From a virus (lineage: Duplodnaviria; Heunggongvirae; Uroviricota; Caudoviricetes), in the IMG/VR virus record IMGVR_UViG_2711768063_000005, positions 1-37,296 of that record: a DNA stretch of 37,296 nt. The stretch is one strand, 5' to 3'. The notes beneath the pieces are model-generated. The model made no database searches and was not told the origin of the DNA. It saw only the letters and a list, made by a program, of their open reading frames with translations. Both the position numbers and the translations under genes were made by a program. This document shows positions 1 through 37,296 of this stretch, in pieces. Numbering within the stretch: the first letter of the stretch is position 1; the number at the start of each line of letters is the position of its first letter.

Positions 1-1446
1 ATGAAAATTGAAGCCGTTTTATTCGATTTAGATAACACGTTAGCATCAACAAGTAAGCTAAAAGATATTAGAGAGCGTGGGGCTTATGATGAAATAACAG
101 AAGAATTACTATCAACAGTTAAACCATATAAAGGTACCAAAGAATTACTAGAAAATCTGATTTCAAAAGGTATAAAAACAGGTGTCGTAACTAATTCAAG
201 TAAACGTTATGCAGAAAAAATAATTTCACATTTAAATTTACCAAATTTCGGTACTGTGGTGACATATACTGATGTAGGTTCATCAGGGATGAAACCAAAT
301 CCTACTGGTATTAATTTAGCATTAAAAAATCTAGGAATCTCAAATCCGGAACGGGTCATTTATATTGGGGACGATTATACAGATATTATTGCTAGTTATT
401 ATGCGGGGGTTATACCGATTGTTCCATCATGGGCATCAAGGACTCCTGTTTCTCAAGTGCCAGCCGCCGTATTAAGCACTGAGTTCCTTATAGATAATAT
501 TGATGAGTATGAGAATATAATTCTCATGGCGGAAAATTGTGCACGACACAATAGCTTTGAATTTGAGCGAAAAAGATTCTACTTTGTACCTTTGGATGAG
601 TCCGCTAATGTAATTCCTTCAAGTGAAACTCTATCTACAATATGTCTTGGACGTTATTTTTCGCAAAAAAGTTTACTTACAACAAAATTACACGATTCGC
701 ATCCATTATCTATTGAGATCGCCAAGAAAGAGCATGACGATAATTATGTGCCTCCAGAGTATTGGGGCGATATTTTAGCGCATGCGGCAGATAATATTCC
801 ATCTTTTTTCCGGGCTACTAAAGGTTTTGATATTGTTACAGTAATACCAGCTAAAAAAGGAAAAAAAGAAAGATTAGAGAGAGTCTTAGAAAATGCGCGA
901 AGTAAAAGCAATTCCAATGCTGCTTTTATAGCTGATCTTTTTGTTTTTAGTGAGGGAGCAAAATCACTTAAGACCTTACCAAAGGATCAGCGTTCGATAG
1001 AAATAGAATCTAGTTTGCATATGAATCCCAAATATAAAGGTACGCTTGAAGGTAAGACCGTATTAATATTTGATGATGTCATTACCACAGGCTCAACCTT
1101 AAAAAGAGCTTATTCATTGTTGAGAGACGAAAACGTTAAACATAGTTTAGGATTATGCTTGGCTAAAACAGTCTCTATATTTGAAGAGGATAGGCTTTGT
1201 CCTGAATGCATGTGTCACATTCTTAAAATAAAGACAAACTCTCTAACGGGTATTCGATTTTGGGGGTGTTCAGGATATAATGATGAATCAGATAAGTGTG
1301 ATTACACTGAAAGTATCGTTGAGAAACAATGCCCTAACTGTGGTAGAGATATGGTTAAAAAGTATAATAAATGGAAGAGAGTTCGTTTTTTATCCTGTAC
1401 AGGATGGAATAAAGAACCTCGATGCAATTACACTGAGAGTGAGTGA
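1..1446 (+). CDS. Three-part fusion protein: N-terminal HAD-like hydrolase, central type I phosphoribosyltransferase (ComF-like PRTase), C-terminal tandem topoisomerase-type zinc ribbons; ShosT-like toxin candidate
   Basis: HAD motif I FDLDNTL at residues 8-14 with downstream GVVTNSS, KPNP and IGDDYTD motifs; PRTase signature GKTVLIFDDVITTGSTL; two C-terminal CxxC...GCS/SCTG...CxYTES ribbons. ATG sits exactly at window position 1, so promoter and RBS are off-window. Stop overlaps start of next gene. AT-rich. Confidence 0.75.
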   Translation: MKIEAVLFDLDNTLASTSKLKDIRERGAYDEITEELLSTVKPYKGTKELLENLISKGIKTGVVTNSSKRYAEKIISHLNLPNFGTVVTYTDVGSSGMKPNPTGINLALKNLGISNPERVIYIGDDYTDIIASYYAGVIPIVPSWASRTPVSQVPAAVLSTEFLIDNIDEYENIILMAENCARHNSFEFERKRFYFVPLDESANVIPSSETLSTICLGRYFSQKSLLTTKLHDSHPLSIEIAKKEHDDNYVPPEYWGDILAHAADNIPSFFRATKGFDIVTVIPAKKGKKERLERVLENARSKSNSNAAFIADLFVFSEGAKSLKTLPKDQRSIEIESSLHMNPKYKGTLEGKTVLIFDDVITTGSTLKRAYSLLRDENVKHSLGLCLAKTVSIFEEDRLCPECMCHILKIKTNSLTGIRFWGCSGYNDESDKCDYTESIVEKQCPNCGRDMVKKYNKWKRVRFLSCTGWNKEPRCNYTESE

Positions 1447-2429
1447 TGTTGACAATATCTCCAGACACAGAAAAATTGTTAACACTTAGTGCCCTTAAAG
1501 GAGTGGGTACTAAGTCGTTATCTAGTTTAGGCATGCTCAAAGACTTTTCTAGTTTATCTCTTGAGGAGTTGGTGAGATTATTGGGGGTTAAGGAATTAGC
1601 TTCCGATGATTTTTTAGTGGCTAGAGATTTCGCAAGAAAGAATATTGATATAGCTCATGCTAAAAATCATTCTATAATTTCATTTTTTGATGAATGTTAC
1701 CCTGATACATTAAAGGTTACTAGCGATAGACCTGCAATACTTTATTGTGCTGGTAACATTGATTGTCTGCGTAATAAATGTTTGGCGGTAATTGGTACCC
1801 GTGAACCCACTCTACATGGTGAAACGATTGCAAAAAATATCACCAAGTGGTTCACCAAAAAAGGTTGGACCATTGTAAGTGGCTTGGCTAAAGGTGTTGA
1901 TTCAATTGCTCATACCTCCGCTATTGAAAACCAAGGTAAAACAATAGCAGTCATGGCTCAGGGGTTGGAAAAAATTTATCCCAGAGAGAATAAAAAACTC
2001 GCAATGGATATTATTAGTACAGGAGGGGTATTAATTTCGGAATATGCCTATGGAAGTCATACATTTCGTAATAACTTTGTAGAGCGTGATAGAATACAGG
2101 CAGGATTATCAGCTGGGGTTTTAATGGTTCAATCTGACTTAAAAGGTGGTAGTCTGCATGCATCTCGCTCAGCAGTAAATTATGGAAGATATCTTGTTAT
2201 TCCCAATCAGTCCAGAAGAGATATTCTTAATAGCGAGCCTAAAATACAGGCTAATCTTGCATTTATGAGTGGTGATTATTATTTAATTAGATCATTATTG
2301 AAAGTTAATGGAGATATAAGTAAATCTTTAATAATTATGGAAAGCAGTAACGATTACCTTAAGGTTGAAGAGCAATTGTACGATGCCCTTCATTCATTGC
2401 ATAATCAGTATAATGGTTTTGATTTTTAA
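1446..2429 (+). CDS. DprA/Smf-like (Rossmann/SLOG fold) protein; ShosA-like antitoxin candidate
   Basis: DprA-like core LAVIGTREPT...VSGLAKGVDSIAH...TIAVMAQGL...IYP...GGVLISEY...RNNFVERDRIQAGLSAGVLMVQS...GGSLHASRSA. ATG at 1446 overlaps the TGA of the upstream gene (TGATG coupling); track ORF starts 3 nt earlier at GTG. Confidence 0.75.
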   Translation: MLTISPDTEKLLTLSALKGVGTKSLSSLGMLKDFSSLSLEELVRLLGVKELASDDFLVARDFARKNIDIAHAKNHSIISFFDECYPDTLKVTSDRPAILYCAGNIDCLRNKCLAVIGTREPTLHGETIAKNITKWFTKKGWTIVSGLAKGVDSIAHTSAIENQGKTIAVMAQGLEKIYPRENKKLAMDIISTGGVLISEYAYGSHTFRNNFVERDRIQAGLSAGVLMVQSDLKGGSLHASRSAVNYGRYLVIPNQSRRDILNSEPKIQANLAFMSGDYYLIRSLLKVNGDISKSLIIMESSNDYLKVEEQLYDALHSLHNQYNGFDF

Positions 2430-2494
2430 GATAATTATATTGGGTTAGTTGTTAATGACACATTAATACTCCTTTTTCTTCGGTAGCCTCCTTT

Positions 2495-3622
2495 TTAGAA
2501 GGTTACCGTTATCCAATTTTTACCTCGATCATCTCGATATTTAGCTGTCTGGTTTAGAGACTTGTGGCCAAGCAATTTCTGAGTATCAATACCTTGACCT
2601 CCGTAGAGACGTTCGGACAAGGAACGTTGTTCGTGGAATGTCGCTGGAGTACCATCACCCCAATCAATTCCTGCTAAATCTCTCGCTTTACTAAAATTCA
2701 TCGTCAATGTATTGGCTGTAACCTGCGCGCCACGTTCAGCCTGTGAAGTAGTACGAAAAAAATGTACAAGGTATGGGCTGACTACATAGTCACGACAGCG
2801 GGCTACTACATCGCGCAAACTCCAGTTGATCGCATTGAGACGCAGGGAAAGCGGGATGGCGATTTTGCTACCGGTTTTTTCCTGGATGACATGGAGATGA
2901 TCATCCCAAATATCGCTAAATTTCATACGCGAGATATCACCTAACCTCTGGCCGGTAACCAGTGCTAACAGCATGGCATTCCCCATATAACGATGACTGG
3001 CATCTGCGATATCAAAGATTTTTTGCCATTCTTCAAGACTTAACCGTTGTCGGGTAATTTTTCTTCTGGGCTGTTTGGTCGCTAATGCTGGATTATAGCC
3101 TGGAGGGACTTCCCCGTAGTGTTGTGCCTCCTTGAATACATCAATTAGAACGGAGCGGACTACTTGCGCCATCCTCGGTTGCCCAGCAGTGATATACTCG
3201 TCAAGCAATTGTGCGATATCCCTTACATCAACGGATGAAATTAACTTCATTCCTGCTCGCTCCCTGAGCAAGGACACTGGTTTAGCTTTCTGTTTATAGG
3301 TGTTGAGCTTTATATCACCACTTTTCAGTCTGTCATCCTGGATTGCTTGATAGCGATCTAACCAGGTTGATGTTGTGATTGCTTTTCCTTTGCTGGTTGC
3401 GATCCTGTCACTGATAGCCAGAATCTGCCGGGTTCTTTGCTCAGCCAGGCGTGTATTGGCCTCAGTGGCAATAGCAATGGCTTCCGCTTCGTTTGTGCCC
3501 AAAGAATGGAACTTCCCGGTCACTGGATGCTTATATCGCCAATAGACTTTATTTACTTTTCTGCTATAAAGCGGATACAAGTTCGGGACTGAAACATTAT
3601 TTTTACGTGGTCTGGCTGCCAT
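2495..3622 (-). CDS. int: Tyrosine recombinase, lambda Int-family prophage integrase
   Basis: 375 aa; C-terminus TFHEQRSLSERLY...LLGHKSLNQTAKYRDDRGKNW parallels the lambda Int C-terminus (TFHELRSLSARLY...LLGHKSDTMASQYRDDRGREW) including the catalytic Tyr region. Confidence 0.9.
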   Translation of the reverse strand: MAARPRKNNVSVPNLYPLYSRKVNKVYWRYKHPVTGKFHSLGTNEAEAIAIATEANTRLAEQRTRQILAISDRIATSKGKAITTSTWLDRYQAIQDDRLKSGDIKLNTYKQKAKPVSLLRERAGMKLISSVDVRDIAQLLDEYITAGQPRMAQVVRSVLIDVFKEAQHYGEVPPGYNPALATKQPRRKITRQRLSLEEWQKIFDIADASHRYMGNAMLLALVTGQRLGDISRMKFSDIWDDHLHVIQEKTGSKIAIPLSLRLNAINWSLRDVVARCRDYVVSPYLVHFFRTTSQAERGAQVTANTLTMNFSKARDLAGIDWGDGTPATFHEQRSLSERLYGGQGIDTQKLLGHKSLNQTAKYRDDRGKNWITVTF

Positions 3623-3848
3623 TACTTAAAATCCTCTGTAGAATAATGGAATCACTTTTCTTGATGACAGGAGTAACTAACTCCCCAACTAACTCTGCGT
3701 CCTCACGCACTCGCCATAGTCGACCTTGTTTCATTGCCGGTGGACAAAATAAATTCTGCTTAGCATAACGACGCAATGTGGACACACTTGGAGGATTACT
3801 CCTAAATTTTTCCGCAGCCCATTCCTCAAGTGTCAGCATTTGAAGCAT
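3603..3848 (-). CDS. xis: Excisionase (Xis-like)
   Basis: Small basic protein directly upstream of and overlapping int; MLTLEEW...LFCPPAMKQGRLW resembles lambda Xis (MYLTLQEW...IFPPPVKDGREY). Start chosen at the internal ATG with a GAGG RBS; the track ORF extends to 3863 without an RBS. Confidence 0.65.
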   Translation of the reverse strand: MLQMLTLEEWAAEKFRSNPPSVSTLRRYAKQNLFCPPAMKQGRLWRVREDAELVGELVTPVIKKSDSIILQRILSNGSQTT

Positions 3849-3903
3849 TTTTGATAACCTCATTTCTTTTGCTACAAAACTATTTCACTAGTTAATTTCG
3901 CTG

Positions 3904-4440
3904 TCAGGATTGCTTATGTATCTTATGCAGCTCTTTAAAACGTTCCATAAACATCCCGTAGGCATGGCCCGGAGCCAGTGGAATAACTTTGAATATCTCT
4001 GTTGCCGGGATACCTTCCAGTACTGGCCAGAAAGAGCCATCATCAAGCCCGAGATCGCGGCGTTCGGTTGCCAACATGATGAGATCGGCATATTTCACAG
4101 GTGTACTCATAACCGGGGGTAACCCGTATTTCTCACGGATTACGGCGTCTATTTTTTCTTCCATCCGTTTATAGTCGGGAAGAAGGCGTTTCAGTGGTGC
4201 GGGGATGTCCTGACAATATGCTTCTGTTGCATCATGCATTAACGCTTCAAAAGCAAATTCCTGCGGTACCAGCTGGCTGCAAAGCACCGCATGTTGGGCG
4301 ACGCTGTAGAAGTGTGAAAGATGTCCTGCAAAGCGACAGATATTTGAAAGGGAAACCGCGATATCGTTAATAACGATGTCGTCTTTATTTATCTTGTCAT
4401 AATAAAAATGCTTCCCGGAAAAAGTTTTAATAAATGACAT
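3904..4440 (-). CDS. HD-domain phosphohydrolase (YfdR-like prophage protein, 178 aa)
   Basis: HD-type metal-binding residues (SVAQHAV...LMHDATEAY); start at the internal ATG preceded by GGAG 6 nt upstream (track ORF starts at an upstream GTG with no RBS). Length and gene order match the CPS-53 yfdP-yfdQ-yfdR block as I recall it. Confidence 0.7.
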   Translation of the reverse strand: MSFIKTFSGKHFYYDKINKDDIVINDIAVSLSNICRFAGHLSHFYSVAQHAVLCSQLVPQEFAFEALMHDATEAYCQDIPAPLKRLLPDYKRMEEKIDAVIREKYGLPPVMSTPVKYADLIMLATERRDLGLDDGSFWPVLEGIPATEIFKVIPLAPGHAYGMFMERFKELHKIHKQS

Positions 4441-4533
4441 TTTGTTCTCCACGTATATGCGCTGCACCGCGCTGAATTTTGGTTAAAGAAAACCCTCGCC
4501 ATCAGGTGATTATTGAGTCAATTATGTTTCCAT

Positions 4534-4555
4534 AAATGCCCCCGCAGGGGCATTT
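4534..4555 (-). terminator. Intergenic perfect hairpin (AAATGCCCC-cgca-GGGGCATTT) between the YfdQ-like and YfdR-like genes; possible attenuator or processing site
   Basis: 9-bp perfect inverted repeat read directly; no strong T-run, so terminator function is uncertain. Confidence 0.3.
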
Positions 4556-4567
4556 GCAGTAATGAAA

Positions 4568-5392
4568 TCAGGCGTTGAAAGTACCAATAAAGGTTTTTAC
4601 TTTGCTGTCTTTGAATTTTTCAACTAGCAGATCACGAAATTCGTTAGCCATTTCTTCCTGTACTGCTTCCAGCTGAATAATGCGCAGAACCAGTACAGGG
4701 CGATCACCAGTGATAATGCTGAGTCGTAATTTAAACGGACGTTCTTTCAGGCCTTCAAACGGAACGCATTTAAATTCAAATGCCACTGGCATAATGTCTT
4801 TGGTCCTCGCTTCGACAGACTCCATCAGGGAGCGTTTGCCGCTGAAGTCATTGTCTTCAAAATCAGCAGTCTGGTTCGCTTCAATTGTGATTTTACGGAT
4901 CGCTGCAGCCGCTTTGGTTGCCTGAATGGCGTCACCATTAGCATCAAAGCCCACAAGGTAGTCTGCCCAGTCTTCAATCCATTCTGCCAGTGACTTCTGG
5001 GAGTTACGTTCGCCGTTAACAGACAACAGAGCAGAGAACGGGGCTGTCTTTTTCAGTTTGAGAGTGGTGGTGTTATCTGCGTGACCTGGTTCATCAATAG
5101 TACCCAGGTTAAGTACACTGACGGCACGCATATTATCAGCATCGATAAAGCAGCGGGTGCCTTCATCTGCAAGATCTTTAGAATAACGGGTAAAGTCATC
5201 GATGTTGGCAGTGGAAAGCGCACCACGGAAACGGAAGCGATTTAAATTAAATTTTTCCAGATCATGAATGCGGAAATTCTCAGGCAATGCTACAGCATCG
5301 GCACCAATCTTATTGATAATTTCATTAACACCCTGAGCAGAAATAAGGGCATGGATTTGATTAATTGCGGTTGCGTCTAAGTTCTGAGACAT
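4568..5392 (-). CDS. DUF2303-type prophage protein (YfdQ-like, 274 aa)
   Basis: Long ORF with good start context; size and position match YfdQ of the CPS-53-type early region; family assignment from memory. Confidence 0.65.
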
Positions 5393-5457
5393 AATAAGTC
5401 CTCACTATATAAAGATATTCAGTGATGAGATAAATAATCAGTTTATTAATAACGATA

Positions 5458-5820
5458 TTAACGACCTGCTGCTCGGAGTTTTCCGTCAGGCTCACCGGCA
5501 AGAGTCAGTAATTGTCCCTGGTCTTCCTGCAGAATAGTCAGGCGACCACCGCGATTGACATACATCGGCGTTTCTGTGGTGTCTTCTTCGGAAATTTTCC
5601 CGCGGTTAGTCGGGCGAACATATGAGAGTTTGTGTTTGATTTTCACACGGTTCTCATCAAATGGTTCGATTTCCAGGTTGAGTGAGACCTTACCTTTGGT
5701 TTTCGTGTTCATCACACCGGAAGCGACTTCACTGAGAACTGCGCCGATTTTGGTTTCAAATACGCCGCCGTCCAGCTCCCCGATAAATGCCTGCACATCA
5801 GTACTGCGTTCGCTAGCCAT
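5458..5820 (-). CDS. Small prophage protein (YfdP-like, 120 aa)
   Basis: Start at the internal ATG (MASERSTD...) preceded by GAGGAG at 7-nt spacing; the 226-aa track ORF extends upstream through GC-rich non-protein-like sequence. Confidence 0.6.
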   Translation of the reverse strand: MASERSTDVQAFIGELDGGVFETKIGAVLSEVASGVMNTKTKGKVSLNLEIEPFDENRVKIKHKLSYVRPTNRGKISEEDTTETPMYVNRGGRLTILQEDQGQLLTLAGEPDGKLRAAGR

Positions 5821-6256
5821 TTTGCTGCTCCTCATCATATCGACCCTGCAAGGCCGATTAGTTTCTCCACAAAACAGAGAAGAACACCTGCGGTGGCAGC
5901 CGCCCGGATGGATTGAGTTATGAGCCCGTCGTCCGGTGATGTTCTTCTCTGTTTTGTAAAAAGGACGGTACCAGCCGGAAGCAAGGGTACAAGCTGGTAC
6001 CGCCAGGACTACACACAGCATAAAGTTGTGGTGCCGGGTGCCTCCCGGTGCCTGGCGAAGGTTGCACACCAGGCGGGTGGGTATCCACAGAAGGTCGACT
6101 GTCAGCCTCAACCTTAACCCGCGTGCGCTGAGCCGCATTCACCACAACGCTAAGGATTCTCTCTGGTTGAAAATACTTAGCTGTTATGTGCCTGCTTTTA
6201 GCCACATCAGGCGAGGTGGTATCCTTTTAAGCCCGTATACATAAAAGGAAAATCAA
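5821..6256. other. GC-rich structured noncoding region; candidate ncRNA or regulatory element
   Basis: About 430 bp without a credible ORF on either strand (track ORFs here are Pro/Arg/Gly/Cys-rich); contains an 18-bp perfect inverted repeat and a 9-bp stem hairpin. Confidence 0.3.
5869..5957. repeat. 18-bp perfect inverted repeat (ACAAAACAGAGAAGAACA ... TGTTCTTCTCTGTTTTGT) enclosing a 53-nt GC-rich loop
   Basis: Arms at 5869-5886 and 5940-5957 are exact reverse complements; a second hairpin GGTACCAGC-N17-GCTGGTACC follows at 5967-6001. Confidence 0.8.
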
Positions 6257-6502
6257 ATGACTTTTGATGAAAAAGAACTTGATAATGCAATTAATAAAAT
6301 CATCGTAACGTCGCTCTTTTCCTGTCTCAGCGACACTCAGCAAAAACAGTTCTACGAATCGGCTTTCAACATGATCGAGCGTTGTTGTTTCTGCGATGCC
6401 GACGAGTTACCTGAAAAAATCAGGAAACAGTTGGCTGATGCTCTTCGAGTGCGACTTTCTGACCAATTTTCTGAAATGTGCTCTCCGAATTTGGACAAAT
6501 AG
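6257..6502 (+). CDS. Hypothetical small protein (81 aa)
   Basis: ATG preceded by AAGGAA at 7-nt spacing; protein-like composition; antisense to the leftward early operon and overlaps the 3' end of the convergent ORF 6420-6695 by 83 nt. Confidence 0.45.
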   Translation: MTFDEKELDNAINKIIVTSLFSCLSDTQQKQFYESAFNMIERCCFCDADELPEKIRKQLADALRVRLSDQFSEMCSPNLDK

Positions 6503-6695
6503 AAAAAGGCCATTTCCATTCAGGGTCTGATGGAAATACTTCAGCCTGTTCCAAAGCACGGCGTAAAGAGAACACAACTCCAGCCATAATCTGATGTTTC
6601 CCATTGGTCCAGCTATCGCCGCTCTGATCTACAGGGGCGGCTATGTCGTATGACCAAACGACTTCACAGTTATTGTTTAAAATCTGGACTTTCAT
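6420..6695 (-). CDS. Hypothetical protein (91 aa), first ORF downstream of the OL-like operators
   Basis: Start at the internal ATG (MKVQILNNN...) preceded by AGGTG at 6-nt spacing; the track ORF start at 6737 lacks an RBS. Confidence 0.45.
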   Translation of the reverse strand: MKVQILNNNCEVVWSYDIAAPVDQSGDSWTNGKHQIMAGVVFSLRRALEQAEVFPSDPEWKWPFSICPNSESTFQKIGQKVALEEHQPTVS

Positions 6696-6909
6696 TTCAT
6701 ACACCTGCTTTAACATGAGTGCATAGTGGCACAACATGACTCAACGAATCACCCTAGACTTTATATGCCCCAGGTGGCTACTTCGTGGGCGTCCTGCCTG
6801 TTCGTTTTTGACATTTACTGACCGCTTACGACACATGCACCATGCACCGTGTTGCAACCAGATTTTGTTGTAATCCTGTAGTTGGTCTGGAACAAAAGAT
6901 AAAATTAAA

Positions 6910-6947
6910 TTGCGGGATATGCAAGTGGTATTTTGCGAGATATGCAA
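6910..6947. promoter_or_regulatory. OL-like operator pair (TTGCGGGATATGCAA at 6910-6924, TTGCGAGATATGCAA at 6933-6947); probable PL region
   Basis: Two 15-bp sites with TTGC/GCAA palindromic ends 8 bp apart, matching the site between cI and cro at 7715-7729. Confidence 0.55.
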
Positions 6948-6957
6948 AATTATGGGT

Positions 6958-6981
6958 GATAAAAAGCCACCTTTCGGTGGC
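6958..6981 (-). terminator. Rho-independent terminator downstream of cI (minus strand)
   Basis: Stem GCCACC-tttc-GGTGGC followed on the minus strand by TTTTTATC, about 20 nt past the cI stop. Confidence 0.5.
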
Positions 6982-7001
6982 CGATGGATGGGATATTGAG
7001 G

Positions 7002-7694
7002 TTAATTATGTCTCTTAAGGGTTTGCGACTGACTGATTAAGACCTTTCCAAAGACCATGAATCGGTGTTCGTTTTCGCTAGTAATTCCCCATTCACGGTA
7101 AATCTGGTTATCAGAAATCACCAGCAGTTTGTCAGGAATCATTTGAAGTCTTTTAACGTATATTTTGTCATCAAAACCAAAGACATATATACCATCACCA
7201 TCAAACTGATTGATGCTGACATCGACGAAGATGAGATCTCCTGGCTCAATGGTTGGACACATACTGTCCCCACGAACGTTGATAACTTTGATGTGATTGG
7301 CTGGTCGTCCGCCGAACATTGATACAGCATTATCAGTTCTGTATTCGATGGCATGAATCACATCAATGACATCACCGCCCTGGATAAGGCCATTTCCCGC
7401 ACTGGCACTGATATCCAGCATTTCAATACGGAACACATCCTTCACCTGCGCAACATCCTCATTATTACTGTTTTTATATACAGTATTACTTTTGAGGGCA
7501 GAGGTAAAGAGATCAGCAATATCAACACCTAAGCTCTTGGCAATATTACTCAGTGTTTGTTCGGTAAATTGTTTCTGCTTACCCGTTTCTAAGCGCGAGA
7601 TGTTCGCCGCATCTACTCCTATTGCTTCAGCGAGATCGGCGATTTTCATGTTCTTCGCTTGGCGAAGTTGTCTGACTCGGTTTCCTATGTTCAT
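7002..7694 (-). CDS. cI: CI-type prophage repressor (N-terminal HTH_XRE, C-terminal S24 LexA-like peptidase domain)
   Basis: N-terminus NRVRQLRQAKNMKIADLAEAIGVDAANISRLETGK is a classic HTH; C-terminus contains the autocleavage-type fold with GDSMCPTIEPGDLIFVD and KR in ...IYVKRLQ. Divergent from a cro-like gene. No SD upstream of the ATG (leaderless-like, as for lambda PRM). Confidence 0.9.
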   Translation of the reverse strand: MNIGNRVRQLRQAKNMKIADLAEAIGVDAANISRLETGKQKQFTEQTLSNIAKSLGVDIADLFTSALKSNTVYKNSNNEDVAQVKDVFRIEMLDISASAGNGLIQGGDVIDVIHAIEYRTDNAVSMFGGRPANHIKVINVRGDSMCPTIEPGDLIFVDVSINQFDGDGIYVFGFDDKIYVKRLQMIPDKLLVISDNQIYREWGITSENEHRFMVFGKVLISQSQTLKRHN

Positions 7695-7791
7695 GCGTTT
7701 ATTACATTTCTTTATTGCGTGATAAGCAAATCAACTTGCGCAAAATACTTGCGTGAAATAACATGCATAACGCGCAATATTTGGAGGATAT
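7695..7791. promoter_or_regulatory. OR-like divergent promoter/operator region between cI and cro
   Basis: Contains TTGCGTGATAAGCAA (7715-7729), the 8-bp palindrome TTGCGCAA (7736-7743) and TTGCGTG...CGCGCAA (7749-7777). Confidence 0.6.
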
Positions 7792-8052
7792 ATGCAATCA
7801 CCATTACGAAATGTGCGTAAGGCGCATTGTTTCACTTTGCAGCATGTTGCTGCGGGTGTTCAAGTCAATCCAGCGACGTTGAGTCGTATTGAGAGGCTGG
7901 AGCAGATTCCATCTATCGAGCTTGCAGAACGTTTAGCCAATTTTTTTAAGGGTGAAATCAGCGAAATGCAGATTCTTTATCCGGCACGTTTTCAATCTAG
8001 CCAAAACCAGAATGGGTTTAAACCACAGGAACAGGAGGTGAACCGTGGGTAA
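7792..8052 (+). CDS. cro: Cro-like HTH regulator
   Basis: Small protein divergent from cI with an HTH-like segment (FTLQHVAAGVQVNPATLSRIER); GGAGG RBS upstream of the ATG. Confidence 0.7.
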   Translation: MQSPLRNVRKAHCFTLQHVAAGVQVNPATLSRIERLEQIPSIELAERLANFFKGEISEMQILYPARFQSSQNQNGFKPQEQEVNRG

Positions 8053-8602
8053 GCATCACTGGAAAGTAGAAAAACAGCCTGAGTGGTACGTGAAAGCTGT
8101 CAGAAAAACTATCGCAGCGTTGCCGGGGGGTTACGCTGAAGCAGCTGACTGGCTGGATGTAACAGAGAACGCATTATTTAACCGCCTTCGTGCCGATGGC
8201 GATCAGATTTTCCCGCTGGGATGGGCAATGATTTTGCAACGTGCTGGTGGAACTCACTTCATTGCTGACGCTGTGGCGCAGTCTGCAAATGGCGTCTTTG
8301 TGTCTCTTCCTGACGTCGAGGATGTGGACAACGCCGATATTAACCAGCGTCTGCTGGAAGTCATTGAACAGATCGGCAGTTATTCAAAACAGATTCGTTC
8401 AGCAATCGAAGACGGTGTAGTGGAACCGCATGAGAAGACAGCAATTAACGACGAGCTGTATCTCTCAATTTCGAAGCTGCAGGAGCATGCAGCACTTGTC
8501 TACAAAATTTTTTGCATTTCAGAAAGTAATGACGCCCGCGAGTGTGCAGCTCCGGGCGTCGTGGCGTCGATTGCTTCTGGTTGTGGAGAAACTAACGCAT
8601 GA
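8045..8602 (+). CDS. Early regulatory protein in the cII position (possibly CII/CP76-like)
   Basis: GTG start 4-5 nt after AGGAGGTGA, overlapping the cro stop; function assigned by position only. Confidence 0.45.
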
Positions 8603-8937
8603 ACAGTTTAACAACACACTACCGTCGCTCGCAACTGATTGCGCTTCCTGTACCGGGTGGAAAAGCGAAGGTGGAATATTGCTATGCAGTGAATGTACCA
8701 AGTGACAGGGAAATTGTAACCCACAGCTTTGCAGAGTGGGCTGTGGGTGATTTCAACCGGCAGAAGGAGACAGTCCTTTGCGACAAGTTAACCGCTGGTT
8801 CAAAGATCACTACGGAGTGCCCGTCAGAGTCATTCGTTGGGAGCCGGAAACACAACGGGTTATCTACCTCCGCGAAGGTTATGAGCATGAATGCTTCAGT
8901 CCGCTCGAACAGTTTCGTCGTAAATTCAGGGAAATAG
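8599..8937 (+). CDS. Hypothetical protein; C-terminal third looks non-protein-like, possible frame disruption
   Basis: ATG overlaps the upstream stop (ATGA). N-terminal ~55 residues are protein-like; C-terminal portion is Ser/Thr-rich low complexity, whereas the alternative frame ending at 8957 reads as a well-composed protein. Confidence 0.35.
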
Positions 8938-8957
8938 AGGTCGGTCATGAGCACTAA
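8778..8957 (+). CDS. Alternative-frame small ORF (59 aa, TTG start), or the true C-terminal part of the preceding gene after a frameshift
   Basis: GAAGGAGA RBS at 8763-8770, TTG at 8778; translation ...[58 protein letters not shown]; stop overlaps the O-like ATG at 8947 (coupling). Below the 60-aa track threshold. Confidence 0.35.
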
Positions 8958-9888
8958 ATTAACCGGCTATGTATGGGATGGTTGCGCTGCATCAGGCATG
9001 AAGTTATCCAGCGTGGCAATTATGGCCCGCCTGGCTGATTTCAGTAATGACGAAGGTGTGTGCTGGCCATCAATTGAAACCATTGCCCGCCAGATTGGCG
9101 CGGGGATGAGTACCGTCAGAACGGCTATCGCACGGCTGGAAGCAGAAGGCTGGCTAACGCGTAAGGCGCGTCGCCAGGGTAACCGCAATGCGTCGAATGT
9201 TTATCAGCTTAACGTTGCGAAGCTTCAGGCAGCGGCATTTTCTCAACTGTCAGATTCTGACCCGTCAAAATCTGACGCATCAAAATCTGACCCGTCAAAA
9301 TTTGATGCGTCGAAATCTGGCAAAAAAGCGGGTTTTCACCCGTCAGAATCTGGCGGGGATCCGTCAGTAAAATCAAAACATGATCCGTCAGATAAAAAAC
9401 CTTCTCGTCCGGACGCTTCGCAACCGGACACGCAGACGGCTGAACAGGATTTTTTAACTCGCCATCCTGATGCGGTTGTATTCAGCCCTAAAAAGCGCCA
9501 GTGGGGGACGCAGGATGATTTGACCTGCGCACAGTGGCTCTGGAAAAAAATCATCGCCCTGTACGAGCAGGCTGCCGAATGTGACGGCGAGGTGGTTCGT
9601 CCCAAAGAACCGAACTGGACAGCCTGGGCAAACGAAATTCGCCTGATGTGTGTGCAGGATGGTCGTACTCACAAACAAATCTGCGAGATGTACAGCCGCG
9701 TCAGCCGCGATCCGTTCTGGTGCCGTAACGTGCTCAGCCCGTCGAAGCTGCGGGAAAAATGGGATGAGCTTTCCCTGCGCTTATCGCCGTCCGTAAGCAC
9801 GTACACCGAAAAACGCGAAGACCCGTACTTCAAATCCAGTTACGACAACGTGGACTACAGCCAGATCCCGGCAGGATTCAGGGGGTGA
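8947..9888 (+). CDS. Replication initiation protein (lambda O-like; N-terminal winged-HTH, internal iterons)
   Basis: N-terminal HTH-like SIETIARQIGAGMSTVRTAIARLEAEGWL; tandem DNA repeats inside the gene encode the repetitive peptide DPSKSDASKSDPSKFDASKS; position after cro/cII. Confidence 0.7.
   Translation: MSTKLTGYVWDGCAASGMKLSSVAIMARLADFSNDEGVCWPSIETIARQIGAGMSTVRTAIARLEAEGWLTRKARRQGNRNASNVYQLNVAKLQAAAFSQLSDSDPSKSDASKSDPSKFDASKSGKKAGFHPSESGGDPSVKSKHDPSDKKPSRPDASQPDTQTAEQDFLTRHPDAVVFSPKKRQWGTQDDLTCAQWLWKKIIALYEQAAECDGEVVRPKEPNWTAWANEIRLMCVQDGRTHKQICEMYSRVSRDPFWCRNVLSPSKLREKWDELSLRLSPSVSTYTEKREDPYFKSSYDNVDYSQIPAGFRG
9257..9395 (+). repeat. Iteron array (candidate ori) inside the O-like gene
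   Basis: Four tandem 15-bp units TCTGACCCGTCAAAA / TCTGACGCATCAAAA / TCTGACCCGTCAAAA / TTTGATGCGTCGAAA (9257-9316) followed by degenerate CCGTCAG(A/T)A copies to about 9393. Confidence 0.65.
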
Positions 9889-9890
9889 TC

Positions 9891-10379
9891 ATGAGTCTGT
9901 TAAATGACGTTCAGAAATTCATTGAAGCCCATCCGGGGTGTACTTCCGGAGACATTGCAGATGCTTTTGCAGGTTACTCACGACAGCGCGTTCTGCAGTC
10001 AGCAAGCAAGTTACGTCAGAGTGGGCGTGTGGCTCACCGTTGTGAAGGAGATACACGCAGACATTTCCCGCGCCTGACTGAGAGAGCGCAGGAGCCGGAA
10101 CCACAACCAGTTCGTGAAACCAGACCTGTGCGCAATTTCTATGTCGGCACTAACGATCCACGGGTGATTTTGTGCCTGACCCGCCAGGCTGAAGAACTGG
10201 AGTCCAGGTGCTTATACCGTCGTGCTGCAACGGTGTGGATGGAGGCATTCCGTGAAAGCCACTCCCAGCCAGAGCGAAACAATTTTCTTGCGCGTCGTGA
10301 ACGGTGTTTACGGAAAAGCAGCAAGCGGGCTGCATCAGGTGAAGAGTGGTATCTGTCAGGGAATTACGTGGGGGCTTAA
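9891..10379 (+). CDS. Hypothetical regulatory protein; C-terminal region resembles PerC/Pch-family activators (tentative)
   Basis: ATG 3 nt after the O-like stop; stop overlaps the next ATG (TAATG); segment ELESRCLYRRAATVWMEAFRES is PerC-like from memory. Confidence 0.45.
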   Translation: MSLLNDVQKFIEAHPGCTSGDIADAFAGYSRQRVLQSASKLRQSGRVAHRCEGDTRRHFPRLTERAQEPEPQPVRETRPVRNFYVGTNDPRVILCLTRQAEELESRCLYRRAATVWMEAFRESHSQPERNNFLARRERCLRKSSKRAASGEEWYLSGNYVGA

Positions 10380-11032
10380 TGAGTAATAAATATTGCCAGG
10401 CGCTGGTGGAACTGCGGAACAAACCAGCCCATGAACTGAAGGAAGTGGGCGATCAGTGGCGCACGCCGGACAACATTTTCTGGGGAATTAACACCCTGTT
10501 TGGCCCGTTTGTTCTGGATCTGTTCACTGACGGTGATAACGCCAAATGTGCCGCGTATTACACGGCGGAAGACAACGCGCTGGCGCATGACTGGTCAGAA
10601 CGCCTTGCGGAGCTTAAAGGTGCTGCCTTTGGTAATCCCCCATACAGCCGCGCCAGTCAGCATGAGGGGCAATACATCACCGGCATGCGTTACATCATGA
10701 AACATGCCAGTGCCATGCGTGATAAGGGCGGGCGCTATGTTTTCCTGATCAAAGCTGCCACCAGCGAAGTGTGGTGGCCGGAAGATGCGGACCATATTGC
10801 TTTTATTCGCGGGCGTATTGGTTTTGAACTGCCTGCCTGGTTTATCCCGAAGGACGAGAAGCAGGTGCCGACAGGAGCGTTCTTCGCTGGTGCTATTGCT
10901 GTTTTCGATAAGACCTGGAAGGGACCGGCAATCAGCTACATCGGGCGCGATGAACTTGAGGCATGTGGTGAGGCGTTTCTGGCGCAGGTTCGCCAGCAGG
11001 CAGAAAAACTGGTCAGGGAGATGGCGGCATGA
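10379..11032 (+). CDS. DNA N6-adenine methyltransferase (phage Dam family)
   Basis: Catalytic NPPY motif (AAFGNPPYSRA); start at the ATG overlapping the upstream stop; the track ORF starts at an upstream GTG inside the preceding gene. Confidence 0.8.
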   Translation: MSNKYCQALVELRNKPAHELKEVGDQWRTPDNIFWGINTLFGPFVLDLFTDGDNAKCAAYYTAEDNALAHDWSERLAELKGAAFGNPPYSRASQHEGQYITGMRYIMKHASAMRDKGGRYVFLIKAATSEVWWPEDADHIAFIRGRIGFELPAWFIPKDEKQVPTGAFFAGAIAVFDKTWKGPAISYIGRDELEACGEAFLAQVRQQAEKLVREMAA

Positions 11033-11355
11033 CGACGTTAACTCAATGCCAGCAGCAGGTGCTGGATATGCTGATTTCTTACCAGAAAGAACGTGGCTTC
11101 CCGCCAACCAATCAGGAGGTGGCAACCATGCTGGGATACCGTTCGGTGAATGCAGCGGTGGAGCATCTTCGCGCACTGGAGAAAAAAGGCGTCATCACGA
11201 TAAAGCGTGGCGTGGCCCGGGGGATAACGCTTCATACCGCGGTGAAGGACGACGACAGCGAGGCGGTCGGAATTATCCGCTCACTGCTTGCCGGTGAGGA
11301 AAACGCCAGGCTGCGTGCAGCCCACTGGTTACATGAGAGGGGCCTGAAAGTATGA
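11029..11355 (+). CDS. LexA N-terminal DNA-binding-domain-like protein (108 aa, no peptidase domain)
   Basis: LTQCQQQVLDMLISYQKERGFPPTNQEVATMLGYRSVNAAVEHLRALEKKGVI parallels the LexA N-terminus ([53 protein letters not shown]); ATG overlaps the Dam stop (ATGA). Confidence 0.7.
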   Translation: MTTLTQCQQQVLDMLISYQKERGFPPTNQEVATMLGYRSVNAAVEHLRALEKKGVITIKRGVARGITLHTAVKDDDSEAVGIIRSLLAGEENARLRAAHWLHERGLKV

Positions 11356-11741
11356 AGTTGATCCTTCCTTTCCCGCCCAGCGTGAACACGTACTGGCGAC
11401 ACCCCAACAAAGGGGCATTTGCTGGTAAGAGCCTGATAAGCGCGGCGGGGCGAAAATTTCAGAGCGCGGCGTGCGCAGCAATAGTTGAGCAGTTACGTCG
11501 TCTGCCAAAACCAACGTCGGCACCTGCTTCTGTGGAGATCGTGTTGTTTCCTCCGGATAACCGGATCCGCGATCTGGACAACTATAACAAGGCGCTGTTT
11601 GACGCCCTGACCCACGCGGGTGTGTGGGAAGACGACAGACAGGTGAAAAGAATGCTGGTGGAGTGGGGACCGGTTATCCCGAAAGGGAAGGTCGAGATCA
11701 CTATCAGTAAGTATGAGAAACCGGCGGGTGCAGCTGCCTGA
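11352..11741 (+). CDS. rusA: Holliday junction resolvase RusA
   Basis: LPFPPSVNTYWRH...DLDNYNKALFDALTHAGVWEDDRQV matches the RusA pattern (LPWPPSNNRYYRH...[25 protein letters not shown]); ATG overlaps the upstream stop. Confidence 0.85.
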   Translation: MKLILPFPPSVNTYWRHPNKGAFAGKSLISAAGRKFQSAACAAIVEQLRRLPKPTSAPASVEIVLFPPDNRIRDLDNYNKALFDALTHAGVWEDDRQVKRMLVEWGPVIPKGKVEITISKYEKPAGAAA

Positions 11742-11760
11742 TTAAGAGGAGAAACGAAGT

Positions 11761-12558
11761 ATGAATAATCTGATGGTCATTGATGGTATTGAAGTTCGTC
11801 GTGATGCTTATGGTCGTTACAGCCTGAACGATCTTCACAGGGCTGCCGGTTCTCTGGATAAGCATAAGCCTGCATTCTGGCTCCGCAATGAGCAAACTGA
11901 ACGTTTAATAAGCGAGTTGCAGATTTGCAACTCGGTCAATATAGAGCCAGTTAACGTTATTCGTGGCGGAAATAACCAGGGGACGTATGTCTGCAAAGAA
12001 CTGGTGTATGCCTATGCAATGTGGATAAGCCCGTCATTCCATCTTAAGGTGATCCGTACTTTCGACATGGTAACCAGCGCACCGGAAAAATTATCCGGAC
12101 AGGCTGCTGACAAGATGCAGGCTGGTGTGATTCTGCTGGACTTTATGCGCCGGGAATTAAATCTGTCTAACTCTTCAGTGCTTGGTGCCTGTCAGAAACT
12201 CCAGGAGGCTGTTGGCTTACCGAATCTGGCACCGCGCTATGCCATTGATGCTCCTGCTGACGCGCCTGATGGCTCAAGCCGCCCCACGCTGTCACTGAGT
12301 GCACTGCTGAAGCAGTATGGTATCCGCCTGACAGCTAATCAGGCATATCACCAGATGGTGAAGCTGGGGATCGTCGAGCAGCGCGAACGATACAGCCGTA
12401 CCGCGATTAACAACATCAAAAAATTCTGGTCGCTGACAGCGAAAGGCTGCATGTTCGGCAAGAATATCACCAGTCCCGCAAATCCGCGCGAGACGCAGCC
12501 GCATTTCTTCGAATCCCGATTCCCTGAGCTGTTAAAGCTGCTCGATACCGTTCATTGA
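11761..12558 (+). CDS. KilA-N domain protein (antirepressor-like)
   Basis: N-terminal IDGIEVRRDAYGRYSLNDLHRAAG...KPAFWLRNEQTERLISEL...GTYVCKELVYAYAMWISPSFHLKVIRTF is typical of KilA-N/Bro-N type DNA-binding domains. Confidence 0.65.
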   Translation: MNNLMVIDGIEVRRDAYGRYSLNDLHRAAGSLDKHKPAFWLRNEQTERLISELQICNSVNIEPVNVIRGGNNQGTYVCKELVYAYAMWISPSFHLKVIRTFDMVTSAPEKLSGQAADKMQAGVILLDFMRRELNLSNSSVLGACQKLQEAVGLPNLAPRYAIDAPADAPDGSSRPTLSLSALLKQYGIRLTANQAYHQMVKLGIVEQRERYSRTAINNIKKFWSLTAKGCMFGKNITSPANPRETQPHFFESRFPELLKLLDTVH

Positions 12559-12559
12559 G

Positions 12560-13555
12560 GTGACCGTGAGAGCACTACTGACCCCTGAAATTGCCCCGCG
12601 TATGGGGATCGTATTGTTCAGGCCAGGTTCAGAGTTGATGCCCCTGTTTATGCAGGGGCGTGTCCTGCTGGAGCCTGAGCCGGAACGTTATTCATCTTTC
12701 GCCAGCGGTGCAGTTCCGGCGGCATCACAACCGCTGGCGGATGATCCTGCCGTTCGGGCCGTGTTCCGCAATGAGGCAGTGATCCGTCGTGCTGGTGGCG
12801 TGGAATGTCTTGAAAGCTGGTTACTTCGTGAAAAAGGCTGCCAGTGGCCTCATTCCGACTGGCACAGCGAGAACATGACCACAATGCGACACGCTCCGGG
12901 CGCAATCCGTCTGTGCTGGCACTGCGATAACCAGCTGCGCGATCAGTTCACGGAACGGCTGGAATCAATGGCAACGGATAACTGTGCCCGCTGGGTGTTG
13001 TCTGTTGTGCGTCGGAATCTCGGTTTTGATGACAGTCACGTTGTGACAATGCCGGAACTGTGCTGGTGGCTGATTCGTAATGACCTGGCGGATGCCTTAC
13101 CGGAAAGTGCAGCCCGTAAGGCACTGAGATTACCGAAGCCTGTTGTGCCGTCTGTCACCCGGGAAAGTGACCTTGTGCCTTCGGTTCCTGCCACCAGCAT
13201 CATCCAGGATAAGGCGAAAAAGGTGCTGGCGCTGAAAGTGGATCCGGAGTCGCCGGAGTCTTTTATGTTACGCCCAAAACGTCGCCGCTGGGTTAATGAA
13301 AAGTACACGCGCTGGGTTAAGACACAGCCGTGTGCATGTTGTGGAAAGCCTGCTGATGATCCCCACCACCTGATAGGCCACGGTCAGGGGGGAATGGGTA
13401 CAAAAGCGCATGACCTCTTTGTGTTGCCTTTGTGCAGAAAGCATCACGACGAGCTGCATGCGGATACCGTGGCATTTGAAGAGAAGTATGGCTCCCAGTT
13501 GGAGCTGATATTTCGTTTTATTGATCGTGCGCTGGCAATTGGCGTGCTGGCCTGA
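12560..13555 (+). CDS. DUF968/YdfU-like phage protein with C-terminal HNH-like zinc-binding motif
   Basis: C-terminus CACCGKPADDPHHLIGHGQGGMGTKAHDLFVLPLCRKHHDELH; GTG start embedded in GAGGTG (alternative GTG at 12566). Confidence 0.55.
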   Translation: MTVRALLTPEIAPRMGIVLFRPGSELMPLFMQGRVLLEPEPERYSSFASGAVPAASQPLADDPAVRAVFRNEAVIRRAGGVECLESWLLREKGCQWPHSDWHSENMTTMRHAPGAIRLCWHCDNQLRDQFTERLESMATDNCARWVLSVVRRNLGFDDSHVVTMPELCWWLIRNDLADALPESAARKALRLPKPVVPSVTRESDLVPSVPATSIIQDKAKKVLALKVDPESPESFMLRPKRRRWVNEKYTRWVKTQPCACCGKPADDPHHLIGHGQGGMGTKAHDLFVLPLCRKHHDELHADTVAFEEKYGSQLELIFRFIDRALAIGVLA

Positions 13556-13569
13556 TTTGGTGGAGAAAG

Positions 13570-13920
13570 TTGATGCGTGATATGTATGAAGTATTGGACC
13601 GCTGGGGAGCATGGGCTGCAGCAGAAAATAGTGGTGTGGACTGGCAGCCGATAGCGGCTGGTTTCAAGGGACTTTTACCACACGGTAAAAAGTCACGTCT
13701 CCAGTGTGATGATGATGAAGGCATCATGATAGATAGTTGTGTGGCTAGGTTGCGTAAATATAAGCCGGAAGAGTATGAGCTGATAATTGCTCACTTTGTT
13801 ATCGGTATCTCATTACGCACTATTGCGAAGAAGAGAAAATGCTCTGATGGGACTATAAGAAAAAAGTTGCAAGCTGCATTGGGATTTATTGATGCAGTTA
13901 TATATATAATACATGGGTAA
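13570..13920 (+). CDS. Late-gene antiterminator, Q-like (small Q family)
   Basis: GGAGAAAG RBS; 116 aa; position immediately upstream of the late promoter/lysis region; family call from memory of small phage antiterminator Q proteins. Confidence 0.5.
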   Translation: MMRDMYEVLDRWGAWAAAENSGVDWQPIAAGFKGLLPHGKKSRLQCDDDEGIMIDSCVARLRKYKPEEYELIIAHFVIGISLRTIAKKRKCSDGTIRKKLQAALGFIDAVIYIIHG

Positions 13921-13927
13921 TTTATTA

Positions 13928-13946
13928 GACGGCCATATTGGCCGTC
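13928..13946. terminator. Bidirectional hairpin between convergent Q and the cargo cassette
   Basis: Perfect inverted repeat GACGGCCA-tat-TGGCCGTC in an AT-rich context; overlaps the stop of the minus-strand gene. Confidence 0.45.
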
Positions 13947-15123
13947 AGCTAAATAAATATGTAATAGCATAAGGCGTAAGTAAAAAGTAGAATCTAAATG
14001 TAAGATATAAGCCACATAAAACTATAATTCCTAATGAGGCAAAAACAATTTTCTGAACAAGCAATCTTGTGGTTAAACTATCAAATGTATCCTTTATATC
14101 TTCGTAAATAGCCTTGAAGTTATATTCTGCTTGTTGTTTTTTATGATTTAACTCATCATTTATTGCTGTTAAAGTTTGCCATTGATTAAATAGAACAAAT
14201 AGAATCATAATAGTGAAGAACAATGCACCCAACACTACAGCTGTGTTTATTAATGCTTGACTATCCCAACCATTAGCCTGCTTCATTTGAGTCGCAACGA
14301 TAATTGTTGCGACGGGGATACCTAATATCTGATTTTGTATGTCACTGAATACTTTATGTATTTTCCCCATCTCTTCTATTTTGGCTACTCGTAACTGATC
14401 CAGTATTTTCTCGTAAGAAAAACCAGAAACGAATACTTTGTATCCTTTTTGATAACTTTCATAAAGTTGTCCTAAATCCCTTAACATGAAGGAAAAAGAG
14501 GTTTCTTTAGTTTTAGATTCACATGATGATTTTATACTACTTGCTAAAATAGTAAGTTTTTGATCTTTATGCGTATCTTCTGCAAAGTTTGCGATCAAAT
14601 TATGAATCAGATCTCCATTAACATTCATAAGATCATCGCTAGAATAATTTACTGGAATTTTTAGTACGTTGGATTCGACGAATACCAATTCAAAATTTGT
14701 TTCATCTAAATAAGCAGAACAATCTTTGAATAAAGTAATTAAGCTCAAAACATCTCTGTACTTGGATATAATAGCAGGCGACTTTTTATCCCTGTTGTGA
14801 TAATTAAGTTCGATTATAAAGAAGTTACTGGCTTCCTTTATCCTATTTTTAGGATTTTTTAAATACTCATTAAAAGAGAAATGTAGCTGCCCCAATCGTA
14901 ATTTGGGGGGGGTTATATGTAAGGTTATAGTTTGGCCTAACTCAATGTTGCCAGATTCAAGGGTGATGCCAAAATCATGGGGATTCTCTGTGATATCGTT
15001 GATGATGTCACAGAGCTCCTCGTTTGAAAGAATGAGTGATGCTTCAGATAGGGTACCTGCAAATGTAGCGGCCTTGTAAATAGTCACTAAGTCTTTGAAG
15101 GTTCTCTGATTGTTACTGCTCAT
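13945..15123 (-). CDS. Membrane-anchored protein of unknown function (about 290-aa soluble N-terminal region, two C-terminal TM helices); partner of the NA37-like gene
   Basis: ATG at 15123 with AGGTG 6 nt upstream, inside the last codons of the upstream gene (11-nt overlap, coupling). Hydrophobic segments ALINTAVVLGALFFTIMILFVLF and IVFASLGIIVLCGLYLTFRFYFLL near the C-terminus. AT-rich. No family recognised. Confidence 0.7.
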   Translation of the reverse strand: MSSNNQRTFKDLVTIYKAATFAGTLSEASLILSNEELCDIINDITENPHDFGITLESGNIELGQTITLHITPPKLRLGQLHFSFNEYLKNPKNRIKEASNFFIIELNYHNRDKKSPAIISKYRDVLSLITLFKDCSAYLDETNFELVFVESNVLKIPVNYSSDDLMNVNGDLIHNLIANFAEDTHKDQKLTILASSIKSSCESKTKETSFSFMLRDLGQLYESYQKGYKVFVSGFSYEKILDQLRVAKIEEMGKIHKVFSDIQNQILGIPVATIIVATQMKQANGWDSQALINTAVVLGALFFTIMILFVLFNQWQTLTAINDELNHKKQQAEYNFKAIYEDIKDTFDSLTTRLLVQKIVFASLGIIVLCGLYLTFRFYFLLTPYAITYLFS

Positions 15124-16147
15124 CCTCTTCACCTAATTCTGATAAAATCTCTGATCTTAGCGTATCCGGAATCTCGGTAAGTATCAATTTATCGTTTTCT
15201 GAATCATAAAGAACGCTGCCATCATGCAAGGCCGCACGCTCGAATTTCAGAGACCAATGTTTGGACTTTCCTTTGAAACTAACAAGCCCACGTATAACGT
15301 TGCCATCAGGCACGAACCCATCAGAGAACTCCAGATCGTCATTGGTTAACTTTTCAACTAACAACTCAGGAGCAGTTGGCCATATCTCGTTTGCAAAAAT
15401 TTGAGTGTCGAAAGTTTCACCAGAACGATTTAAATTTTTTAATTTTTCATGAGCCTTATTTAGGAACTCTTCACGTGCCTCTGGTTCAAAACCTCTTTCA
15501 GTAGCAAATTCTAAAAGTGCATTCCGTAATTTTGTTGTTTCTTGTTTGGCAATTAGAATATCGTTGCAACCTAAAAACTTTTTGAAATAACCTGCTACTG
15601 AATTTTGCCCCTTTAGAAAGCTAATATATCTCTCTTTGCCATTCTGGCGCCCAGTTAAGTCAATTCGTCCCGCTACTCGAAGTTTAGCAATGTCTAGATA
15701 TTCACTTTCTTGAATTTCAAAATCGTGGACTGAAGAGCCAACTGCTGATGTTAGGATTGCAACCATCAAATAATGATTTCCATTTACCTCATTATGGGCA
15801 ATTATTACATAACCACCAGTAGACATTGATTCATCATCGGCTCTGGCTTTTAAATGATTGATCATTCGGATACTAGTATCATAAAAACTATGTGTTTTAT
15901 TTACGAAATAATCATCAACGATATTACCCATAGGGTAACTATCGCGGTCATCTTCAAATTTCCCATATCCTTTACCTGCTCTCCCAGAGTACCTTTCAGT
16001 AAGTGCGTTAGAGAGGTCTTTTGATGCTTGCTGAACAGGTTTTTCTGAAGGACAAGGAATAATGGTGGCTAACCCCTGTTGTTCCTTGTTCATAATGTGA
16101 ACAATAAACTTATGAGTGATATTAGTGGGGGTCGCTGATGCAGTCAT
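15113..16147 (-). CDS. NdpA/YejK-like nucleoid-associated protein homologue (NA37 family), phage-encoded
   Basis: Full-length collinearity with E. coli YejK as I recall it: [22 protein letters not shown] vs [38 protein letters not shown] vs [25 protein letters not shown]...FLG vs TRYLTFLKG...FLG. AAGGA RBS 8 nt upstream of the ATG; AT-rich. Confidence 0.8.
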   Translation of the reverse strand: [344 protein letters not shown]

Positions 16148-16263
16148 AACAACATCCTTTTAATGGTTTTGAACAATTGGTGTTGATAATACTTCAAAAA
16201 ATACTAATGCGTACGCAAAAAATACAGTACTCTGTTAAGAGTGGTTACTTCGCCACACAGCTT
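16148..16263. promoter_or_regulatory. AT-rich divergent promoter region: candidate late promoter (PR'/qut-like, + strand) and promoter of the antisense cargo operon (- strand)
   Basis: Intergenic AT-rich stretch with TTGATA/TTGAAC -35-like hexamers, followed on the + strand by a short leader ending in a terminator; assignment by position. Confidence 0.35.
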
Positions 16264-16290
16264 AAACCCGCCGTCGAGCGGGTTTTGTCG
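16264..16290 (+). terminator. Rho-independent terminator (tR'-like) upstream of the lysis cassette
   Basis: AAACCCGC-cgtcga-GCGGGTTTTGTCGTTT: GC stem followed by a T-run. Confidence 0.55.
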
Positions 16291-16437
16291 TTTCTGGGCT
16301 TTGGTATTCGTTGGGCTTGGTCTATCTAGCTCTTATCCATTGGCTCGGCTTCTTTTACGTTTCCGCTTCTGATTTGCGGTTCGTGGTACTCCCTCAATTT
16401 GCACCTCTTGTATCGGCGAGGTGAGAGATAACTACAA

Positions 16438-16764
16438 ATGCCTCATAACCCAAATACTTGGCTGGAGTTGGTCCAGAGCTGGTGGCGTGGAGACACACCG
16501 CTGGGCGCAGTGATTATGTCGATTGTTATGGCTGGTTTGCGCATTGCCTATTTTGGCGGTGGTGGTGGCTGGAAGCGAAAAACACTCGAAATTCTACTCT
16601 GTGGCGCTCTGACGCTGACTTTTGCATCCGCTCTTGAGTATGTCGGATGGCCTAAATCGCTTTCTGTTGCCATTGGTGGTGGGGTGGGGCTGATCGGTGT
16701 CGATGCTATTCGTGGGGCTGCAATGAGAGTAATCGGTAATAAGTTTGGTGGCTCTAAGGAGTAA
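16438..16764 (+). CDS. S: Holin (lambda S-like class I)
   Basis: GAGGTGA RBS; 108 aa with hydrophobic segments and charged C-terminus; directly upstream of the endolysin; pattern resembles lambda S. Confidence 0.8.
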   Translation: MPHNPNTWLELVQSWWRGDTPLGAVIMSIVMAGLRIAYFGGGGGWKRKTLEILLCGALTLTFASALEYVGWPKSLSVAIGGGVGLIGVDAIRGAAMRVIGNKFGGSKE

Positions 16765-16767
16765 TTT

Positions 16768-17244
16768 ATGCAGGTACTAAATTCCCAGCGTAAAGCTTTC
16801 CTCGATATGGTGGCATGGTCAGAAGGAACGGATAACGGGCGACAACCGACACGTAACCACGGTTATGATGTTATTGTTGGTGGTGAACTGTTCACTGATT
16901 ACTCCGATCACCCTCGCAAACTTGTCACGCTAAACCCAAAACTCAAATCAACAGCCGCCGGACGTTACCAGCTTCTTTCCCGTTGGTGGGATGCCTACCG
17001 TAAGCAGCTTGGCCTGAAAGACTTCTCTCCAAAAAGCCAGGACGCTGTGGCATTGCAGCAGATTAAGGAGCGTGGCGCTTTACCGATGATTGATCGCGGT
17101 GATATTCGTCAGGCTATCGACCGTTGCAGCAATATCTGGGCTTCACTGCCGGGCGCTGGTTATGGCCAGTTCGAGCATAAGGCTGACAGCCTGATTGCAA
17201 AATTCAAAGAGGCTGGCGGAACGGTCAGAGAGATTGAGGTATGA
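16768..17244 (+). CDS. R: Endolysin, lambda R-type lytic transglycosylase
   Basis: 158 aa; [58 protein letters not shown]... matches lambda R nearly residue for residue as I recall it. Confidence 0.95.
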
Positions 17245-17678
17245 GCAGAGTCACCGCGATTATCTCCGCTCTGATTATCTGCATCATCGTCTGCCTGTCA
17301 TGGGCTGTTAATCATTACCGTGATAACGCCATCGCCTACAAAGAGCAGCGCGATAAAGCCACATCCATCATCGCTGACATGCAGAAGCGTCAACGTGATG
17401 TAGCAGAACTCGACGCCAGATATACAAAGGAGCTTGCTGATGCTAACGCGACTATCGAAAGTCTCCGTGCTGATGTTTCTGCTGGGCGTAAGCGCCTGCA
17501 AGTCGCCGCCACCTGTGCAAAGTCAACGACCGGAGCCAGCAGCATGGGCGATGGAGAAAGCCCAGGACTTACAGCAGATGCTGAACTCAATTATTACCGT
17601 CTCCGAAGTGGAATCGACAGGATAACCGCGCAGGTTAACTACCTGCAGGAATACATCAGGACGCAATGCCTTCGATGA
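17241..17678 (+). CDS. Rz: i-spanin Rz
   Basis: N-terminal signal-anchor [30 protein letters not shown] matches lambda Rz; coiled-coil periplasmic domain. Confidence 0.85.
17434..17625 (+). CDS. Rz1: o-spanin Rz1 lipoprotein, embedded in the +1 frame of Rz
   Basis: Lipobox LLGVSAC followed by a proline-rich segment ([16 protein letters not shown]), entirely within Rz, as in lambda. Confidence 0.8.
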
Positions 17679-17867
17679 TAGCGATAATTTTACTCATCAT
17701 CCTTCACATCTGGCTCTGTAGACAGGGTGATGCTTACTTCTGGAGCGAATCCAGATTAAACATCTCATTGCTGATGCTTGATATTGAGCATCTGGCGCGC
17801 GGTAAGGGCTGTGTTGAGATAAGTGCCAGTTCATTACAAAGCTATATCTAATGGAACCTGAAATAAT

Positions 17868-17885
17868 TTGTCATTGTCATGACAA
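17868..17885. promoter_or_regulatory. TTGTCAT direct repeat plus 12-bp perfect palindrome TTGTCATGACAA overlapping a -35-like hexamer upstream of the first moron gene
   Basis: TTGTCA-N16-TAATGA promoter-like arrangement; palindrome could be an operator. Confidence 0.3.
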
Positions 17886-17928
17886 GAAAATTCATTAATG
17901 ATGAGCTCTCATTATACGGGAGGTAGAT

Positions 17929-18177
17929 ATGGCATTTCGTTATTTTGAACTTACCGAAAATATTCCTTTTGAGGATGCAAGAGAGCTTCACGTACAGTTC
18001 AAACACCACTTAGAATATGTTGTAAAGGCGTTATTTATGCCAGGAACACATGAAAAGCATTTAATTGTTGAAGGCCGGGATGACGAATCGATAACACAGA
18101 TATTTGGTGGGCATGATGAAAAGTTTATGCATCTTTATCATATCGATGAATATGAAAAATGTGAAGACTTAATCTAA
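17929..18177 (+). CDS. Hypothetical small His-rich protein (82 aa), moron
   Basis: GGGAGG RBS at 6-nt spacing; AT-rich; no recognised family. Confidence 0.5.
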   Translation: MAFRYFELTENIPFEDARELHVQFKHHLEYVVKALFMPGTHEKHLIVEGRDDESITQIFGGHDEKFMHLYHIDEYEKCEDLI

Positions 18178-18292
18178 CCTCCTACGACTGTTTTTATTGC
18201 CATCATAAAAGCCATTCCTTGCAGAGTGGCTTTGATAATGGATATCCCAACAAGCGGATAAGACAATAAATATACCCACCAAGGGATAAACA

Positions 18293-18808
18293 ATGTCTAA
18301 AATCACGGTTACACCTGCATAGCAGATCCGCTTAAACCTGCTGGCGAAACTGAACTATGACACCGCCGCTGCAGCAGACGCGATTAAGTTTGTTGGTGAC
18401 GATCCGTTGAAGTATCAAATCTTTGTGAACCAGTTAAGCTGGGTAACATCTGAAAGCGGGCTGGTAGCCAGAACGACGAAAGCTATCAAAGAGTCGGAAG
18501 ACACACTACTGTGGTTTGAAGCTGAATCTGGTTCATACGTGAATGAATGTGGTAATTTAATTCTCCGCAAAAAAAAGGGGATAAAAATGCCAAAGAATGT
18601 CATAGCTATTTTACCGGGTGACGCGTTTGATCATGTTGTTGTCCAGGACGACCTGGAGATTGTTACCTTCAGGGGTGACAAGGGCGGCGTGCTTACTATG
18701 CCTATCGAGGAGTACGAACTAGACGGGATAAGTTATAACGTCGCACGTTGTGACGGTATGGTCACTGACGAAAAAGTTGAGAAGGCTATCAGACACTTCA
18801 CCAAGTAA
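18293..18808 (+). pseudogene. 172-codon reading frame interrupted by a single in-frame amber (TAG) at codon 10; candidate pseudogene or suppression/reinitiation-dependent gene
   Basis: ATG at 18293 with AAGGGA RBS; TAG at 18320-18322; frame continues uninterrupted to 18808 (the track ORF begins at TTG 18407 in the same frame); strong terminator follows. Confidence 0.4.
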
Positions 18809-18825
18809 TAATCAGCTTCCGAACC

Positions 18826-18850
18826 AAGCCTCGCAATAGCGAGGCTTTTT
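18826..18850 (+). terminator. Rho-independent terminator
   Basis: AAGCCTCGC-aata-GCGAGGCTTTTT. Confidence 0.65.
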
Positions 18851-18862
18851 AACGACAGAGGT

Positions 18863-19057
18863 ATGACAGTGGTTCTTACAGCTAAGCAGTTTGAAGACCT
18901 TGCATCCTTCGCGAAGGAAGATAGCCAGCCTCAATACACCATCGCAACCGGAATAATCCCAGAATTCGAAGATGATTGTGAGTTTATCCCCGTTTATGCC
19001 GGGCTCATCGCTTATTTAGAGTTACTGAATCACGGTGTATTGCAACTCGACCACTAG
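18863..19057 (+). CDS. Hypothetical small acidic protein (64 aa)
   Basis: ORF between two terminators; RBS spacing poor (GAGG immediately before the ATG), so uncertain. Confidence 0.35.
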   Translation: MTVVLTAKQFEDLASFAKEDSQPQYTIATGIIPEFEDDCEFIPVYAGLIAYLELLNHGVLQLDH

Positions 19058-19131
19058 CGACATTACGCCAAGTATTCATCAAGTGCCTAGTTTAATGTTA
19101 AATTATTCCCTCATTCCTAAAAGGGAATGTT

Positions 19132-19533
19132 ATGAAAATAGATCACGAGTATTTGAAAGGTCTTTTGGAAGCTTTCGAGGCGTCTGAAGAGCCGCATACT
19201 GATATAAAGCAGCTGCAGCTGGCTGGGTATGACTACAGCACCGATGAATTTTTATTCCATATGCGTTTATTGGCTGATCGTCAACTAATTGCTAGAACAG
19301 ACGGCAAGTATGGGTTTGGTTTCTCTGAGGCTGCTGAGGGAGGATCATGGTTCGTTATACCGTTACGATTAACTTCAAGCGGTCATGACTTCCTTGAAGC
19401 TCTCAGGAATAAAGAGGTTTGGAATTCTCTCAAGACCGGCTTTAAAGATGCAAGCATTGGAACATTAGTTGACGTTTCAAGGCGTTTGCTGGATGGTTAT
19501 ATTCAGAAAAAAATTGACGACTTAATTGGCTAA
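19132..19533 (+). CDS. Hypothetical protein (133 aa), moron; possibly DUF2513-like
   Basis: AAGGGAA RBS; small hairpin overlapping the RBS (TTCCCT...AGGGAA); own terminator downstream. Confidence 0.55.
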   Translation: MKIDHEYLKGLLEAFEASEEPHTDIKQLQLAGYDYSTDEFLFHMRLLADRQLIARTDGKYGFGFSEAAEGGSWFVIPLRLTSSGHDFLEALRNKEVWNSLKTGFKDASIGTLVDVSRRLLDGYIQKKIDDLIG

Positions 19534-19550
19534 TATTTTATATAACCATC

Positions 19551-19576
19551 AGCCCCGCAATCGCGGGGCTTTTTTA
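19551..19576 (+). terminator. Rho-independent terminator
   Basis: AGCCCCGC-aatc-GCGGGGCTTTTTT. Confidence 0.7.
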
Positions 19577-19667
19577 TTGCCATTATGATGGCAGATACAT
19601 TGCTATGGCGTAACAGGATTTCAACTATGAACCCAACAGAAGCAGCTACATCACCGAAGGACGGATA

Positions 19668-20018
19668 ATGCCACCACGCACACCAAAAGCCTGCCGTGTT
19701 CGCGGGTGCCGCCATACCACCACTGACCCGTCAGGTTATTGCGAAAGCCACAAAAGCGAAGGCTGGAAGCAATACAAGCCAGGACAATCCCGTCATCAGC
19801 GCGGCTACGGTTCGAAGTGGGATGTTATCCGCGCGCGTGTGCTGAAGCGTGACAAAGGTTTATGTCAGTTATGTCTGCGTGCCGGTGTGGTGCGTGAGGC
19901 GAAAACCGTTGACCACATCATCCCTAAAGCGCATGGCGGCACTGATGCCGACAGCAATCTGCAGAGCCTGTGCTGGCCGTGTCATAAGGCGAAGACGGCC
20001 CGTGAACGGTTGAAGTAA
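19668..20018 (+). CDS. HNH endonuclease (terminase-associated)
   Basis: AAGGA RBS; Cys-rich N-terminus (CRVRGCRH...CESH) and HNH core DHIIPKAHGGTDADSNLQSLCWPCH; located immediately upstream of terminase genes. Confidence 0.85.
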   Translation: MPPRTPKACRVRGCRHTTTDPSGYCESHKSEGWKQYKPGQSRHQRGYGSKWDVIRARVLKRDKGLCQLCLRAGVVREAKTVDHIIPKAHGGTDADSNLQSLCWPCHKAKTARERLK

Positions 20019-20143
20019 GAACCAGTTCCCACTGCCAGAGGGGAGGGGCGGGTCAAATCCCTGCGGCCTGACGTCTTCCGGACTGCCCGCCCCATCGTTT
20101 TTTTATACCCGCGAAAAATGAAATTTAACCAGGAGTGCCGCAT
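20019..20143. other. Candidate cos / packaging-initiation region
   Basis: GC-rich inverted repeat GGGGCGGG...CCCGCCCC followed by a T-run, between the HNH gene and the small terminase gene; assigned by position. Confidence 0.3.
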
Positions 20144-20638
20144 ATGGCTGGAACGGCGGGGCGTTCCGGGCGTCGCCCCAAGCCAACGGCGCGCAAGGCG
20201 CTGGCCGGAAACCCCGGCAAGCGAGCCCTGAATAAAGATGAACCTGTTTTTACGCCCATCAAAGGTGTTGAGCCACCGGAGTGGTTCGCTGAAGAAGATC
20301 TCCCTCTCGCTACGATCATGTGGCAACTGACAACTAAAGAACTCTGCGGTCAGGGCCTGCTGTGCGTGACTGACCTCGCGGTGCTTGAGCGGTGGTGCGT
20401 GGCCTACGAGTTCTGGCGACGTGCCGTGAAAAATATTGCCAGACAGGGCAACACCATCACCGGTGCAATGGGCGGTATGGTCAAAAATCCGGAGCTGACC
20501 GCCAAAAAAGAACAGGAGTCCGAGATGAGCAGTACGGGGGCAATGCTCGGACTCGACCCCAGCAGCCGCCAGCGTCTGATTGGCCTGGCGGGGCAGAAGA
20601 AAGCCACTAACCCGTTTCTGAAAATCATCGAATCATGA
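20144..20638 (+). CDS. Terminase small subunit (P27 family)
   Basis: AGGAG 8 nt upstream of the ATG; N-terminus [30 protein letters not shown] is typical of P27-family small terminases. Confidence 0.8.
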
Positions 20639-22368
20639 GCCGGAAATCTTACCCCAATGTAAATGCAGCCAATCAGTATGCCCGTGATGTCGTGCGCGGA
20701 AAGATTGTGGCCTGCCAGTTTGTGATTCAGGCCTGCCAGCGCCATCTTGATGACCTGATGGCGGAAAAAAGTAAGTCGTTTCGTTACCGCTTCGACAAGG
20801 ACCTGGCTGAACGGGCCGCGAAATTTATTCAGCTGTTGCCGCACACCAAGGGTGAGTGGGCATTCAAACGGATGCCCATCACGCTGGAGCCGTGGCAGCT
20901 CTTTGTGATCTGCTGTGCGTTTGGCTGGGTCAATAAAGGCTCCCGGCTGCGCCGCTTCAGGGAGGTGTATACCGAAATCCCCCGTAAGAACGGCAAATCG
21001 GCAATCTCTGCCGGTGTTGCCCTGTATTGTTTTGCCTGTGATAACGAGTTTGGCGCGGAAGTGTATTCCGGTGCCACGACAGAGAAACAGGCGTGGGAAG
21101 TCTTTCGCCCGGCGCGACTGATGTGTAAACGCACACCCATGCTGACGGAAGCGTTCGGGATTGAGGTTAACGCCTCAAACATGAACCGTCCGGAGGATGG
21201 CGCGCGGTTTGAACCGCTGATCGGCAACCCCGGTGATGGTTCATCACCCCACTGTGCCGTGGTTGATGAATATCACGAGCATGCCACCGATGCGCTTTAT
21301 ACCACAATGCTTACCGGGATGGGGGCGCGACGTCAGCCACTGATGTGGGCCATCACTACCGCCGGGTACAACATTGAGGGGCCGTGCTACGACAAGCGGC
21401 GGGAAGTCATCGAGATGCTCAACGGCTCGGTGCCTAACGATGAACTGTTCGGGATCATCTATACCGTTGATGAAGGAGACGACTGGACCGACCCGCAGGT
21501 GCTGGAAAAAGCCAATCCAAATATTGGCGTGTCGGTTTATCGCGAATTTTTGTTAAGTCAGCAGCAGCGTGCGAAAAATAACGCCCGTCTGGCAAACGTC
21601 TTTAAAACAAAACACCTCAATATCTGGGTGTCGGCGCGTTCGGCGTATTTCAACCTGGTGAGCTGGCAGAGCTGCGAGGATAAATCACTGACCCTTGAGC
21701 AGTTCGAGGGGCAGCCGTGCATTCTGGCCTTTGACCTGGCGCGTAAGCTGGATATGAACAGCATGGCGCGACTTTATACCCGCGAGATTGACGGTAAAAC
21801 GCATTACTACAGTGTAGCCCCGCGTTTCTGGGTACCGTATGACACGGTGTACAGCGTCGAGAAAAATGAAGATCGCCGGACAGCCGAACGCTTTCAGAAA
21901 TGGGTGGAAATGGGCGTCCTGACCGTTACCGATGGTGCAGAGGTGGATTATCGCTACATCCTCGAAGAGGCCAAAGCGGCGAACAAAATCAGCCCGGTCA
22001 GCGAGTCACCCATCGACCCCTTCGGGGCGACCGGGCTGTCACATGACCTTGCTGATGAAGACCTGAATCCCATCACCATCATTCAGAACTACACCAACAT
22101 GTCCGACCCGATGAAAGAGCTGGAAGCGGCAATTGAATCGGGGCGCTTTCATCATGATGGCAATCCCATCATGACCTGGTGTATCGGCAACGTGGTCGGC
22201 AAAACCATTCCGGGTAACGATGATGTGGTGAAGCCCGTCAAAGAGCAGGCGGAAAACAAAATCGATGGTGCAGTTGCGCTGATTATGGCGGTTGGCAGAG
22301 CCATGCTGTATGAGAAAGAAGACACGCTGTCCGACCACATTGAGTCCTACGGGATCCGCTCGCTTTAA
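20635..22368 (+). CDS. Terminase large subunit
   Basis: 577 aa; Walker A-like IPRKNGKS and Walker B-like AVVDEYHE; ATG overlaps the small-subunit stop. Confidence 0.9.
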
Positions 22369-22379
22369 CTGAGGTAATT

Positions 22380-22562
22380 ATGATCATGCTGATTCTCGCG
22401 CCTCTGGTGGGCGTGCTGGGGGTGCTTTTGCTGGCGTATGGTGCCTGGCTGATTTATCCCCCGGCGGGGTTTGTTGTTGCCGGGGCGTTGTGCCTGTTCT
22501 GGTCGTGGCTGGTGGCGCGATATCTCGACCGTACACAGTCGTCTGTCGGCGGAGGTAAATAG
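22380..22562 (+). CDS. Hypothetical small membrane protein (60 aa)
   Basis: GAGGT RBS; two hydrophobic segments; between terminase and portal. Confidence 0.35.
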
Positions 22563-23803
22563 TGTTCTTTTCGGGATTATTTCAACGAAAAAGTGACGCG
22601 CCGGTGACCACGCCAGCAGAGCTGGCGGATGCTATCGGGTTGTCCTACGACACCTATACCGGAAAGCAGATCAGCAGCCAGCGGGCCATGCGACTGACGG
22701 CGGTTTTTTCCTGTGTCAGGGTGCTGGCGGAGTCGGTCGGGATGTTGCCCTGCAACCTGTATCACCTGAACGGCAGCCTGAAGCAGAGAGCCACTGGCGA
22801 ACGTCTGCATAAGCTGATCTCCACGCATCCCAATGGCTATATGACGCCGCAGGAGTTCTGGGAGCTGGTGGTCACCTGTCTGTGCCTGCGGGGAAACTTT
22901 TACGCCTACAAAGTGAAAGCATTTGGCGAAGTGGCTGAACTGCTGCCCGTCGATCCCGGCTGTGTGGTACCGAAGCTTAACAGTAGCTGGGAGCCGGTCT
23001 ATCAGGTCACATTCCCGGATGGCTCCACGGATGTACTGAGCCAGGAAGATATCTGGCATGTGCGCACGCTGACGCTGGACGGACTGGTGGGGCTGAATCC
23101 CATCGCCTATGCCCGCGAGGCAATATCGCTGGCGGCAGCGACCGAAGAGCACGGGGCCAGACTGTTCAGCAATGGCGCGGTGACGTCGGGTGTGTTGCGT
23201 ACAGAGCAGACGCTGTCAGATCAGGCTTATGAGCGCCTGAAGAAAGATTTTGAGGAGCGTCACACCGGGCTTGGCAATGCTCACCGCCCGATGATCCTTG
23301 AGATGGGGCTGGACTGGAAGTCGATGGCGCTGAACGCCGAGGACAGCCAGTTCCTGGAAACCCGCAAGTTTCAGCTTGAAGAAATCTGTCGTCTGTTCCG
23401 GGTGCCATTGCACATGGTGCAGAACACCGATCGCGCCACCTTCAACAATATCGAAGAGCTGGGGCTGGGATTTATCAACTATTCACTGGTGCCGTATCTG
23501 ACCCGCATTGAGCAGCGGATCAACACCGGACTGGTACGAAAAAGTAAGCAGGGCGTTTATTACGCCAAATTTAACGCCGGGGCCTTACTGCGCGGGGATA
23601 TGAAGTCCCGTTTTGAAGCCTACGCTACCGGGATCAATTGGGGAATTTACTCTCCCAATGACTGCCGCGACCTGGAAGATATGAATCCGCGTCCCGGTGG
23701 TGATGTCTATCTCACACCGATGAACATGACCACGAAACCCTCCGATGGCAGTAAAGCCGGTAAGCAGAAGGATAACGCCAATGCAGACGAAACAACGTCT
23801 TGA
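22562..23803 (+). CDS. Portal protein (HK97 family)
   Basis: 413 aa; GTG start 5 nt after GGAGGT; size and position after terminase, before prohead protease. Confidence 0.85.
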   Translation: MFFSGLFQRKSDAPVTTPAELADAIGLSYDTYTGKQISSQRAMRLTAVFSCVRVLAESVGMLPCNLYHLNGSLKQRATGERLHKLISTHPNGYMTPQEFWELVVTCLCLRGNFYAYKVKAFGEVAELLPVDPGCVVPKLNSSWEPVYQVTFPDGSTDVLSQEDIWHVRTLTLDGLVGLNPIAYAREAISLAAATEEHGARLFSNGAVTSGVLRTEQTLSDQAYERLKKDFEERHTGLGNAHRPMILEMGLDWKSMALNAEDSQFLETRKFQLEEICRLFRVPLHMVQNTDRATFNNIEELGLGFINYSLVPYLTRIEQRINTGLVRKSKQGVYYAKFNAGALLRGDMKSRFEAYATGINWGIYSPNDCRDLEDMNPRPGGDVYLTPMNMTTKPSDGSKAGKQKDNANADETTS

Positions 23804-24431
23804 TGTACCGCTGAGTCTGAAATCTGTCAGTGACTCCGGTGAGTTTGAAGGGTATGGCTCCGTCTTTGGTGTAAAGGACAGCCACGATGATGTGGTGATG
23901 TCAGGGGCATTTGCCGCTTCCCTGCGGGCGTGGAGTGACAGAAAAGCGTTACCTGCGCTGCTCTGGCAGCACCGCATGGATGAACCCATCGGTGTTTACA
24001 CCGAAATGAAGGAAGACGATGTCGGGCTTTACGTCAGGGGACGGTTGCTTATTGATGATGATCCCCTCGCAAAACGCGCACATGCACACATGAAGGCCGG
24101 TTCGTTAACCGGCCTTTCTATTGGGTACGTCCTGAAAGACTGGGAATACGACCGGACGAAAGAAGCCTTTCTGCTGAAAGAAATCGACCTCTGGGAAGTC
24201 AGTCTGGTGACGTTCCCGTCTAACGACGAGGCGCGGATCAGCGACGTCAAGAACGCGCTGGCCCGCGGGGAAATCCCCGAACAGAAAAAAATCGAAAGAG
24301 TCCTGCGTGATGTCGGACTCTCCCGTACCCAGGCCAAAGCATTCATGGCCGGGGGCTATGGCGCACTGTCCCTGCGCGACGCTGAGGATGTGAGCTCTGC
24401 ACTGAATGCACTGAAAAATCTGAACTTCTAA
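23781..24431 (+). CDS. Prohead maturation protease (HK97 family)
   Basis: Start at the internal ATG with AGGA RBS; N-terminal EGYGSVFGVKDSHDDVVMSGAF resembles HK97-type prohead proteases. Confidence 0.8.
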   Translation: MQTKQRLDVPLSLKSVSDSGEFEGYGSVFGVKDSHDDVVMSGAFAASLRAWSDRKALPALLWQHRMDEPIGVYTEMKEDDVGLYVRGRLLIDDDPLAKRAHAHMKAGSLTGLSIGYVLKDWEYDRTKEAFLLKEIDLWEVSLVTFPSNDEARISDVKNALARGEIPEQKKIERVLRDVGLSRTQAKAFMAGGYGALSLRDAEDVSSALNALKNLNF

Positions 24432-24445
24432 TCAGGAGAAATACG

Positions 24446-25651
24446 ATGGCGGTAGATATTAAAGATGTCGAACAGGTCGCGCAGGAGCTGCAGCAGAAGT
24501 TTGACGACTTCAAAGCAAAGAACGACAAGCGCGTGGATGCGATTGAGCAGGAAAAAGGCAAGCTTGCCGGGCAGGTGGAAACCCTGAACGGGAAACTCAG
24601 CGAGCTGGAAAACCTCAAAAGCGATCTTGAAAAAGAGCTGCTTGAGCTGAAACGTCCGGCAGGTGGTGCGCAAAATAAACTGGCCACCGAGCATAAAGAA
24701 GCGTTTGTGGGCTTCCTGCGTAAAGGCCGTGAAGATGGTCTGCGCGATCTGGAGCGCAAGGCATTACAGGTGGGCACCGATGAAGACGGCGGCTATGCCG
24801 TGCCGGAAGCACTGGATCGCAACATTCTCACCCTGCTGAAAGATGAAGTGGTGATGCGCCAGGAAGCCACGGTGATCACCGTTGGTGGTTCCGACTACAA
24901 AAAACTGGTGAATCTGGGCGGCACGGCTTCCGGATGGGTTGGCGAGACTGACGCGCGCTCCCAGACTGCCACCTCAAAACTGGGCCTGATTGAACCTTTC
25001 ATGGGGGAAATCTACGGTAACCCGCAGGCCACCCAGAAAATGCTGGATGATGCCTTTTTCAACGTGGAAGCATGGATCAACAGCGAGCTGGCAACCGAAT
25101 TTGCCGAACAGGAAGAAATTGCCTTTACCACCGGCGATGGTACCAAGAAGCCGAAAGGGTTCCTGGCGTATGAATCCACGGATGAAACCGATAAGGTCCG
25201 GGCGTTCGGCAAACTTCAGCATATTGTATCCGGCGACGCGACGGCGGCGACCGCAGACGCCATTATCAAACTGATTTACACGCTGCGTAAGGCACACCGC
25301 ACCGGCGCGAAGTTCATGATGAACAACAATAGCCTGTTTGCCATCCGTCTGCTGAAAGACAGCGAGGGTAACTATCTGTGGCGTCCGGGGCTGGAGCTGG
25401 GGCAGCCGTCCTCTCTGGCGGGTTACGGTATCGCTGAAAACGAACAGATGCCGGATATCGCCGCTGATGCGAAAGCCATTGCATTTGGTAACTTCAAACG
25501 GGGTTACACCATCGTTGACCGTATCGGCACCCGCATTCTGCGTGACCCGTACACCAATAAACCGTTTGTCGGTTTTTATACCACCAAACGCACCGGCGGC
25601 ATGCTGGTCGATTCGCAGGCCATCAAACTGCTGAAGATTGCAGTGGCGTAA
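24446..25651 (+). CDS. Major capsid protein (HK97 fold) with N-terminal coiled-coil scaffolding (delta) domain
   Basis: 401 aa; N-terminal ~100 residues are coiled-coil (QELQQKFDDFKAKNDKRVDAIEQEKGKLAGQVETLNGKLSELENLK); directly follows the protease. Confidence 0.85.
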   Translation: MAVDIKDVEQVAQELQQKFDDFKAKNDKRVDAIEQEKGKLAGQVETLNGKLSELENLKSDLEKELLELKRPAGGAQNKLATEHKEAFVGFLRKGREDGLRDLERKALQVGTDEDGGYAVPEALDRNILTLLKDEVVMRQEATVITVGGSDYKKLVNLGGTASGWVGETDARSQTATSKLGLIEPFMGEIYGNPQATQKMLDDAFFNVEAWINSELATEFAEQEEIAFTTGDGTKKPKGFLAYESTDETDKVRAFGKLQHIVSGDATAATADAIIKLIYTLRKAHRTGAKFMMNNNSLFAIRLLKDSEGNYLWRPGLELGQPSSLAGYGIAENEQMPDIAADAKAIAFGNFKRGYTIVDRIGTRILRDPYTNKPFVGFYTTKRTGGMLVDSQAIKLLKIAVA

Positions 25652-25658
25652 TCACTCA

Positions 25659-25678
25659 GGGGCGCGGAACCGCGCCCC
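25659..25678 (+). terminator. Stable hairpin downstream of the capsid gene (attenuator or RNA-stability element)
   Basis: GGGGCGCGG-aa-CCGCGCCCC, 9-bp perfect stem; weak T-tract. Confidence 0.35.
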
Positions 25679-25699
25679 TGTTCTGACGGGTGAAGGATC

Positions 25700-25900
25700 A
25701 TGATCCTGAAACAAGATCTGAAATGGTCACCGGACGGTATGCGTGTTGAGGTCATTCGGGCCGGTGAGTATGACGACGGGGCGCTTCCTGCCCGGGTGCA
25801 GGAGATTGCACTTCAGGCCGGGTTAGCAGAGCGCGGAACCAGTGCAAAAAGCAGTAAAGCGACAAAAGAGAAAAAAGCCACGACCAGTAAAGAGGGCTGA
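25700..25900 (+). CDS. Hypothetical small protein (66 aa) with Lys/Ser-rich tail
   Basis: GAAGGA RBS; between capsid and connector genes. Confidence 0.4.
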   Translation: MILKQDLKWSPDGMRVEVIRAGEYDDGALPARVQEIALQAGLAERGTSAKSSKATKEKKATTSKEG

Positions 25901-25902
25901 GT

Positions 25903-26226
25903 ATGCTTCTGACAATGGAAGAGATTAAAGCCCAACTCCGGCTGGATGAGGATTTCGATGCTGATGACCGCCATCTGCAACTGCTGGCCTGTGCGGCACA
26001 AAAGCGGACGGAAACGTATCTGAACCGGAAGCTCTATGCACCGGATGAAACCATTCCGGACAGCGATCCGGACGGGCTGCACCTGCCGGATGATATTCGT
26101 CTGGGGATGCTGATGCTTATCAGCCATTTTTACGAAAACCGCTCGTCGGTTACGGAAGTGGAGAAACTCGACATGCCGCAGAGTTTTGGCTGGCTTGTCG
26201 GCCCGTACAGGTACTTTCCGCAATGA
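25903..26226 (+). CDS. Head-tail connector protein (gp6-like)
   Basis: 107 aa, acidic N-terminus, position after capsid; RBS AGAGGG. Confidence 0.65.
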   Translation: MLLTMEEIKAQLRLDEDFDADDRHLQLLACAAQKRTETYLNRKLYAPDETIPDSDPDGLHLPDDIRLGMLMLISHFYENRSSVTEVEKLDMPQSFGWLVGPYRYFPQ

Positions 26227-26633
26227 AAATTCGTCAGGCGCAGACCAGCGCAACCTACATTCTGCCGGACCCCGGTGAACTGAATAAACGCGTCCTGATC
26301 CGCCAGCGGGTGGATATGCCCGCGGATAACTTTGGCGTGGAGCCTCAATACCCGGTTGCGTTCCGGGCATGGGCGAAGGTTATCCAGACCAGTGCCACCA
26401 CCTGGCAGGAAACCGCGCAGACCGGAGATGCCATCACCCATTACATCACCATTCGCTACCGCCGGGGGATCACTGCTGATTATGAGGTGGTCTGTGATGA
26501 CAGTGTGTACCGGGTGAAACGTCAGCGCGATCTGAACGGGGCGCGGCGCTTTCTGCTGCTGGAGTGTACGGAACTGGGCGAATTTACGCAGAGTCACGGA
26601 GGCAGCAATGGCGACTCCCTTTTTTCACGTTGA
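26223..26633 (+). CDS. Head closure / head-tail adaptor protein
   Basis: ATG overlaps the upstream stop (ATGA); size and position. Confidence 0.6.
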   Translation: MKIRQAQTSATYILPDPGELNKRVLIRQRVDMPADNFGVEPQYPVAFRAWAKVIQTSATTWQETAQTGDAITHYITIRYRRGITADYEVVCDDSVYRVKRQRDLNGARRFLLLECTELGEFTQSHGGSNGDSLFSR

Positions 26634-27114
26634 TGTTCAGCAGCCCGCGGAGATGCGCTTTAACCGCGCCCGTGTCCGGCGGGCGTTTGTCACGATTGGG
26701 CAGCGTCATATGCGTGATGCCCGTCGGCTGGTGATGCGCCGTGCGCGGTCGGCACCGGGTGAAAACCCCGGTTATCAGACCGGACGCCTGGCTCGTTCGA
26801 TTGGTTACATGGTGCCGAGAGCCAGTAAAAAGCGAGCCGGTTTTATGACACGCATTGCCCCTAACCAGCGCAACGGGAAGGGGAACCGGATGATCTCTGG
26901 TGACTTCTATCCGGCGTTTCTGTTTTTTGGTGTCCGGGGAGGAGCAAAACGTCGTCGTAGTCATCATCGTGGTGCATCCGGTGGCAGCGGCTGGCGGCTG
27001 GCTCCACGTAATAACTTTATGGTGGAAACTCTTGAAAAGAACCGCAGCTGGACACGCTATTTTCTGGCGCGGGAATTACGTAAATCACTGAAGCCGGAGC
27101 GACGACGCAGATGA
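26608..27114 (+). CDS. HK97 gp10-like tail component
   Basis: Basic protein; overlapping gene boundaries typical of the head-tail joining module. Confidence 0.6.
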   Translation: MATPFFHVDVQQPAEMRFNRARVRRAFVTIGQRHMRDARRLVMRRARSAPGENPGYQTGRLARSIGYMVPRASKKRAGFMTRIAPNQRNGKGNRMISGDFYPAFLFFGVRGGAKRRRSHHRGASGGSGWRLAPRNNFMVETLEKNRSWTRYFLARELRKSLKPERRRR

Positions 27115-27671
27115 AACTGACGCCTGTTATTGCTGCGCTGCGTGCCCGCTGCCCGTATTTTGAAAACCGGGTGGCAGGCGCGGCACAGTTCAAAAATCTG
27201 CCGGAGGTCGGAAAGCTGAGACTCCCGGCGGCGTATGTGGTACCGGGTGATGACTCTCCGGGAGAAAACAAAAGCCAGACCGACTACTGGCAGGAGCTGA
27301 AAGAGGGCTTCTCCGTGGTTGTCATACTGAGTAACGGGCGTGATGAGCGCGGTCAGTTTGCTTCGTATGATGTGGTGGACGATGTCCGGCAGATGCTCTT
27401 TAAGGCCCTGCTGGGCTGGAACCCGGAAGCGTGCGGTAACCCGATTACCTATGACGGCGGCACGCTGCTGGATCTGAATCGTCATGAGCTGATTTATCAG
27501 TTCGATTTTTCGGTCATCAGCGAGCTGACCGAAGACGATACCCGCCAGCAGGATGACCTGAACAGTCTGGATGAACTGCGAACGCTGGCGATTGATGTTG
27601 ATTATCTCGATCCCGGTAACGGGCCTGACGGCGATATCGAACATCACACCGAAATACCCCTTCCTTCCTGA
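27111..27671 (+). CDS. Tail completion / sheath-terminator-like protein (Mu gp37-like position)
   Basis: ATG overlaps the upstream stop; position immediately before the sheath module. Confidence 0.5.
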   Translation: MKLTPVIAALRARCPYFENRVAGAAQFKNLPEVGKLRLPAAYVVPGDDSPGENKSQTDYWQELKEGFSVVVILSNGRDERGQFASYDVVDDVRQMLFKALLGWNPEACGNPITYDGGTLLDLNRHELIYQFDFSVISELTEDDTRQQDDLNSLDELRTLAIDVDYLDPGNGPDGDIEHHTEIPLPS

Positions 27672-27679
27672 GGATCATC

Positions 27680-27850
27680 ATGTTCGTGAAACCTGTTAAA
27701 GGGCGGTCAGTGCCTGACCCTGCCCGCGGCGACCTTTTGCCCGCCGAAGGGCGAAATGTTGATGAGAACAACTACTGGCTGCGCCGTGAAGCAGCGGGTG
27801 ATATCCGGCGCGTGAATAAAAAGGTGAACACCGATGACGATAAGCTTTAA
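27680..27850 (+). CDS. Small protein (56 aa) preceding the sheath gene (Mu gp38/DUF2635-like position)
   Basis: GAGGA RBS 7 nt upstream of the ATG; below the track threshold; overlaps the sheath start. Confidence 0.45.
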   Translation: MFVKPVKGRSVPDPARGDLLPAEGRNVDENNYWLRREAAGDIRRVNKKVNTDDDKL

Positions 27851-29330
27851 CACCATTCCGTCGAATACGCTGGTTCCGCTGTTTTATGCGGAAATGGATA
27901 ACCAGGCTGCGAATACTGCACAGGACAGCGGAGCATCGCTGCTGATTGGTCATGCCAATAACGGTGCAGAGATTGTTGCCAACAGTCTGGTGCTGATGCC
28001 GTCGGCAGACTATGCACGCCAGATTTGTGGTGCGGGAAGTCAGCTGGCGCGTATGGTCGAGGCTTATCGCCAGACCGACCCGTTTGGTGAGCTGTATGTG
28101 ATTGCCGTTCCGGAAGCCACAGGCGCGGCGGCAACGGTTACGCTGACGGTGACCGGGGAAGCAACCGAAAGCGGCACGGTGAATGTCTATGTGGGACGTA
28201 CCCGCGTGCAGGCTTCGGTGACCAACGGCGATAACGTCACGACGATTGCCAGCAGTATCAAAGATGCCATCAATGCCGTTCCGACTCTGCCGTTTACAGC
28301 TTCATCTTCGGCTGGTGTTGTCACGCTGACCGCGCGTCATAAGGGGCTTTGCGGGAATGAAATTCCTGTCAGCCTCAATTACTACGGCTTCGGTGGGGGC
28401 GAAGTGCTGCCAGCGGGCGTACAGATTGCCGTGGCGACGGGGACCGCCGGAACGGGCGCTCCGGTTCTCACCGGCGCGGTGGCTGCAATGGCGGATGAGC
28501 CGTTTGATTATATCGGTCTGCCGTTCAACGACACGGCCTCCGTTAACACGCTGGTGACCGAAATGAACGATACCAGCGGTCGCTGGAGCTATGCGCGTCA
28601 GCTGTATGGTCATGTGTATACGGCAAAGACCGGCACACTGTCAGAACTGGTGAACGCAGGTGACCAGTTTAACCAGCAGCACATCACCCTGGCGGGGTAC
28701 GAAAAAGAGACCCAGACCCCTGCCGACGAGCTGGCGGCAAGCCGTACCGCCCGCGCAGCGGTGTTTATCCGCAACGATCCGGCACGTCCCACGCAGACCG
28801 GTGAGCTGGTGGGTATGCTGCCTGCGCCGAAGGGGAAACGGTTCACGATGACCGAGCAGCAGACCCTGCTGTCTCATGGCGTGGCAACGGCGTATGTCGA
28901 AAGCGGGGTGCTGCGCATTCAGCGTGATGTCACCACGTACAGGAAAAATGCTTACGGGGTTGCGGATAACAGCTACCTCGACAGCGAGACGCTGCATACC
29001 AGTGCGTATGTACTGCGCAAACTGAAATCCGTCATTACCAGTAAGTACGGGCGTCACAAGCTTGCCAGCGACGGTACCCGCTTTGGTCCCGCTCAGGCGA
29101 TTGTCACCCCGGCGGTAATCAAAGGGGAACTGCTGGCAACCTATCGTCAGCTTGAGCGTGCGGGGATCGTGGAAAACTACGAACTGTTTAAGCAGTACCT
29201 GGTTGTGGAGCGTGATGCCAGCGATCCGAACCGCCTGAACACGCTGTTCCCGCCTGACTATGTTAACCAGTTGCGTGTTTTTGCCGTGGTTAACCAGTTC
29301 CGTCTTCAGTATTCAGAGGAGTCTGCATAA
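27834..29330 (+). CDS. Contractile tail sheath protein (Mu gpL-type)
   Basis: 498 aa; AAGGTGA RBS; followed by tube, chaperones and tape measure. Confidence 0.9.
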   Translation: MTISFNTIPSNTLVPLFYAEMDNQAANTAQDSGASLLIGHANNGAEIVANSLVLMPSADYARQICGAGSQLARMVEAYRQTDPFGELYVIAVPEATGAAATVTLTVTGEATESGTVNVYVGRTRVQASVTNGDNVTTIASSIKDAINAVPTLPFTASSSAGVVTLTARHKGLCGNEIPVSLNYYGFGGGEVLPAGVQIAVATGTAGTGAPVLTGAVAAMADEPFDYIGLPFNDTASVNTLVTEMNDTSGRWSYARQLYGHVYTAKTGTLSELVNAGDQFNQQHITLAGYEKETQTPADELAASRTARAAVFIRNDPARPTQTGELVGMLPAPKGKRFTMTEQQTLLSHGVATAYVESGVLRIQRDVTTYRKNAYGVADNSYLDSETLHTSAYVLRKLKSVITSKYGRHKLASDGTRFGPAQAIVTPAVIKGELLATYRQLERAGIVENYELFKQYLVVERDASDPNRLNTLFPPDYVNQLRVFAVVNQFRLQYSEESA

Positions 29331-29686
29331 TGGCCCGTATCGGGGGAACCTGTTATTTCAAAATTGACGGTCAGCAGCTATCGCTGACCGGCGGCATTGA
29401 GGTGCCCATGAACAGGACGGTCAATGATGACATCATCGGCCTGGACGGTTCAGTGGACCGCAAGGAAACTCACCGTGCGCCTTATGTCAAAGGGACCTTC
29501 AAGGTGCCGAAGAATTTTCCGGTGAGCAAAATCACCTCGTCTGATGAGATGACAATCACTGCCGAGCTGGCGAACGGTCAGGTCTATGTATTGTCGTCCG
29601 CCTGGCTGCACGGAGAAGCGAACCATAATGCCGAAGAAGGCACGGTTGATCTTGAGTTCCACGGTGAAGAAGGGGATTACCAGTAA
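29330..29686 (+). CDS. Tail tube protein (Mu gpM-type)
   Basis: 118 aa; ATG overlaps the sheath stop (TAATG). Confidence 0.8.
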   Translation: MARIGGTCYFKIDGQQLSLTGGIEVPMNRTVNDDIIGLDGSVDRKETHRAPYVKGTFKVPKNFPVSKITSSDEMTITAELANGQVYVLSSAWLHGEANHNAEEGTVDLEFHGEEGDYQ

Positions 29687-29955
29687 TGAAAGAGCTTGAG
29701 TTAAAGAAACCGATTATCGCTCATGGTGAGACACTCTCCGTACTGGAGTTTGATGAACCCACCGGGAAGGATGTCCGCGAGCTGGGGTATCCCTACCAGA
29801 TGAATCAGGATGAGTCCGTCAGACTTCTGGCGCATGTGGTGTCGAAATACATTGTGCGGCTGGCGAAAGTGCCGCAAAGCTCTGTCGACCAGATGTCTCC
29901 GGCAGACCTGAATGCAGCGGCGTGGCTTGTGGCTGGTTTTTTCCTCCAGGCCTGA
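29686..29955 (+). CDS. Tail assembly chaperone (short form)
   Basis: 89 aa between tube and tape measure; contains a slippery heptamer near its 3' end. Confidence 0.6.
   Translation: MKELELKKPIIAHGETLSVLEFDEPTGKDVRELGYPYQMNQDESVRLLAHVVSKYIVRLAKVPQSSVDQMSPADLNAAAWLVAGFFLQA
29937..29943 (+). other. Candidate -1 programmed frameshift site T_TTT_TTC giving a C-terminally extended chaperone (through 30104)
   Basis: Heptamer in X_XXY_YYZ register of the chaperone frame; the -1 frame ORF (track 29922-30104) continues to a stop overlapping the tape-measure ATG. Confidence 0.45.
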
Positions 29956-30096
29956 CGGCTGAATACCTCACTGATCGCTTCTTTGACTGCGCCAGCTACT
30001 GGCGCATTAATCCCTTCGAATTGCTGAATATGCCGATCAGTGAAATTCCCTTGCTGGTCAGTCAGGCAAACAGGATAGAGCAGGAGAAACGCACAC

Positions 30097-31932
30097 ATGG
30101 CTGAATTTGAGCTTAAGGCGTTGATCACCGGTGTCGACAGGCTTTCTCCCGCGCTGTCGAAAATGCAAAAGAAAATCCGGGGATTTAAACGCCAGGCGGA
30201 AGAAGCGTCACAGGGTGGGCTGGCGCTTGGTGGCGGACTGGCAGCGGGTCTGACGCTTTCCCTGAAATCTTATGCTGATCAGGAAAACGCCGCCACCGGG
30301 CTGAAAGTCGCCATGATGGATGCGAACGGCGAGGTTGGAAAGAGCTTTCAGGACATCAATAAACTGGCTATTGGCCTGGGTAACCAGCTACCCGGTACAA
30401 CGGCTGATTTCCAGAACATGATGCAGATGCTGGTGCGTCAGGGGATCCCGGCAGAAAACATTCTTGGTGGTGTGGGTAAAGCGACAGCTTATCTTGCGGT
30501 ACAACTGAAAAAAACACCGGAAGCGGCTGCTGAGTTTGCCGCAAAGATGCAGGATGCTACCGGAACGGCCTCAGAAGACATGATGGGGCTGTTCGACACA
30601 ATTCAGAAGGCGTTTTATCTGGGCGTGGACGATACCAACATGCTGTCATTCTTCACTAAAACCAGTTCTGTTCTGAAGATGGTGAATAAGGACGGTCTTC
30701 AGGCTGCACAGAGTCTTGCCCCCATCAGTGTCATGATGGATCAGATGGGGATGAACGGGGAGTCGGCAGGTAATGCCCTGCGAAAAGTTATCCAGTCCGG
30801 ATTAAGCGTTAAGAAAATCAGGGACGTCAATAAAATCATGGCCCGCCAGAAACTCGGGGTACAGCTCGATTTTACTGATGGCAAAGGGAGTTTTGGCGGT
30901 CTTGATAACATGTTCAGGCAACTGGCAAAGCTGCGAAAACTGACCGACGTTAAGCGAACCGGTGTACTTAAGGCAATATTTGGTGATGATGCCGAAACCC
31001 TTCAGGTGGTCAATGCACTAATCGATAAAGGAAAGGATGGCTACGATCAGATCCAGCAGAAGATGAATAAACAGGCCAGCCTGAATAAACGTGTTCAGGC
31101 TCAGCTTGGTACGCTGTCCAACCTGTGGGAGGCAATGACGGGGACCGCAACTAACGGCCTTGCGGCTATTGGCGGCGCATTTTCTGGTGACGCTAAGAAC
31201 ATCACGCAGTGGCTGGGGGAGTTGGGGGAGAAATTCACGAAGTTTGCGGATGAAAATCCCCGGGTTATTCGCGGCGTCGTCGGGCTTGCTGCCGGTCTTG
31301 CGATTCTGAAACTGGGATTGATGGGCGTTGGCGGTGCCATCAGTATTGTCAGCAGGATCATGTCGATGACGCCGATTGGAATGATTGCGACGGCGATAGC
31401 CCTGGCTGCGGGATTAATTATCACTAACTGGGATGTTGTCGGACCTTATTTCAAGAAGCTCTGGGAAACCATTGGTCCTTATTTTGAGGCTGGCTGGGAA
31501 CTTCTGAAGAAGGTTTTTGCCTGGTCGCCGCTGGGGATGGTAATCAATAACTGGGGACCGGTTGTTAAGTGGTTTCAGGATATGTGGGACAAACTGAAGC
31601 CAATTATTGAGTGGTTTACCGACAGTTCCGGTGACACGGTCGATGCCATTAACTCTGCGCAGTGGGGCGCGGGTGCTTATGATGCTTATGGGACGGGAAT
31701 ACCGGCACGGGGATACACACCTTATCAGGCGGTAGATCCGGCTCAGTCAAACAACGCCTCCGGTGCCACAGGCCCGAACCCCTTCATGATTAACAAAGCT
31801 TCTGCGCCGAAAGTTGATGGTGAGATCAAGGTCTCTTTTGTGAATTCGCCTCCGGGTATGCGGGTTATGGAAACGCGATCCAGCGGTTTTGATGTCAGCC
31901 ATGATGTTGGCTATACGCGCTTTGGCAGGTAA
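30097..31932 (+). CDS. Tail tape measure protein
   Basis: 611 aa; coiled-coil-rich with a Gly/Ala-rich hydrophobic block (GVVGLAAGLAILKLGLMGVGGAISIV...); position after the chaperones. Confidence 0.85.
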   Translation: MAEFELKALITGVDRLSPALSKMQKKIRGFKRQAEEASQGGLALGGGLAAGLTLSLKSYADQENAATGLKVAMMDANGEVGKSFQDINKLAIGLGNQLPGTTADFQNMMQMLVRQGIPAENILGGVGKATAYLAVQLKKTPEAAAEFAAKMQDATGTASEDMMGLFDTIQKAFYLGVDDTNMLSFFTKTSSVLKMVNKDGLQAAQSLAPISVMMDQMGMNGESAGNALRKVIQSGLSVKKIRDVNKIMARQKLGVQLDFTDGKGSFGGLDNMFRQLAKLRKLTDVKRTGVLKAIFGDDAETLQVVNALIDKGKDGYDQIQQKMNKQASLNKRVQAQLGTLSNLWEAMTGTATNGLAAIGGAFSGDAKNITQWLGELGEKFTKFADENPRVIRGVVGLAAGLAILKLGLMGVGGAISIVSRIMSMTPIGMIATAIALAAGLIITNWDVVGPYFKKLWETIGPYFEAGWELLKKVFAWSPLGMVINNWGPVVKWFQDMWDKLKPIIEWFTDSSGDTVDAINSAQWGAGAYDAYGTGIPARGYTPYQAVDPAQSNNASGATGPNPFMINKASAPKVDGEIKVSFVNSPPGMRVMETRSSGFDVSHDVGYTRFGR

Positions 31933-31992
31933 TGAAAAATTAATCTGTTAATGAGTCCCACTCCGGTGGGATTTTTTATGTACGGAGTTTAT

Positions 31993-33321
31993 ATGACGTG
32001 GAAAGACAGACTTCAGGACGCGTCATTTCGCGGTGTGCCGTTTAAGGTTGAAGAAGAAAGTGCGGGAACCGGTCGTCGTGTGGAAACGCACGAATACCCG
32101 AACCGCGACAAACCCTATACCGAAGACCTGGGGAAAATCTCTTTCCGCCCGTCCATCACAGCTTATGTGGTGGGAGATGACTGCTTTGACCAGCGCGATC
32201 GCCTGATTGACGCGCTGAATAAACCCGGTCCCGGCACGCTTGTCCATCCGACTTACGGTGAGCTGAAAGTCTGTGTTGACGGGGAAGTTCGGGTCAGCAC
32301 ATCGAAGAGTGAAGGGCGTATTGTCCGCTTTGACCTGAAGTTTGTCGAAGCGGGAGAACTCTCTTACCCCACTTCAGGTGCGGCGACGGCGCAGACGCTG
32401 ATGTCATCCTGTTCTGCACTGGATGACTGCATCAGTGACAGCTTCAGTGGTTTCAGTATCGATGGCGTGGCAGATTTTGTGCAGAACGACGTCGTCGGTA
32501 ATGCCAGCACAATGCTTGGGTATGTTTCTGATGCGATGAAAGTGGTGGATTCTGCCGTATCGGATGCCGCCAGGCTGTTGCAGGGGGATATCTCGGTACT
32601 TCTGCCGCCACCATCGTCAGGCAAAAATTTCGTTGAGCAGGTGCAGAAAATGTGGCGTACCGGGAAACGCCTTTATGGTAACGCCAGCGACCTGGTCACC
32701 ATGATCAAAACGCTTTCCGGTGTCAGCCTCGGCAGCGATCTGCAACCGCGCGGCGTCTGGAAAACGGACAGTAAAACTACCGCCACGGCGACGCAGCAGC
32801 GTAACGTGGTTGCCAGCACCCTTCGTACGACCGCAATCAGCGAAGCGGCGTATGCCGTCACACGATTGCCTGCGCCCACAACTTCCGCGGTGATGCAGAA
32901 TGCCACAGTAGGGCAGTCAACAACACCCGCGCAGAGCACCGGCTGGCCTTCTGTCACGCATCCGGCACTGAACAATGCACCGGCGGTGAAAAACACGGTT
33001 GACCTGCCAACGTGGGAAGAACTGACCGACATTCGCGACACACTGAATACGGCAATTGATAAGGAGTTGTCCCGTACAACCAGTGATGCGCTGTTTCTGG
33101 CGCTGCGCCGGGTGAAAGCAGATCTGAATGCGGATATCAACACGCGCCTTGAACAGTCTGCACGGATCATTCAGCGCACGCCGGATGAGGTTTTACCCGC
33201 GCTGGTGCTGGCGGCGACCTGGTTTGATAACGCGGCGCGTGACGCGGACATTATCCGGCGTAATGCCATTACGCATCCCGGCTTTGTGCCGGTGATCCCT
33301 CTGAAGGTGCCAGTGCAATGA
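31993..33321 (+). CDS. DNA circulation protein (Mu gpN-like)
   Basis: Start at the ATG preceded by GGAG (MTWKDRLQDASFRGVPF...), the typical N-terminus of this family; the track ORF starts 42 nt upstream. Confidence 0.75.
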   Translation: MTWKDRLQDASFRGVPFKVEEESAGTGRRVETHEYPNRDKPYTEDLGKISFRPSITAYVVGDDCFDQRDRLIDALNKPGPGTLVHPTYGELKVCVDGEVRVSTSKSEGRIVRFDLKFVEAGELSYPTSGAATAQTLMSSCSALDDCISDSFSGFSIDGVADFVQNDVVGNASTMLGYVSDAMKVVDSAVSDAARLLQGDISVLLPPPSSGKNFVEQVQKMWRTGKRLYGNASDLVTMIKTLSGVSLGSDLQPRGVWKTDSKTTATATQQRNVVASTLRTTAISEAAYAVTRLPAPTTSAVMQNATVGQSTTPAQSTGWPSVTHPALNNAPAVKNTVDLPTWEELTDIRDTLNTAIDKELSRTTSDALFLALRRVKADLNADINTRLEQSARIIQRTPDEVLPALVLAATWFDNAARDADIIRRNAITHPGFVPVIPLKVPVQ

Positions 33322-34397
33322 ACGACAATGTCACGCTACGGGTAAATGGCCGGGAGTGGAATGGCTGGACATCGGTGCGCATCGGTGCCGGTATTGAACG
33401 GCTGGCGCGGGATTTCAGTGTGGAGATCACTCGCCAATGGCCGGGAGATGAGGGTATCACCACGCTTCAGCCGCGCATTAAAAACGGTTCAAAAGTGGAA
33501 GTGCTGATTGGTGATGAGCTGGTGATCACCGGCTGGGTGGAGGCGACTCCCGTTCGTTACGATGCCCGTTCGGTCAGCACCGGTATTGCCGGACGTAGTC
33601 TGACGGCTGACCTGATTGACTGTGCAGCCGAACCGACACAGTTTAACGGACGCTCGCTGGTGCAGATTGCGCAGGCGCTTGCTGCGCCTTTCGGCATTGA
33701 GGTGGTGAACAGCGGTGCGCCGTCGGGTGTTATTCCTGATGTTCAGCCTGATCACGGTGAAACGGTGATTGAGGTAATCAACAAAATACTCGGTCAGCAG
33801 CAGGCGCTGGCTTACGACGACCCGCACGGCAGGCTGGTGATTGGCGGTATTGGCTCAACGCGGGCACATACCGCGCTGGTACTTGGGGAAAACATCCTTT
33901 CCTGTGATACGGAGAAGAGTATCCGGGAGCGGTTTTCTGTTTACCAGGTGGCGGGGCAGCGTGCCGGAAACGACGATGATTTCGGTGAGGCCACCACCAC
34001 CGCGCTGCGGGCCCGCACAGAGGACGCATTTATTGCCCGTTACCGTCCGATGTATATCAGGCAGACAGGGCAGGCCACGGGGGCAGGCTGTATTGCGCGT
34101 GCTGACTTTGAAGCCCGAAAACGAGCGGCGCGGACGGATGAAACCACCTATGTGGTGCAGGGCTGGCGACAGGGTAACGGTACGCTGTGGCAGCCCAACC
34201 AGCGGGTGATTGTCTTCGATCCGGTCTGTGGTTTCGACAATACCGAACTGCTTGTCTCGGAAGTCACGTTTACTCAGGACCAGAACGGCACCCTGACGGA
34301 AATCCGTGTCGGCCCGCCTGATGCTTATCTGCCTGAACCCGAAGCCCCCGGCGCGCGGAAAAAGAAAAAAGCCAGAGTACAGGAGGACCCGTTCTGA
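33318..34397 (+). CDS. Baseplate hub protein (Mu gpP / P2 gpD-like)
   Basis: 359 aa; ATG overlaps the upstream stop; position in the Mu-type baseplate module. Confidence 0.7.
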   Translation: MNDNVTLRVNGREWNGWTSVRIGAGIERLARDFSVEITRQWPGDEGITTLQPRIKNGSKVEVLIGDELVITGWVEATPVRYDARSVSTGIAGRSLTADLIDCAAEPTQFNGRSLVQIAQALAAPFGIEVVNSGAPSGVIPDVQPDHGETVIEVINKILGQQQALAYDDPHGRLVIGGIGSTRAHTALVLGENILSCDTEKSIRERFSVYQVAGQRAGNDDDFGEATTTALRARTEDAFIARYRPMYIRQTGQATGAGCIARADFEARKRAARTDETTYVVQGWRQGNGTLWQPNQRVIVFDPVCGFDNTELLVSEVTFTQDQNGTLTEIRVGPPDAYLPEPEAPGARKKKKARVQEDPF

Positions 34398-34945
34398 TGA
34401 GGACGATTGAAGCCATGCAGCGACAACTTCTCGGCCTGATTGGGCGGGCAGTGGTGAAAAGCATCAGTGCCGCCACGAAATGTCAGACCGTGGATGTGTC
34501 CCTGATTGCCGGTGAACCCAAAGCCGGGGTTGAACATCTTGAACCCTACGGTTTTACCGCAAGGGCAAACAGCGGTGCGGAAGCGGTGGTGTTGTTTCCG
34601 GATGGCGACCGTTCTCATGCGGTGGTTGTTACGGTGTCGGACCGGCGCTACCGCCTGAAAGGGCTGCAAACGGGTGAGGTGGCTGTCTATGACGATCAGG
34701 GGCAGTCTGTGACGCTGACCCGGGAGGGGATCGTGGTGGACGGTGCAGGGAAAACGATCACGTTTCGCAATGCACCTGAAGCACGTTTTGAAATGGATCT
34801 GGAAGTGACCGGACAGGTGAAAGACCTGTGCGACTCCGGCGGCACCACCATGTCAGCGATGCGGCTTGCCTATAACGGGCATCGTCACAGAGAGAACGGT
34901 CAGGGCAGTAACACCGACAAACCTGATAAAGCGATGGAGGCATGA
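34397..34945 (+). CDS. Baseplate assembly protein V / central spike (Mu gp45-like)
   Basis: 182 aa; gpV-like core ...HLEPYGFTARANSGAEAVVLFPDGDRSHAVVV...; ATG overlaps the upstream stop. Confidence 0.8.
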   Translation: MRTIEAMQRQLLGLIGRAVVKSISAATKCQTVDVSLIAGEPKAGVEHLEPYGFTARANSGAEAVVLFPDGDRSHAVVVTVSDRRYRLKGLQTGEVAVYDDQGQSVTLTREGIVVDGAGKTITFRNAPEARFEMDLEVTGQVKDLCDSGGTTMSAMRLAYNGHRHRENGQGSNTDKPDKAMEA

Positions 34946-35370
34946 TGGAACTGTGGCTGACGGTGAACGGTAAACGCACCTGCGCCAGCGCACCGCTGGA
35001 TCCGCTGACCCGCGCCGTGGTGATTTCCCTGTTTACCTGGCGGCGGGCGGAGCCTGATGACAACGCCGACGTCCCGATGGGATGGTGGGGGGATACCTGG
35101 CCTGCGGTACAGAATGACCGTTACGGCTCCCGACTGTGGCTGCTTCAGCGCAGCAAACTGACCAATCAGCTGGTGCAGACGGTAAGGGGTTATATCCGCG
35201 AATGCCTGCAATGGATGATTGATGACGGCGTGGTGTCCCGTATTGATCTGGATATCCGTCGCACCGGGATTAATGAACTGGGTAACAGTATCACTCTCTG
35301 GCGTCGTGACGGACCGGTAATGATTTCTTTTGATGATCTGTGGAGTGCGATAACGCATGGCGGACAGTGA
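34942..35370 (+). CDS. Baseplate protein (Mu gp46 family)
   Basis: 142 aa; overlapping boundaries; position. Confidence 0.6.
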   Translation: MMELWLTVNGKRTCASAPLDPLTRAVVISLFTWRRAEPDDNADVPMGWWGDTWPAVQNDRYGSRLWLLQRSKLTNQLVQTVRGYIRECLQWMIDDGVVSRIDLDIRRTGINELGNSITLWRRDGPVMISFDDLWSAITHGGQ

Positions 35371-36415
35371 ATTTCAGCGCCCGACGCTGGCAGAAAATAT
35401 CAGTATGCTCCGTAACGATTTATTCGCCAGGCTGGACGTCAGCGACACGCTCCGGCGCATGGATGAAGACGTGCGGGCAAAGGTGTATGCGGCGGCGCTG
35501 CATACGGTCTACGGTTACATCGATTATCTGGCAATGAATATGCTGCCTGACCTGTGCGATGAGTCCTGGCTGGCGCGACATGCTGCGATGAAACGGTGTC
35601 CGCGCAAGGGAGCCACGGTTGCCAGCGGGTATATGCGCTGGGAAGGTGTCAGCGATGGCCTGAAGGTGACTGCCGGGAGTGTTATTCAGCGCGATGACCT
35701 GGTGCAGTACACGACAACTGACGATGCAATCAGCTCCGGTGGTGTCCTGCGCGTGCCGATCGCCTGCTCAAGTGCAGGTGCGGTCGGTAACGCTGACGAC
35801 GGTACGGCATTAATCCTGGTCACGCCGGTGAATGGTCTGCCGTCTTCCGGTGTGGCTGACACCCTGACAGGCGGATTTGATACTGAAGAGCTGGAAACGT
35901 GGCGCGCCCGCGTCATTGAGCGGTATTACTGGACGCCGCAGGGCGGGGCTGACGGGGACTATGTCGTCTGGGCTAAAGAAGTGCCTGGCATTACCCGCGC
36001 ATGGACATACCGACACTGGATGGGAACGGGGACTGTCGGTGTGATGATTGCCAGCAGTGACCTGATTAATCCCATTCCGGAAGAATCAACGGAAACGGCG
36101 GCAAGACAACATATCGGGCCACTGGCCCCGGTGGCAGGCTCTGATTTGTATGTGTTCAGGCCGGTGGCACATACGGTGGATTTTCATATCCGTGTGACGC
36201 CGGACACACCGGAAATACGGGCTGCCATCACCGCGGAGTTGCGTTCGTTCCTGCTGCGTGATGGTTATCCGCAGGGAGAACTGAAGGTGTCACGTATCAG
36301 TGAAGCGATTTCCGGTGCGAACGGGGAATACAGCCATCAGTTGCTTGCACCGGCGGACAATATCACCATTGCGAAAAATGAACTGGCGGTTCTGGGGGCG
36401 ATTTCATGGACGTGA
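35357..36415 (+). CDS. Baseplate J-like protein (Mu gp47-like)
   Basis: 352 aa; position and size. Confidence 0.8.
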
Positions 36416-36990
36416 CAAACGATGATTACATCCGTCTGTTGTCAGCACTGTTGCCGCCCGGTCCGGCGTGGTCAGCCAGCGATCCGGCGATTGCCGGTGC
36501 GGCACCGTCATTAACCCGCGTTCATCAGCGTGCGGATGCCCTGATGCGGGAGCTGGATCCGCGCACCACCACTGAACTGATAAATCGCTGGGAGCGTCTG
36601 TGCGGCCTGCCGGATGAATGTATTCCTACAGGGACACAGACCCTTCGCCAGCGTCAGCAACGGCTGGATGCGAAGGTTAACCTGGCGGGCGGCATCAACG
36701 AGAATTTTTATCTTGCACAGCTTGCTGCCCTGGGCAGACCGGATGCCAACATCACGCGATACGACAAAAGCACATTCACCTGCTCATCGGCCTGTACTGA
36801 CGCGGTGAATGCGCCTGAATGGCGGTATTACTGGCAGGTCAACATGCCAGCCGCCACCAACACCACCTGGATGACATGTGGCGATCCCTGTGATTCCGCG
36901 CTGCGTATATGGGGCGACACCGTTGTCGAGTGTGTGCTTAACAAACTCTGCCCGTCGCATACCTATGTGATTTTTAAATATCCGGAGTAA
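36406..36990 (+). CDS. Tail protein (Mu gp48 / YmfQ-like, DUF2313)
   Basis: 194 aa, Cys-containing C-terminus; position before the tail fibre. Confidence 0.6.
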
Positions 36991-36993
36991 TCC

Positions 36994-37296
36994 ATGCATC
37001 GTATAGACACGAAAACCGCGCAGAAGGATAAGTTCGGCGCGGGTAAGAACGGTTTTACCTGTGGTAACCCCCAGACCGGCACGCCTGCCACCGATCTGGA
37101 TGATGACTACTTTGACATGTTGCAGGAGGAGCTTTGCAGCGTTGTGGAGGCATCCGGTGCCAGCCTGGAGAAGGGGCGGCATGACCAGCTGCTTACCGCG
37201 CTTCGTGCGCTGCTGTTAAGCCGCAAGAATCCGTTTGGCGATATCAAATCGGATGGCACGGTGAAAACAGCTCTCGAAAACCTTGGTTTGGGAGAA
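36994..37296 (+). CDS. Tail fibre protein, N-terminal part (truncated by window end)
   Basis: GGAG RBS 7 nt upstream of the ATG; translation [46 protein letters not shown]... is a typical conserved tail-fibre N-terminus; no stop within the window. Confidence 0.65.

Follow-up and report, generated by a model that had tools for sequence, protein, structure and literature searches.

The DNA analysed here, a stretch of 37,296 nucleotides referred to as the window, begins with a two-gene cassette that adjoins the int/xis end of an e14-like Escherichia coli prophage. The following genes and features were identified.

1..1446, + strand: gene 1 (shosT-like), 481 aa; RefSeq WP_033805325.1, annotated as "HAD-IA family hydrolase"
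1..495, + strand: HAD-type phosphatase domain of gene 1, residues 1-165, with an intact DxDxT nucleophile motif
496..1182, + strand: PRTase domain of gene 1 with a long N-terminal "hood"/linker, residues 166-394
1198..1299, + strand: zinc ribbon 1 of gene 1, topoisomerase-I type (C400, C403, C423, C433)
1330..1425, + strand: zinc ribbon 2 of gene 1, topoisomerase-I type (C444, C447, C466, C475)
1446..2429, + strand: gene 2 (shosA-like), 327 aa from the ATG (ORF 1443/1446-2429); RefSeq WP_033805324.1, named "DNA-processing protein DprA"
1659..2216, + strand: DprA Rossmann domain of gene 2, residues 72-257
2495..3848, - strand: intE and xisE of the e14-like prophage, both annotated by RefSeq; right border of the cargo slot

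The stop codon of gene 1 (TGA, 1444-1446) and the start codon of gene 2 (ATG, 1446-1448) share one base in a TGATG junction, and both genes are AT-rich, with GC contents of 0.351 and 0.356, compared with 0.457 for int and 0.501 for the whole window. The int product was recognised by the Pfam families Arm-DNA-bind_1 (2.1e-37) and Phage_integrase (8.4e-18). Since gene 2 ends at 2429 on the plus strand and intE ends at 2495 on the minus strand, the pair and intE are convergent; the 65 nt that separate them showed no terminator-like site. Upstream sequence was taken from the source genome, E. coli 2c3 (NZ_CM176618.1), in which the icd stop codon, a terminator and an in-frame TAG 30 nt upstream lie 5' of gene 1; a GGAG stands 6 nt before the ATG, and a promoter-like site is also present. 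Because the icd stop, the terminator, the TAG and the GGAG all precede the ATG, gene 1 is not a fragment. An earlier note, made from the window alone, had described a TGATG-coupled, AT-rich pair forming prophage-end cargo convergent with int, and had raised the possibility that gene 1 was part of a longer gene; the description agrees with what was observed, and the extension into E. coli 2c3 disposes of the latter possibility.

Comparison with other e14-like prophages delimited the slot on both sides. DNA similarity to these prophages starts at approximately 2520-2610 of the window, and on the other side homology ends just past three conserved TTATCAAAA repeats, 48 nt 5' of gene 1. The interval between icd and intE holds different cargo in each of the five genomes examined, including lit in K-12 e14, and the gene pair fills this variable slot as swappable cargo. 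The variable icd-intE slot of e14-like prophages thereby gains a defence-type cassette, with slot borders readable to the nucleotide. A frameshifted pseudogene was also observed near the gene pair within the prophage.

Gene 1 combines three parts. Its N-terminal HAD domain was matched by the Pfam families HAD_2 (2.6e-24) and Hydrolase (2.7e-20), with the FDLDNT motif at residues 8-13, and residues D9, D11, T13, K98, D124 and D128 are invariant among 24 family members. The nearest solved HAD structures are phosphoglycolate phosphatases, and a Bacteroides thetaiotaomicron pyrophosphatase matches as well. The central PRTase domain scored 32.1 bits against Pribosyltran (8.2e-8; cut-off 26.3) and carries the PRPP loop IFDDVITTGST at residues 356-366, in which D358, D359, T362, T363 and G364 are invariant in the same 24 members. 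The C-terminal tail was matched in two stretches by Zn_ribbon_Top1 (PF01396; 8.8e-9, 35.5 bits against a gathering threshold of 32), the best being residues 442-480, which correspond to zinc ribbon 2. All four cysteines of zinc ribbon 1 are invariant (24/24 members), and the family profile matches the zinc ribbon of E. coli Topo I (4rul_A 600-638, E 0.0012). Zinc ribbon 2 is found in forms of about 480 aa and is missing from forms of about 442-444 aa. Comparison with a Pectobacterium ortholog gave a pN of 0.14 and a pS of 0.78, the latter saturated, and for the zinc-ribbon tail a pN of 0.16 and a pS of 0.67; since dS against this ortholog is saturated, pN and pS are reported in place of a whole-gene dN/dS. 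Purifying selection is strong on all three parts of gene 1.

Gene 2 was assigned to DNA_processg_A (PF02481; 5e-60), with an additional weak match to the SLOG family LDcluster4 (1.7e-4, Pfam). The PADLOC ShosA model PDLC03961 matched residues 2-270 over profile positions 6-277 of 303 (1.3e-79), and ShosA structures were among the top PDB sequence matches (9vzo, 1.8e-30; 8zva, 2.2e-30). Gene 2 shares 32% identity over 262 residues with the ShosA of the P2-like phage 10W; the aligned part of that phage protein has the same sequence as the solved APEC O1 ShosA. Three arginines of ShosA, R139, R234 and R261, bind ssDNA, and R234 is essential (PMC11961720, PMC12961424). In pairwise alignment, R139 and R261 are conserved in gene 2 as R119 and R241, respectively, while R234 corresponds to Glu213, with R214 and R216 adjoining.

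ShosTA consists of a PRTase toxin and a DprA-like antitoxin (PMC11961720, PMC12961424), and in the crystal structure of the characterised ShosT a hydrolase domain (residues 1-164) precedes the PRTase domain (165-424) (PMC11961720). The general PADLOC ShosT model PDLC03962 matched gene 1 at 1.8e-14, a partial match over positions 90-214 of 237, about half of the profile; the general ShosT and ShosA models also recognise the characterised ShosTA genes and the short pair of SopEPhi. Profile-profile alignment (hhalign) of the gene 1 family with the characterised ShosT family gave 99.3% probability (E 3e-20) over 322 columns spanning HAD and PRTase, and placed D358/D359 of gene 1 on D331/D332 of ShosT, whose mutation abolishes the toxicity of the APEC O1 protein (PMC11961720). 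Additionally, an AF2 model of gene 1 (pLDDT 91.4, pTM 0.87) retrieved ShosT crystal structures as its top three PDB matches in Foldseek (8zvb, 8zvd and 8zvc; E 1.6e-13 to 3e-12), with about 440 aligned columns. When gene 1, or the C-terminal two-thirds of it, served as phmmer query against the PDB, ShosT was not recovered even at E 10, and the link between gene 1 and the ShosT family is one of profiles, hhalign and fold comparison only. In BLASTP, gene 1 and the characterised ShosT reached a barely significant 6e-4, with approximately 20% identity in locally aligned stretches, and the narrow PADLOC model of the characterised, APEC O1-type ShosT (PDLC03012) did not match gene 1. On these two grounds of sequence comparison, the zinc-ribbon form of gene 1 is assigned to a distinct sequence subfamily of ShosT.

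This subfamily is large and conserved, and is common in Proteobacteria and on mobile elements; the HAD-PRTase clusters number 190. Directly 3' of the toxin gene, a ShosA ortholog (40-51% identity) was found in Vibrio, in a Pseudomonas aeruginosa Pf prophage and in Burkholderia, as well as in P4-like satellites of Serratia and E. coli. The pair of Pseudomonas phage PfAC02a, published under the annotation ShosT/ShosA, is 51% (T) and 50% (A) identical to the present pair, and the corresponding values for the P4-satellite pair are 47% and 49%. Orthologs occupy the P4 psu-int hotspot and lie beside Kiwa in a Pf phage, and for PfAC02a the evidence of phage protection is only correlative. The Pectobacterium ortholog is not followed directly by a partner of its own, and a second HAD-PRTase and DprA pair adjoins it. 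At the DNA level, the source strain was the only one of 5,426 complete E. coli genomes in which megablast found the pair, and the same search of the phage collection gave no match. The subfamily was already listed in 2022, in Table S1A of P4-satellite hotspot cargo. We found no described zinc-ribbon ShosT subtype in the literature and no experimental study of this subfamily in the searchable literature; the text of the Millman preprint does not give architecture or donor details, and Russell and Mulvey 2015 is silent on HAD and zinc modules.

The pair is a member of the known ShosTA system, in a zinc-ribbon form that is widespread and already catalogued. The earlier note had given the composition of ShosTA correctly; its four domain calls (HAD, PRTase, two zinc ribbons, DprA) were all reproduced by Pfam, and the membership that it proposed is borne out by the PADLOC, hhalign and structural matches to ShosA and ShosT. 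Its view that the HAD and zinc-ribbon domains were unusual additions stands only in part: a HAD domain is already present in the characterised ShosT, and the ribbons are absent there and are not unusual in the family. Similarly, the suggested distinct subtype holds as a sequence subfamily and not as a new one, given the 2022 table and the PfAC02a annotation.

We consider it likely that the two genes form a type IV toxin-antitoxin of the ShosTA family, serving as an abortive-infection module and carried as exchangeable cargo of an e14-like prophage at icd. The analysis itself establishes homology and architecture, the conservation of catalytic residues and of the gene pairing, a location on a mobile element, and purifying selection; from these we infer toxicity, neutralisation, phage protection and a role of the zinc ribbons for the present pair. 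The partnerless Pectobacterium ortholog counts against the ShosTA interpretation, as a lethal toxin might not be expected to tolerate such an arrangement, although a second pair adjoins it. Also counting against it are the negligible pairwise identity to the characterised ShosT, the missing match to the narrow ShosT model, the half coverage of the general one, the reversed gene order, and the alignment of Glu213 with the essential R234 of ShosA, even with R214 and R216 beside it. By homology with APEC O1, gene 1 would be the toxin, with a PRTase that binds PRPP and whose activity would disturb nucleotide metabolism and DNA replication. The HAD domain fused to it may clear away a product that contains phosphate. 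This could be PPi or, as the DxDxT nucleophile of gene 1 is intact, perhaps the 5'-phosphate on what the PRTase makes. The DprA-like product of gene 2 is predicted to bind ssDNA and recruit RecA, countering the damage without binding the toxin; in the type IV system of APEC O1, the antitoxin likewise rescues without binding the toxin (PMC11961720, PMC12961424). Phage infection could tip the balance by halting host expression, given an unstable ShosA, or through phage ssDNA intermediates that titrate ShosA. The toxin-first order and the one-base stop/start overlap would couple translation of the antitoxin to that of the toxin. For the zinc ribbons, the most probable role is to anchor the toxin on, or direct it to, ssDNA or a partner bound to DNA. 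A more far-reaching proposal, suggested by the ribbons together with the intact HAD, is that this ShosT subfamily acts on or at single-stranded DNA and not only on the free nucleotide pool, for instance through recruitment to phage replication intermediates or use of a DNA-linked acceptor; we regard this as rather doubtful. If true, it would cast ShosT/ShosA as a weaponised version of the ssDNA hand-off that ComFC and DprA perform in natural transformation and would provide a pointer to the physiological substrate of ShosT.

Other explanations of the pair were weighed against an abortive-infection role. A plain addiction module, stabilising the prophage or the cargo slot by post-segregational killing with no anti-phage role, is unlikely: the toxin-antitoxin architecture with translational coupling would suit it, as would the position next to int/xis at the prophage end, the integrases adjoining the pair in other elements and the first description of ShosTA as a toxin-antitoxin pair, with the defence role following later. 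However, characterised ShosTA relatives confer protection from T7 and lambda, K-12 holds an abortive-infection gene (lit) in this slot, and the orthologs at the P4 psu-int hotspot and beside Kiwa lie in defence-rich contexts. It is improbable that the pair is a small-molecule module, in which a nucleotide derivative made by the PRTase is dephosphorylated by the HAD to a nucleoside-like signal or toxin and the DprA protein acts as a SLOG-type ligand sensor. The HAD DxDxT and motifs II-IV, invariant in the zinc-ribbon subfamily and lost in the characterised ShosT family, agree with such a scheme, as do the weak SLOG match of gene 2 and the reading of PRTase and HAD in Ter systems as nucleoside-derivative synthesis (PMC7824862). 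Against this, ShosA of the characterised system binds ssDNA and RecA and needs both for antitoxin function, the arginines equivalent to the ssDNA-contacting R139 and R261 are conserved in gene 2, and the DNA-type zinc ribbons suggest a nucleic acid and not a diffusible signal.

Very improbable is a ComFC- and DprA-like DNA-handling pair in which a zinc-finger, PRTase-fold binder passes ssDNA to a RecA loader for the recombination or replication of the prophage itself, in place of a toxin-antitoxin function. ComFC joins a four-cysteine zinc finger to a PRTase fold, binds ssDNA and interacts with DprA in other species (PMC9005727); H. pylori ComF is the best PDB phmmer match of the C-terminal two-thirds of gene 1 (E 0.0035), the NCBIfam comF model matches gene 1 weakly (2.4e-6), and gene 2, with 188.9 bits, falls just short of the dprA equivalog cut-off of 191.15. 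Nevertheless, gene 1 reaches 27.6 on comF, where the cut-off is 233.55, and the zinc ribbons of gene 1 are C-terminal and of topoisomerase type, unlike the N-terminal finger of ComF, with a HAD domain fused in addition. The whole-body homolog of gene 1 is ShosT, and the AT-rich, exchangeable pair lies outside the conserved phage replication module. There is only the slightest chance that the pair is an inactive relic, horizontally acquired and non-functional in E. coli 2c3. Its single occurrence among the complete E. coli genomes and the nearby pseudogene would fit a relic, but both reading frames are intact with all invariant family residues kept, selection on the three parts of gene 1 is strongly purifying, and the ribosome-binding site and promoter-like site are in place.

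The form of ShosT that has been studied is only one architecture among several. A comparison of the form with zinc ribbons and an intact HAD with the studied ShosT could help to find the ShosT substrate and the means by which infection is sensed. Furthermore, the RefSeq names of the two proteins mask a likely toxin-antitoxin defence pair.

Among the known systems with related components, a retron type III-A PRTase effector was rejected, as PRTase_III-A reached an E value of only 0.0092 and no RT is annotated in the prophage. PsyrTA/RqlHI likewise pairs a DprA-like antitoxin with a PRTase-containing toxin, and weak PADLOC matches were obtained to PsyrA (4.1e-33) and PsyrT (2.4e-4, positions 558-685 of 689, the PRTase end); this system was rejected since PsyrT/RqlH is a RecQ-like helicase-PRTase fusion and Pfam detected no helicase domain in gene 1. 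ComFC and DprA show the same combination of a PRTase fold and a Cys4 zinc module partnered with a DprA-family RecA loader, but the zinc module of ComFC is of another type and at the opposite end, no HAD is fused, and the present genes lack a competence context. The competence pair was rejected on the comF (TIGR00201) and dprA (TIGR00732) scores given above, and competence DprA also by PRK10736 (171 for gene 2 against a cut-off of 495). In the short ShosTA of Salmonella phage SopEPhi (orf14/orf15), the toxin gene precedes the antitoxin gene as it does here, the same general PADLOC models apply, and the ShosA is 39% identical to gene 2 over 210 residues, whereas the toxin, unlike gene 1, has 193 aa and consists of the PRTase domain only, without HAD or zinc ribbons.

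The ShosTA of APEC O1 and P2-like phages (PDB 8ZVA-8ZVD, 9VZO and 9W2P/Q; Rousset 2022, pFR105) shares with the present pair a two-gene organisation of PRTase toxin and DprA-like antitoxin in a prophage hotspot. In both, the toxin joins an N-terminal HAD-fold hydrolase to a non-canonical PRTase that has a long insert, a DD pair and a phosphate loop, and the ShosA combines a SAM-like N-terminus with a DprA Rossmann domain. The toxin gene comes first here and second in APEC O1, and the HAD DxDxT motif, intact here, contains Ser/Ala instead throughout the APEC O1-type family; in the ShosT of APEC O1, R56A has a marginal effect. The C-terminal tail of gene 1 comprises two Cys4 topoisomerase-type zinc ribbons (87 residues), whereas that of the APEC O1 protein is free of cysteine and ends in YDxWDWP, and the carrier is an e14-like prophage here and P2-like for APEC O1-type ShosTA. 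The PfAC02a and P4-satellite pairs have the same architecture and gene order as the present pair and lie beside integrases or other defence genes; the P4-satellite ShosT form (about 442-444 aa) possesses one zinc ribbon compared with two in gene 1, and the carrier elements differ.

The first two genes of the window are a further member of the known ShosTA system on a new carrier, in an architectural subfamily that has already been catalogued. The pair consists of a ShosT-like and a ShosA-like gene:

1-1446, plus strand, gene 1, ORF of 481 aa
1446-2429, plus strand, gene 2, ORF of 327 aa counted from the ATG

The frame of gene 2 is also open from a GTG at 1443. What the earlier note had observed on this pair was confirmed: the TGATG coupling, in which the A of the gene 1 TGA stop (1444-1446) is the first base of the gene 2 ATG; the AT-richness, with a GC content of 0.351 and 0.356 in genes 1 and 2 versus 0.457 in int and 0.501 in the whole window; and the convergence with the integrase gene (2495-3622, minus strand), which faces gene 2 across a 65-nt spacer. 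A Pfam run recovered all the domains named, comprising HAD_2 (2.6e-24), Pribosyltran (8.2e-8, over the cut-off) and Zn_ribbon_Top1 (8.8e-9, over the cut-off, two stretches) in gene 1, and DNA_processg_A (5e-60) in gene 2. The gene 1 motifs FDLDNT and IFDDVITTGST occupy residues 8-13 and 356-366, and the cysteines of the two zinc ribbons, read directly from the sequence, lie at 400/403/423/433 and 444/447/466/475.

A sequence identical to the window is found in the chromosome (NZ_CM176618.1) of E. coli strain 2c3, from chicken in Canada. There, the pair is flanked by icd and intE/xisE, at the left end of an e14-like prophage that is inserted at icd and has a complete structural module. Among 5,426 complete E. 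coli genomes, 2c3 alone had the pair at the DNA level, and no DNA match was found in the phage collection. Upstream of gene 1, the 2c3 sequence has the stop codon of icd and a strong terminator, as well as an in-frame TAG and a GGAG that lie 30 nt and 6 nt ahead of the gene 1 ATG, so gene 1 is not a truncated part of some longer gene.

The proposed int-proximal cargo position was borne out by the icd-intE slot, which is filled by different genes in the five genomes compared:

K-12 e14, ymfD, ymfE and the abortive-infection gene lit
EC05, hypothetical genes
JNE131328, a single 775-aa TPR protein (region L019, 2268-4595)
MS8320, an AAA ATPase and an HNH endonuclease (region L020, 2244-4618)
2c3 (window), gene 1 and gene 2

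The MS8320 genes have the composition of Septu and are a candidate for that system. Alignment of the post-icd region showed that all five genomes share the 3' end of icd, the terminator and a set of three direct TTATCAAAA repeats. The repeats come straight after the terminator and are identical among the five e14-like lysogens; in 2c3 the tract lies outside the window, 48-85 nt 5' of position 1 (7918-7955 of the 2c3 region L001). Similarity between elements stops directly past the last of these repeats, at 48 nt from gene 1, and similarity to other e14-like elements restarts at about window 2520-2610, within the intE 3' end. These borders make the pair a cassette of about 2.6 kb that occupies a defined hotspot. 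The TTATCAAAA repeats probably serve as arm-type (P') sites for IntE. Ahead of gene 1 there is a single promoter-like site, whose -35 the repeats overlap, so Int binding at these putative sites might affect cargo expression.

Elsewhere in the prophage, a second AT-rich island (window 13945-16147, minus strand, GC 0.32-0.39) has the Q antiterminator on one side and the holin on the other. It encodes a 344-aa NA37/NdpA-like nucleoid-associated protein (PF04245, 8e-69) and, in an overlapping gene, a protein of 392 aa that matched nothing in Pfam or PADLOC. These genes may represent a cargo or defence pair, given their classic lambdoid moron position. A hypothetical gene at window 5835-6145 (minus strand) is marked as frameshifted in RefSeq. 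JNE131328 has this gene annotated too, frameshift included, and it is therefore read as an old lesion shared between related prophages.

The ShosTA reading proved right in substance. The general PADLOC models matched gene 2 as ShosA (PDLC03961, 1.3e-79, nearly full profile) and gene 1 as ShosT (PDLC03962, 1.8e-14, PRTase part). The experimentally characterised system derives from E. coli APEC O1 (PMC11961720, PMC12961424). The APEC O1-type pair was recovered from the P2-like phage 10W, with a ShosA fragment 100% identical to APEC O1 and the order ShosA (349 aa as annotated), then ShosT (424 aa). Gene 2 shares 32% identity with the characterised ShosA over 262 residues and matched the solved ShosA in the PDB at about 2e-30. 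Pairwise, gene 1 is very distant from APEC O1-type ShosT (BLASTP 6e-4), and ShosT was absent from its phmmer PDB matches even at E 10. A profile of the 24-member gene 1 family gave a two-stretch match to the ShosT chains (7e-9), and hhalign of this family's alignment against that of the APEC O1-type ShosT family gave 99.3% probability (E 3e-20, 322 columns, residue 1 to the PRTase end). The confident AlphaFold2 model of gene 1 (pLDDT 91.4, pTM 0.87) had ShosT structures as its top three PDB matches (E 1.6e-13 to 3e-12, about 440 columns); their TM scores were low, which suggests a different domain packing. The relationship is thus clear at the profile and fold level.

The HAD domain, which the earlier note took for an addition, is part of known ShosT: in the APEC O1 protein, residues 1-164 form an N-terminal hydrolase domain that has pyrophosphatase activity and residues 165-424 a non-canonical PRTase domain, and toxicity of the protein is lost in D331A/D332A, with only a marginal effect of the hydrolase mutant R56A (PMC11961720, PMC12961424). 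As for a distinct subtype, the ribbon-bearing subfamily is indeed distinct, but its novelty is mostly absent, as the form is common and on record. A word-indexed search returned 160 clusters, most of 478-499 aa with the same Pfam string, in Pectobacterium, Pseudomonas, Vibrio, Shewanella, Acinetobacter, Burkholderia, Duganella and others; a one-ribbon form of 442-448 aa was found in Citrobacter, Providencia, Erwinia, Serratia and E. coli. An exhaustive profile search gave 190 clusters (50% identity) at E <= 1e-30, and among the best 150, CxxC motifs past the PRTase loop numbered two in 19, one in 42 and none in 69, while 32 had an N-terminal extension of >90 residues. Extensions ahead of the HAD domain, in roughly one in five of the best 150 HAD-PRTase representatives (including P0248, P0261, P0276, P0287, P0310 and P0327), span 100-440 residues, for totals of 500-844 aa. 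A DprA partner lies directly 3' in five genomic contexts:

Vibrio cholerae
P. aeruginosa Pf prophage, adjoining Kiwa
Burkholderia, adjoining an integrase
Serratia P4-like satellites
E. coli P4-like satellites, between int and psu

The pair from the Pf prophage corresponds to that of phage PfAC02a (OR790968), whose ORF6 and ORF5 are named ShosT and ShosA in record and paper. Rousset et al. (2022) also record this architecture among P4-satellite hotspot cargo (Table S1A); the pair they tested is the P2/APEC O1 one. Literature searches found no paper discussing ShosT zinc ribbons or testing a ribbon-bearing form.

The closest gene 1 ortholog (78% identity, 481 aa) occurs in Pectobacterium parmentieri (region L004, 6001-10812), where no DprA gene of its own lies downstream. 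The ortholog is convergent with another pair, formed by a HAD-PRTase protein of 413 aa, with 26% identity to gene 1, and a DprA protein of 551 aa, which over its first ~310 residues shares 42% identity with gene 2; this gives a putative arrangement of two toxins with one extended antitoxin. Comparison of gene 1 with the 78%-identical Pectobacterium ortholog gave pN 0.14 and pS 0.78, with synonymous sites saturated. By this measure the HAD domain (pN 0.12, pS 0.74), the PRTase domain (0.15, 0.84) and the zinc-ribbon tail (0.16, 0.67) are all constrained.

By homology, the pair is best read as a type IV toxin-antitoxin, abortive-infection module. ShosT would bind PRPP, disturbing nucleotide metabolism and replication, and ShosA would bind ssDNA and recruit RecA, countering the damage without any contact with the toxin. 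On phage infection, the toxin could be set free when host shut-off is combined with instability of ShosA (T7 Gp0.7), or when ssDNA from the phage competes for ShosA. In the gene 1 subfamily, the one-base overlap would couple antitoxin synthesis to toxin synthesis, and an intact HAD site may hydrolyse PPi or dephosphorylate the PRTase product. By profile match, the gene 1 ribbons are of the kind found at the C-terminus of E. coli topoisomerase I, and on this likeness they may target the toxin to ssDNA or a DNA-bound partner. The topoisomerase I ribbons bind ssDNA. A suggestive likeness also exists to ComFC, which combines a zinc finger and PRTase fold with ssDNA binding and a DprA partner (PMC9005727). 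Membership of the pair in the competence families was rejected, as the model scores fail.

Compared with the characterised ShosTA, the pair has the order toxin then antitoxin with a one-base overlap, versus antitoxin then toxin in APEC O1. Residues D9, D11 and T13 (motif I), K98, D124 and D128 are invariant across the gene 1 subfamily, which makes a true phosphoryl-transfer HAD plausible there, whereas the APEC O1-type ShosT family has Ser/Ala at the HAD nucleophile positions throughout. The C-terminal tail of the latter is Cys-free (YDxWDWP), in contrast to the one or two topoisomerase-type Cys4 ribbons of the gene 1 subfamily. Of three arginines linked to ssDNA binding in ShosA, R139 and R261 are kept in gene 2 as R119 and R241 in the pairwise alignment, while the third, R234, aligns with E213, beside which lie R214 and R216.

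Follow-up and report, generated by a model that had tools for sequence, protein, structure and literature searches.

sRNA-17 of Escherichia coli K1 RS218 is a 193-nt RNA that was mapped by 5′/3′ RACE and northern blot (Front Microbiol 2020, PMC7719688). The primers published for its full length correspond to CGTTGTGGTGAATGCGCAGGCTGATG... and to the reverse complement of ...GGCTGGTACCGCTCTTTT; the authors reported that it has no relative in Rfam and suggested an ArcA-regulated promoter, and when a cat cassette took the place of sRNA-17, yfdP rose ~95-fold and yfdR rose as well (PMC7719688). STnc100 (RF02076) is also named EcOnc27 or sRNA103 and is related to PasD, and it is for the canonical STnc100 copies only that a discrete, Hfq-associated transcript has been reported. 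DicF (RF00039), from prophage Qin, occurs in a 190-nt form with an RNase III-made 5′ end and in a 53-nt form made by RNase E, both derived from an operon transcript. The put RNAs of phage HK022, putL and putR, are two copies of a ~70-nt RNA with two stems, and their action on RNA polymerase is in cis.

The RNase III sites of the lambda PL transcript (N leader; sib/tI retroregulation) and the T7 early sites are long imperfect hairpins, and cutting at them changes the fate of neighbouring messages. E. coli RNase III also cuts near-perfect duplexes of 25 bp or more.

Here, we analyse an RNA element in a stretch of 37,296 nt from a virus of the Caudoviricetes (IMG/VR record IMGVR_UViG_2711768063_000005, positions 1 to 37,296), referred to below as the window. 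A GC-rich non-coding region with an 18-bp perfect inverted repeat had been predicted at 5821-6256 and proposed as a structured RNA. We consider it rather probable that the leftward early (PL-type) operon has in this region its structured, non-coding leader, which at the same time is a small-RNA gene. The kind of element is largely known already and the novelty is modest.

Results

The features of the locus, in the order of leftward transcription, are the following.

7002-7694, minus strand: cI-like repressor gene
6965-6982, minus strand: intrinsic terminator after the cI-like repressor gene, GGCCACCGAAAGGTGGCT then TTTTTAT
6933-6947 and 6910-6924: operator-like 15-bp palindromes TTGCGAGATATGCAA and TTGCGGGATATGCAA, just left of the cI-like repressor gene
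6191-6226, minus strand: conserved block GGAUACCACCUCGCCUGAUGUGGCUAAAAGCAGG with a GCCUG/CAGGC hairpin
6190-6143, minus strand: P0, irregular hairpin of ~20 bp in the predicted fold, CACAUAACAGCUAAG...CUUAGCGUUGUG
6149-5958, minus strand: predicted mature sRNA of ~192 nt (core, linker and terminator), the type-A-core counterpart of sRNA-17
6148-6025, minus strand: multibranch core, from the Rfam STnc100 match, fold and covariation
6148-6140 with 6033-6025: P1, the closing helix of the core, GUUGUGGUG paired with CACCACAAC
Core interior after P1: unpaired AAU, P2 (GCGGC UCAGC GC-A-CGC), P3 and P4
6048-6034, minus strand: P5, CCGGG AGGCA CCCGG
6024-6005, minus strand: single-stranded linker UUUAUGCUGUGUGUAGUCCU, unpaired in the fold
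6004-5958, minus strand: intrinsic terminator, 13-bp stem GGCGGUACCAGCU/GGCUGGUACCGUC, then C and UUUUU (5962-5958)
5962-5864, minus strand: I1, 25 contiguous pairs, from fold and covariation
5821-5863, minus strand: remaining yfdP 5′ UTR, with AAAC UAAUCGG, a small hairpin CGGCCUUGCAGGGUCG (5856-5841) and the Shine-Dalgarno sequence GAGGAG (5833-5828)
5458-5820, minus strand: yfdP, the first protein gene downstream, followed by yfdQ, yfdR, xis and int

The position of the element is constant, with the cI/OL region on one side and the first leftward gene on the other, and in ST64B and one Stx2a phage nothing else is annotated in the respective gaps of 815 and 778 nt. A palindrome search of the window gave three matches, namely the two listed and a third at 7715-7729 in the cI-cro intergenic region; the palindromes at 6910-6947 are presumed to mark OL/PL, the start of leftward early transcription. 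The assignment of PL is made from these operator-like repeats, and a possible −35/−10 pair is present there on the minus strand (TTGCAT-17 nt-TATCTT). A sigma-70 consensus scan detected no promoter at OL/PL and none near the RNA element, and reading by eye found no credible −10 upstream of 6149, so that a processed 5′ end at this position is more likely than a primary one. The SfV annotation places a terminator at the equivalent place after the repressor gene. At the other end, a mosaic boundary is drawn directly after GGAGAAACUAA, since the genes that follow I1 vary between phages. Prophage CPS-53 of K-12, which has yfdP, lacks the element, and its alignment is limited to ~40 nt before the start codon.

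The high GC content noted for the region was borne out, with 0.52-0.58 over 5800-6200 compared to 0.38-0.47 in most flanking windows and a flanking maximum of 0.49 (5600-5799). The arms at 5869-5886 and 5940-5957 are exact reverse complements separated by 53 nt, as noted originally, and at 88% complementarity the repeat can be followed to 25 nt. Its improbability by chance was likewise upheld, as under a uniform model only 5.5e-5 such repeats (18 nt, perfect, loop of at most 100 nt) are expected in 37.3 kb. The second repeat, GGTACCAGC/GCTGGTACC, is likewise present at the place given for it, with perfect 10-nt arms at 5966-5975 and 5993-6002. Strand-specific folding of the whole region, which had been suggested as a check, favoured the minus strand (−182.4 kcal/mol, z −6.1) over the plus strand (−158.6 kcal/mol, z −3.4), and I1 alone likewise folds better on the minus strand. 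The element is read on this strand, with P0, the multibranch core, the linker and the intrinsic terminator as the four modules of an sRNA locus. This refines the structures first seen: the GGTACCAGC hairpin is the sRNA terminator, the body of the sRNA lies to its right at 6149-6005, and the 18-bp repeat falls outside the sRNA.

The right-hand limit of 6256 holds less well, as it depends on a putative orphan plus-strand ORF (6257-6502), and structured or conserved sequence reaches ~6226. The block at 6191-6226 is kept in SfV, e14, Salmonella phage 118970_sal3 and Cronobacter phage phiES15. This block may form the 5′ portion of the RNA element or, on the plus strand, may instead be an extended −10 promoter TGGTATCCT (6217-6225) for this ORF. 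The ORF has a good ribosome-binding site and is head-on to PL transcription, its relatives are all near-identical and found in E. coli only, and if real and expressed it complicates a single-transcript model.

In related phages P0 is a helix of 17-22 bp with many compensatory variants and z of −3 to −6.5, compared to z near 0 at chance loci. The 3′ strand of P0 is shared in part with the 5′ strand of P1, and from its sequence P0 is a candidate RNase III site at which the 5′ end of the sRNA could be made. For AGUGCUCUU, which precedes the core, a boxA-like element was considered and rejected, as this segment covaries as the 3′ strand of P0.

The core scaffold is found in at least 119 viral contigs, which have 51 distinct cores. 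For P1, P2 and P5 together, 99.2% of the cells were paired, as against 23-51% when the partners were slid, and 26 cells carried double changes compared to 9.8±2.7 in shuffles, none of 500 shuffles being as high. P3 and P4 also covary across relatives. P1, P2 and most of P5 are near-invariant in the window's own subtype, and the covariation support comes from more distant subtypes. A tRNA-like core was considered, for which ARAGORN gave no support, and a 14-mer scan of genome contigs returned chance matches except in two Kosakonia contigs (L011 and L099).

Downstream of the core, the linker is a candidate seed and Hfq-binding region. The motif GCUGUGUG(U/A)AGUC recurs upstream of differing terminators in otherwise different variants. 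The segment GCUGUGUGUAGUC is the putative seed through which any trans targets would be paired; a search of the window for targets of GACTACACACAGC with at most 3 mismatches gave chance-level matches only. The 5′ junction of the linker, CAAC/UUUAUG, is a candidate RNase E site judged by the consensus RN/WUU and by the precedent of DicF, and cutting there could release a short form of ~66 nt.

The terminator contains the GGTACCAGC-N17-GCTGGTACC repeat and combines a GC-rich hairpin with an immediate U-run. It is conserved as structure rather than as sequence: a hairpin with a T-run follows the core at 30-107 nt in 68 of 75 distinct homologous downstream sequences, with ~15 unrelated stems. A simple terminator scan missed it because its loop is longer than 8 nt.

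The original prediction saw no credible ORF in the region, and no coding signal was indeed found, although public annotation does put ORFs there. PGAP describes window positions ~5835-6145 on the minus strand as a "frameshifted hypothetical protein", and in K-12 prophage e14 the homologous stretch is annotated as the CDS ymfH. That the stretch encodes a small YmfH-like protein, as these annotations and the stop-free frames of ~100 codons in many copies would have it, is scarcely credible. Homologues differ from K-12 ymfH by indels of +1, +2 and −1 nt, and substitutions by codon position among 32 close homologues are flat in all four long frames (17/20/16, 14/15/17, 17/14/14 and 15/22/19), with neither a conserved frame nor a third-position bias. 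Neither Pfam nor NCBIfam gave a family match, and the conservation is accounted for by RNA covariation. The same lack of a coding signature conflicts with the earlier suggestion of a remnant of a deleted gene, which is therefore not supported.

I1 is a separate helix of the read-through transcript, outside the sRNA. It consists of five U·G/U-A pairs between the terminator U-tract and GGAGA, 18 perfect pairs (5957-5940 with 5886-5869), one U·G and one C-G pair, capped by a three-way junction, and folds at −48.2 kcal/mol (z −7.35). Since the terminator U-tract is incorporated, I1 can form only in read-through transcripts. Among 14 distinct sequences, 97.5% of the 20-bp helix is paired, with changes on both sides at 4 pairs and G·U or U·G pairs at three positions, and in each of the 14 the U-tract and the GGAGA that follows I1, both invariant, are paired with each other. 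The compensatory changes expected of a structured RNA in related phages are thus found for the long hairpin as well as for the core. The variants L194/L213 and that of Kosakonia (L011) carry helices of at least 25 bp and of unrelated sequence at the place of I1, and in every variant examined the length is at least 25 bp, whatever the sequence. With a near-continuous duplex of ~20 bp or more, I1 has the structure of an RNase III substrate and, judged from sequence, is probably an RNase III site in read-through PL transcripts. The published list of RNase III sites in K-12 has no e14 entry, and e14 was repressed under the conditions used.

Comparison with described RNAs

No Rfam family reached its gathering threshold in the window, and the proposed Rfam scan was informative when run permissively: STnc100 matched 6178-5955 on the minus strand over the full model (1-206) at 42.4 bits, short of the gathering score of 47, with E = 1.3e-7 in a 1.1-kb scan and 4.5e-6 for the whole window, and no other family had a meaningful score. 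Other type-A homologues score 40.6 (phiES15), 35.1 (ST64B) and 29.2 bits (e14) against the same model. The window has the STnc100-type architecture, in which P1 (GGUGAAU...CACC), the hairpin CCGGGAGGCACCCGG, a linker and an intrinsic terminator follow each other. Both RNAs are prophage-borne and have a multibranch fold closed by P1 (xUGGUGAAU...CACCAx), and their last hairpin before linker and terminator, CCGGGAGGCACCCGG, is identical. In contrast, P2 and the middle hairpins are unlike those of the window, the Rfam model contains neither P0 nor I1, and the canonical copies are late-region elements with Q, stx2 and the nanS-p esterase gene nearby, whereas the window copy is early-left. A second STnc100 match at 4397-4578 (22 bits, E 0.6) was dismissed as noise, and corresponds to a terminator-like hairpin after yfdQ.

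The homology to sRNA-17 was judged from the primer table of the RS218 study, the full-length primers of which place the start of sRNA-17 at the 5′ strand of P1 and its end in a terminator of the window type (PMC7719688). The 3′ RACE end lies within the terminator U-tract, and the predicted ~192-nt RNA (6149-5958) corresponds at both ends to the 193-nt sRNA-17. The two share the start CGUUGUGGUGAAUGCG, P1, a near-identical terminator, a similar length and a leftward location between the immunity region and yfdP of a lambdoid prophage; Stx2a_1447 and IMG/VR contigs have sequence of the sRNA-17 type in this same context. When aligned to the window, this type agrees with it at all of the 16 nt that directly follow the shared CG start and is near-identical in the terminator, whereas the core interior and linker are not confidently alignable. 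The window has a core of type A (GCUCAGCGCACGCGGG...CACCGGGAGGCACCCGG) and sRNA-17 one of type B (CAGGCUGAUGCGCG...GCCGGAGAUCAGCACCGG), their linkers and seeds are unlike, and neither P0 nor I1 is described in the RS218 paper (PMC7719688). Type-B sRNA-17 had no match in Rfam and the window scores below the gathering threshold, and the link between STnc100 and sRNA-17 therefore rests on the shared P1, P5 and terminator.

The DicF locus is similar in layout, being a leftward operon next to the immunity region with small ORFs, a long P0, a structured RNA, a linker with seed, a terminator and the next gene. The P0 strand in Qin, CCAUAACGCGAAAGCGCAU/GUGCGCUUCCGGUUGUGG, resembles the P0 of this family, and the homologous helix is predicted at the RNase III cut that gives the 190-nt DicF its 5′ end. 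The features of DicF-type biogenesis, an upstream long helix, an AU-rich single-stranded site and an intrinsic terminator, are present in the sequence of the window. The DicF model scored at chance level on the terminator (5963-6017, minus strand; 15.9 bits, E 1.8) and reached 28.5 bits (E 0.017) on the e14 homologue, in neither case attaining the gathering score of 48. Neither the seed of DicF nor the interior of its 190-nt precursor can be aligned with the window core; reading that interior as a type-A or type-B core was rejected, as its fold differs. A type-A core copy does lie between dicF and dicB, and in Qin this second copy follows the terminator in place of the I1 hairpin. What we would claim as shared with DicF from such sequence comparison is limited to P0, position and terminator.

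Discussion

The proposal of a structured RNA in a leftward PL-type transcript, or of an independent non-coding RNA, is supported by minus-strand folding, covariation, the conserved terminator and the mapped homologue sRNA-17. In the model that we favour, transcription would enter from the right, from the operator/promoter beyond the cI-like gene, and would pass a small ORF before reaching P0, the core, the linker and the terminator, which would halt most polymerases. A cut by RNase III in the P0 helix would set the 5′ end near 6149 and yield a stable RNA of ~192 nt, in which the P1-closed core may be a protective or recognition scaffold and the linker with the U-tail is likely to be the Hfq-binding and base-pairing module; trimming by RNase E at CAAC/UUUAUG may give the ~66-nt short form in a DicF-like manner. 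Polymerases that read through would make I1, a helix of at least 25 bp in which the U-tract is taken up. RNase III could then cut I1, separating the sRNA from the yfdP-yfdQ-yfdR-xis-int message and setting the 5′ end and stability of the latter. As in sib, the full duplex would exist only in read-through transcripts because it includes terminator sequence. As a candidate site, I1 has no sequence similarity to the lambda and T7 sites, and it lies upstream of xis/int and not downstream.

The conserved helix might serve in other ways. It is unlikely, but worth weighing, that I1 escapes RNase III and is a stable 5′-UTR structure controlling the downstream message directly; it could do so by protecting the 5′ end, by pausing polymerase or ribosomes, or by binding a phage or host protein at the apical junction. 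The conservation of the apical GACGGGCUCAUAACCCAAUCC between E. coli and Salmonella phages, beyond the needs of base pairing, and the fact that I1 remains with the RNA module regardless of the next gene would suit this role, but the L194/L213 variants replace the whole apical part while helix length and position are retained, and E. coli RNase III is known to cleave near-perfect duplexes of this length (25 bp or more). We regard it as highly improbable that I1 is a back-up terminator or attenuator in tandem, insulating yfdPQR-xis-int from leftward transcription. Tandem terminators are common in phage early operons and the window-type 3′ arm ends in UCUGUUUUGU while the 5′ arm starts with ACAAAA, resembling an A-tract/hairpin/U-tract; however, the U-run lies inside the helix with nothing U-rich after the full helix (GUGGAGAAAC), a U-run is absent altogether from the L194/L213 and Kosakonia variants, and a loop of at least 53 nt with a three-way junction is atypical of terminators. 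Moreover, transcription from the RS218 cassette, on its inferred orientation, reached yfdP across the hairpin.

We give almost no weight to the idea that the palindrome acts as DNA, as a recombination hotspot, cruciform or protein-binding site; a recombination or protein-binding site was also part of the original prediction. The repeat is perfect in this particular window and lies near mosaic junctions between phage modules, yet most homologues contain G·U or U·G pairs, which are possible only in minus-sense RNA and would be A·C mismatches in DNA or plus-sense RNA; furthermore, the helix runs via U·G pairs into the terminator U-tract, and other phages swap its sequence wholly while keeping its length. 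As for the core, a mainly cis-acting antitermination role in N-less phages, in which its position would correspond to that of lambda nutL or HK022 putL and polymerase would be let past the terminator behind it, appears quite improbable. Like put, it is a structured RNA just downstream of PL in a lambdoid phage without an N homologue and upstream of the first terminator; its scaffold is elaborate and highly conserved, and relatives also occur in late operons near Q. On the other hand, put and nut sites are expected as paired left and right copies, as in HK022, while the window has a single meaningful match, which ends in its own terminator, and none in the rightward operon, and relatives have been recovered as discrete, Hfq-associated, trans-acting sRNAs. 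A leader that doubles as an sRNA gene, followed by a probable RNase III site, is the reading that we prefer.

A wider unification is more tentative, and on balance we doubt it: sRNA-17, the "ymfH" of e14, STnc100/PasD/EcOnc27 and the DicF locus might be alleles of one modular lambdoid-prophage cassette, made up of P0, a P1-closed scaffold, an exchangeable seed, a terminator and often an I1 of at least 25 bp. The cassette would constitute the whole PL leader in N-less phages of the SfV/e14/ST64B type, with I1 as a sib-like RNase III switch that, if this holds, would couple release of the sRNA to the fate of the yfdPQR-xis-int message. Three separately named families of prophage sRNA (sRNA-17, STnc100/PasD and the DicF locus) are joined here by a shared architecture, suggesting that seeds are exchanged among these phages on a scaffold held in common, and I1 sits where leftward transcription passes toward the excision and integration genes. 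Should RNase III cut I1, prophage early genes would be under the control of RNA processing that depends on read-through, of which this would be a new case. The published rise of yfdP and yfdR on deletion of sRNA-17 fits read-through into the adjacent genes, and may be a cis effect and not trans regulation.

The labels "hypothetical protein", "frameshifted pseudogene" and ymfH should, on the present evidence, give way to that of a small-RNA locus. A match to the region is present in 3361 of 5426 complete E. coli genomes.

Genomic setting

The region lies in an SfV/e14-like prophage whose integration site adjoins icd, and the relevant genes all point leftward in the order cI-like repressor, small ORF, RNA region, yfdP, yfdQ, yfdR, xis and int. 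Over positions 5700-6400 the sequence matches E. coli strain 2c3 at 100% identity and Shigella phage SfV at 98%. The operon and the helices of its minus-strand RNA (P0, P1 to P5 of a multibranch core, and I1 beyond the terminator) are laid out as follows.

7002-7694, minus: cI-like repressor gene, with its own terminator at 6982-6965
6910-6947: two 15-bp operator-like palindromes, just beyond the repressor terminator
6420-6695, minus: small ORF between repressor and RNA region
6190-6143, minus: P0, an irregular helix of about 20 bp upstream of the core
GUUGUGGUG/CACCACAAC, minus: P1, which closes the core
After the P1 5′ strand, minus: three unpaired bases AAU, hairpin P2, one to three variable hairpins, then P5, the last hairpin of the core (5 bp, abutting the P1 3′ strand)
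5962-5958 with 5868-5864, minus: lower part of I1, the terminator U-tract paired with GGAGA in five U-A or U·G pairs
Remainder of I1, minus: 18 perfect pairs, then one U·G and one C-G, with a three-way junction on top

A third operator-like palindrome occupies the cI-cro intergenic region, and the palindromes would mark a PL/OL-type start of leftward early transcription from a putative promoter. The gaps between repressor and yfdP in Salmonella phage ST64B (815 nt) and in a Stx2a phage (778 nt) hold no annotated gene, and both carry the same RNA element as the window. Matches to 5955-6256 are found in 3361 of 5426 complete E. coli genomes, 1819 of them covering at least 80% of that stretch.

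On the plus strand, an ORF of 81 codons (6257-6502) comes with a strong ribosome-binding site, AAAGGAAAATCAAATG; TGGTATCCT at 6217-6225 may be its extended −10. It is convergent with PL transcription, overlaps the leftward ORF 6420-6695 by 83 nt, and has only near-identical E. coli copies as relatives. Other plus-strand ORFs follow the shared conserved block at this position in e14 (ymfI), Salmonella phage 118970_sal3 (gp050) and phiES15.

Coding potential

The region was originally said to hold no credible ORF. PGAP labels about 5835-6145 (minus) a 'frameshifted hypothetical protein', and the homologous stretch of K-12 prophage e14, 92% identical, carries the gene annotation ymfH. This gene (b1142; e14 locus L008, 5070-5381) overlies the homologous core, terminator and I1. 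No relative keeps its reading frame, and essentially all homologues show indels of +1, +2 and −1 nt against it. Among 32 close homologues single-nucleotide indels segregate, and substitutions in the four long frames are flat by codon position (17/20/16, 14/15/17, 17/14/14 and 15/22/19). No family in Pfam or NCBIfam matches. The non-conserved frame, flat substitutions and absent family contradict a protein-coding reading, and the original view therefore stands; ymfH is probably a spurious ORF over an RNA gene. The core of locus L198 has a 7-nt duplication (CACCCGG) in P5, another indel that is not a multiple of three in the supposed ORF.

Identity of the RNA

The minus strand folds more stably (−182.4 kcal/mol, z −6.1) than the plus strand (−158.6 kcal/mol, z −3.4). 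A permissive Rfam scan gave one meaningful match, to the full STnc100 model at 6178-5955 (minus; 42.4 bits, E 1.3e-7), below the gathering score of 47 bits. STnc100 (EcOnc27, sRNA103; related to PasD) is an established family of Hfq-associated prophage sRNAs, with canonical copies found in the late region, close to Q, stx2 and the esterase gene. The E. coli K1 RS218 RNA sRNA-17 is more closely related. This RNA of 193 nt is located in an mEp460-like prophage; its 5′ and 3′ ends were mapped by RACE, and a northern blot confirmed the RNA (PMC7719688). Its full-length primers, CGTTGTGGTGAATGCGCAGGCTGATGCGCGAAA and the reverse complement of GTACACTTGCTTCCGGCTGGTACCGCTCTTTT (PMC7719688), place its start exactly at the P1 5′ strand and its end in the U-tract of the GGTACCAG...CTGGTACC hairpin, which the window shares. 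By homology, the RNA predicted in the window spans 6149 to 5958, about 192 nt.

The core interior and the linker differ between sRNA-17 (type B) and the window (type A). Other type-A copies also match STnc100 below threshold (phiES15 40.6, ST64B 35.1 and e14 29.2 bits) and the type-B sequence shows no STnc100 match, so that type A forms a bridge between the STnc100 and sRNA-17 families. Because it falls below the gathering thresholds of both Rfam STnc100 and Rfam DicF, the element formally belongs to neither; it has the fold of STnc100, the same ends and setting as sRNA-17, and an operon logic like that of DicF. The best classification is as a variant of the sRNA-17/STnc100 kind with a type-A core. 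Fold, covariation and relatives support the structured RNA proposed originally. P0 and I1 as conserved module parts, the link to the DicF locus and the reading of K-12 ymfH as this prophage RNA appear not to have been described before.

Above-threshold IsrK and C4 antisense RNA matches occur in the rightward operons of ST64B (L004 5731-5919) and of an sRNA-17-type phage (L135 2965-3153), and none in the window.

Core, linker and P0

A pattern scan of viral contigs recovered the scaffold at 119 loci or more, with 51 different cores among them, and a second scan without the P1 constraint recovered further subtypes. Across 19 sequences 99.2% of the cells in P1, P2 and P5 are paired. Double changes number 26, shuffles give 9.8±2.7 and none of 500 shuffles reaches 26, and pairing drops to 23-51% when the partners are slid; covariation in P3 and P4 was found within type A. 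The linker 3′ of the core (6024-6005, minus) is single-stranded, and GCUGUGUG(U/A)AGUC recurs in it across many variants. An intrinsic terminator follows: of 75 distinct downstream sequences, 68 have a hairpin and T-run 30-107 nt past the core, with about 15 unrelated stems among them, and the others continue into tRNA genes or a tandem copy.

P0 measures 17-22 bp across the family, pairing CACA(A/U)AAC... with ...CGUUGUG under abundant compensatory variation, and the 3′ strand of P0 shares bases with the 5′ strand of P1. GUUGUG(GUG) (6143-6148) complements both the upstream CACAUAAC (6183-6190) and the downstream CACCACAAC (6025-6033), and P0 and full-length P1 are therefore mutually exclusive, which may represent maturation-coupled refolding.

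The P0 loops of L007 (Stx2a_1447), L005 (118970_sal3), L131 and L145 hold inserts of 60-80 nt with tRNA T-arm-like sequences, e.g. GUGGGUUCAACUCCCAC and GGUUCGACUCC. Tandem copies (IMG/VR loci L143, L154) and copies flanked by tRNA genes (L179, L240, L245) are without a terminator of their own, which suggests co-processing with tRNAs. The P2 and P5 loops of type-B cores (e.g. L135, L007), GGCUGAU and AGAUCAGCA, are complementary to each other, and GCUGA/UCAGC is kept in divergent variants, suggestive of a loop-loop contact; type A has no equivalent of this complementarity.

The I1 helix

As first noticed, ACAAAACAGAGAAGAACA (5869-5886) is the exact reverse complement of TGTTCTTCTCTGTTTTGT (5940-5957) across 53 nt, and GGTACCAGC/GCTGGTACC form a perfect 10-nt repeat at 5966-5975/5993-6002. 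The surrounding DNA is indeed GC-rich (0.52-0.58 over 5800-6200 against 0.38-0.47 in most flanking windows). At 88% complementarity the longer repeat can be followed over 25 nt, and chance was rightly discounted, with 5.5e-5 perfect 18-nt inverted repeats expected in a window-sized sequence (uniform model, loop ≤100 nt). On the minus-sense RNA it becomes I1, 25 contiguous pairs just outside the sRNA (−48.2 kcal/mol, z −7.35); the helix predicted for plus-sense RNA is shorter and less stable. Among 14 distinct sequences its 20-bp helix is 97.5% paired with four pairs changed on both sides, and wobble pairs (G·U or U·G) appear at three positions, at one of which the perfect A-U of the window is the minority state. 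Such pairs are mismatches in DNA or plus-sense RNA, and they contradict the suggestion of a protein-binding or recombination site in the DNA.

Loci L194/L213 and a Kosakonia prophage have helices of at least 25 bp and unrelated sequence at the same spot, flanked as in the window by the same U-tract and GUGGAGA(A/U)AC. I1 is kept with the RNA module whatever gene follows (yfdP, xisE in e14, others), with a mosaic junction immediately past GGAGAAACUAA, and is absent from some phages, e.g. phiES15. Known families account for most of the element, the I1 duplex being the exception. I1 could possibly be a plain 5′-UTR or protein-binding structure, as its apical sequence is common to E. coli and Salmonella copies, but that sequence is replaced in L194. 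A back-up terminator is disfavoured by the lack of a U-run after the full helix and of any U-run in some variants. A put/nut-like cis antiterminator would fit the position of the core, but the window has a single copy and the relatives act as discrete sRNAs.

Proposed processing

DicF is cut out of a repressor-controlled operon transcript of prophage Qin without an internal promoter: RNase III makes the 5′ end of the 190-nt form, the 53-nt form is an RNase E product, and the 3′ end is reported to be a termination product. A predicted long P0-like helix, CCAUAACGCGAAAGCGCAU.../...GUGCGCUUCCGGUUGUGG, resembling P0 of this family in sequence, lies exactly at the start of the 190-nt form. Directly past the DicF terminator a type-A core copy, GUGAUGUGGUGAAUGCGGCUGAGCGCACGCGG...CACCUGGAGGCACCAGGCACUGCAUCAC (L248 2451-2585), reaches the dicB ribosome-binding site; compared with the window, its P1 and P5 are altered in a compensatory way, and a published RNase III candidate site (1649470) lies within it.

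This locus serves as a worked precedent, and from it and its P0-like helix a homology-based model of four steps is proposed, cleavages included. PL-type transcription would traverse P0, core, linker and terminator; RNase III would cut P0, freeing the P1 5′ strand to pair and yielding the RNA of about 192 nt; RNase E might cut between CAAC and UUUAUG, leaving a form of about 66 nt with seed and terminator; and read-through RNA would form I1, a duplex of RNase III-substrate length, whose cleavage would part the sRNA from the yfdPQR-xis-int message. I1 can form only in read-through RNA because it includes the terminator U-tract. The sib structure of lambda likewise forms only in read-through RNA.

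When a cat cassette took the place of sRNA-17, yfdP rose about 95-fold and yfdR rose as well (PMC7719688). The replacement primers leave the terminator in place and, as we read them, cat points toward yfdP; on that reading the rise is cis read-through across terminator and I1 rather than trans regulation, which fits the processing model.

Further along the operon, the yfdQ-yfdR intergenic region (4397-4578, minus) holds a terminator-like hairpin, GCCCCUGCGGGGGC then AUUUAUGG, which is a weak second STnc100 match (22 bits, E 0.6). In some phages without yfdP and yfdQ, I1 is joined straight to this sequence.

What the first reader, a model, noticed from the sequence alone, without database searches (positions are those of the whole stretch)
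11029..11355. Phage-encoded LexA DNA-binding domain without the autocleavage domain
The 108-aa protein parallels the LexA N-terminal winged-helix domain closely but lacks the S24 peptidase/dimerisation domain. Such a protein could occupy SOS boxes without being cleavable by RecA, or heterodimerise or compete with LexA, modulating the host SOS response or prophage induction. It sits in the nin-like region with Dam and RusA.
Basis: partly seen in the sequence, partly recalled or inferred. Interest (0 to 1): 0.5.

Follow-up and report, generated by a model that had tools for sequence, protein, structure and literature searches.

The report
Prophage LexA DNA-binding domain, no protease
A very common E. 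coli prophage gene encodes a copy of the DNA-binding half of the SOS repressor LexA that lacks the self-cleaving half; it is already annotated in thousands of genomes, and no experimental study of its function turned up in the literature I could search.

Summary
Window 11029-11355 (+) encodes a 108-aa protein. Residues 1-69 are a complete LexA winged-helix domain (Pfam PF01726, E=2.9e-19; model superposes on E. coli LexA at 1.0-1.3 A, 50-52% identity). There is no S24 peptidase domain. A family-specific two-helix tail follows (residues 74-103). The gene overlaps its neighbours by ATGA (Dam, then this gene, then RusA) in the rightward early operon of an SfII/SfIV-like prophage.

It is not new as a sequence. 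It matches PHROG 362 end to end, occurs in 2233 of 5426 complete E. coli genomes and in Stx2 phages, and is named "LexA family transcriptional regulator".

Four of the five LexA base-contacting residues are kept (S39, N41, A42, E45). E44 is Val here and is never Glu in any family member aligned. Positions 42-45 vary between genera whose SOS boxes I assume to be the same. Heterodimerising with LexA is unlikely, because the domain through which LexA dimerises is absent.

Best reading (confidence about 0.4): a RecA-insensitive LexA-type repressor, made during lytic growth, that binds SOS-like operators. Main rival: a phage-specific regulator with shifted specificity, like GIL01 gp6. Function is untested.

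The parts
11029..11355 (+). CDS, 108 aa: stand-alone LexA-type DNA-binding protein (PHROG 362; 'LexA family transcriptional regulator')
   Evidence: ORF. Pfam PF01726 E=2.9e-19. PHROG 362 E=1.4e-59, matched 1-108 against 1-106/106. The exact protein is on at least 1000 public contigs.
11016..11020 (+). Shine-Dalgarno-like GGGAG, 8 nt before the ATG
   Evidence: Read from the sequence.
11029..11235 (+). Winged helix-turn-helix domain (aa 1-69), homologous to LexA residues 1-69
   Evidence: AF2 secondary structure. Foldseek to 1lea, 3jso and 3jsp at rmsd 1.0-1.3 A, 50-52% identity.
11143..11184 (+). Recognition helix region (aa 39-52, SVNAAVEHLRALEK). LexA contact positions are S39, N41, A42, V44 (Glu in LexA) and E45
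   Evidence: Alignments to E. coli LexA. Contact list from PMC3091678.
11248..11337 (+). Family-specific C-terminal tail of two helices (aa 74-87 and 93-103). Its first part (LLAGEE) aligns weakly with the LexA cleavage-site region VAAGEP. Inferred dimerisation element
   Evidence: AF2 model. The tail is conserved in members at 42-50% identity. HMMER and TIGR00498 alignments extend to LexA position about 86-91.
10379..11032 (+). Upstream gene: phage Dam-type N6-adenine methyltransferase. Its stop overlaps the ATG of the LexA-like gene (ATGA)
   Evidence: Pfam PF05869 E=1.1e-45. Sequence. Start chosen by analogy with the mEp460 annotation; the mechanical ORF begins at 10346.
11352..11741 (+). 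Downstream gene: RusA Holliday-junction resolvase. Its ATG overlaps the stop of the LexA-like gene (ATGA)
   Evidence: Pfam PF05866 E=1.3e-14. Sequence. In Kluyvera the two genes are fused into one ORF.
7466..7485 (.). Candidate target only: the one near-consensus SOS box in the window, TACTGTTTTTATATACAGTA, inside the cI-like repressor gene
   Evidence: Only zero-mismatch CTGT-N8-ACAG in 37 kb. It scores 32 of 34 on my own ad hoc consensus-match score, next best 25. Conserved in SfII, mEp460, 1720a-02 and a S. flexneri prophage, and with C for the first T in a Citrobacter prophage. Binding by the phage protein is not shown.

Best explanation
The gene encodes a small DNA-binding protein that is essentially the N-terminal autocleavage product of an enterobacterial-type LexA. 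It has the wHTH domain and a remnant of the linker and cleavage-site region. The protease/dimerisation domain is replaced by a short two-helix tail.

It is transcribed and translated with Dam and RusA as part of the rightward early operon, so it is made after induction or infection.

Because it has no S24 domain, activated RecA cannot switch it off. Because the LexA cleavage-site remnant is internal rather than a free C-terminus, it probably escapes the ClpXP route that clears the natural LexA fragment.

The most likely action is as follows. It dimerises through the tail and binds dyad operators of the LexA type (CTGT-N8-ACAG or a close variant). It thereby re-imposes repression on LexA-controlled promoters at the time when host LexA has been destroyed. 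Those promoters would include host SOS genes and LexA-controlled phage genes.

**Shown:** architecture, homology, gene position, conservation.
**Inferred:** timing of expression, dimerisation, DNA target, the repressor role, and escape from ClpXP.
For: - **Fold.** Complete LexA wHTH with 50-52% identity and rmsd 1.0-1.3 A to E. coli LexA.
- **Contact residues.** S39, N41, A42 and E45 are retained; R38, K53 and R64-G65-I66 are also conserved. The recognition helix is far closer to LexA than that of the altered-specificity homologue gp6, whose essential K38 aligns with N41.
- **Precedent for a free NTD repressing.** A free LexA NTD retains SOS-box binding and repression unless degraded (PMC10584840).
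- **No S24.** TIGR00498 is matched only to position 91.
- **Tail.** It is conserved down to 42% identity.
- **Dimerising substitutes.** Relatives replace the tail in different ways: an in-frame RusA fusion in Kluyvera (RusA being a dimer is from my own knowledge), another 90-aa domain in Enterobacter pulveris (the record's name), or two tandem LexA domains in one chain. This fits a need for two DNA-binding domains on a dyad site.
- **Operon.** ATGA overlaps on both sides and no promoter or terminator nearby.
- **SOS boxes in carrier phages.** Three perfect CTGT-N8-ACAG in 12.3 kb of mEp460 against 0.15 expected. One lies in cI of this window. One lies about 100 bp upstream of the KilA-N gene just downstream of this gene in SfIV.
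- **Selection.** Purifying.
Against: - E44, one of the five listed LexA contact residues, is Val here and is V/A/T/F/Y/L/G, never Glu, in every family member aligned.
- Positions 42-45 change wholesale between genera: AAVE in E. coli; TIAG/TITG in Citrobacter; SATA, AAFE and AAAD in other members. I assume, without having checked, that the host LexA proteins and SOS boxes of these genera are alike.
- The Citrobacter prophage keeps the SOS box in cI despite its different helix.
- R28 of LexA is Asn here.
- No promoter-like element was found at the cI-internal box. No enriched dyad other than standard SOS boxes was found.
- SOS boxes in these phages are explained equally well by host LexA alone.
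- Dimerisation and DNA binding were not testable with the tools.
Confidence: 0.4

Rival explanations
1. It is a phage-specific transcription factor whose specificity has drifted away from the SOS box. It would act on one or a few phage promoters as repressor or activator, as GIL01 gp6 does at the tectivirus late promoter P3.
For: - gp6 is a LexA-NTD-only protein that binds GaCACAnnTGTGaC, not the host LexA box, and activates transcription (PMC6182141).
- Glu44 is lost across the whole family, and positions 42-45 are hypervariable between members. Window against Citrobacter L004 shows four consecutive substitutions there, within an otherwise 68% identical protein.
- Short LexA-DBD-only proteins are common in unrelated phages.
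Against: - No candidate operator was found. There is no recurrent dyad in the window or related phages apart from canonical SOS boxes.
- The E. coli-type helix differs from LexA at only two of nine positions (P40V, E44V).
- Late gene control in these phages is already provided by Q.
- The protein is not closely related to gp6: no significant BLASTP alignment, 35% identity in a global alignment.
Confidence: 0.35
2. It is a DNA-binding accessory of the neighbouring DNA-metabolism genes, for example tethering or modulating RusA (or the upstream methyltransferase), rather than a transcription factor.
For: - ATGA overlaps with both Dam and RusA.
- In at least two Kluyvera species the LexA domain is fused in frame to a complete RusA: PF01726 at 1-65 and PF05866 at 86-199 in one 208-aa ORF.
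- A DNA methyltransferase of four unrelated families (PF05869, PF05063, PF00145, PF00145+PF02086) sits immediately upstream in most loci.
Against: - Both neighbours are dispensable. Many E. coli and Shigella prophages have a PerC-like gene instead of a methyltransferase upstream.
- Kosakonia and Enterobacter loci have DUF968 instead of RusA downstream.
- SfIV keeps the gene although its rusA is frameshifted.
- The fusion keeps RusA's own start codon and may be a simple deletion.
Confidence: 0.1
3. It acts as a decoy or pseudo-substrate. The retained cleavage-site-like segment (LLA88-G89EE, aligned with LexA VAA84-G85EP) would engage RecA* or the S24 active site of LexA or CI and modulate their cleavage.
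For: HMMER and TIGR00498 alignments run through the LexA cleavage-site region, and Ala-Gly is present in the E. coli-type protein.
Against: - Gly89 is Asn in several members (LLANEE).
- AF2 predicts this segment as a helix (aa 74-87). In LexA, as I recall, the cleavage-site region is a strand-loop.
- Alignment confidence there is low.
- In the Kluyvera fusions the segment is absent.
Confidence: 0.05

Closest known systems
E. coli LexA (TIGR00498; PDB 1lea, 3jso), in particular its N-terminal autocleavage fragment 1-84
   Same: - Same wHTH fold, with 50-52% identity over about 68 residues.
- Keeps S39, N41, A42 and E45 of the recognition helix.
- Homology extends into the linker and cleavage-site region.
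- Like the cleaved fragment, it has no dimerisation/protease domain. Published work says that fragment still represses unless degraded.
   Different: - No S24 domain, so no RecA response.
- E44V, P40V, R28N.
- A new two-helix C-terminal tail.
- Encoded in a prophage early operon rather than an autoregulated chromosomal gene.
- Scores below the LexA equivalog cutoff.
gp6 of Bacillus thuringiensis tectivirus GIL01 (Fornelos et al. 2018, PMC6182141)
   Same: A phage-encoded LexA homologue consisting of the DNA-binding domain only, encoded among early genes.
   Different: - gp6 is 66 aa with no tail.
- No significant BLASTP alignment and about 35% identity in a global alignment.
- gp6 has Lys where LexA and this protein have N41.
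- gp6 recognises a different dyad and activates a late promoter.
- The two are independent truncations of different host-lineage lexA genes (inference).
PHROG 362 / Pfam PF01726-only phage proteins ('LexA repressor DNA-binding domain-containing protein')
   Same: - End-to-end match to PHROG 362.
- Orthologues at 98% DNA identity in mEp460, SfIV, 1720a-02, Ayreon and Stx2c phages, among others; SfII carries an annotated copy in the same position.
- Structurally similar short proteins in many uncultured phages and Mycobacterium phage Wildcat.
   Different: None for PHROG 362: this is a member. The family's 'transcriptional repressor' label is an annotation. No experimental paper on it was found.

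Membership tests
LexA repressor proper (TIGR00498 equivalog) | N-terminal LexA-type winged-helix DNA-binding domain (PF01726) | tested here: met
   PF01726 E=2.9e-19, full-length match. Rmsd 1.0-1.3 A to 1lea and 3jso.
LexA repressor proper (TIGR00498 equivalog) | C-terminal S24 peptidase/dimerisation domain with the Ser-Lys dyad | tested here: not met
   The protein ends at residue 108. No PF00717 hit. TIGR00498 matched only at 1-91 of 203, 70.8 bits against a cutoff of 110.95.
LexA repressor proper (TIGR00498 equivalog) | Ala-Gly autocleavage site | tested here: inconclusive
   A88-G89 aligns with A84-G85 at low alignment confidence. Gly is Asn in several family members. Without a catalytic domain, self-cleavage is not possible.
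LexA repressor proper (TIGR00498 equivalog) | Recognition-helix residues that contact the CTGT half-site (S39, N41, A42, E44, E45) | tested here: inconclusive
   Four of five are identical and E44 is Val. Family members vary at 42, 44 and 45.
LexA repressor proper (TIGR00498 equivalog) | Binds SOS boxes and represses the SOS regulon | not testable with these tools
   Needs EMSA, reporter or ChIP assays.
PHROG 362 (phage 'transcriptional repressor', LexA-DBD plus tail) | End-to-end sequence match including the C-terminal tail | tested here: met
   E=1.4e-59, protein 1-108 against profile 1-106/106.
GIL01 gp6-type LexA-homologue activators | LexA DNA-binding domain only, phage-encoded | tested here: met
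GIL01 gp6-type LexA-homologue activators | Sequence relatedness to gp6, including the essential Lys38 in the recognition helix | tested here: not met
   No BLASTP alignment at E<=100. Global alignment gives 35% identity. gp6 K38 aligns with N41 of this protein.
GIL01 gp6-type LexA-homologue activators | Binds a dyad overlapping the -35 of a late promoter and activates it | not testable with these tools
   No candidate site was found by dyad searches.

The most novel reading that the evidence does not exclude
Prophages in about 40% of E. coli genomes, including Stx2a and Stx2c phages, carry a RecA-proof and probably ClpXP-proof surrogate of the LexA DNA-binding fragment. Once the phage early operon fires, it would re-silence the host SOS regulon and LexA-controlled genes of this and co-resident prophages. 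That would shape SOS-dependent mutagenesis, toxin genes and prophage cross-induction.
Probability: 0.3. Interest if true: 0.7.

Novelty: new member of a known kind. Interest (0 to 1): 0.4.

Why it matters
If the protein does bind SOS boxes, a very common prophage gene would give phages a way to shut the SOS response down again in damaged cells. The gene is in 2233 of 5426 complete E. coli genomes, with up to four copies per genome, and is also in Shiga-toxin phages.

That would bear on antibiotic-induced mutagenesis, Stx phage induction and competition between co-resident prophages.

If it instead has a private operator, it is one more small phage regulator and a second, independent example of the gp6 theme.

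Either way the question is cheap to settle experimentally. At present the gene carries a function-implying label ('SOS-response repressor LexA' in some records), and I found no published data behind it.

Tried and rejected
1. **Promoters or terminators next to the gene.** None beyond chance. I conclude it is part of the early operon.
2. **Promoter at the cI-internal SOS box.** None found by the scan or by eye, so I do not claim a regulatory role for that box.
3. **De novo dyad searches.**
   - Perfect 7-bp inverted repeats with spacers 0-14.
   - CTGT/ACAG half-sites at every spacing 0-16 in the window, SfIV, SfII, an Stx2c phage, 1720a-02 and lambda.
   - An apparent excess of ACAG-N13/14-CTGT proved to be scattered coding-sequence matches shared by homology. 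Rejected.
4. **Comparing SOS-box counts between carrier and non-carrier phages.** Abandoned after lambda. Few genomes, non-independent, and host LexA explains the boxes anyway.
5. **Literature.** Seven searches aimed at this family found no study of it. RgdR, a prophage regulator I suspected might be related, is a DUF4222 protein, and the EHEC island-regulator review does not mention LexA. The Zhang et al. 2010 LexA-DNA structure paper was not available, so the contact-residue list comes from a secondary source.
6. **The search for related loci with the broad alignment.** Failed for lack of a conserved stretch; a narrower alignment worked.
7. **PADLOC.** Gave only a meaningless weak hit for this protein.
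8. **Homodimer or protein-DNA structure prediction.** Not possible with the single-chain tool.

Full report
**1. What is at the coordinates**

An ORF runs from ATG 11029 to TGA 11355 on the + strand and encodes 108 aa. A GGGAG sits 8 nt upstream of the ATG.

The ATG overlaps the stop codon of the upstream Dam-type methyltransferase gene (ATGA). The stop overlaps the ATG of the downstream rusA gene (ATGA).

The gene order is cI-like repressor (minus strand), Cro, CII/YmfL-like, replication protein, PerC-like, Dam, this gene, RusA, KilA-N protein, DUF968/HNH, Q.

No promoter- or terminator-like element beyond chance lies near the gene. I infer that it is a delayed-early gene of the rightward operon.

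The window as a whole is an SfII/SfIV/SfV-like prophage with a contractile-tail structural module.

**2. The protein**

- Pfam LexA_DNA_bind matches residues 1-65 over the whole profile (E=2.9e-19). There is no S24 hit.
- The best solved relatives are E. coli LexA entries (E about 1e-15), aligned from residue 2 to residues 69-90.
- An AlphaFold2 model built on a 20-sequence family alignment (mean pLDDT 83) gives three helices and a two-strand wing for residues 1-68.
- A low-confidence linker follows (residues 71-73), then two helices at 74-87 and 93-103.
- The N-terminal part superposes on LexA in 1lea, 3jso and 3jsp at rmsd 1.0-1.3 A with 50-52% identity. The tail has no LexA counterpart.
- NCBIfam's lexA equivalog is matched only over positions 1-91 of 203 and falls below its cutoff.
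- The segment IIRSLLA88-G89EE aligns, at low confidence, with LexA LVGRVAA84-G85EP.

In short, the protein looks like a lexA gene cut just after the cleavage site and capped with about 18 new residues.

**3.

A secondary source lists the LexA base-contacting residues as Ser39, Asn41, Ala42, Glu44 and Glu45, all in helix III (PMC3091678). The primary structure paper was not available.

The phage protein reads S39-V40-N41-A42-A43-V44-E45, so four of five are retained and Glu44 is Val. R38, K53 and R64-G65-I66 are also conserved. R28 is Asn.

Across the family the picture is less LexA-like.
- **Position 44** is V, A, T, F, Y, L or G, never Glu. This holds in 15 close relatives, in nine distant relatives with the tail at 42-50% identity, and in the fetched loci.
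- **Positions 42 and 45** also vary:

| Source | Residues 42-45 |
|---|---|
| E. coli / Shigella | AAVE |
| Citrobacter (two members) | TIAG / TITG |
| Kosakonia sacchari and an Enterobacter MAG | SATA |
| Other Kosakonia | AAFE |
| Kluyvera | AAAD |

I assume these hosts share the same LexA recognition helix and SOS box; I did not examine their LexA proteins. On that assumption, this variation is not what a strict LexA mimic should show.

Between the window and an otherwise collinear Citrobacter prophage (about 80% DNA identity), the protein is 68% identical. Four of the differences are consecutive at positions 42-45, yet that prophage keeps the SOS box inside its cI gene.

**4. How common and how known**

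- The same gene, at 95% DNA identity or more, occurs in 2233 of 5426 complete E. coli genomes, with up to four copies per genome.
- It occurs in 50 phage records, including mEp460, SfIV, 1720a-02, Ayreon, Stx2c phages and three Stx2-converting phage records. SfII carries an annotated copy in the same position.
- The exact protein sequence is on at least 1000 public contigs, named 'LexA family transcriptional regulator' or, wrongly, 'SOS-response transcriptional repressor LexA'.
- It matches PHROG 362 ('transcriptional repressor') end to end.
- Related genes occur in Citrobacter, Kluyvera, Kosakonia and Enterobacter prophages.
- Short LexA-DBD-only proteins are widespread in other phages. Proteins with two tandem LexA domains also exist.
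- The gene is under purifying selection: pN 0.20 against pS 0.83 versus Citrobacter, and dN/dS 0.08-0.16 among close relatives.

None of my searches for work on this family found an experimental study of the enterobacterial proteins. The searchable library is incomplete.

**5. Context in relatives**

The gene always lies in the nin region.

*Upstream* is a DNA methyltransferase of one of four unrelated families, or a PerC-like gene:
- Dam (PF05869)
- MT-A70 (PF05063)
- C5 methylase (PF00145)
- a C5 + D12 fusion (PF00145 + PF02086)

*Downstream* is RusA or DUF968.

The simplest reading is that the gene borders a slot where methyltransferase cargo is exchanged.

In Kluyvera the tail is missing and the LexA domain reads in frame into a complete RusA (208 aa). 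In Enterobacter pulveris (the record's name) a different 90-aa C-terminal region follows the domain.

I take these variants, and the tandem-domain proteins, as indirect support that two DNA-binding domains must be brought together and that the tail normally does this. That is an inference. RusA being a dimer comes from my own knowledge, not from a tool result.

**6. Mechanism**

Three things are established.
- LexA dimerises through its C-terminal domain (PMC6590174).
- The free LexA N-terminal fragment keeps some SOS-box binding and repression.
- That fragment must be removed by ClpXP for full SOS induction (PMC10584840).

The phage protein resembles that fragment, cannot respond to RecA*, and carries the former cleavage-site residues internally rather than as a free C-terminus.

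My best explanation (confidence about 0.4) is therefore a RecA-insensitive LexA-type repressor. It would be produced once the early operon is on, and would bind SOS-type operators of the host and of LexA-controlled phage genes.

Candidate phage targets exist.
- The only near-consensus SOS box in the window lies inside the cI gene (7466-7485).
- mEp460 has three perfect CTGT-N8-ACAG boxes in 12.3 kb against 0.15 expected.
- SfIV has a strong box about 100 bp upstream of the KilA-N gene, just downstream of this gene.

Host LexA alone would also explain all of these.

The main rival (about 0.35) is a regulator with a shifted, phage-specific operator. The precedent is GIL01 gp6, a 66-aa LexA-domain protein that binds GaCACAnnTGTGaC and activates the late promoter (PMC6182141).
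- gp6 is not a close relative: no significant BLASTP alignment, 35% identity in a global alignment. Its essential K38 aligns with N41, which this protein retains.
- I found no candidate private operator.

Minor rivals are a RusA or DNA-metabolism accessory (0.1) and a cleavage-site decoy (0.05).

**7. Verdict**

The gene is a member of an already annotated, very abundant phage family. The family belongs to a known kind, S24-less LexA homologues in phages, with one characterised example in a distant phage group. Its function is untested.

Interest is moderate. The hypothesis is cheap to test and would matter for SOS biology and Stx-phage induction if true. The sequence evidence is split between 'LexA surrogate' and 'private regulator'.

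Noticed in passing
window 7466-7485: Near-consensus SOS box TACTGTTTTTATATACAGTA lies inside the cI-like repressor gene (7002-7694, minus strand), in the part coding for the linker between the HTH and S24 domains (peptide NTVYKNS). It is conserved in SfII, mEp460, 1720a-02 and a S. flexneri prophage, and with C for the first T in a Citrobacter prophage. This cI allele is in 1040 of 5426 E. coli genomes. No promoter was detected at it, and its role is unexplained.
   Followed up: partly
window 1-2429: Two genes next to the integrase match the ShosTA defence/toxin-antitoxin pair. The first is a 481-aa protein with HAD, PRTase and zinc-ribbon domains (ShosT, E=1.8e-14). The second is DprA-like (ShosA, E=5e-80).
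   Followed up: partly
window 13945-16147 (minus strand): Two opposite-strand genes are inserted between Q and the lysis genes. One is an NA37/YejK-like nucleoid-associated protein (E=8e-69). The other is a 395-aa protein with hydrophobic stretches near its C-terminal end and no Pfam or PADLOC match. SfII and SfIV carry two opposite-strand genes in the same position.
   Followed up: no
L005 4001-4627 and L006 4001-4639 (Kluyvera): The LexA DNA-binding domain is fused in frame to a complete RusA resolvase in one ORF (208 and 212 aa). The two-helix tail is absent and RusA's own Met is retained.
   Followed up: partly
L019 (SfIV) 32198-32760: rusA is frameshifted. A strong SOS box (TACTGTATTTATGAACAGTA, 32639-32658) lies in a roughly 170-bp spacer about 100 bp upstream of a KilA-N gene with a different N-terminus. 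This may be a LexA-controlled antirepressor-like gene.
   Followed up: partly
L001 10597, L020 16751, L006 7929, L011 6794: A conserved SOS box (TACTGTAAAAATAAACAGTG or close) recurs in several phages and prophages. In mEp460 it sits at the start of the DNA methylase gene downstream of Q, and in the Kosakonia locus it lies downstream of Q. The Stx2c and Kluyvera positions were not mapped to genes.
   Followed up: no
L020 49747-49794 and L021 1292-1339: Two tandem SOS boxes 28 bp apart. In 1720a-02 they lie between the integrase gene and an 83-aa ORF. The same pair occurs in an Stx2c phage, where no genes are annotated.
   Followed up: no
proteins P0132, P0148, P0152, P0156, P0160: Proteins from public metagenomes and genomes carry two tandem LexA DNA-binding domains and no S24 domain. 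They are possible single-chain pseudo-dimers.
   Followed up: no
L007, L009, L010, window 10379-11032: Four unrelated DNA methyltransferase families occupy the slot immediately upstream of the LexA-like gene in different prophages: Dam PF05869, MT-A70, C5, and a C5+D12 fusion.
   Followed up: partly

What the first reader, a model, noticed from the sequence alone, without database searches (positions are those of the whole stretch)
13945..16147. Antisense AT-rich two-gene cassette (NdpA/YejK-like NA37 homologue plus membrane-anchored partner) between Q and the lysis genes: candidate undescribed defence or conversion module
Two translationally coupled genes (11-nt overlap) sit on the opposite strand to all flanking phage genes, in a visibly AT-poorer-GC island between the Q-like antiterminator and the late promoter/holin. 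That slot is a classic moron/cargo position in lambdoid phages. The upstream gene is a full-length homologue of the host nucleoid-associated protein YejK/NdpA (collinear blocks [12 protein letters not shown]...GRIDLT, RY.SFLKG...FLG). Its partner has a ~290-aa soluble region with no domain I recognise, then two C-terminal transmembrane helices. A DNA-binding NA37-like protein paired with a membrane protein suggests a sensor-effector arrangement (abortive infection or superinfection exclusion). I do not know a named defence system with this composition.
Basis: partly seen in the sequence, partly recalled or inferred. Interest (0 to 1): 0.85.

Follow-up and report, generated by a model that had tools for sequence, protein, structure and literature searches.

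The report
Prophage-borne NAP-plus-membrane-effector defence pair

Summary
Two minus-strand genes overlap by 11 nt: 15113-16147 (344 aa, Pfam NA37, E 8e-69) and 13945-15123 (392 aa, soluble N-region plus two C-terminal TM helices). They form a low-GC island (0.31-0.39 against 0.50-0.58 in the flanks) between Q and the late-promoter/holin region of an E. coli lambdoid prophage.

The pair is not an undescribed kind. Both proteins hit, below the curated cut-offs, the NCBIfam models for the two components of DS-1 (E 2.8e-15 and 1.6e-19). DS-1 is an experimentally validated NA37 + partner anti-phage system (DefensePredictor, Science 2026). The architecture also equals "type II PANGU" (bioRxiv, April 2026). 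In that system a nucleoid-bound YejK-like sensor is released when a phage degrades host DNA and engages a membrane effector, causing abortive infection.

The exact gene-1 protein, and a cluster represented by the gene-2 accession, are already listed as predicted defence genes in DefensePredictor Table S10. They were not among the tested systems.

New here:
- The partner family is large (1,133 representatives of 50%-identity clusters) and has no Pfam family.
- It follows an NA37 gene in 39 of 39 informative phage loci.
- It recurs at the Q/lysis junction in 15 of 21 non-redundant loci.
- The slot is swappable: 16 of 5,426 E. coli genomes carry this cassette.

Verdict: a new member of a known kind, of modest interest.

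The parts
15113..16147 (-). Gene 1: a 344-aa YejK-like nucleoid-associated protein (NA37 family), the predicted DNA-bound sensor. It is Pag2A-like / DS-1A-like and is RefSeq WP_000127202.1.
   Evidence: Pfam NA37 E 8.3e-69 over the full length. PHROG 3767 'nucleoid associated protein' E 4e-80. NCBIfam YejK 164.8 bits (cut-off 341) and DS1_1_antiphage E 2.8e-15 at 56 bits (cut-off 330). PDB YejK 9be2 E 1.7e-19. BLASTP against DS-1A gives 25% identity, E 3e-10. DefensePredictor log-odds 9.14.
13945..15123 (-). Gene 2: a 392-aa partner and predicted membrane effector (Pag2B-like / DS-1B-like, RefSeq WP_053264141.1). An alternative GTG start lies at 15132. It has an alpha/beta N-domain (aa ~9-215), a highly conserved juxtamembrane helix (aa ~217-280), TM1 at ~289-312, a helical hairpin of about 40 aa, and TM2 at ~357-384.
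   Evidence: No Pfam family. PHROG 5023, unknown function, E 6e-80. NCBIfam DS1_2_antiphage E 1.6e-19 at 70 bits (cut-off 315). A profile of 115 homologues hits DS-1B at E 6e-15. AF2 gives pLDDT 77 for the full length and 92.6 for the N-domain alone. There is no confident PDB neighbour. The cluster represented by this accession has log-odds 11.97 in DefensePredictor Table S10.
15113..15123 (-). The 11-nt overlap between the gene 1 stop and the gene 2 start (translational coupling), with a GGTGA Shine-Dalgarno-like motif just upstream.
   Evidence: Sequence read. An abutting or overlapping junction is seen in all 39 informative viral-contig loci and in genomic loci.
13928..13946 (.). A perfect 7-bp GC-rich hairpin (GACGGCC-ATATT-GGCCGTC) between the convergent Q stop (13918-13920) and the gene 2 stop (13945-13947). 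It is a candidate terminator for the cassette and possibly for Q read-through.
   Evidence: Sequence read. The terminator function is inferred. The consensus scan did not call it because there is no clean T-run.
16148..16197 (-). The cassette-specific 5' region. It holds the Shine-Dalgarno AAGGA (16155-16159) 7 nt before the gene 1 ATG, and a candidate -10 TATTAT (16186-16191). No canonical -35 was found.
   Evidence: Sequence read. 'GAAGTATTATCA' is conserved in 7 of 9 antisense-type loci. The promoter scan found no site here, so promoter assignment is inference only.
13893..16197 (.). The swappable cargo module. Homology to a related E. coli prophage that carries a different three-gene cassette stops at 13892 (inside the 3' end of Q) and resumes at 16198.
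   Evidence: blastn of L002 against the window aligns L002 1-1893 to window 12000-13892 (96%) and L002 3861-4908 to window 16198-17245 (92%).
16198..16285 (+). Context, not part of the cassette: the phage late-promoter region, with the invariant element TTGCGTACGC (16209-18) and the tR'-like terminator (16264-16285). It bounds the slot on the holin side.
   Evidence: The element is invariant in 9 loci. It is also present in L002, which lacks the cassette.

Best explanation
The cassette is a prophage-carried abortive-infection defence system of the NAP-sensor / membrane-effector kind (DS-1, type II PANGU).

Proposed working:
1. In the lysogen both genes are expressed from the cassette's own promoter, antisense to the phage late operon.
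2. The NA37 protein (gene 1) sits non-specifically on long chromosomal DNA, away from its partner.
3. The partner (gene 2) is anchored in the inner membrane by two C-terminal helices, with its roughly 285-aa acidic N-region in the cytoplasm.
4. When an infecting lytic phage degrades the host chromosome, the NA37 protein loses its DNA, diffuses, and binds the cytoplasmic domain of the partner.
5. This switches the membrane module on, probably as an oligomeric pore or channel that collapses membrane integrity or potential. The infected cell stops supporting phage growth and the rest of the lysogen population is protected.

What was shown here:
- Gene anatomy, family membership of gene 1 and TM architecture of gene 2.
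- Homology of both proteins to DS-1A and DS-1B.
- Strict pairing and co-divergence of the two genes.
- Cargo status of the module.

What was taken from papers on relatives: the defence phenotype, the requirement for both genes, NAP relocalisation, NAP binding to the effector N-domain, and T4 denA escape mutants.

What is inferred: that this divergent pair behaves the same way, and the pore or channel nature of the effector.
For: Homology to a validated system:
- NCBIfam DS1_1_antiphage E 2.8e-15 (gene 1) and DS1_2_antiphage E 1.6e-19 (gene 2).
- BLASTP E 3e-10 and 4e-7.
- A profile of the gene 2 family hits DS-1B at E 6e-15 over positions 140-357.
- DS-1 (NA37 gene followed by a 404-aa partner) was cloned in MG1655 and reduced plating. 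The -log10 EOP values were Bas1 7.6, Bas26 2.7, Bas3 1.7, T3 1.7 and T5 1.0.

Same architecture as type II PANGU:
- That system pairs a YejK-like NAP with a TM effector that has a cytoplasmic acidic N-domain.
- Both genes are required and neither is toxic alone.
- It shows abortive-infection kinetics, and T4 escapes through denA mutations.
- Pag2A-GFP leaves the nucleoid on infection, and Pag2A binds the Pag2B N-domain with KD 19 nM.

Prior prediction: DefensePredictor Table S10 lists WP_000127202.1 (log-odds 9.14) and the cluster represented by WP_053264141.1 (11.97) as predicted defence genes.

The pair behaves as a unit:
- An NA37 gene lies immediately upstream on the same strand in 39 of 39 informative viral-contig loci.
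- All six genome or plasmid contexts read also show the pair, and so does Sinorhizobium phage phi2LM21.
- Pairwise identities of the two proteins correlate at r = 0.96, with 0 of 2000 Mantel permutations reaching that value.

Cargo behaviour:
- The module is low in GC.
- It is present in 16 of 5,426 E. coli genomes, and a different cassette replaces it at the same breakpoints in relatives.
- In Methylotenera it lies in an integrase island next to DNA methyltransferases.

Effector features:
- Two TM helices.
- The N-domain is acidic across the family: mean net charge -9.3, with this protein at about -5.
Against: - No experiment exists on this particular pair.
- Identity to DS-1A and DS-1B is only 25-28%. 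Both NCBIfam scores are far below the equivalog cut-offs (56 against 330, and 70 against 315).
- The DS-1A zinc ribbon is absent.
- PADLOC 2023 finds nothing.
- The N-domain of this protein is only mildly acidic, which is weak support for a DNA-mimic surface.
- No promoter could be assigned upstream of gene 1.
- In Mu-like and Morganella phages the pair is co-directional with the holin and sits just upstream of it. That would also fit a role in the phage's own late programme.
- How any Pag2B-type effector kills or arrests the cell is unknown, even in the source paper.
Confidence: 0.7

Rival explanations
1. The pair serves the phage's own lytic programme and not host defence. For example, the membrane protein could modulate lysis timing or holin triggering under control of a DNA-bound partner, or the pair could exclude superinfecting DNA at the membrane without killing the cell.
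For: The pair sits at the Q/lysis junction in 15 of 21 non-redundant viral-contig loci. In 7 of these it lies co-directionally just upstream of a holin, where it would be transcribed with the late genes. The partner is a small-loop two-TM inner-membrane protein next to lysis genes. Both families are PHROGs, i.e. phage protein families.
Against: In this window and 7 other non-redundant loci the pair is antisense to Q and the lysis genes and lies upstream of the late promoter, so it is not part of the late transcript. It also occurs away from lysis genes: next to tail-fibre genes in Xenorhabdus, in an integrase/methyltransferase island in Methylotenera, and near the end of the linear genome record of phage phi2LM21. 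Related prophages with near-identical Q, holin and lysozyme lack it and carry other cargo, so it is dispensable for lysis. Homologous systems protect when expressed alone from plasmids.
Confidence: 0.1
2. Lysogenic conversion through chromatin. The prophage supplies an extra YejK-like nucleoid protein that alters host chromosome organisation, topoisomerase activity or gene expression. The membrane partner merely tethers or sequesters it.
For: Gene 1 scores higher against the housekeeping YejK model (164.8 bits) than against the DS-1A model (56 bits). It aligns with the solved YejK structure over residues 93-334. The PANGU authors note that the physiological role of YejK remains poorly understood.
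Against: Gene 1 never occurs without the membrane partner in the loci examined, and the two co-diverge tightly. That argues for a two-component device and against a free architectural protein. The YejK equivalog cut-off is not met. Relatives have a demonstrated defence phenotype that needs both genes.
Confidence: 0.07
3. The cassette is an inert or decaying passenger: it was once functional cargo and is now neutral DNA.
For: Decayed copies exist elsewhere. The NA37 gene is split into 247-aa and 97-aa ORFs in Xenorhabdus. A truncated 267-aa version of gene 2 at 99% identity occurs on 11 contigs. Gene 2 is split in locus L045.
Against: In this window both ORFs are full length and are 97.7-100% identical across 16 complete E. 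coli genomes from unrelated sources. All family-invariant residues of gene 2 were defined on this sequence and are therefore present. The exact proteins are seen on 700 and 174 contigs respectively.
Confidence: 0.05

Closest known systems
DS-1 (DS-1A WP_000355468.1 + DS-1B WP_000150292.1), DeWeirdt et al., DefensePredictor, bioRxiv 2025 / Science 2026 (PMC13092281)
   Same: It is a two-gene operon with an NA37/YejK-like protein first and a partner of about 400 aa, with hydrophobic C-terminal segments, second. Both proteins are significantly homologous to the window's pair. It comes from E. coli. It was validated as anti-phage when cloned in MG1655.
   Different: Identity is only 25-28%, and both NCBIfam equivalog cut-offs are missed by a wide margin. 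DS-1A has an N-terminal zinc ribbon (CxxC...CxxC) that is absent here. The first ~135 residues of the partners do not align in the family-profile comparison. The C-terminal hydrophobic segments of DS-1B are weaker on the Kyte-Doolittle scale. No mechanism for DS-1 was found in the text of the source paper that was read.
Type II PANGU (Pag2A + Pag2B, e.g. PANGU-Ecu), Li et al., bioRxiv 10.64898/2026.04.06.716658
   Same: It is a bicistronic operon of a YejK-like NAP plus an effector with a cytoplasmic N-terminal domain and a C-terminal TM domain, from E. coli. It is the best available mechanistic model: NAP release on phage-induced genome degradation, NAP binding to the effector N-domain, and abortive infection.
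   Different: Sequences and accessions are not held, so homology to Pag2A/Pag2B is untested. The window pair could be identical to a tested system, a close relative or a separate subfamily. The preprint frames these systems through defence islands and never mentions prophages (0 occurrences). Here the pair is overwhelmingly phage-borne and sits at the Q/lysis junction.
Type I PANGU (Pag1A + GRel toxSAS Pag1B), same preprint
   Same: It uses the same YejK-like sensor and the same trigger (T4 EndoII-dependent host DNA degradation). The sensor binds an acidic DNA-mimic domain of the effector.
   Different: The effector is a soluble alarmone synthetase that makes pppGpp. Gene 2 has no such domain and is a membrane protein.
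E. coli YejK (housekeeping nucleoid-associated protein; PDB 9be2)
   Same: Same Pfam family (NA37) over the full length and the same conserved core blocks.
   Different: Gene 1 is not an orthologue: 164.8 bits against an equivalog cut-off of 341. It is phage-borne, low in GC, and always coupled to a membrane partner.
Lambda RexA/RexB (from my own knowledge, not tested here)
   Same: It is a prophage-encoded two-component abortive-infection device in which a cytoplasmic sensor activates an inner-membrane effector that depolarises the cell on infection by T4 rII-type phages. It works like what is proposed here.
   Different: There is no sequence or domain relationship. RexA is not an NA37 protein and RexB has four TM helices. 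The rex genes lie in the immunity region, not at the Q/lysis junction.

Membership tests
Pfam NA37 / YejK-like nucleoid-associated proteins (gene 1) | Full-length match to PF04245 above the gathering score | tested here: met
   232.9 bits against a cut-off of 24.6, E 8.3e-69, residues 15-330 on profile positions 1-324 of 325.
Housekeeping YejK (NCBIfam NF001557 equivalog) | Score at or above the curated equivalog cut-off (341 bits) | tested here: not met
   164.8 bits. Gene 1 is a paralogue, not the chromosomal YejK.
DS-1 | Component A reaches the NF053868 (DS1_1_antiphage) equivalog cut-off of 330 bits | tested here: not met
   56.2 bits, E 2.8e-15, covering only residues 56-247. It is homologous but not an equivalog.
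DS-1 | Component B reaches the NF053869 (DS1_2_antiphage) equivalog cut-off of 315 bits | tested here: not met
   70.2 bits, E 1.6e-19, residues 86-333 on profile positions 36-287 of 337. The family profile hits DS-1B at E 6e-15.
DS-1 | Gene order: NA37 gene first, ~400-aa partner second, same strand, abutting | tested here: met
   DS-1A spans 220602-221777 and DS-1B spans 221780-222994. In the window the two genes overlap by 11 nt.
DS-1 | N-terminal zinc ribbon on the NA37 component (feature of DS-1A; in DS-1A the NA37 domain starts at residue 42) | tested here: not met
   DS-1A begins MDITCLECG...CDKCG and has a NinF-like hit. Gene 1 has a single Cys in its first 40 residues and its NA37 domain starts at residue 15.
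DS-1 | Anti-phage phenotype when expressed in E. coli | not testable with these tools
   Shown for DS-1 itself, not for this pair.
Type II PANGU | YejK-like NAP gene in an operon (intergenic gap < 40 bp) with one partner gene | tested here: met
   The window genes overlap by 11 nt. The pair is conserved in 39 of 39 informative loci.
Type II PANGU | Partner has a C-terminal transmembrane domain | tested here: met
   Hydrophobic helices at ~289-312 and ~357-384. AF2 predicts helices at 288-335 and 337-382.
Type II PANGU | Partner N-terminal domain is an acidic DNA-mimic ('DMK') surface that binds the NAP | tested here: inconclusive
   Net charge is -5 for aa 1-285 of this protein. The family mean is -9.3 for aa 1-218, range -18 to 0. 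Surface electrostatics and binding could not be computed. The N-domain fold is confident (pLDDT 92.6) but has no informative PDB neighbour.
Type II PANGU | Match to the authors' Pag2A/Pag2B HMMs (Cluster 2) | not testable with these tools
   No sequences, accessions or supplementary files are held for the preprint.
Type II PANGU | Both genes required; abortive infection; trigger is phage-induced host DNA degradation (T4 denA escapers); NAP leaves the nucleoid | not testable with these tools
   Reported for PANGU-Ecu. Experiments are needed for this pair.

The most novel reading that the evidence does not exclude
The window pair represents a distinct, mainly prophage-borne lineage of NAP-triggered defence. 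Its effector is a new kind of ligand-gated membrane channel. A confidently folded N-domain with no solved-structure neighbour and the near-invariant juxtamembrane helix (aa 221-280) would transmit NAP binding to a two-TM pore, in a CorA-like layout. Its repeated capture at the Q/late-promoter/holin junction, in two orientations and in both lambdoid and Mu-like phages, would reflect a functional link to the phage lysis programme and not just a permissive insertion site.
Probability: 0.12. Interest if true: 0.55.

Novelty: new member of a known kind. Interest (0 to 1): 0.25.

Why it matters
- It shows that public annotation lags behind the literature. RefSeq calls these proteins 'nucleoid-associated protein' and 'hypothetical protein'. 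PADLOC 2023 and the NCBIfam cut-offs miss them. Both are nonetheless recognisable relatives of a validated defence system.
- The partner family is large (1,133 representatives of 50%-identity clusters) and strictly NA37-linked. One profile built on it would therefore annotate many prophage genes as probable defence effectors.
- The PANGU preprint, which never mentions prophages, does not cover the prophage setting. The pair recurs at the Q/lysis junction, and a swappable slot with defined breakpoints lies between Q and the late promoter. That gives a natural context for studying how lysogens use a sensor of host-DNA degradation.
- It would also allow a test of why lambdoid phages, which to my knowledge do not degrade host DNA, can carry such a system safely.
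- The effector mechanism of this kind of system is still open.

Tried and rejected
- **PADLOC-DB v2.0.0**: no hit for either protein.
- **PDB sequence search for gene 2**: nothing at E <= 1.
- **Foldseek of the full-length gene 2 model against PDB**: nothing at E <= 0.001.
- **AFDB50 fold library**: not available.
- **Rfam and tRNA scans of the whole window**: nothing.
- **Promoter scan**: no sigma-70-like site upstream of gene 1, and overall counts are no higher than in shuffled sequence.
- **Conserved TTGCGTACGC element**: I first suspected that this element upstream of gene 1 was the cassette's regulatory site. I rejected that because it is also present in the related prophage that lacks the cassette, so it belongs to the Q/late-promoter region.
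- **Identity to the tested PANGU-Ecu system**: I looked for its sequence to decide whether the window pair is identical to it. No accessions or supplements are held.
- **Modelling the gene 1-gene 2 complex**: considered and dropped. The structure tool is single-chain and returns no interface metrics.
Full report
**What is in the sequence**

The window is a lambdoid prophage of E. coli. Bases 13500-16800 are 100% identical to the chromosome of strain 2c3 and 97.7-99.8% identical to 15 other complete genomes.

On the + strand the order is KilA-N (11761-12558), DUF968/HNH (12560-13555), Q antiterminator (13570-13920; PF06530, E 1e-44), then holin (16438-16764), lysozyme and Rz.

Between Q and the holin lie two minus-strand genes:
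- Gene 1, 15113-16147, 344 aa.
- Gene 2, 13945-15123, 392 aa from the ATG that RefSeq uses. A GTG nine bases upstream is an alternative start.

The gene 1 stop and the gene 2 ATG overlap by 11 nt, with a GGTGA motif in front of the ATG.

GC falls to 0.31-0.39 over the cassette, against 0.50-0.58 in the flanks.

A perfect 7-bp hairpin (13928-13946) sits between the convergent stops of Q and gene 2. A tR'-like terminator at 16264-16285 (+) places the late promoter between the cassette and the holin.

**What the two proteins are**

Gene 1 is a full-length member of Pfam NA37 (E 8.3e-69) and of PHROG 3767. It aligns with the solved YejK structure 9be2 (E 1.7e-19). It scores only 164.8 bits on the NCBIfam YejK equivalog model (cut-off 341), so it is a paralogue and not the housekeeping YejK.

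Gene 2 has no Pfam family and belongs to PHROG 5023, of unknown function. Its anatomy from hydropathy and AlphaFold2 is:
- An alpha/beta N-domain, aa ~9-215.
- A very long helix, aa 217-278.
- TM1 at about aa 289-312.
- A helical hairpin of about 40 residues.
- TM2 at about aa 357-384.

The best-conserved stretch of the family is the juxtamembrane helix, aa 221-280, with column identity of 0.71-0.90.

**The key result: the kind is already described**

NCBIfam release 20 holds two models named DS1_1_antiphage ('nucleoid-associated anti-phage protein') and DS1_2_antiphage. Gene 1 hits the first (E 2.8e-15, 56 bits) and gene 2 hits the second (E 1.6e-19, 70 bits). Both scores are well below the equivalog cut-offs of 330 and 315 bits.

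DS-1 comes from the DefensePredictor study (PMC13092281). It is a two-gene E. coli unit: DS-1A (WP_000355468.1, 391 aa, zinc ribbon plus NA37) followed by DS-1B (WP_000150292.1, 404 aa, hypothetical). It was cloned in MG1655 and scored as defensive.

The screen values for DS-1, as -log10 EOP, were:

| Phage | -log10 EOP |
|---|---|
| Bas1 | 7.6 |
| Bas26 | 2.7 |
| Bas3 | 1.7 |
| T3 | 1.7 |
| T5 | 1.0 |
| T7 | 0.9 |

Direct comparisons confirm distant homology of both components:
- 25% identity to DS-1A, E 3e-10.
- 28% identity over 104 residues to DS-1B, E 4e-7.
- A profile of 115 gene 2 homologues matches DS-1B at E 6e-15 over positions 140-357.

Table S10 of the same paper lists predicted, uncharacterised defence clusters in 3,000 E. 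coli genomes. It contains the exact gene 1 protein WP_000127202.1 (log-odds 9.14). It also contains a cluster whose representative is the gene 2 accession WP_053264141.1 (log-odds 11.97). The stringent cut-off in that study is 4. The pair is not in the table of cloned transcription units as far as the held text shows.

**A mechanistic model from a second paper**

A bioRxiv preprint of April 2026 (10.64898/2026.04.06.716658) defines 'PANGU' systems as bicistronic operons with a YejK-like NAP.

Type II pairs the NAP Pag2A with a transmembrane effector Pag2B. Pag2B has an N-terminal acidic 'DNA-mimicking' domain and a C-terminal TM domain.

For the E. coli system PANGU-Ecu the authors report the following:
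- Protection of 3-4 logs was reported for the four active systems against T4 or Bas34. For PANGU-Ecu the T4 assays are the ones described.
- Both genes are required, and none of the constructs was toxic.
- The kinetics are those of abortive infection.
- T4 escapes through denA (EndoII) mutations.
- Pag2A binds the Pag2B N-domain with KD 19 nM.

For type I they show that the NAP binds DNA of 400 bp or longer non-specifically. They also show that a DNA-binding-dead NAP makes the effector toxic.

How Pag2B acts is stated to be unknown.

No sequences or supplements of this preprint are held. I therefore cannot say whether the window pair is identical to, close to, or a subtype apart from the tested type II systems.

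**Evidence gathered here on the family and its setting**

*Size of the partner family.* A word-indexed search found 359 relatives across Enterobacterales and beyond. An exhaustive profile search found 1,133 representatives of 50%-identity clusters at E <= 0.001, of which 318 are at E <= 1e-30.

*Pairing.* The pairing with NA37 is strict:
- In IMG/VR, 41 loci encode a relative. In all 39 where the upstream DNA is present, an NA37 gene lies immediately upstream on the same strand.
- Six genome or plasmid contexts also show the pair. In Xenorhabdus the NA37 gene is split into two ORFs.
- Sinorhizobium phage phi2LM21 carries it too.
- Pairwise identities of the two proteins across 18 non-redundant loci correlate at r = 0.96, with 0 of 2000 Mantel permutations reaching that value. 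The genes are inherited as a unit, and the partner diverges faster (mean identity 38% against 46%).

*Position.* The pair recurs at the same place in phage genomes. In 15 of 21 non-redundant viral loci it abuts a Q gene or sits just upstream of a holin:
- In 8 loci it is convergent with Q, 21-80 bp away, as in this window.
- In 7 loci it sits co-directionally just upstream of a holin, in Mu-like and other phages.

It also occurs next to tail-fibre genes in Xenorhabdus and in an integrase island beside DNA methyltransferases in Methylotenera.

*A swappable slot.*
- In E. coli, 3,279 of 5,426 genomes match part of a query spanning the cassette and its flanks, but only 16 carry the cassette.
- Close relatives carry a different antisense three-gene cassette: 363-aa hypothetical, STAS-like, and 153-aa hypothetical.
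- Homology between the two prophage types stops at window 13892 and resumes at 16198.
- The invariant element TTGCGTACGC just beyond that breakpoint is also present in the prophage without the cassette. It therefore belongs to the late-promoter region and not to the cassette.

**Most likely function and mechanism**

Putting these together, the cassette is best explained as a prophage-carried abortive-infection system of the DS-1 / type II PANGU kind (confidence 0.7).

Shown here:
- The anatomy of the cassette.
- Homology of both components to a validated system.
- Obligate pairing and co-divergence of the two genes.
- Cargo behaviour of the module.

Taken from papers on relatives:
- The defence phenotype.
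- The NAP-release trigger.
- NAP binding to the effector N-domain.

Inferred:
- That this divergent pair behaves alike.
- That the two-TM module acts as a pore or channel.
- That the pair is expressed in the lysogen from its own promoter. None could be assigned. There is only a conserved TATTAT at 16186-16191 and an AAGGA Shine-Dalgarno.

The DNA-mimic idea is only weakly testable. The N-domain is acidic across the family (mean net charge -9.3), but this protein is at the mild end at about -5.

**Rivals**

- A role in the phage's own lysis programme, or non-lethal exclusion (0.10). It is suggested by the position next to holins. It is weakened by the antisense, pre-promoter placement here, by occurrence elsewhere in genomes, and by dispensability in sibling prophages.
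- Lysogenic conversion through an extra nucleoid protein (0.07). The obligate membrane partner makes it unlikely.
- Inert cargo (0.05). Intact and widely identical copies make it unlikely, although decayed copies exist elsewhere.

**Novelty and score**

The kind of system is known: it was published in 2025-2026, validated experimentally in two laboratories, and has NCBIfam models.

This particular pair is a divergent and, as far as I can tell, untested member. It was already flagged computationally. It fails the DS-1 equivalog cut-offs and lacks the DS-1A zinc ribbon.

I rate it a new member of a known kind, interest 0.25. The residual value lies in three things: the large unnamed effector family, the prophage and Q/lysis-slot association that the PANGU preprint does not cover, and the open question of how the membrane effector works.

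Noticed in passing
window 1-2429 (+): A ShosTA-type defence system sits just outside the lambda-type integrase (2495-3622, minus strand). The ORF at 1..1446 is cut by the window start and carries HAD, PRTase and Zn-ribbon domains; it hits PADLOC ShosT at E 1.8e-14. The ORF at 1443..2429 is DprA-like and hits PADLOC ShosA at E 5e-80. The region is AT-rich (GC 0.35-0.40).
   Followed up: partly
L002 1953-3819 (E. coli TB06052 prophage), equivalent to window 13893-16197: Related prophages carry different antisense cargo in the same Q-to-late-promoter slot: a 363-aa hypothetical, a 105-aa STAS-like protein and a 153-aa hypothetical. None has a PADLOC hit. This may be another uncharacterised defence or moron cassette.
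   Followed up: partly
window 16207-16218, within 16198-16263: The palindromic element (A/T)TGCGTACGC(A) is invariant in 9 prophage loci whose Q proteins are only 57-84% identical. It is also present in the sibling prophage without the cassette. It is a candidate Q-binding or late-promoter element for this Q family.
   Followed up: partly
window 16264-16285 (+): A strong intrinsic terminator (AAACCCGC-CGTCGA-GCGGGTTT followed by a T-run) lies about 150 nt upstream of the holin. It resembles the lambda tR' arrangement, which would give a short constitutive late-promoter transcript. No Rfam family matched.
   Followed up: no
window 11761-12558 (+): A KilA-N domain protein in the nin region has a weak hit to the PADLOC candidate PDC-S22 (E 4.9e-6, over 38 residues only). 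This is probably just a shared KilA-N segment.
   Followed up: no
window ~17850-19600: A second low-GC stretch (0.36-0.45) lies right after the Rz gene. It holds small genes annotated in RefSeq as hypothetical, DUF2560 and DUF2513. It is possibly another cargo region between the lysis and terminase genes.
   Followed up: no
L005 4211-6017 (Xenorhabdus budapestensis); P0020; L045 4986-6195: Decayed copies of the system exist. The NA37 gene is split into 247-aa and 97-aa ORFs in Xenorhabdus. A 267-aa truncated gene 2 at 99% identity occurs on 11 contigs, named E. coli by its sources. Gene 2 is split in two in one viral contig.
   Followed up: no
[not shown]
   Followed up: partly

Follow-up and report, generated by a model that had tools for sequence, protein, structure and literature searches.

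In phage lambda, late transcription starts at a constitutive promoter, is terminated in the lysogen to give a short leader, and is released when Q loads at a promoter-embedded site during a sigma-dependent pause. This Q-PR′-qut-tR′ (6S RNA) arrangement follows the same logic as that proposed here for a late-control module in an E. coli prophage, but the lambda Q is from an unrelated family (PF03589), the leader is 194 nt long, and there is no insert between Q and PR′. Closer in protein family (PF06530) is phage 21, the Q protein of which has been solved (6P18, 6JNX); its Q-binding element likewise lies between the −35 and −10, and polymerase pauses close to the promoter before it meets a terminator, although the promoter directly follows the Q gene. 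In Stx phages the late promoter is constitutive and is terminated in lysogens to give a short RNA (PMC7547250). These phages also carry accessory cargo in the interval between Q and the lysis genes, but stx lies downstream of PR′/tR′ in the sense direction and is Q-dependent, whereas the cargo described here is upstream, antisense, and predicted to be outside antitermination. Another relevant system is the DLP12 prophage of E. coli K-12, whose lysis operon is stated in a review to be under the control of a Q-type antiterminator (PMC7918800). We found nothing specific in the literature on the hotspot described below or on the QuuD site.

Layout of the locus and its relatives

The window, i.e., the whole 37,296-nt stretch of prophage DNA that was analyzed, has the order Q, antisense cassette, AT-rich gap, short leader with terminator, and holin, and the Q end, the 2.2-kb cassette, the AT-rich region, the leader, the terminator, and the holin all lie where the sequence-only reading had placed them. 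The late-control module thus starts 2.3 kb past the Q stop codon, not directly 3′ of Q. The cassette is low in GC (~0.30–0.42 vs ~0.50 for the window), as is the 86-bp gap beyond it (16148–16233, 29% GC). About 150 nt separate the terminator from the holin gene (16438–16764 from its ATG, plus strand, PF05106), which is followed on the same strand by genes for an endolysin (16768–17244) and an Rz-like spanin (17241–17678) whose counterparts in SfII and in E. coli genomes carry lysis-gene annotations. This late lysis block (16438–17678) is the presumed target of the module.

The Q open reading frame was called as 13570–13920 on the plus strand with a TTG start at 13570, but homology (MRDMYEVL...) favors the ATG at 13573, giving a protein of 115 aa encoded at 13573–13920. 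The protein matched PF06530 (E = 1.2e-44) and phrog_79 (‘anti-termination protein Q-like’), and its recognition-helix region is KRKCSDGTIRKKLQA. The sequence match to the solved structures of Q21, a distant relative of 162 aa, was weak (E = 0.003). On the evidence of PF06530, phrog_79, and the Q21 structures, a recognized Q-family protein is encoded. Just 24 bp lie between the Q stop and the cargo stop, and these are occupied by a GC-rich hairpin (GACGGCCA-UAU-UGGCCGUC, 13928–13946) between the convergent genes, so that there is no room for a promoter between Q and cargo. The hairpin folds at −15.2 kcal/mol on the plus strand (z = −3.6) and −16.3 kcal/mol on the minus strand (z = −4.3) and is probably a bidirectional terminator, without a good U-tract on either strand.

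From the sequence alone, a late promoter and a terminator had been proposed past the insert, with the Q-to-lysis intervals of related phages named as a check. When about 200 such loci were compared, the proposal gained strong comparative support. The same module lies 27–44 bp past the Q stop in insert-free phages (1720a-02, PhiR49_2), 1720a-02 being one of the Stx-type phages that carry the module directly after Q. In more than 100 other loci variable cargo intervenes, and the module is ~0.1–3.8 kb from Q; a distance of 525–3780 bp was measured in a set of cargo-bearing loci. In nearly all of 80 genomes, drawn from many genera of Enterobacterales, the module followed Q at ~0–2.9 kb. The 66 unique Q-module intervals held ~24 cargo types, all but two of them antisense, with GC contents of 0.30–0.42; occupants of the slot include Kiwa and PD-Lambda-1. 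The module edges fall at mosaic junctions on both sides. The 3′ end of Q varies between relatives. Judged by these sequence comparisons, the displaced layout is real and not a one-off, and is common to many enterobacterial prophages, including DLP12.

The DLP12 Q belongs to the same family as that of the window, and the order is quuD, nmpC (an antisense porin gene), module, and essD/rrrD/rzpD; the module reads TTTACG-16-TATGCT followed by GTTAAGAGTGGTTACTTCGTCACACAGCTTAAACCCGCCGTCGAGCGGGTTTTT and lies ~120 nt before essD. There are three differences. The Q helix (CSDGYIGK) and palindrome (ACGTACGT) are of a different specificity class, the cargo is a porin and not a defense system, and nmpC starts ~400 bp from the module, so that the two promoters do not overlap. 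The published DLP12 ‘+1’ maps ~350 bp upstream of the module. We read it as an RpoE-dependent start because the cited source is an RpoE study, and its position implies that other promoters can feed the lysis genes. Term-seq supplements of PMC7815308 gave no essD or coordinate match for the K-12 copy of the module. The module as interpreted below predicts that a terminated RNA of ~47 nt should be detectable in E. coli K-12.

Proposed late promoter, predicted leader, and candidate Q site

The module spans ~95 bp (16196–16286) and comprises an A-tract, a weak −35, a palindrome with a second A-tract, a TAnnnT −10, an invariant TGnTAAGAGTGG block, and a hairpin with a T-run. The first A6 tract (16196–16201, plus strand, ~−44 to −39 of the proposed late promoter) falls where an A-run is retained whatever the cargo type or genus, a run that in insert-free phages shares bases with the stop codon of Q; by position, it may be a proximal UP-element subsite. 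The −35-like sequence CTAATG (16204–16209, plus strand; family consensus c/tTAACG) is weak and lies 18 bp upstream of the −10, with T16205 invariant in 34/34 diverse sequences. In DLP12-type relatives the hexamer is TTTACG or TTTACA and the spacer is 16 bp. The proposed late −10 on the same strand, TACTCT (16228–16233), has a conserved TAnnnT form in which the first T is nearly invariant, the A and the final T are invariant, and the inner bases are free. It abuts the invariant block GTTAAGAGTGGT (16234–16245, plus strand; TGnTAAGAGTGGT with the preceding T), which contributes the most conserved alignment columns across genera and contains the predicted start, A16240 (±3). Within the block, AAGAGT (16237–16242) is a candidate sigma-dependent pause element; no register gives a canonical nAnnnT (−10-like) match in all relatives.

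The region 16148–16290 had been described from sequence alone as promoter-like. A consensus promoter scan of 13400–16900 found no site scoring at least 9/12 on either strand within this region, and the late core promoter, which matches consensus at 2/6 positions of the −35 and 3/6 of the −10, is weak enough to have been missed. The promoter call consequently required comparison, and it is by comparative conservation, not by consensus, that the description holds. Another possible −10, TGnTAAGAG read as an extended −10 of the real promoter, was judged less likely because it has no final T and because the canonical conservation pattern is found in the TAnnnT upstream of it.

The intrinsic terminator, AAACCCGC-CGTCGA-GCGGGTTT then TGTCGTTTCT, occupies 16264–16286 on the plus strand (stem 16264–16285, T-run 16283–16286), and the terminator scan gave it eight pairs, five of them G-C. 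The leader region 16240–16290 folds at −18.8 kcal/mol (z = −2.8); the predicted 47-nt leader RNA (16240–16286, plus strand) would consist of a 5′ hairpin (16241–16256), a single-stranded stretch, and the terminator. Its 28-nt core is unique in the window (0 occurrences expected by chance). Conservation of the terminator was measured by searching each sequence for hairpins, with shuffled sequences as the control. A hairpin plus T-tail ended ~43–62 nt from the predicted start in 31/34 diverse homologues vs 39/680 shuffles, and the 31 homologues had 26 different hairpin sequences; the form is kept while the sequence varies. RNAalifold gave no consensus structure for 25 leaders because MAFFT misaligned the length-variable hairpins, and no Rfam family matched the window.

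The candidate Q-binding element combines GCGTACGC, a palindrome of 8 bp, with an A6 tract (16209–16222, plus strand, ~−31 to −18 of the late promoter). This combination occurs once in the window, although a pattern this short arises in 29/100 shuffles. Five Q recognition-helix classes pair one-to-one with the palindromes GCGTACGC, GCGGWCCGC, ACGTACGT, ACGATCGT, and GGAATTCC, and palindrome type follows helix type with no exceptions among ~70 distinct helix/cargo combinations. The pairing holds across unrelated intervening cargos, and the spacer just to the right is common to different Q classes. For the Q type of the window, GCGTACGC is invariant across at least 15 genera. This co-variation suggests that the palindrome plus A-tract is an element specific to the cognate Q, although the linkage between Q type and palindrome could partly be co-inheritance rather than function. 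The helix-to-palindrome pairs amount to testable predictions of DNA specificity for five Q subtypes.

By analogy, the palindrome is positioned like the Q-binding elements of lambda and phage 21, between the −35 and −10 (PMC6606751), and the adjacent A/T tract would plausibly accommodate the minor-groove contact described for Q21 (bioRxiv 651190). On the other hand, the Q21 site is a TGAGCA direct repeat, its copies 8 bp apart, centered near −21 and −13, and bound by two protomers (PMC6606751), whereas each Q class here has a single palindrome of 8–9 bp at ~−31 to −24 and the two-repeat arrangement is not found.

Proposed mechanism and alternatives

The explanation we favor, with a probability of roughly 0.75, is that 16196–16286 is the late-control module (PR′-like promoter, Q-binding element, pause region, and terminator) of a Q21-family antiterminator, split from its Q gene by a defense cassette exchanged into a recombination hotspot. 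The conserved TAnnnT −10, the site that co-varies with Q type, and the terminator that is kept in form all fit a Q-utilization site. A weak sigma-70 promoter (A-tract 16196–16201, CTAATG, 18-bp spacer, TACTCT), placed by conservation, would start transcription near 16240. Without Q, transcription would stop at 16264–16286, where structure and conservation place the terminator, to yield an RNA of ~47 nt. Q, expressed from the early rightward transcript at a distance of 2.3 kb, would diffuse to the palindrome plus A-tract at 16209–16222, a site assigned from the co-variation with Q type, and would load there onto RNA polymerase paused at the invariant TGnTAAGAGTGG block; the loading and the ensuing read-through into the holin, endolysin, and spanin genes are modeled on phage 21 and lambda. 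Since the action of Q on its DNA target is in trans, separation of the two would be no handicap, and this accounts for the use of the intervening stretch as a slot for cargo. Among the points against the model is the length of the RNA at the pause: with a start at 16240 it would be only ~8–13 nt, less than for the pauses of lambda and phage 21.

An improbable alternative is that the module works chiefly as a lysis promoter, either activated by Q or independent of it, with Q (sigma region 4-like) acting as a classical activator at the −35, or host factors such as RpoE acting as reported for DLP12. The weak matches of Q to ECF-sigma region 4 and the poor −35 are consistent with this, as is the RpoE control of the DLP12 lysis operon cited in PMC7918800, and if TGnTAAGAG were an extended −10 the palindrome would fall at ~−39 to −32, an activator position. 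However, TAAGAG is without the essential final T of a −10 and it is the upstream TAnnnT that is conserved canonically; the solved members of the Q family are antiterminators; and nearly all relatives retain a terminator right behind the promoter although its sequence has turned over, which only makes sense with regulated read-through.

We likewise consider it improbable that the leader is kept mainly as a trans-acting lysogen sRNA, like the StxS RNA of the PR′-tR′ interval of Stx phages, or as a homology arm for cargo exchange, with Q control being secondary. The 5′ hairpin, single-stranded stretch, and U-tailed terminator are an architecture typical of Hfq-binding sRNAs, StxS is a precedent (PMC7547250), and mosaic junctions do coincide with both module edges. 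The strongest conservation, however, is in the promoter and the first ~12 transcribed bases, the single-stranded middle varies between genera, and Rfam gave no match; moreover, such roles are compatible with the split late-control module rather than alternatives to it. Finally, a true Q-dependent promoter at or right after the 3′ end of Q, as in lambda, with the late transcript running antisense through the cassette and 16234–16286 serving only as a downstream terminator or 5′ UTR element, would restore the canonical gene order of lambda, phage 21, and Stx phages and could draw on the variable Q 3′ end, but is highly improbable given the hairpin-filled 24 bp between the Q and cargo stops, a scan of the plus strand from 13400 to 13945 that found no promoter-like site, a palindrome present only once in the window, and the fact that palindrome and TAnnnT stay linked to the leader rather than to Q and directly follow Q in insert-free phages.

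If the split module is the correct reading, a Q antiterminator gene and the DNA target of its product can lie kilobases apart, and the gap between them is a heavily used defense slot in enterobacterial prophages, with Kiwa, PD-Lambda-1, PANGU/DS-1-like, and many candidate systems as its occupants. A second slot, past the terminator, holds stx and other cargo on the sense strand, which is thereby under Q control. One module would thus have two cargo slots with opposite regulation, as stx is downstream and sense while the present cargo is upstream and antisense, and the side of the 95-bp module on which a gene lands would decide between expression in the lysogen and expression confined to lysis. 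In genome annotation, late promoters could be marked, and defense-gene hotspots in prophages delimited, by means of the conserved leader and palindrome.

The cargo cassette and its presumed promoter

The first cargo gene (15113–16147, minus strand) encodes a 344-aa YejK/NdpA-like nucleoid-associated protein (PF04245 NA37, E = 8e-69) and overlaps by 20 bp the second (13945–15132, same strand), which encodes a protein of 395 aa with a hydrophobic C-terminal part (NCBIfam NF053869 DS1_2_antiphage, E = 1.6e-19; phrog_5023). A two-gene operon with a YejK-like NAP gene and then a membrane-protein effector gene is also the organization of PANGU type II/DS-1, but the cargo falls far below the curated cutoffs for that system: the first protein scored 56 bits against DS1_1_antiphage (E = 2.8e-15, cutoff 330) and 165 bits against YejK, also below cutoff, and the second scored 70 bits against DS1_2_antiphage (cutoff 315) and had no Pfam or PADLOC match. 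PADLOC (2023), run on the window, did not recognize the cargo. The cassette is a distant relative of PANGU type II/DS-1 and a putative defense system, in which the YejK-like protein is a candidate sensor (Pag2A/DS1_1-like) and the 395-aa membrane protein a candidate effector (Pag2B/DS1_2-like).

The cassette would be transcribed leftward from the same 86-bp gap, and a divergent cargo promoter within this gap, as the sequence-only reading had claimed, is logically required. It is suggested by other cargos. The cargo 5′ UTR and presumed promoter region occupy 16148–16195 (minus strand), with an AAGGA Shine-Dalgarno sequence 8 nt before the ATG. Neither the consensus scan nor comparison with other cargos revealed a canonical sigma-70 promoter for this cargo. 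The best −10 candidate, TATTAT on the minus strand (plus-strand coordinates 16186–16191), is retained with its flanks in a 76%-identical Klebsiella phage and sits 21 bp from the TTGCGT −35 that other cargos use at the same position. This −35 is the minus-strand reading of ACGCAA (16213–16218). Twelve other cargo types share TTGCGT-17/18-TAnnnT at a fixed position on the minus strand, which suggests that their cargo has a divergent promoter with a −35 inside the palindrome region, overlapping it. The shared minus-strand −10 is weaker evidence than it at first seemed, as its ‘TA’ belongs to the module even in insert-free phages; for this reason the argument for divergent promoters leans mainly on element position −44, where we read an A in 11/14 cargo types.

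The further claim that the cargo would be independent of Q antitermination follows from geometry, the cargo being upstream of and antisense to the module, and leftward transcription from the gap would make it expressible in the lysogen. Such independence does not amount to independence from Q itself, because in related loci the candidate Q palindrome overlaps the cargo −35. It is conceivable, if unlikely, that the palindrome acts as a toggle in the overlap of back-to-back promoters: the lysogen would use the leftward promoter, whose TTGCGT −35 is formed by the right half of the palindrome and the A-tract, for abortive-infection defense, and in the lytic phase Q would occupy the palindrome, load late complexes, and block the defense promoter. 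Were this so, the phage would turn off its own suicide cargo while turning on lysis, and the slot would have been chosen for its built-in off-switch and not merely tolerated as an insertion point.

Of the traits expected of a moron or lysogenic-conversion cassette, such as nmpC in DLP12, the cassette has foreign composition, variable presence, and a terminator-like hairpin, whereas the consensus scan and the cargo comparison identified no promoter of its own. A 13-nt direct repeat (13890–13902 and 16136–16148, 12/13 identical) that flanks the cargo is probably due to chance, since ~2 such pairs are estimated per 2.4 kb.

Arrangement of Q, cassette and lysis genes

All the parts described in the sequence-only reading are present, namely Q, an antisense cassette of 2.2 kb, an AT-rich gap and a terminator before the holin. 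Q (13573-13920, or from TTG 13570 in the call of the ORF tool) encodes a 115-aa protein of the Q21 family (Pfam PF06530, E=1.2e-44), which matches the solved Q21 structures weakly (E=0.003). The cassette, or cargo, consists of two overlapping minus-strand ORFs (13945-15132 and 15113-16147); its GC content is 0.30-0.42, against 0.50 for the window, and 24 bases separate the Q stop from the minus-strand cargo stop codon. Between these convergent genes lies a strong, GC-rich hairpin (13928-13946), without a good U-tract on either strand, that may be a bidirectional terminator or a processing site. Right of the cassette, an 86-bp gap (29% GC) leads into a conserved stretch and then a hairpin with T-run (16264-16286); the holin (start 16438), endolysin and spanin genes lie beyond. 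The prophage of E. coli strain 2c3 is 100% identical to the window over the Q-to-lysis stretch, and 15 further complete E. coli genomes match 96% or more of its length with 97.3-99.8% identity.

Relatives that otherwise share the Q gene differ in its last 10-15 codons (13880-13920). Cargo exchange therefore seems to have its left junction within Q itself, whose C-terminus seems to tolerate replacement. A 13-nt direct repeat (13890-13902 and 16136-16148, 12/13 identical) flanks the cassette almost exactly; it is probably a coincidence, about two such pairs being estimated by chance in the span. Upstream of Q are genes for a KilA-N domain protein (11761-12558) and a YdfU-like DUF968/HNH protein (12560-13555), and the YdfU-Q pairing is found again in many related phages.

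Position of the proposed late-control module in relatives

The earlier proposal that the late promoter and terminator lie beyond the insert is supported by comparing Q-to-lysis intervals across relatives. BLAST searches of phage genomes showed that Q and the segment at ~16193-16286 co-occur with widely differing lengths of DNA between them. The Stx-type phages 1720a-02 and PhiR49_2 carry GTTAAGAGTGGTTACTTCGCCACACAGCTTAAACCCGCC-GCGAGCGGGTTTTTTT, the sequence at 16234-16286 of the window, 38 bp past the Q stop, and Shigella phage SfII has another two-gene antisense cassette at the same place, then the same leader sequence. An IMG/VR scan with a 28-nt core, exact match demanded, found at least 120 contigs. 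Among the matches listed, the distance from Q stop to core was 27-44 bp in at least 27 loci and clustered in discrete classes between 525 and 3780 bp in the others; these comprised at least 66 unique intervals and at least ~24 cargo types, with GC contents of 0.30-0.42 and cargo antisense to Q in all but two.

Since that scan needed an exact core, a second survey took the protein as its query: six aligned Q types led to 80 loci, drawn from one-genome-per-species contigs of Escherichia/Shigella, Klebsiella, Enterobacter, Citrobacter, Kosakonia, Serratia, Yersinia, Erwinia, Pantoea, Xenorhabdus, Providencia and others, and nearly all had a recognisable module ~0-2.9 kb downstream of Q. This enterobacterial prophage region (Q identity 47-91%) also turned up in contigs labelled Erysipelotrichaceae, Vagococcus and Bacillus, which are probably binning or assembly contaminants. 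Taken at the level of sequence comparison, the evidence supports a late-control module of the Q21 family whose candidate binding site is palindromic and specific to the Q subtype, and it supports the routine separation of this module from Q by antisense defence cassettes that can be exchanged.

The displaced layout is already present in DLP12 of E. coli K-12, where the order is quuD, nmpC (antisense and IS5-interrupted), module, essD. According to PMC7918800, which cites Rueggeberg et al. 2013 and 2015, a Q-type antiterminator, RpoE and Hha control the DLP12 lysis operon; a published promoter fragment spans '-121 to +650'. The '+1' of this fragment lies, by our primer mapping, ~350 bp upstream of the module (K-12 nmpC-essD intergenic region, ~4254-4375 of the compared locus L125). 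We infer that it is the RpoE-dependent start, because the cited source is the RpoE study, and its position implies that the RpoE promoter differs from the module promoter. To reach essD, RNA polymerase starting there would need to read through the module terminator.

Predicted promoter, candidate Q site and leader

Conserved columns were taken from a 34-sequence alignment spanning the surveyed genera. The T of a -35-like c/tTAACG (16205), the core of an 8-bp palindrome (16210, 16211, 16214, 16215) and the A after it (16217) are invariant. At 16228-16233 is TAnnnT, with T nearly invariant, A and the last T invariant and the inner bases free, and the adjoining block GnTAAGAGTGGT (16234-16245) is invariant or nearly so. 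Judged from the alignment, TAnnnT shows the conservation that is the classic signature of a sigma-70 -10 element. The -35-like hexamer, at an 18-bp spacer, is CTAATG in the window and TTAACG or CTAACG in most relatives; DLP12-type loci have TTTACG or TTTACA at a 16-bp spacer. An A-run (16196-16201, ~-44 to -39 of the predicted promoter) sits where a proximal UP-element subsite would lie, and in the insert-free phages it overlaps the last Lys codons and stop codon of Q. The promoter-like region of the sequence-only reading is backed by comparative conservation; a consensus promoter scan did not list the late promoter, and its core elements in the window are weak by consensus (2/6 and 3/6 matches).

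The -10 at 16228-16233 predicts a start near A16240. The overlapping AAGAGT (16237-16242) has both key bases of a sigma-dependent pause element and resembles the AACGAT of lambda; a start at 16240 would mean capture at an unusually short RNA. A single pause-element register was sought across relatives and not found, distant relatives keeping only TGnTA....T. In a less likely reading, TGnTAAGAG is an extended -10 and Q activates from the -35 position; against this, the hexamer lacks the final T and the terminator is retained everywhere.

For a Q-dependent control module with the textbook Q cassette's logic, the candidate binding element is the 8-9 bp palindrome, with its A/T tract, between the -35-like and -10 hexamers. 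Its sequence varies with the upstream Q type and not with the intervening cargo: Q helix CSDGT(I/V)RK goes with GCGTACGC, K(D/S)EK.IRIE with GCGG(T/A)CCGC, CSDGYIGK with ACGTACGT, CSDTCIGK with ACGATCGT and ISHTQILK with GGAATTCC, with no exceptions among ~70 distinct helix/cargo combinations. Simple linkage would be an alternative source of such pairing. The spacer directly right of the palindrome (e.g., CAAAAATTCTTGTAATCT) is common to different Q classes and the cargo to its left is unrelated, so that the Q-tracking bases are flanked on both sides by non-tracking DNA, which argues against linkage. The position of the whole element, ~-31 to -18, agrees with that of published Q-binding elements, which sit between -35 and -10 (PMC6606751). 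In Q21, the loop of the helix-turn[loop]-helix touches the minor groove (bioRxiv 651190), a contact with which the A/T tract beside the palindrome is consistent. Unlike Q21, which binds two TGAGCA direct repeats, the shorter Qs here are paired with a single compact candidate palindrome.

The predicted 47-nt RNA consists of a small 5' hairpin and the terminator (-18.8 kcal/mol, z = -2.8). A hairpin with T-rich tail, ending within ~43-62 nt of the predicted start, occurs in 31 of 34 diverse homologues, with 26 distinct hairpin sequences; shuffled leaders gave terminator-like hairpins in 39/680. Klebsiella phage Kp4865-4, with the same cargo at 76% identity, retains the promoter and first part of the leader, and its hairpin sequence is unrelated to that of the window. 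Such retention of form through sequence turnover is what an intrinsic terminator would show. The leader is sRNA-like in shape and had no match in Rfam; in Stx phages, where the cargo follows PR'/tR', processing of the terminated leader yields the sRNA StxS (PMC7547250). Within the 5' hairpin (16241-16256, GUGGU...GCCAC), 10 of the 11 alignment rows that have C instead of T at 16246 also have A instead of C at 16253 (the eleventh has T there); a shifted stem or a constraint at the DNA level could account for this.

Cargo and its transcription

Of the two cargo genes, the first codes for a nucleoid-associated protein resembling YejK/NdpA (PF04245, E=8e-69); the product of the second is 395 aa long and hydrophobic in its C-terminal part. 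The same two-gene architecture is found in type II PANGU (bioRxiv 10.64898/2026.04.06.716658) and, judged by NCBIfam family names, in DS-1, and the YejK nucleoid-associated domain is among the defence domains newly validated in the DefensePredictor paper (PMC13092281). PADLOC 2023 gave no match for the window cargo, and its scores against NCBIfam DS1_1 ('nucleoid-associated anti-phage protein', about E=1e-15) and DS1_2 ('anti-phage protein', about E=1e-19) are far below the curated cutoffs. With scores so far under the PANGU type II/DS-1 family cutoffs, the cargo (13945-16147, minus strand) may be a divergent subtype.

Elsewhere the interval between Q and module holds Kiwa (KwaB, E=2e-150, with an adjoining 173-aa hydrophobic protein), PD-Lambda-1, PDC-S20, PDC-S33, PDC-S42, PDC-S60, an ATPase and methyltransferase pair, an HNH protein and, in SfII, PDC-M53. 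These varied defence occupants mark the interval as a defence hotspot. Several cassettes there had no PADLOC match (e.g., 310/313-aa, 427-aa, 357-aa and 404+391-aa proteins) and could be new defence candidates. The literature covered, which is incomplete, yielded no description of the interval as a defence hotspot, nor any of the palindromes or of how they match Q subtypes; this silence is absence of evidence only.

For transcription of the cargo divergently from the late genes the evidence is only suggestive. When the minus strand was scanned with a position-weight matrix, 12 cargo types of this Q class shared TTGCGT-17/18-TAnnnT at a single fixed position. TTGCGT is the reverse complement of the palindrome right half plus A-tract, and the -10 hexamers differ in all 12. 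In such loci the divergent starts would be ~58 bp apart with crossing -35 elements. The 'TA' of that -10, however, belongs to the conserved module even in insert-free phages. The window itself has GAAGTA at that -10 position; its nearest good minus-strand -10, TATTAT (plus-strand coordinates 16186-16191; kept in the Klebsiella homologue), is 21 bp from TTGCGT. It is unlikely that Q binding also switches off the cargo promoter.

The module ends at the terminator T-run, beyond which comes either an SfII-type holin leader or a Stx-type region with methylase, tRNAs and toxin genes (16283-16437, compared with the Stx-type loci L001/L002 from ~2240). These two alternative joins point to a second, sense-strand and Q-dependent cargo slot right after the terminator. 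Past the spanin genes, a second low-GC island (17700-19550, 0.36-0.45) encodes one DUF2513 protein (19132-19533) and has several small plus-strand ORFs with no hit in Pfam; this island may be a further accessory-gene slot.

Follow-up and report, generated by a model that had tools for sequence, protein, structure and literature searches.

Six small open reading frames lie between the lysis genes and the DNA-packaging genes of an E. coli prophage (positions 17666–19600). Our preferred reading, to which we give a probability of roughly 60%, is that this stretch is a variable accessory-gene ("moron") array of lambda-like enterobacterial phages, which here also is a mosaic joint and for which we propose a transcription model. 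The window, that is, the whole stretch of DNA that was analyzed, has a length of 37,296 nt and covers positions 1–37,296 of the Caudoviricetes record IMGVR_UViG_2711768063_000005. The analysis establishes which genes are present and that the region is mosaic, together with purifying selection, conserved motifs and predicted folds, and as a whole the array is an ordinary one, typical for lambda-like prophages.

Gene content and base composition

All ORFs of the array are co-directional, encode at most 133 aa and, like all features described below, are located on the plus strand. The GC content of 42.0% (17679–19580) compares with 51.4% in the lysis genes and 55.6% from HNH to TerL, and orf82 alone has 34.9%, in agreement with the AT-rich context described in the initial annotation. 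This had counted four ORFs. Those of 82, 64 and 133 codons are present (17929–18177, 18863–19057 and 19132–19533), but the frame of 172 codons corresponds to two genes, and the ORF at 17666–17851 was missing from the count. In searches of Pfam, PHROG, NCBIfam and PADLOC no ORF matched a lysis, packaging, structural or defence family, which bears out the earlier view that none resembles a lysis, packaging or structural protein. The single PADLOC-DB match, to a specificity subunit of type I restriction, scored 14.6 bits and is spurious, and NCBIfam gave no defence match.

HK97 gp15, lambda bor and lambda lom are examples of morons. For lambdoid phages, we use the moron definition of Hendrix, Juhala and co-workers as quoted in PMC2629481. 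Like lambdoid morons, the array consists of extra genes between two late-operon genes that are absent in close relatives and differ in base composition from their flanks; its sub-modules occur separately in other E. coli prophages. Terminators follow both orf73 (T1) and DUF2513 (T2), and DUF2513, ancestrally also orf82, has its own putative promoter as well. Unlike in lambdoid morons, the promoter–gene–terminator layout is found in just two of the six ORFs. What can be retained of the original moron assignment is hence a set of non-structural, compositionally distinct accessory genes, variably present at one site in related phages. The autonomous transcription units that it also contained are seen in the layout of DUF2513 and orf82, but not for orf64, orf73, orf61 and DUF2560. 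Autonomy of every gene fails, as orf64 has no promoter room, DUF2560 is a pseudogene and the orf82 terminator has decayed in this prophage. In general, terminators within a Q-antiterminated late operon are insufficient on their own as a sign of autonomous units.

A mosaic of two phage types

We compared the window with about 190 related loci. Judged by gene order, the region is a mosaic joint of a P22/Sf6-type left part (Rz, small ORF, orf82, DUF2560) and an HK97/P27-type right part (T1, orf64, DUF2513, T2, HNH, P27-type small terminase). Six E. coli genomes contain the whole segment at ≥99.6% identity, and other genomes have either 17600–18290 alone or 18829–19700 alone, beside different lysis or terminase modules. 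The left part resembles the P22-like post-lysis region (Sf6 genes 65–68; hkbM and hkbN of HK620), in which Rz, a small membrane-type ORF, a variable gene and DUF2560 precede the terminase; positions 17600–17850 are 95% identical to Sf6, and Sf6p67 is a DUF2560 protein. In contrast to Sf6, the variable slot holds orf82 instead of Sf6p66, DUF2560 is a different and inactivated allele, and the window continues with orf73, orf64, DUF2513 and an HK97-type HNH–terminase module rather than a terminase of P22/Sf6 type. On IMG/VR contigs, orf82, orf64 and DUF2513 are found in many combinations and with at least three small terminase types, nearly always downstream of the lysis genes and ahead of the terminase genes.

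The post-lysis genes orf61 and orf82

The putatively coding orf61 (17666–17851) has a 13-nt overlap with the Rz stop. It matched phrog_11822 (3e-34), resembles Sf6 gp65 and has an N-terminal hydrophobic helix. The usual Sf6 gp65-type ORF has 50 aa; here, GGG at 17806–17808 in place of GGGG shifts the frame and yields a 61-aa form. No promoter was found for orf61.

Orf82 (17929–18177) encodes an acidic, His-rich protein of 82 aa (pI 5.1, net charge −10) from a small family found in Enterobacterales only. TBLASTN with orf82 and orf73 as queries gave no match in 50,697 phage records, and neither did a profile search of orf82 against PDB sequences. The predicted fold is ferredoxin-like (beta-alpha-beta-alpha-beta) with generic matches, and the model was confident in one to two of five runs. 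A dN/dS of 0.06–0.16 points to purifying selection.

Upstream of orf82 we found a promoter-like element (17874–17902) with nine of 12 consensus matches, composed of the −35 hexamer TTGTCA (17874–17879), a 17-nt spacer and a weak −10 hexamer AATGAT (17897–17902; 4/6 matches). Loci L018–L025 keep both hexamers and the spacing, with a gene of only 73–84% identity and unrelated sequence further upstream; the pattern in relatives reads TTG[TC]C[AG]-17 nt-[AG]A[TA][GT]AT. Relatives of 94–95% overall identity have an identical intergenic region. A perfect palindrome of 12 bp, TTGTCATGACAA (17874–17885), overlaps the −35-like hexamer. Of the promoter-like region with a palindrome that had been proposed for orf82, the palindrome is confirmed and the hexamers are conserved, but a generic promoter scan of the region remained at chance level (five sites versus 5.4 expected), and the right half of the palindrome proved not to be conserved in relatives. 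Because TTGTCATGACAA recurs in the window only at chance level and its right half is not kept, we dropped the idea of a repressor operator.

An intact terminator overlaps the orf82 stop codon in several diverged relatives (L018, L019, L021 and L024). The window contains its decayed remnant (18178–18199), with CCTCCTACGACTG-TTTTTATTG compared with CCGCCTCAGGGCGG-TTTTTTATTG in relatives.

The DUF2560 pseudogene and orf73

The 172-codon frame (18293–18808) with its in-frame TAG (18320–18322) had been regarded as one amber-interrupted ORF. Frame and stop codon are there, but they represent a DUF2560 pseudogene (18293–18538) followed by a separate gene, orf73 (18587–18808). DUF2560 (PF10834) was matched with 46.6 bits versus a cut-off of 25, and after the amber codon the family match is limited to residues 1–62. 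DUF2560 proteins usually have 80–81 aa, and the usual stop codon, TAA at 18536–18538, is present in four of five sequenced near-identical loci. The window and strain 2c3 have TAC at this position, and the frame therefore continues into orf73. Since the TAG stands in place of a Glu or Gln codon (codon 10) and the usual stop is lost as well, no intact frame of about 80 aa is left and DUF2560 is a pseudogene. The nonsense mutation is found throughout the lineage, in at least nine sequenced copies from genomes and viral contigs.

Orf73 encodes 73 aa from the ATG at 18587, with a Shine–Dalgarno sequence AAGGGG (18575–18580) preceded by an A8 tract (18569–18576). Its relatives identify orf73 as a gene independent of DUF2560. 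Among 1.84 billion representatives we obtained 15 matches, 13 of them to short proteins of 43–94 aa. All 13 match the orf73 part alone, and in 11 of them the Met of orf73 is matched to the relative's own residue 1. Matches to proteins of 881 and 975 aa fall on PPC-domain repeats, and we took them for summed weak similarity rather than homology. Furthermore, 465 contigs have the orf73 sequence annotated as a 73-aa protein of its own. For the orf73 locus search we used a four-sequence alignment. A word-indexed homologue search with the 161-aa post-amber frame retrieved its own lineage and only one other protein. The family of orf73 is rare and lacks a Pfam domain. Orf73 has a net charge of −6, and no promoter was found for it.

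Terminators and orf64

The two strong rho-independent terminators of the initial annotation were confirmed. T1 (18826–18850) has a 9-bp stem, an AAUA loop and a U5 tract (dG −16.1, z −4.6), and T2 (19551–19576) is likewise a hairpin with a T-run (dG −17.2, z −4.4). T1 and T2 share 88% identity, with a compensatory change in the stem, and the window contains their common motif GCCYCGCAATNGCGRGGCTTTTT twice, where zero copies are expected. About 40 different contexts retain T1 at 12 nt upstream of orf64, and in locus L003 it shows a compensatory G–C to A–U change. T2 is followed by the minimal hairpin TGCCAT-TATG-ATGGCA (19578–19593), which lies in a conserved post-terminator tail (TTTTTATTGCCAT...; repeat family D4). 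Rfam searches with the whole window and with 17600–20200 gave no family, and the sub-threshold matches were all due to T2.

Orf64 (18863–19057) encodes a very acidic protein of 64 aa (pI 4.05; phrog_9518) under purifying selection (dN/dS 0.07–0.29). As it starts 12 nt past T1, there is no room for a promoter, and none was found between T1 and the start codon.

The DUF2513 cassette

DUF2513 (19132–19533; 133 aa) is highly conserved. It matched PF10711 with 50.8 bits versus a gathering cut-off of 29.6 over profile positions 1–98 of 100, and its 130 homologues share 46–98% identity; a dN/dS of about 0.05 points to purifying selection. TBLASTN in 50,697 phage records gave only three matches, and we found nothing functional in the literature on DUF2513 or DUF2560. 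In Pfam, DUF2513 is a member of the HTH clan CL0123. Its model shows a predicted H1–H2–H3–wing arrangement followed by C-terminal helices, as in MarR/PadR regulators with their winged helix-turn-helix and helical dimerisation extension. Unlike these, DUF2513 is acidic (pI 5.2, net charge −6), TM-scores are low (about 0.45), and profile searches gave neither a MarR/PadR match in Pfam nor a match to any PDB sequence. The acidic character and the largely hydrophobic nature of the most conserved residues weaken the case for DNA binding. According to the model, DUF2513 probably is a dimeric winged-helix protein that binds a nucleic acid or a protein partner.

A putative extended −10 element, TG-T-TAAATT (19096–19104), lies 36 nt upstream of the DUF2513 ATG, and its hexamer TAAATT has 4/6 matches. 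The pattern TGnTAnnnT is present at −38 to −31 from the ATG in 36 of 48 non-redundant contexts, versus a mean of 2.3 and a maximum of seven in shuffled sequences, although such counts overstate the support because related sequences are not independent. Its distance to the start codon is fixed even where the remaining upstream sequence is unrelated. This conservation suggests that the elements upstream of DUF2513 and orf82 may be active promoters. In the 5′ leader, a hairpin (19112–19129; dG −7.5, z −3.1) pairs the Shine–Dalgarno sequence (CAUUCCU/AGGGAAUG), and anti-SD/SD hairpins of differing sequences recur in most relatives (44 non-redundant ones, mean z −1.8). In nearly all contexts a canonical terminator follows the gene.

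Boundary hairpins

A further class of stem-loops lies between cassettes. The class B boundary hairpin (18199–18242; GCCATCA...stem-loop...GATAATGG) is part of a stretch, 18180–18260, that folds with dG −22.9 and z −3.0, and class B-like elements separate small genes in many related loci. A degenerate class A hairpin (19060–19098; ACATTA...TAATGT) is located before DUF2513, as in most relatives. All 87 copies of the boundary hairpins are on the plus strand. In their alignment 96.6% of cells are paired and five pairs have changed on both sides, with a covariation of 0.40 versus 0.175. We rejected the hairpin as a sigma-70 promoter (−10 GATAAT, −35 TTACA), as the spacing would be 21–22 nt; a TG two bases 5′ of GATAAT is found in class A hairpins only. 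The boundary hairpins may have a role outside the transcription model.

A proposed model for transcription of the array

When the phage grows lytically, RNA polymerase modified by Q would arrive from upstream of the holin gene, read past all hairpins and express every gene of the array. In the lysogen, we propose that only two units fire by themselves. In the first, a weak sigma-70 promoter (17874–17902) would drive orf82, and given the decay of the orf82 terminator, its transcript probably continues through the dead DUF2560 and orf73 to T1. In the second, the extended −10 promoter (19096–19104) would drive DUF2513 and transcription would end at T2, with the 5′ hairpin occluding the ribosome-binding site. 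Orf64, located between T1 and the DUF2513 promoter, would be made from the late transcript only. T1 and T2 would bar prophage transcripts from the HNH and terminase genes. Both the promoter activity, deduced from conserved motifs only, and the expression timing are inferred here.

A less probable, even doubtful, account takes all six ORFs for passengers of the late operon that are expressed only under Q antitermination. The promoter motifs would then be incidental stretches of AT-rich sequence or belong to RNA elements, and terminators and hairpins, instead of delimiting autonomous units, would act as 3′ exonuclease barriers, RNA processing sites or insulators against stray transcription that arises in AT-rich DNA. 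The chance-level outcome of the generic promoter scan, the terminator directly upstream of the promoterless orf64 and the common orientation of all genes and of 87/87 boundary hairpins along late transcription are in line with this account, and G–U pairs in the hairpins fit an element acting as RNA. The conserved upstream motifs argue against it, since TGnTAnnnT keeps its distance to the DUF2513 start amid unrelated upstream sequence and the 17-nt spacing of the orf82 −35/−10 element survives many substitutions. Moreover, the DUF2513 cassette is also found outside late operons, as its neighbors are xis/int in phage Chlobot and, in distant loci, nin-region-like ORFs (identified by eye); there, dependence on Q read-through from the late promoter is impossible.

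Possible functions of the array genes

The location immediately 5′ of the HNH and terminase genes could also be explained if DUF2513, DUF2560 or both were DNA-packaging accessories, i.e. cos/pac-binding proteins or terminase partners, and the predicted winged-helix fold of DUF2513 would suit such a role. In Sf6, Klebsiella phages and the prophages LR-29-1 and CUVET17-972, the small terminase gene is immediately preceded by DUF2560, and in at least 17 of 80 viral loci DUF2560 and then DUF2513 stand just before the terminase genes. However, both families are found with several unrelated terminase types, the whole lineage of at least nine sequenced copies carries the DUF2560 nonsense mutation, and DUF2513 has its own putative promoter and terminator and occurs near int/xis and, by eye, nin-like ORFs as well. 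In addition, 12 loci with the same HNH/P27 terminase module type (HNH 78–81% identical) have no DUF2513, and the orf64–HNH distance there is 70–72 nt. As DUF2513 can thus be missing beside the same HNH–terminase module, and as many combinations and several terminase types are seen, none of orf82, orf64 and DUF2513 is taken for a packaging component; altogether, we regard a packaging role as very improbable.

Phage–phage or phage–host conflict offers another explanation, in which DUF2513 and orf82 would serve defence or superinfection exclusion and orf64 and orf73 counter-defence or self-immunity. Phage phi80 has such a pair at the equivalent position just upstream of its packaging module, namely a defence gene expressed in the prophage and a late-only counter-defence gene (PMC11364771). 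Like the Tai/Ati pair, the array is located between Rz and the packaging module inside a Q-dependent operon, and it would mix a constitutive prophage gene with a small Q-only gene. By analogy, the cassettes of the array may hence be reasonable candidates for similar roles, and both the small acidic proteins (orf64, pI 4.05; net charge of orf82 −10 and of orf73 −6) and the inferred split into genes with and without promoter would fit a defence and counter-defence logic. Unlike these genes, Tai is a protein of about 26 kDa from the opposite strand in a non-contiguous operon (PMC11364771), and the array contains no divergent gene. No ORF is similar to Tai or Ati in sequence, as BLASTP and TBLASTN of phi80 gp49–gp53 against the ORFs and the whole window gave no match. 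As Tai we took the annotated minus-strand 204-aa ORF of phi80. Neither PADLOC nor NCBIfam gave a defence match, and none of the tools used lent support to the exclusion or anti-defence functions raised in the initial annotation. Moreover, the genes are not co-inherited as fixed pairs, and position and composition are the sole basis of this explanation, which we consider unlikely.

A related and rather improbable idea is that of a hairpin-delimited cassette array, in which shared junctions are recombination joints and the cassettes encode paired phage-competition functions. Each gene may then be bounded by a GCCYCGC-NNNN-GCGRGGC-U5 terminator and/or a GCCATTA...TAATGGC hairpin. If this were true, cassettes would move between otherwise unrelated lambda-like phages and among the known moron sites (post-lysis, nin region and int-adjacent), and the pairs would consist of the prophage-expressed DUF2513 and orf82 and the late-only acidic orf64 and orf73.

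For the variable accessory-gene array that we favor, the genes may contribute to host fitness or phage competition. In a region where annotations widely give only "hypothetical protein", the analysis provides corrected gene models. Within this region, DUF2513 stands out as a self-contained, widely travelling cassette of promoter-like motif, gene and terminator, and is therefore the most sensible target for functional work.

Results

This lambda-like E. coli prophage has a mosaic joint at 17666–19600, between Rz and the HNH endonuclease gene, and the segment is occupied by an ordinary array of accessory genes. Upstream lie the Q antiterminator gene (up to about 13920), a two-gene insert on the minus strand (13945–16147), and genes for holin (start 16438), GH24 endolysin (start 16768) and Rz (17241–17678, with Rz1 embedded at 17434–17625). 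The HNH gene (19668–20018), the P27-type small terminase gene (start 20135) and the large terminase gene (start 20635) follow, with portal and the remaining virion genes further downstream. The stretch 17600–19700 is present in six complete E. coli genomes with identities of 99.6–99.9%. The AT-rich context described in the initial annotation was confirmed, with a GC content of 42.0% at 17679–19580 versus 51.4% in the lysis genes and 55.6% from HNH to TerL. The GC-rich gap between the HNH and small terminase genes (20020–20130), where cos would be expected in an HK97-type phage, contains inverted GGGGCGGG/CCCGCCCC motifs.

Four small ORFs had been proposed as a moron cluster with independent promoter-like and terminator elements. 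All four are visible, those of 82, 64 and 133 codons (orf82, 17929–18177; orf64, 18863–19057; DUF2513, 19132–19533) exactly where described, but the count missed a further ORF at 17666–17851. This ORF overlaps the Rz stop codon and is a 61-aa frameshifted version of a 50-aa Sf6 gp65-type ORF. Where Sf6, LR-29-1 and S1 read GGGG, the window has GGG (17806–17808), so that its ORF ends after 61 instead of 50 codons; this 61-aa form is frequent, occurring on 419 contigs.

The 172-codon frame (18293–18808) does carry an in-frame TAG at 18320–18322, but the frame comprises a pseudogene and a second, separate gene. After the amber codon, the Pfam DUF2560 model covers only residues 1–62, and members of this family, for example a Klebsiella phage protein starting MAEITPAEQIRLNLL and the Sf6p67-type protein, are 80–81 aa long. 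The TAG stands at position 10 in place of a Glu or Gln codon and is common to all sequenced copies of this lineage. Precisely at the usual family end (18536–18538), TAA is present in four of the five other copies. The window and strain 2c3 alone read TAC, so that the pseudogene continues in frame into downstream sequence. That sequence is a separate gene, orf73 (18587–18808). An exhaustive HMMER search with the residues encoded at 18533–18805 against 1.84 billion representatives gave 15 hits, and all 13 short ones (43–94 aa) matched only the part from the MPKNV methionine onwards. In 11 of these 13, residue 1 aligns with this Met, and ten of the 11 are 72–74 aa long. The start Met (18587) is preceded by a Shine-Dalgarno sequence, AAGGGG, and the exact 73-aa protein is called separately on 465 contigs. 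Directly before the Shine-Dalgarno sequence lies an A8 tract (18569–18576), which shows no sign of slippage, having the same length in each of six copies.

Both proposed strong terminators, T1 (18826–18850; ΔG −16.1, z −4.6) and T2 (19551–19576; ΔG −17.2, z −4.4), indeed fold as strong hairpins followed by a U-run. They contain 24-nt direct repeats (18827–18850 and 19551–19574) that are 88% identical with a compensatory stem change, and the version in a related locus, L003, shows a further one from G-C to A-U. Their common motif occurs twice in the window versus zero expected occurrences. T1 and T2 bracket the orf64–DUF2513 pair, and terminators of this family precede orf64 and follow DUF2513 in many other phages; they may be shared crossover points.

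A perfect palindrome, TTGTCATGACAA (17874–17885), does overlap a −35-like hexamer in the promoter-like region noted previously, but a generic promoter scan was at chance level (five sites versus 5.4 expected). Upstream of orf82, hexamers TTG[TC]C[AG] and [AG]A[TA][GT]AT keep their 17-nt spacing where the gene is only 73–84% identical and sequence farther upstream differs; these loci do not retain the palindrome's right half. After the orf82 stop codon, four diverged relatives (L018, L019, L021 and L024) have CCGCCTCAGGGCGG-T6, and the window has a decayed terminator remnant without a stem. A transcript from the predicted orf82 promoter would probably extend across the DUF2560 pseudogene and orf73 to T1. 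The region's best match to the promoter consensus is antisense, within the orf82 3′ end (minus strand, 18165–18137; TTCACA-17-TATGAT, 10/12).

For DUF2513, 36 of 48 non-redundant upstream sequences contain an extended −10 motif, TGnTAnnnT, 31–38 nt before the start codon (shuffled control: mean 2.3, maximum 7), even where the rest of the upstream sequence is unrelated; in the window it is TGTTAAATT (19096–19104). Next comes a hairpin in which the Shine-Dalgarno sequence is paired, kept in most relatives with differing sequences (mean z −1.8). A canonical terminator, again of differing sequence, stands after nearly every DUF2513 copy. Judged by these sequence signals, DUF2513 has a textbook moron layout. 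About 15–30 nt before distant DUF2513 genes, just upstream of the Shine-Dalgarno sequence, lies a perfect palindrome, GTGACATGTCAC, in L182 and L188, where it is downstream of a −10-like TATAA element, or its TGACATGTCA core in L186 and L187. In these four loci palindrome or core replaces the anti-Shine-Dalgarno hairpin and could be an autoregulatory operator.

The AlphaFold2 model of DUF2513 (pLDDT 96) features a winged helix-turn-helix with three C-terminal helices; its Foldseek matches reach E about 0.01 with a TM-score of about 0.45. Pfam assigns the family to the HTH clan. As the protein is acidic (pI 5.2), DNA binding can only be suggested from the model. Neither orf64 (pI 4.05) nor orf73 (net charge −6) has an above-threshold Pfam domain, and PADLOC and NCBIfam defence models found no match among the accessory proteins of the segment.

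Discussion

Our analyses show that the initial annotation was largely right in its observation, although its gene models need correction for a split frame, a pseudogene and a missed ORF. Autonomous transcription units are plausible for two of six genes, DUF2513 and orf82, but not for the rest. For example, orf64 starts 12 nt after T1, and in about 40 of 45 non-redundant contexts this hairpin keeps that spacing, with homology to the window beginning at the hairpin edge. It follows that orf64 has no promoter of its own; it should come only from the Q-antiterminated late transcript. From the sequence we infer that DUF2513 and orf82 may be expressed in the lysogen.

Alternatively, the homologs might be virion or packaging components, the outcome that had been set against the moron proposal. 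In IMG/VR loci, orf82 (n = 13), orf64 (n = 80) and DUF2513 (n = 80) nearly always lie between lysis and terminase genes; they are found in many different combinations, accompanied by at least three small terminase types. DUF2513 adjoins xis/int in phage Chlobot and, in distant loci, ORFs read by eye as nin-region genes or an integrase-like ORF. Furthermore, 12 loci lack DUF2513 and have only 70–72 nt between orf64 and a same-type HNH gene (78–81% identical). These varied contexts and DUF2513-less HNH loci strongly argue against a packaging or virion role. Versus diverged homologs, dN/dS was 0.06–0.16 for orf82, 0.07–0.29 for orf64 and about 0.05 for DUF2513, whose synonymous sites were mostly saturated.

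The stretch 17600–18261 shares 95% identity with a strain LR-29-1 prophage of P22/Sf6 type, ordered Rz, orf50, orf82, DUF2560 and then Sf6-type terminase; in other prophages, the orf82 slot is filled by different genes, for example Sf6p66, or an S1 peptidase gene together with a 59-aa ORF. The stretch 18829–19700 is 98.6% identical to prophages with T1-orf64-DUF2513-T2-HNH straight after a different-type lysis cassette (LysC). The segment therefore joins two parental arrangements, with each parent supplying accessory genes of its own.

A second conserved element, CAT[TC]A[CT]A-stem-loop-stem-[TG]GATAATG with the base GCCATTA...TAATGGC, is found in the window at 18199–18242, with a degenerate copy at 19060–19098. 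In 1.1 Mb of related loci (L004–L197) it has 87 copies, all of which lie on the late-transcription strand, in the intergenic spaces among the small genes that follow the lysis cassette. Among 26 distinct copies, 96.6% of cells are paired and five pairs changed on both sides. Covariation was 0.40 versus 0.175 in shuffles (0/500 reached 0.40) and at most 0.11 with partners slid, where flanks are fixed by the search pattern and covariation is mostly between three sequence classes. An Rfam search returned no family for this hairpin. It might be an RNA-stabilising or processing element, or provide shared homology for cassette exchange; the HK620 and Sf6 genome papers reportedly describe "boundary sequences" between modules.

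The accessory region fits both the variable region after the lysis genes of P22-like phages (Sf6 genes 65–68) and the moron concept for late operons of lambda-like phages (definition quoted in PMC2629481). The closest functional precedent for this site is phi80, with the prophage-expressed defence gene Tai and the small Q-dependent counter-defence gene Ati just upstream of its packaging module (PMC11364771); Tai and Ati have no similarity to the window ORFs.

Between Q and holin, the insert at 13945–16147 (GC 29–41%) comprises two overlapping minus-strand genes, encoding a 344-aa nucleoid-associated protein of NA37/YejK type (Pfam 8e-69) and its 395-aa partner. Both have sub-threshold NCBIfam hits to the "anti-phage" models DS1_1 and DS1_2. 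According to a 2026 preprint, some nucleoid-associated proteins sense genome damage inflicted by phages and activate effectors (bioRxiv 10.64898/2026.04.06.716658). The insert is probably a prophage-borne defence system, and a better candidate for a moron than the accessory segment's small ORFs.

Follow-up and report, generated by a model that had tools for sequence, protein, structure and literature searches.

Does the reading frame that opens at position 18293 of this viral DNA, 172 codons long and interrupted by a single in-frame amber codon at position 10, represent a disrupted gene, a gene expressed by restart downstream of the stop, or a gene that depends on amber suppression? We addressed this question by comparison with homologous proteins and loci; in the following, the window denotes the whole stretch of 37,296 nucleotides that was analysed, gene 1 the first 82 codons of the frame and gene 2 its last 73 sense codons, and L numbers are our handles for compared loci.

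Architecture of the reading frame

The sequence-only reading had described an ATG at 18293 with an AAGGGA ribosome-binding site, a TAG at 18320-18322 and a frame of 172 codons, and each of these elements is present as described. The long frame comprises 171 codon positions and a stop, being open past the TAG to a TAA at 18806-18808, with a second TAA at 18809-18811. The region contains the following features.

18281..18286, plus strand: Shine-Dalgarno-like AAGGGA, 6 bases 5' of the DUF2560 ATG at 18293 (direct sequence reading)
18293..18538, plus strand: remnant of a DUF2560 (PF10834, phrog_571) gene, 81 codons and codon 82; putative pseudogene with two lesions
18320..18322, plus strand: amber TAG at codon 10, from CAG (Gln) by a C-to-T transition
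18407..18409, plus strand: candidate restart TTG at codon 39, the first in-frame canonical start past the TAG
18425, plus strand: candidate restart GTG at codon 45, the next in-frame start after the TTG at 18407
18536..18538, plus strand: lost DUF2560 stop at codon 82, TAC in the window and TAA in sister copies
18574..18580, plus strand: Shine-Dalgarno-like AAGGGGA of gene 2, 6 bases 5' of the ATG at 18587 (sequence reading)
18587..18808, plus strand: gene 2, intact, 73 codons, product identical to WP_001125701.1
18826..18850, plus strand: intrinsic terminator-like hairpin AAGCCTCGC-AATA-GCGAGGCTT with T tract (RNA folding)

The start codon and ribosome-binding site of gene 1 have thus been retained despite the TAG, and an equivalent purine-rich motif is also found 5' of DUF2560 in relatives, reading AGGGGA in five copies from E. 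coli and AGAGGA in both L011 and L017. The strong terminator previously placed after the frame is likewise borne out, as a 9-bp G+C-rich hairpin (18826-18847) 3' of the TAA runs into a five-T tract (18846-18850), with a folding energy of -16 kcal/mol and z = -5.2 versus shuffled sequences. A simple terminator scan of 17600-19300 reported none and the hairpin was seen later by folding; the scan apparently missed it since the stem takes up part of the T-run.

Homology of gene 1 and the residue at codon 10

With codon 10 read as glutamine, residues 5-72 of gene 1 align to positions 2-69 of the 72-position Pfam DUF2560 profile (E = 4.7e-14), scoring 52.8 bits against a cut-off of 25, and the gene also matches the PHROG family phrog_571 (E = 1.1e-23). 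A protein search returned 42 relatives, the intact ones of about 81 amino acids and the closest of these approximately 85-90% identical to gene 1. The 81-residue homologues span 99% of the protein reconstructed from the first 82 codons; they begin at the same upstream ATG, with the conserved N-terminus MSEITVTPAQQIRLNLL, and end in ...ESGS, and the 32 intact homologues of about 81 residues open with MSEITVTPAQQIRL. Within a phage collection, relatives of DUF2560 were detected only by tblastn, in phages of Klebsiella, Escherichia and Salmonella; nucleotide searches with the region (megablast and blastn) gave no matches there.

For an intact homologue, AlphaFold gives a confident model (pLDDT 92) of a small protein built of four helices, at residues 8-19, 24-34, 38-50 and 57-79. 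Foldseek comparison of this model to solved structures gave no significant match (best E-value 2.1), PADLOC matched neither DUF2560 nor gene 2, and a literature search listed two papers that mention the name DUF2560, in neither case in the title or abstract. The family comprises small proteins encoded by lambdoid and other temperate phages of enterobacteria. Gene 1 shares with it the 81-codon length, the N-terminus and the genomic position between lysis cassette and small terminase/HNH genes, whereas it differs by a stop in place of Gln10, a tyrosine in place of the stop at codon 82 and the replacement of several conserved residues.

Position 10 is occupied by glutamine in 31 of the 32 intact DUF2560 proteins. 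The same holds at the DNA level, where the nine homologous loci inspected for a sense codon carry CAG (L008, L009, L011, L017, L023, L024, L027 and L028) or CAA (L012), and homologues without the TAG have Gln or Glu codons at this position. These data support the option, raised earlier from the letters alone, of a nonsense mutation giving rise to a pseudogene.

Alternatively, the stretch from the ATG to the TAG could be a short leader ORF, with the true gene starting downstream, as suggested by the starts that PGAP and other callers place past the TAG. However, all intact homologues use the upstream ATG, homologues starting downstream were not seen, and the nine codons preceding the TAG constitute a conserved N-terminus that matches the Pfam profile from its position 2, in agreement with a disrupted gene. 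Since glutamine is conserved at codon 10 and the upstream codons represent the family N-terminus, the stretch is not a leader ORF; this reading is refuted by the homologue alignment, and we consider it hardly credible.

Spread of the amber allele

The TAG is found in all seven near-identical E. coli copies and in a human-gut metagenome contig (L015). Six complete E. coli genomes (strains 2c3, 20, MEI7BO1-21, SC407, SC406 and SC422) carry the same 1.2 kb at 99.6-99.9% identity, all with the TAG, and RefSeq/NCBI proteins that start just past it are present on about 170 contigs. Beyond this one lineage the stop is not conserved across diverged homologues. A metagenome scan recovered one TAG copy as well as three CAG copies belonging to other lineages, and a search of species-representative genomes with an allele-specific pattern (Y at the mutated base) gave no match. 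An intact version of the allele, with K3, W50 and W74, was absent from 5.8 billion clustered proteins, the metagenome scan and the genome scan.

On this comparative basis, the TAG at codon 10 is best described as a C-to-T nonsense mutation common to every known copy of this e14-like prophage allele. The mutation had been supposed to be recent, which stands in a relative sense only, as numerous E. coli assemblies contain the allele. The same TAG occurs in six complete genomes that are independent of each other, in one metagenome contig and in numerous draft assemblies; this also refutes the trivial explanation of a sequencing or assembly error, whose probability is practically nil.

Two genes in one frame

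The 162 codons downstream of the TAG had been judged protein-like. They are, however, not one protein but comprise the rest of DUF2560, a 48-base spacer and a 73-codon gene. Codon 82 (18536-18538) is TAA in strains 20, MEI7BO1-21, SC407, SC406 and SC422 and in the metagenome contig L015, and TAA or TGA in all nine intact homologue loci examined; among the eight TAG copies, TAC occurs only in the window and strain 2c3.

An intact DUF2560 gene and the 73-codon gene are found together in five loci (L017, L023, L024, L027 and L028), separated by spacers of 46-63 bases compared to 48 bases in the window, and in the same relative frame in two loci and different frames in three. None of the relatives examined has a single 172-codon gene; the two halves are kept as separate genes of 81 and 73 codons. 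Because DUF2560 and gene 2 are separate, and in varying frame, elsewhere, the 172-codon frame is, as far as the compared loci allow, an accident of the window/2c3 sub-lineage, generated through a TAA-to-TAC change.

Gene 2 is annotated on its own by PGAP in five sister genomes (WP_001125701.1, from the ATG at 18587), the exact 73-residue protein is present on 465 contigs, and this length recurs in almost every homologue from Citrobacter, Enterobacter or E. coli. Its Shine-Dalgarno motif is kept in L017, L018 and L020, and with an omega of 0.06-0.12 the gene is under purifying selection. Neither Pfam nor PHROG provided a family for the protein, and tblastn of gene 2 against the phage collection returned nothing.

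In loci without gene 2 (L008, L009, L011 and L012), a GGCCTCGC...GCGGGGCTTT hairpin lies directly 3' of the DUF2560 stop and resembles the terminator AAGCCTCGC...GCGAGGCTT that follows gene 2 in the window. Comparison with window positions 18539-18586 suggests that gene 2 may have entered between DUF2560 and the terminator, or may have been lost from there in the other loci.

As a separate observation, L025 (1083-1451) and L026 (1095-1451) carry, 5' of the 73-codon gene, a chimeric gene of 118-122 residues that combines an N-terminal Terminase_2-like fragment with the C-terminal two thirds of DUF2560.

Signs of decay in gene 1

The window remnant lacks the uninterrupted frame of about 81 codons seen in the family, with TAG at codon 10 and TAC in place of the stop at codon 82. 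In addition, the TAG allele departs from its relatives at six columns that are at least 90% conserved among the 32 intact homologues (E3K, Q10*, R50W, E70D, A71T and L74W). Intact homologues show on average 1.1 such departures, and the count of the TAG allele is reached by a single intact member, which is much more divergent; the conserved residues of DUF2560 are hence not maintained in this allele. An omega of 0.31 was obtained for the TAG allele versus its closest intact relative, compared to 0.07-0.14 for intact pairs. The window branch has accumulated six non-synonymous and seven synonymous changes, a distribution that is not significant, though in the expected direction (Fisher p = 0.32).

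Persistence of an open frame downstream of the TAG carries little information in this respect, because the TAG copies are nearly identical. Moreover, the changes at codons 70-74 and 80-81 adjoin a mosaic junction, and could stem from recombination with a divergent allele instead of drift. Other copies of the TAG allele have further lesions, namely D36E, T52I, N21Y or extra N-terminal truncations. Taking the two stops and the conserved positions as a guide, gene 1 of the window is to be regarded as a pseudogene derived from a DUF2560 member rather than a functional member.

The gene has decayed independently in five Citrobacter freundii/E. coli loci (L018-L022, approximately positions 2200-2500), in prophages with Nu1/GpA or P27-type terminases. 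There, DUF2560 carries a +1 insertion near codon 26, a GAG-to-TAG change at codon 67 and a TAA-to-CAA change at codon 82, and gene 2 is intact. As a frameshift has destroyed the gene independently in this other lineage, DUF2560 is dispensable. Both decayed lineages carry gene 2, raising the idea that gene 2 renders DUF2560 redundant or incompatible; this is ruled out by the five loci in which both genes are intact.

The pattern is that of ordinary decay of accessory, 'moron-like' prophage genes, likewise with a nonsense mutation followed by further lesions, parallel decay elsewhere and intact neighbours. The window differs only by the second mutation, which joins the dead frame to a live gene.

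Readthrough and restart

Could the amber codon nevertheless be decoded? In E. coli, termination at a UAG is comparatively leaky when C follows, and supE-type or near-cognate decoding of UAG inserts glutamine. Codon 10 might accordingly be read as Gln, by a near-cognate tRNA-Gln or a host amber suppressor, with the TAG serving as an attenuator for low expression. Compatible with this idea, glutamine is the ancestral residue, the initiation signals are intact and the allele is widespread, given the approximately 170 contigs.

However, the replacements E3K, R50W and L74W are radical and fall at invariant or near-invariant positions, other copies are further truncated, and DUF2560 has been lost by frameshift elsewhere. 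In the window, readthrough would furthermore continue into gene 2 following loss of the codon-82 stop, which is unlikely to be tolerated in a gene that is used. ARAGORN detected no tRNA gene in the 37-kb window, and Rfam matched no element, with none conserved after the UAG; amber suppression, one of the options raised at the outset, is thus left without positive support, the window encoding no suppressor tRNA.

Gene 1 resembles genes with programmed readthrough or amber suppression in that a single in-frame UAG interrupts an open homologous frame and in that the amino acid expected to be inserted, Gln, is the ancestral one. It differs from them as the UAG is limited to one very recent lineage, as a nearby suppressor tRNA or RNA element is missing and as constraint downstream is relaxed. 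Taken together, we consider readthrough of this codon very unlikely.

Restart is the other option. Initiation at the TTG (codon 39) or the GTG (codon 45) would yield a 43-residue C-terminal fragment in most copies and a 133-residue fusion in the window. Both codons are in frame, both are derived synonymous changes of the TAG lineage only (CTG to TTG and GTT to GTG), a GGTGA lies 7 bases 5' of the TTG, and PGAP predicts a 141-residue fused protein in strain 2c3.

On the other hand, the fragment would miss the first two of the four modelled helices, two synonymous changes that yield NTG codons may easily arise by chance, and the fusion exists in only two of the eight copies. Gene 2 is in addition preceded by a conserved ribosome-binding site of its own, and in all intact relatives examined it stands alone as a gene of 73 residues, in variable frame. 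Reinitiation, too, was proposed before and gains no positive support here, and the chances of restart are in our view slimmer still.

The TTG at 18407 and the GTG at 18425 are the only canonical in-frame starts that the remnant has after the TAG, and their origin in the TAG lineage is probably a matter of chance.

Considering both routes jointly, a TAG allele that is retuned rather than dead, through Gln-inserting readthrough at UAG-C or through restart at the TTG or GTG, has little likelihood. If true, restart in the window and strain 2c3 would create a new 133-residue fusion of the C-terminal half of DUF2560 and the 73-residue protein, and hence a minor case of a gene born in a prophage through loss of a stop codon.

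Database annotation

PGAP places the starts of its DUF2560 entries at ATC 18326 (70 residues) or ATT 18383 (51 residues, or 141 residues in strain 2c3). We read these ATC and ATT starts as products of homology-guided calling, which stretched the frame as far as the amber codon; this also counts against their use as an argument for restart. The 70-, 51- and 141-residue 'DUF2560 family protein' entries of RefSeq are therefore pseudogene artefacts, ATC and ATT not being real starts, and in strain 2c3 the 141-residue protein is chimeric, combining a dead gene with a live gene.

Proposed course of events

Based on the comparisons above, we propose, with a probability of roughly 88%, that gene 1 is an ordinary decaying nonsense pseudogene, the frame of which was fused to that of an intact neighbour by a secondary loss of its stop codon. 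The prophage carries a two-gene accessory module, in which 48 bases separate the DUF2560 gene of 81 codons from the 73-codon gene. In the prophage lineage, a C-to-T change at codon 10 converted CAG to TAG, so that ribosomes initiating at the retained start signals would stop after nine residues, leaving a pseudogene. Freed of selection, gene 1 presumably drifted.

Later, in the sub-lineage of the window and strain 2c3, a change of TAA to TAC brought the dead gene and its spacer into one 172-codon frame with the live gene 2, which is likely translated separately from the ATG at 18587. The comparisons show the homology, the ancestral codons, the division into two genes, where the lesions occur and that gene 2 is under purifying selection. 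We infer that no useful DUF2560 protein is made, and residual expression through readthrough or restart is unlikely.

Nonsense decay of a dispensable prophage accessory gene is routine. The finding hence carries little biological weight and is of practical value for annotation. The pairing of DUF2560 with the 73-residue gene, which is conserved in several phage backgrounds, may offer an entry point to both proteins.

Prophage context and neighbouring genes

The window is 99.987% identical, without gaps, to positions 3770380-3807675 of the chromosome of E. coli strain 2c3. According to the annotation of that genome, the region represents an e14-like prophage adjoining icd, with intE, xisE, ymfL, ymfR and ymfQ present. 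The lysis genes of the prophage encode a lambda-type holin, a GH24 endolysin and Rz. After them come genes for an HNH endonuclease and a P27-type small terminase, an HK97-type head and a contractile tail, and genes 1 and 2 are among the small genes that separate the lysis cassette from the HNH and terminase genes.

Several minor observations were made elsewhere in the window. Another frame of the Rz gene (17241-17678) holds a 63-codon ORF (17434-17625, plus strand) that encodes an Rz1-type lipoprotein (o-spanin), with a Pfam Rz1 match of E = 2.4e-20 and the lipobox LLGVSAC; PGAP leaves Rz1 unannotated in strain 2c3.

The interval from the Q antiterminator to the holin is a classic position for cargo genes. 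In the window, where Q lies at 13570-13920 and the holin at 16438, this interval contains two minus-strand genes (13945-16147), one encoding a 392-residue protein without a Pfam family and the other a 344-residue homologue of the 37-kDa nucleoid-associated protein (PF04245, E = 8e-69); PADLOC gave no match for either.

At approximately 5835-6145 (minus strand), PGAP annotates a frameshifted hypothetical CDS in strain 2c3 (L007, 7936-8246), which is possibly a second pseudogene in the same prophage. Finally, positions 1-2429 (plus strand) hold genes for a HAD-IA family hydrolase and DprA, between icd and the integrase in the 2c3 annotation, and the start of the window coincides exactly with that of the HAD-IA hydrolase gene.
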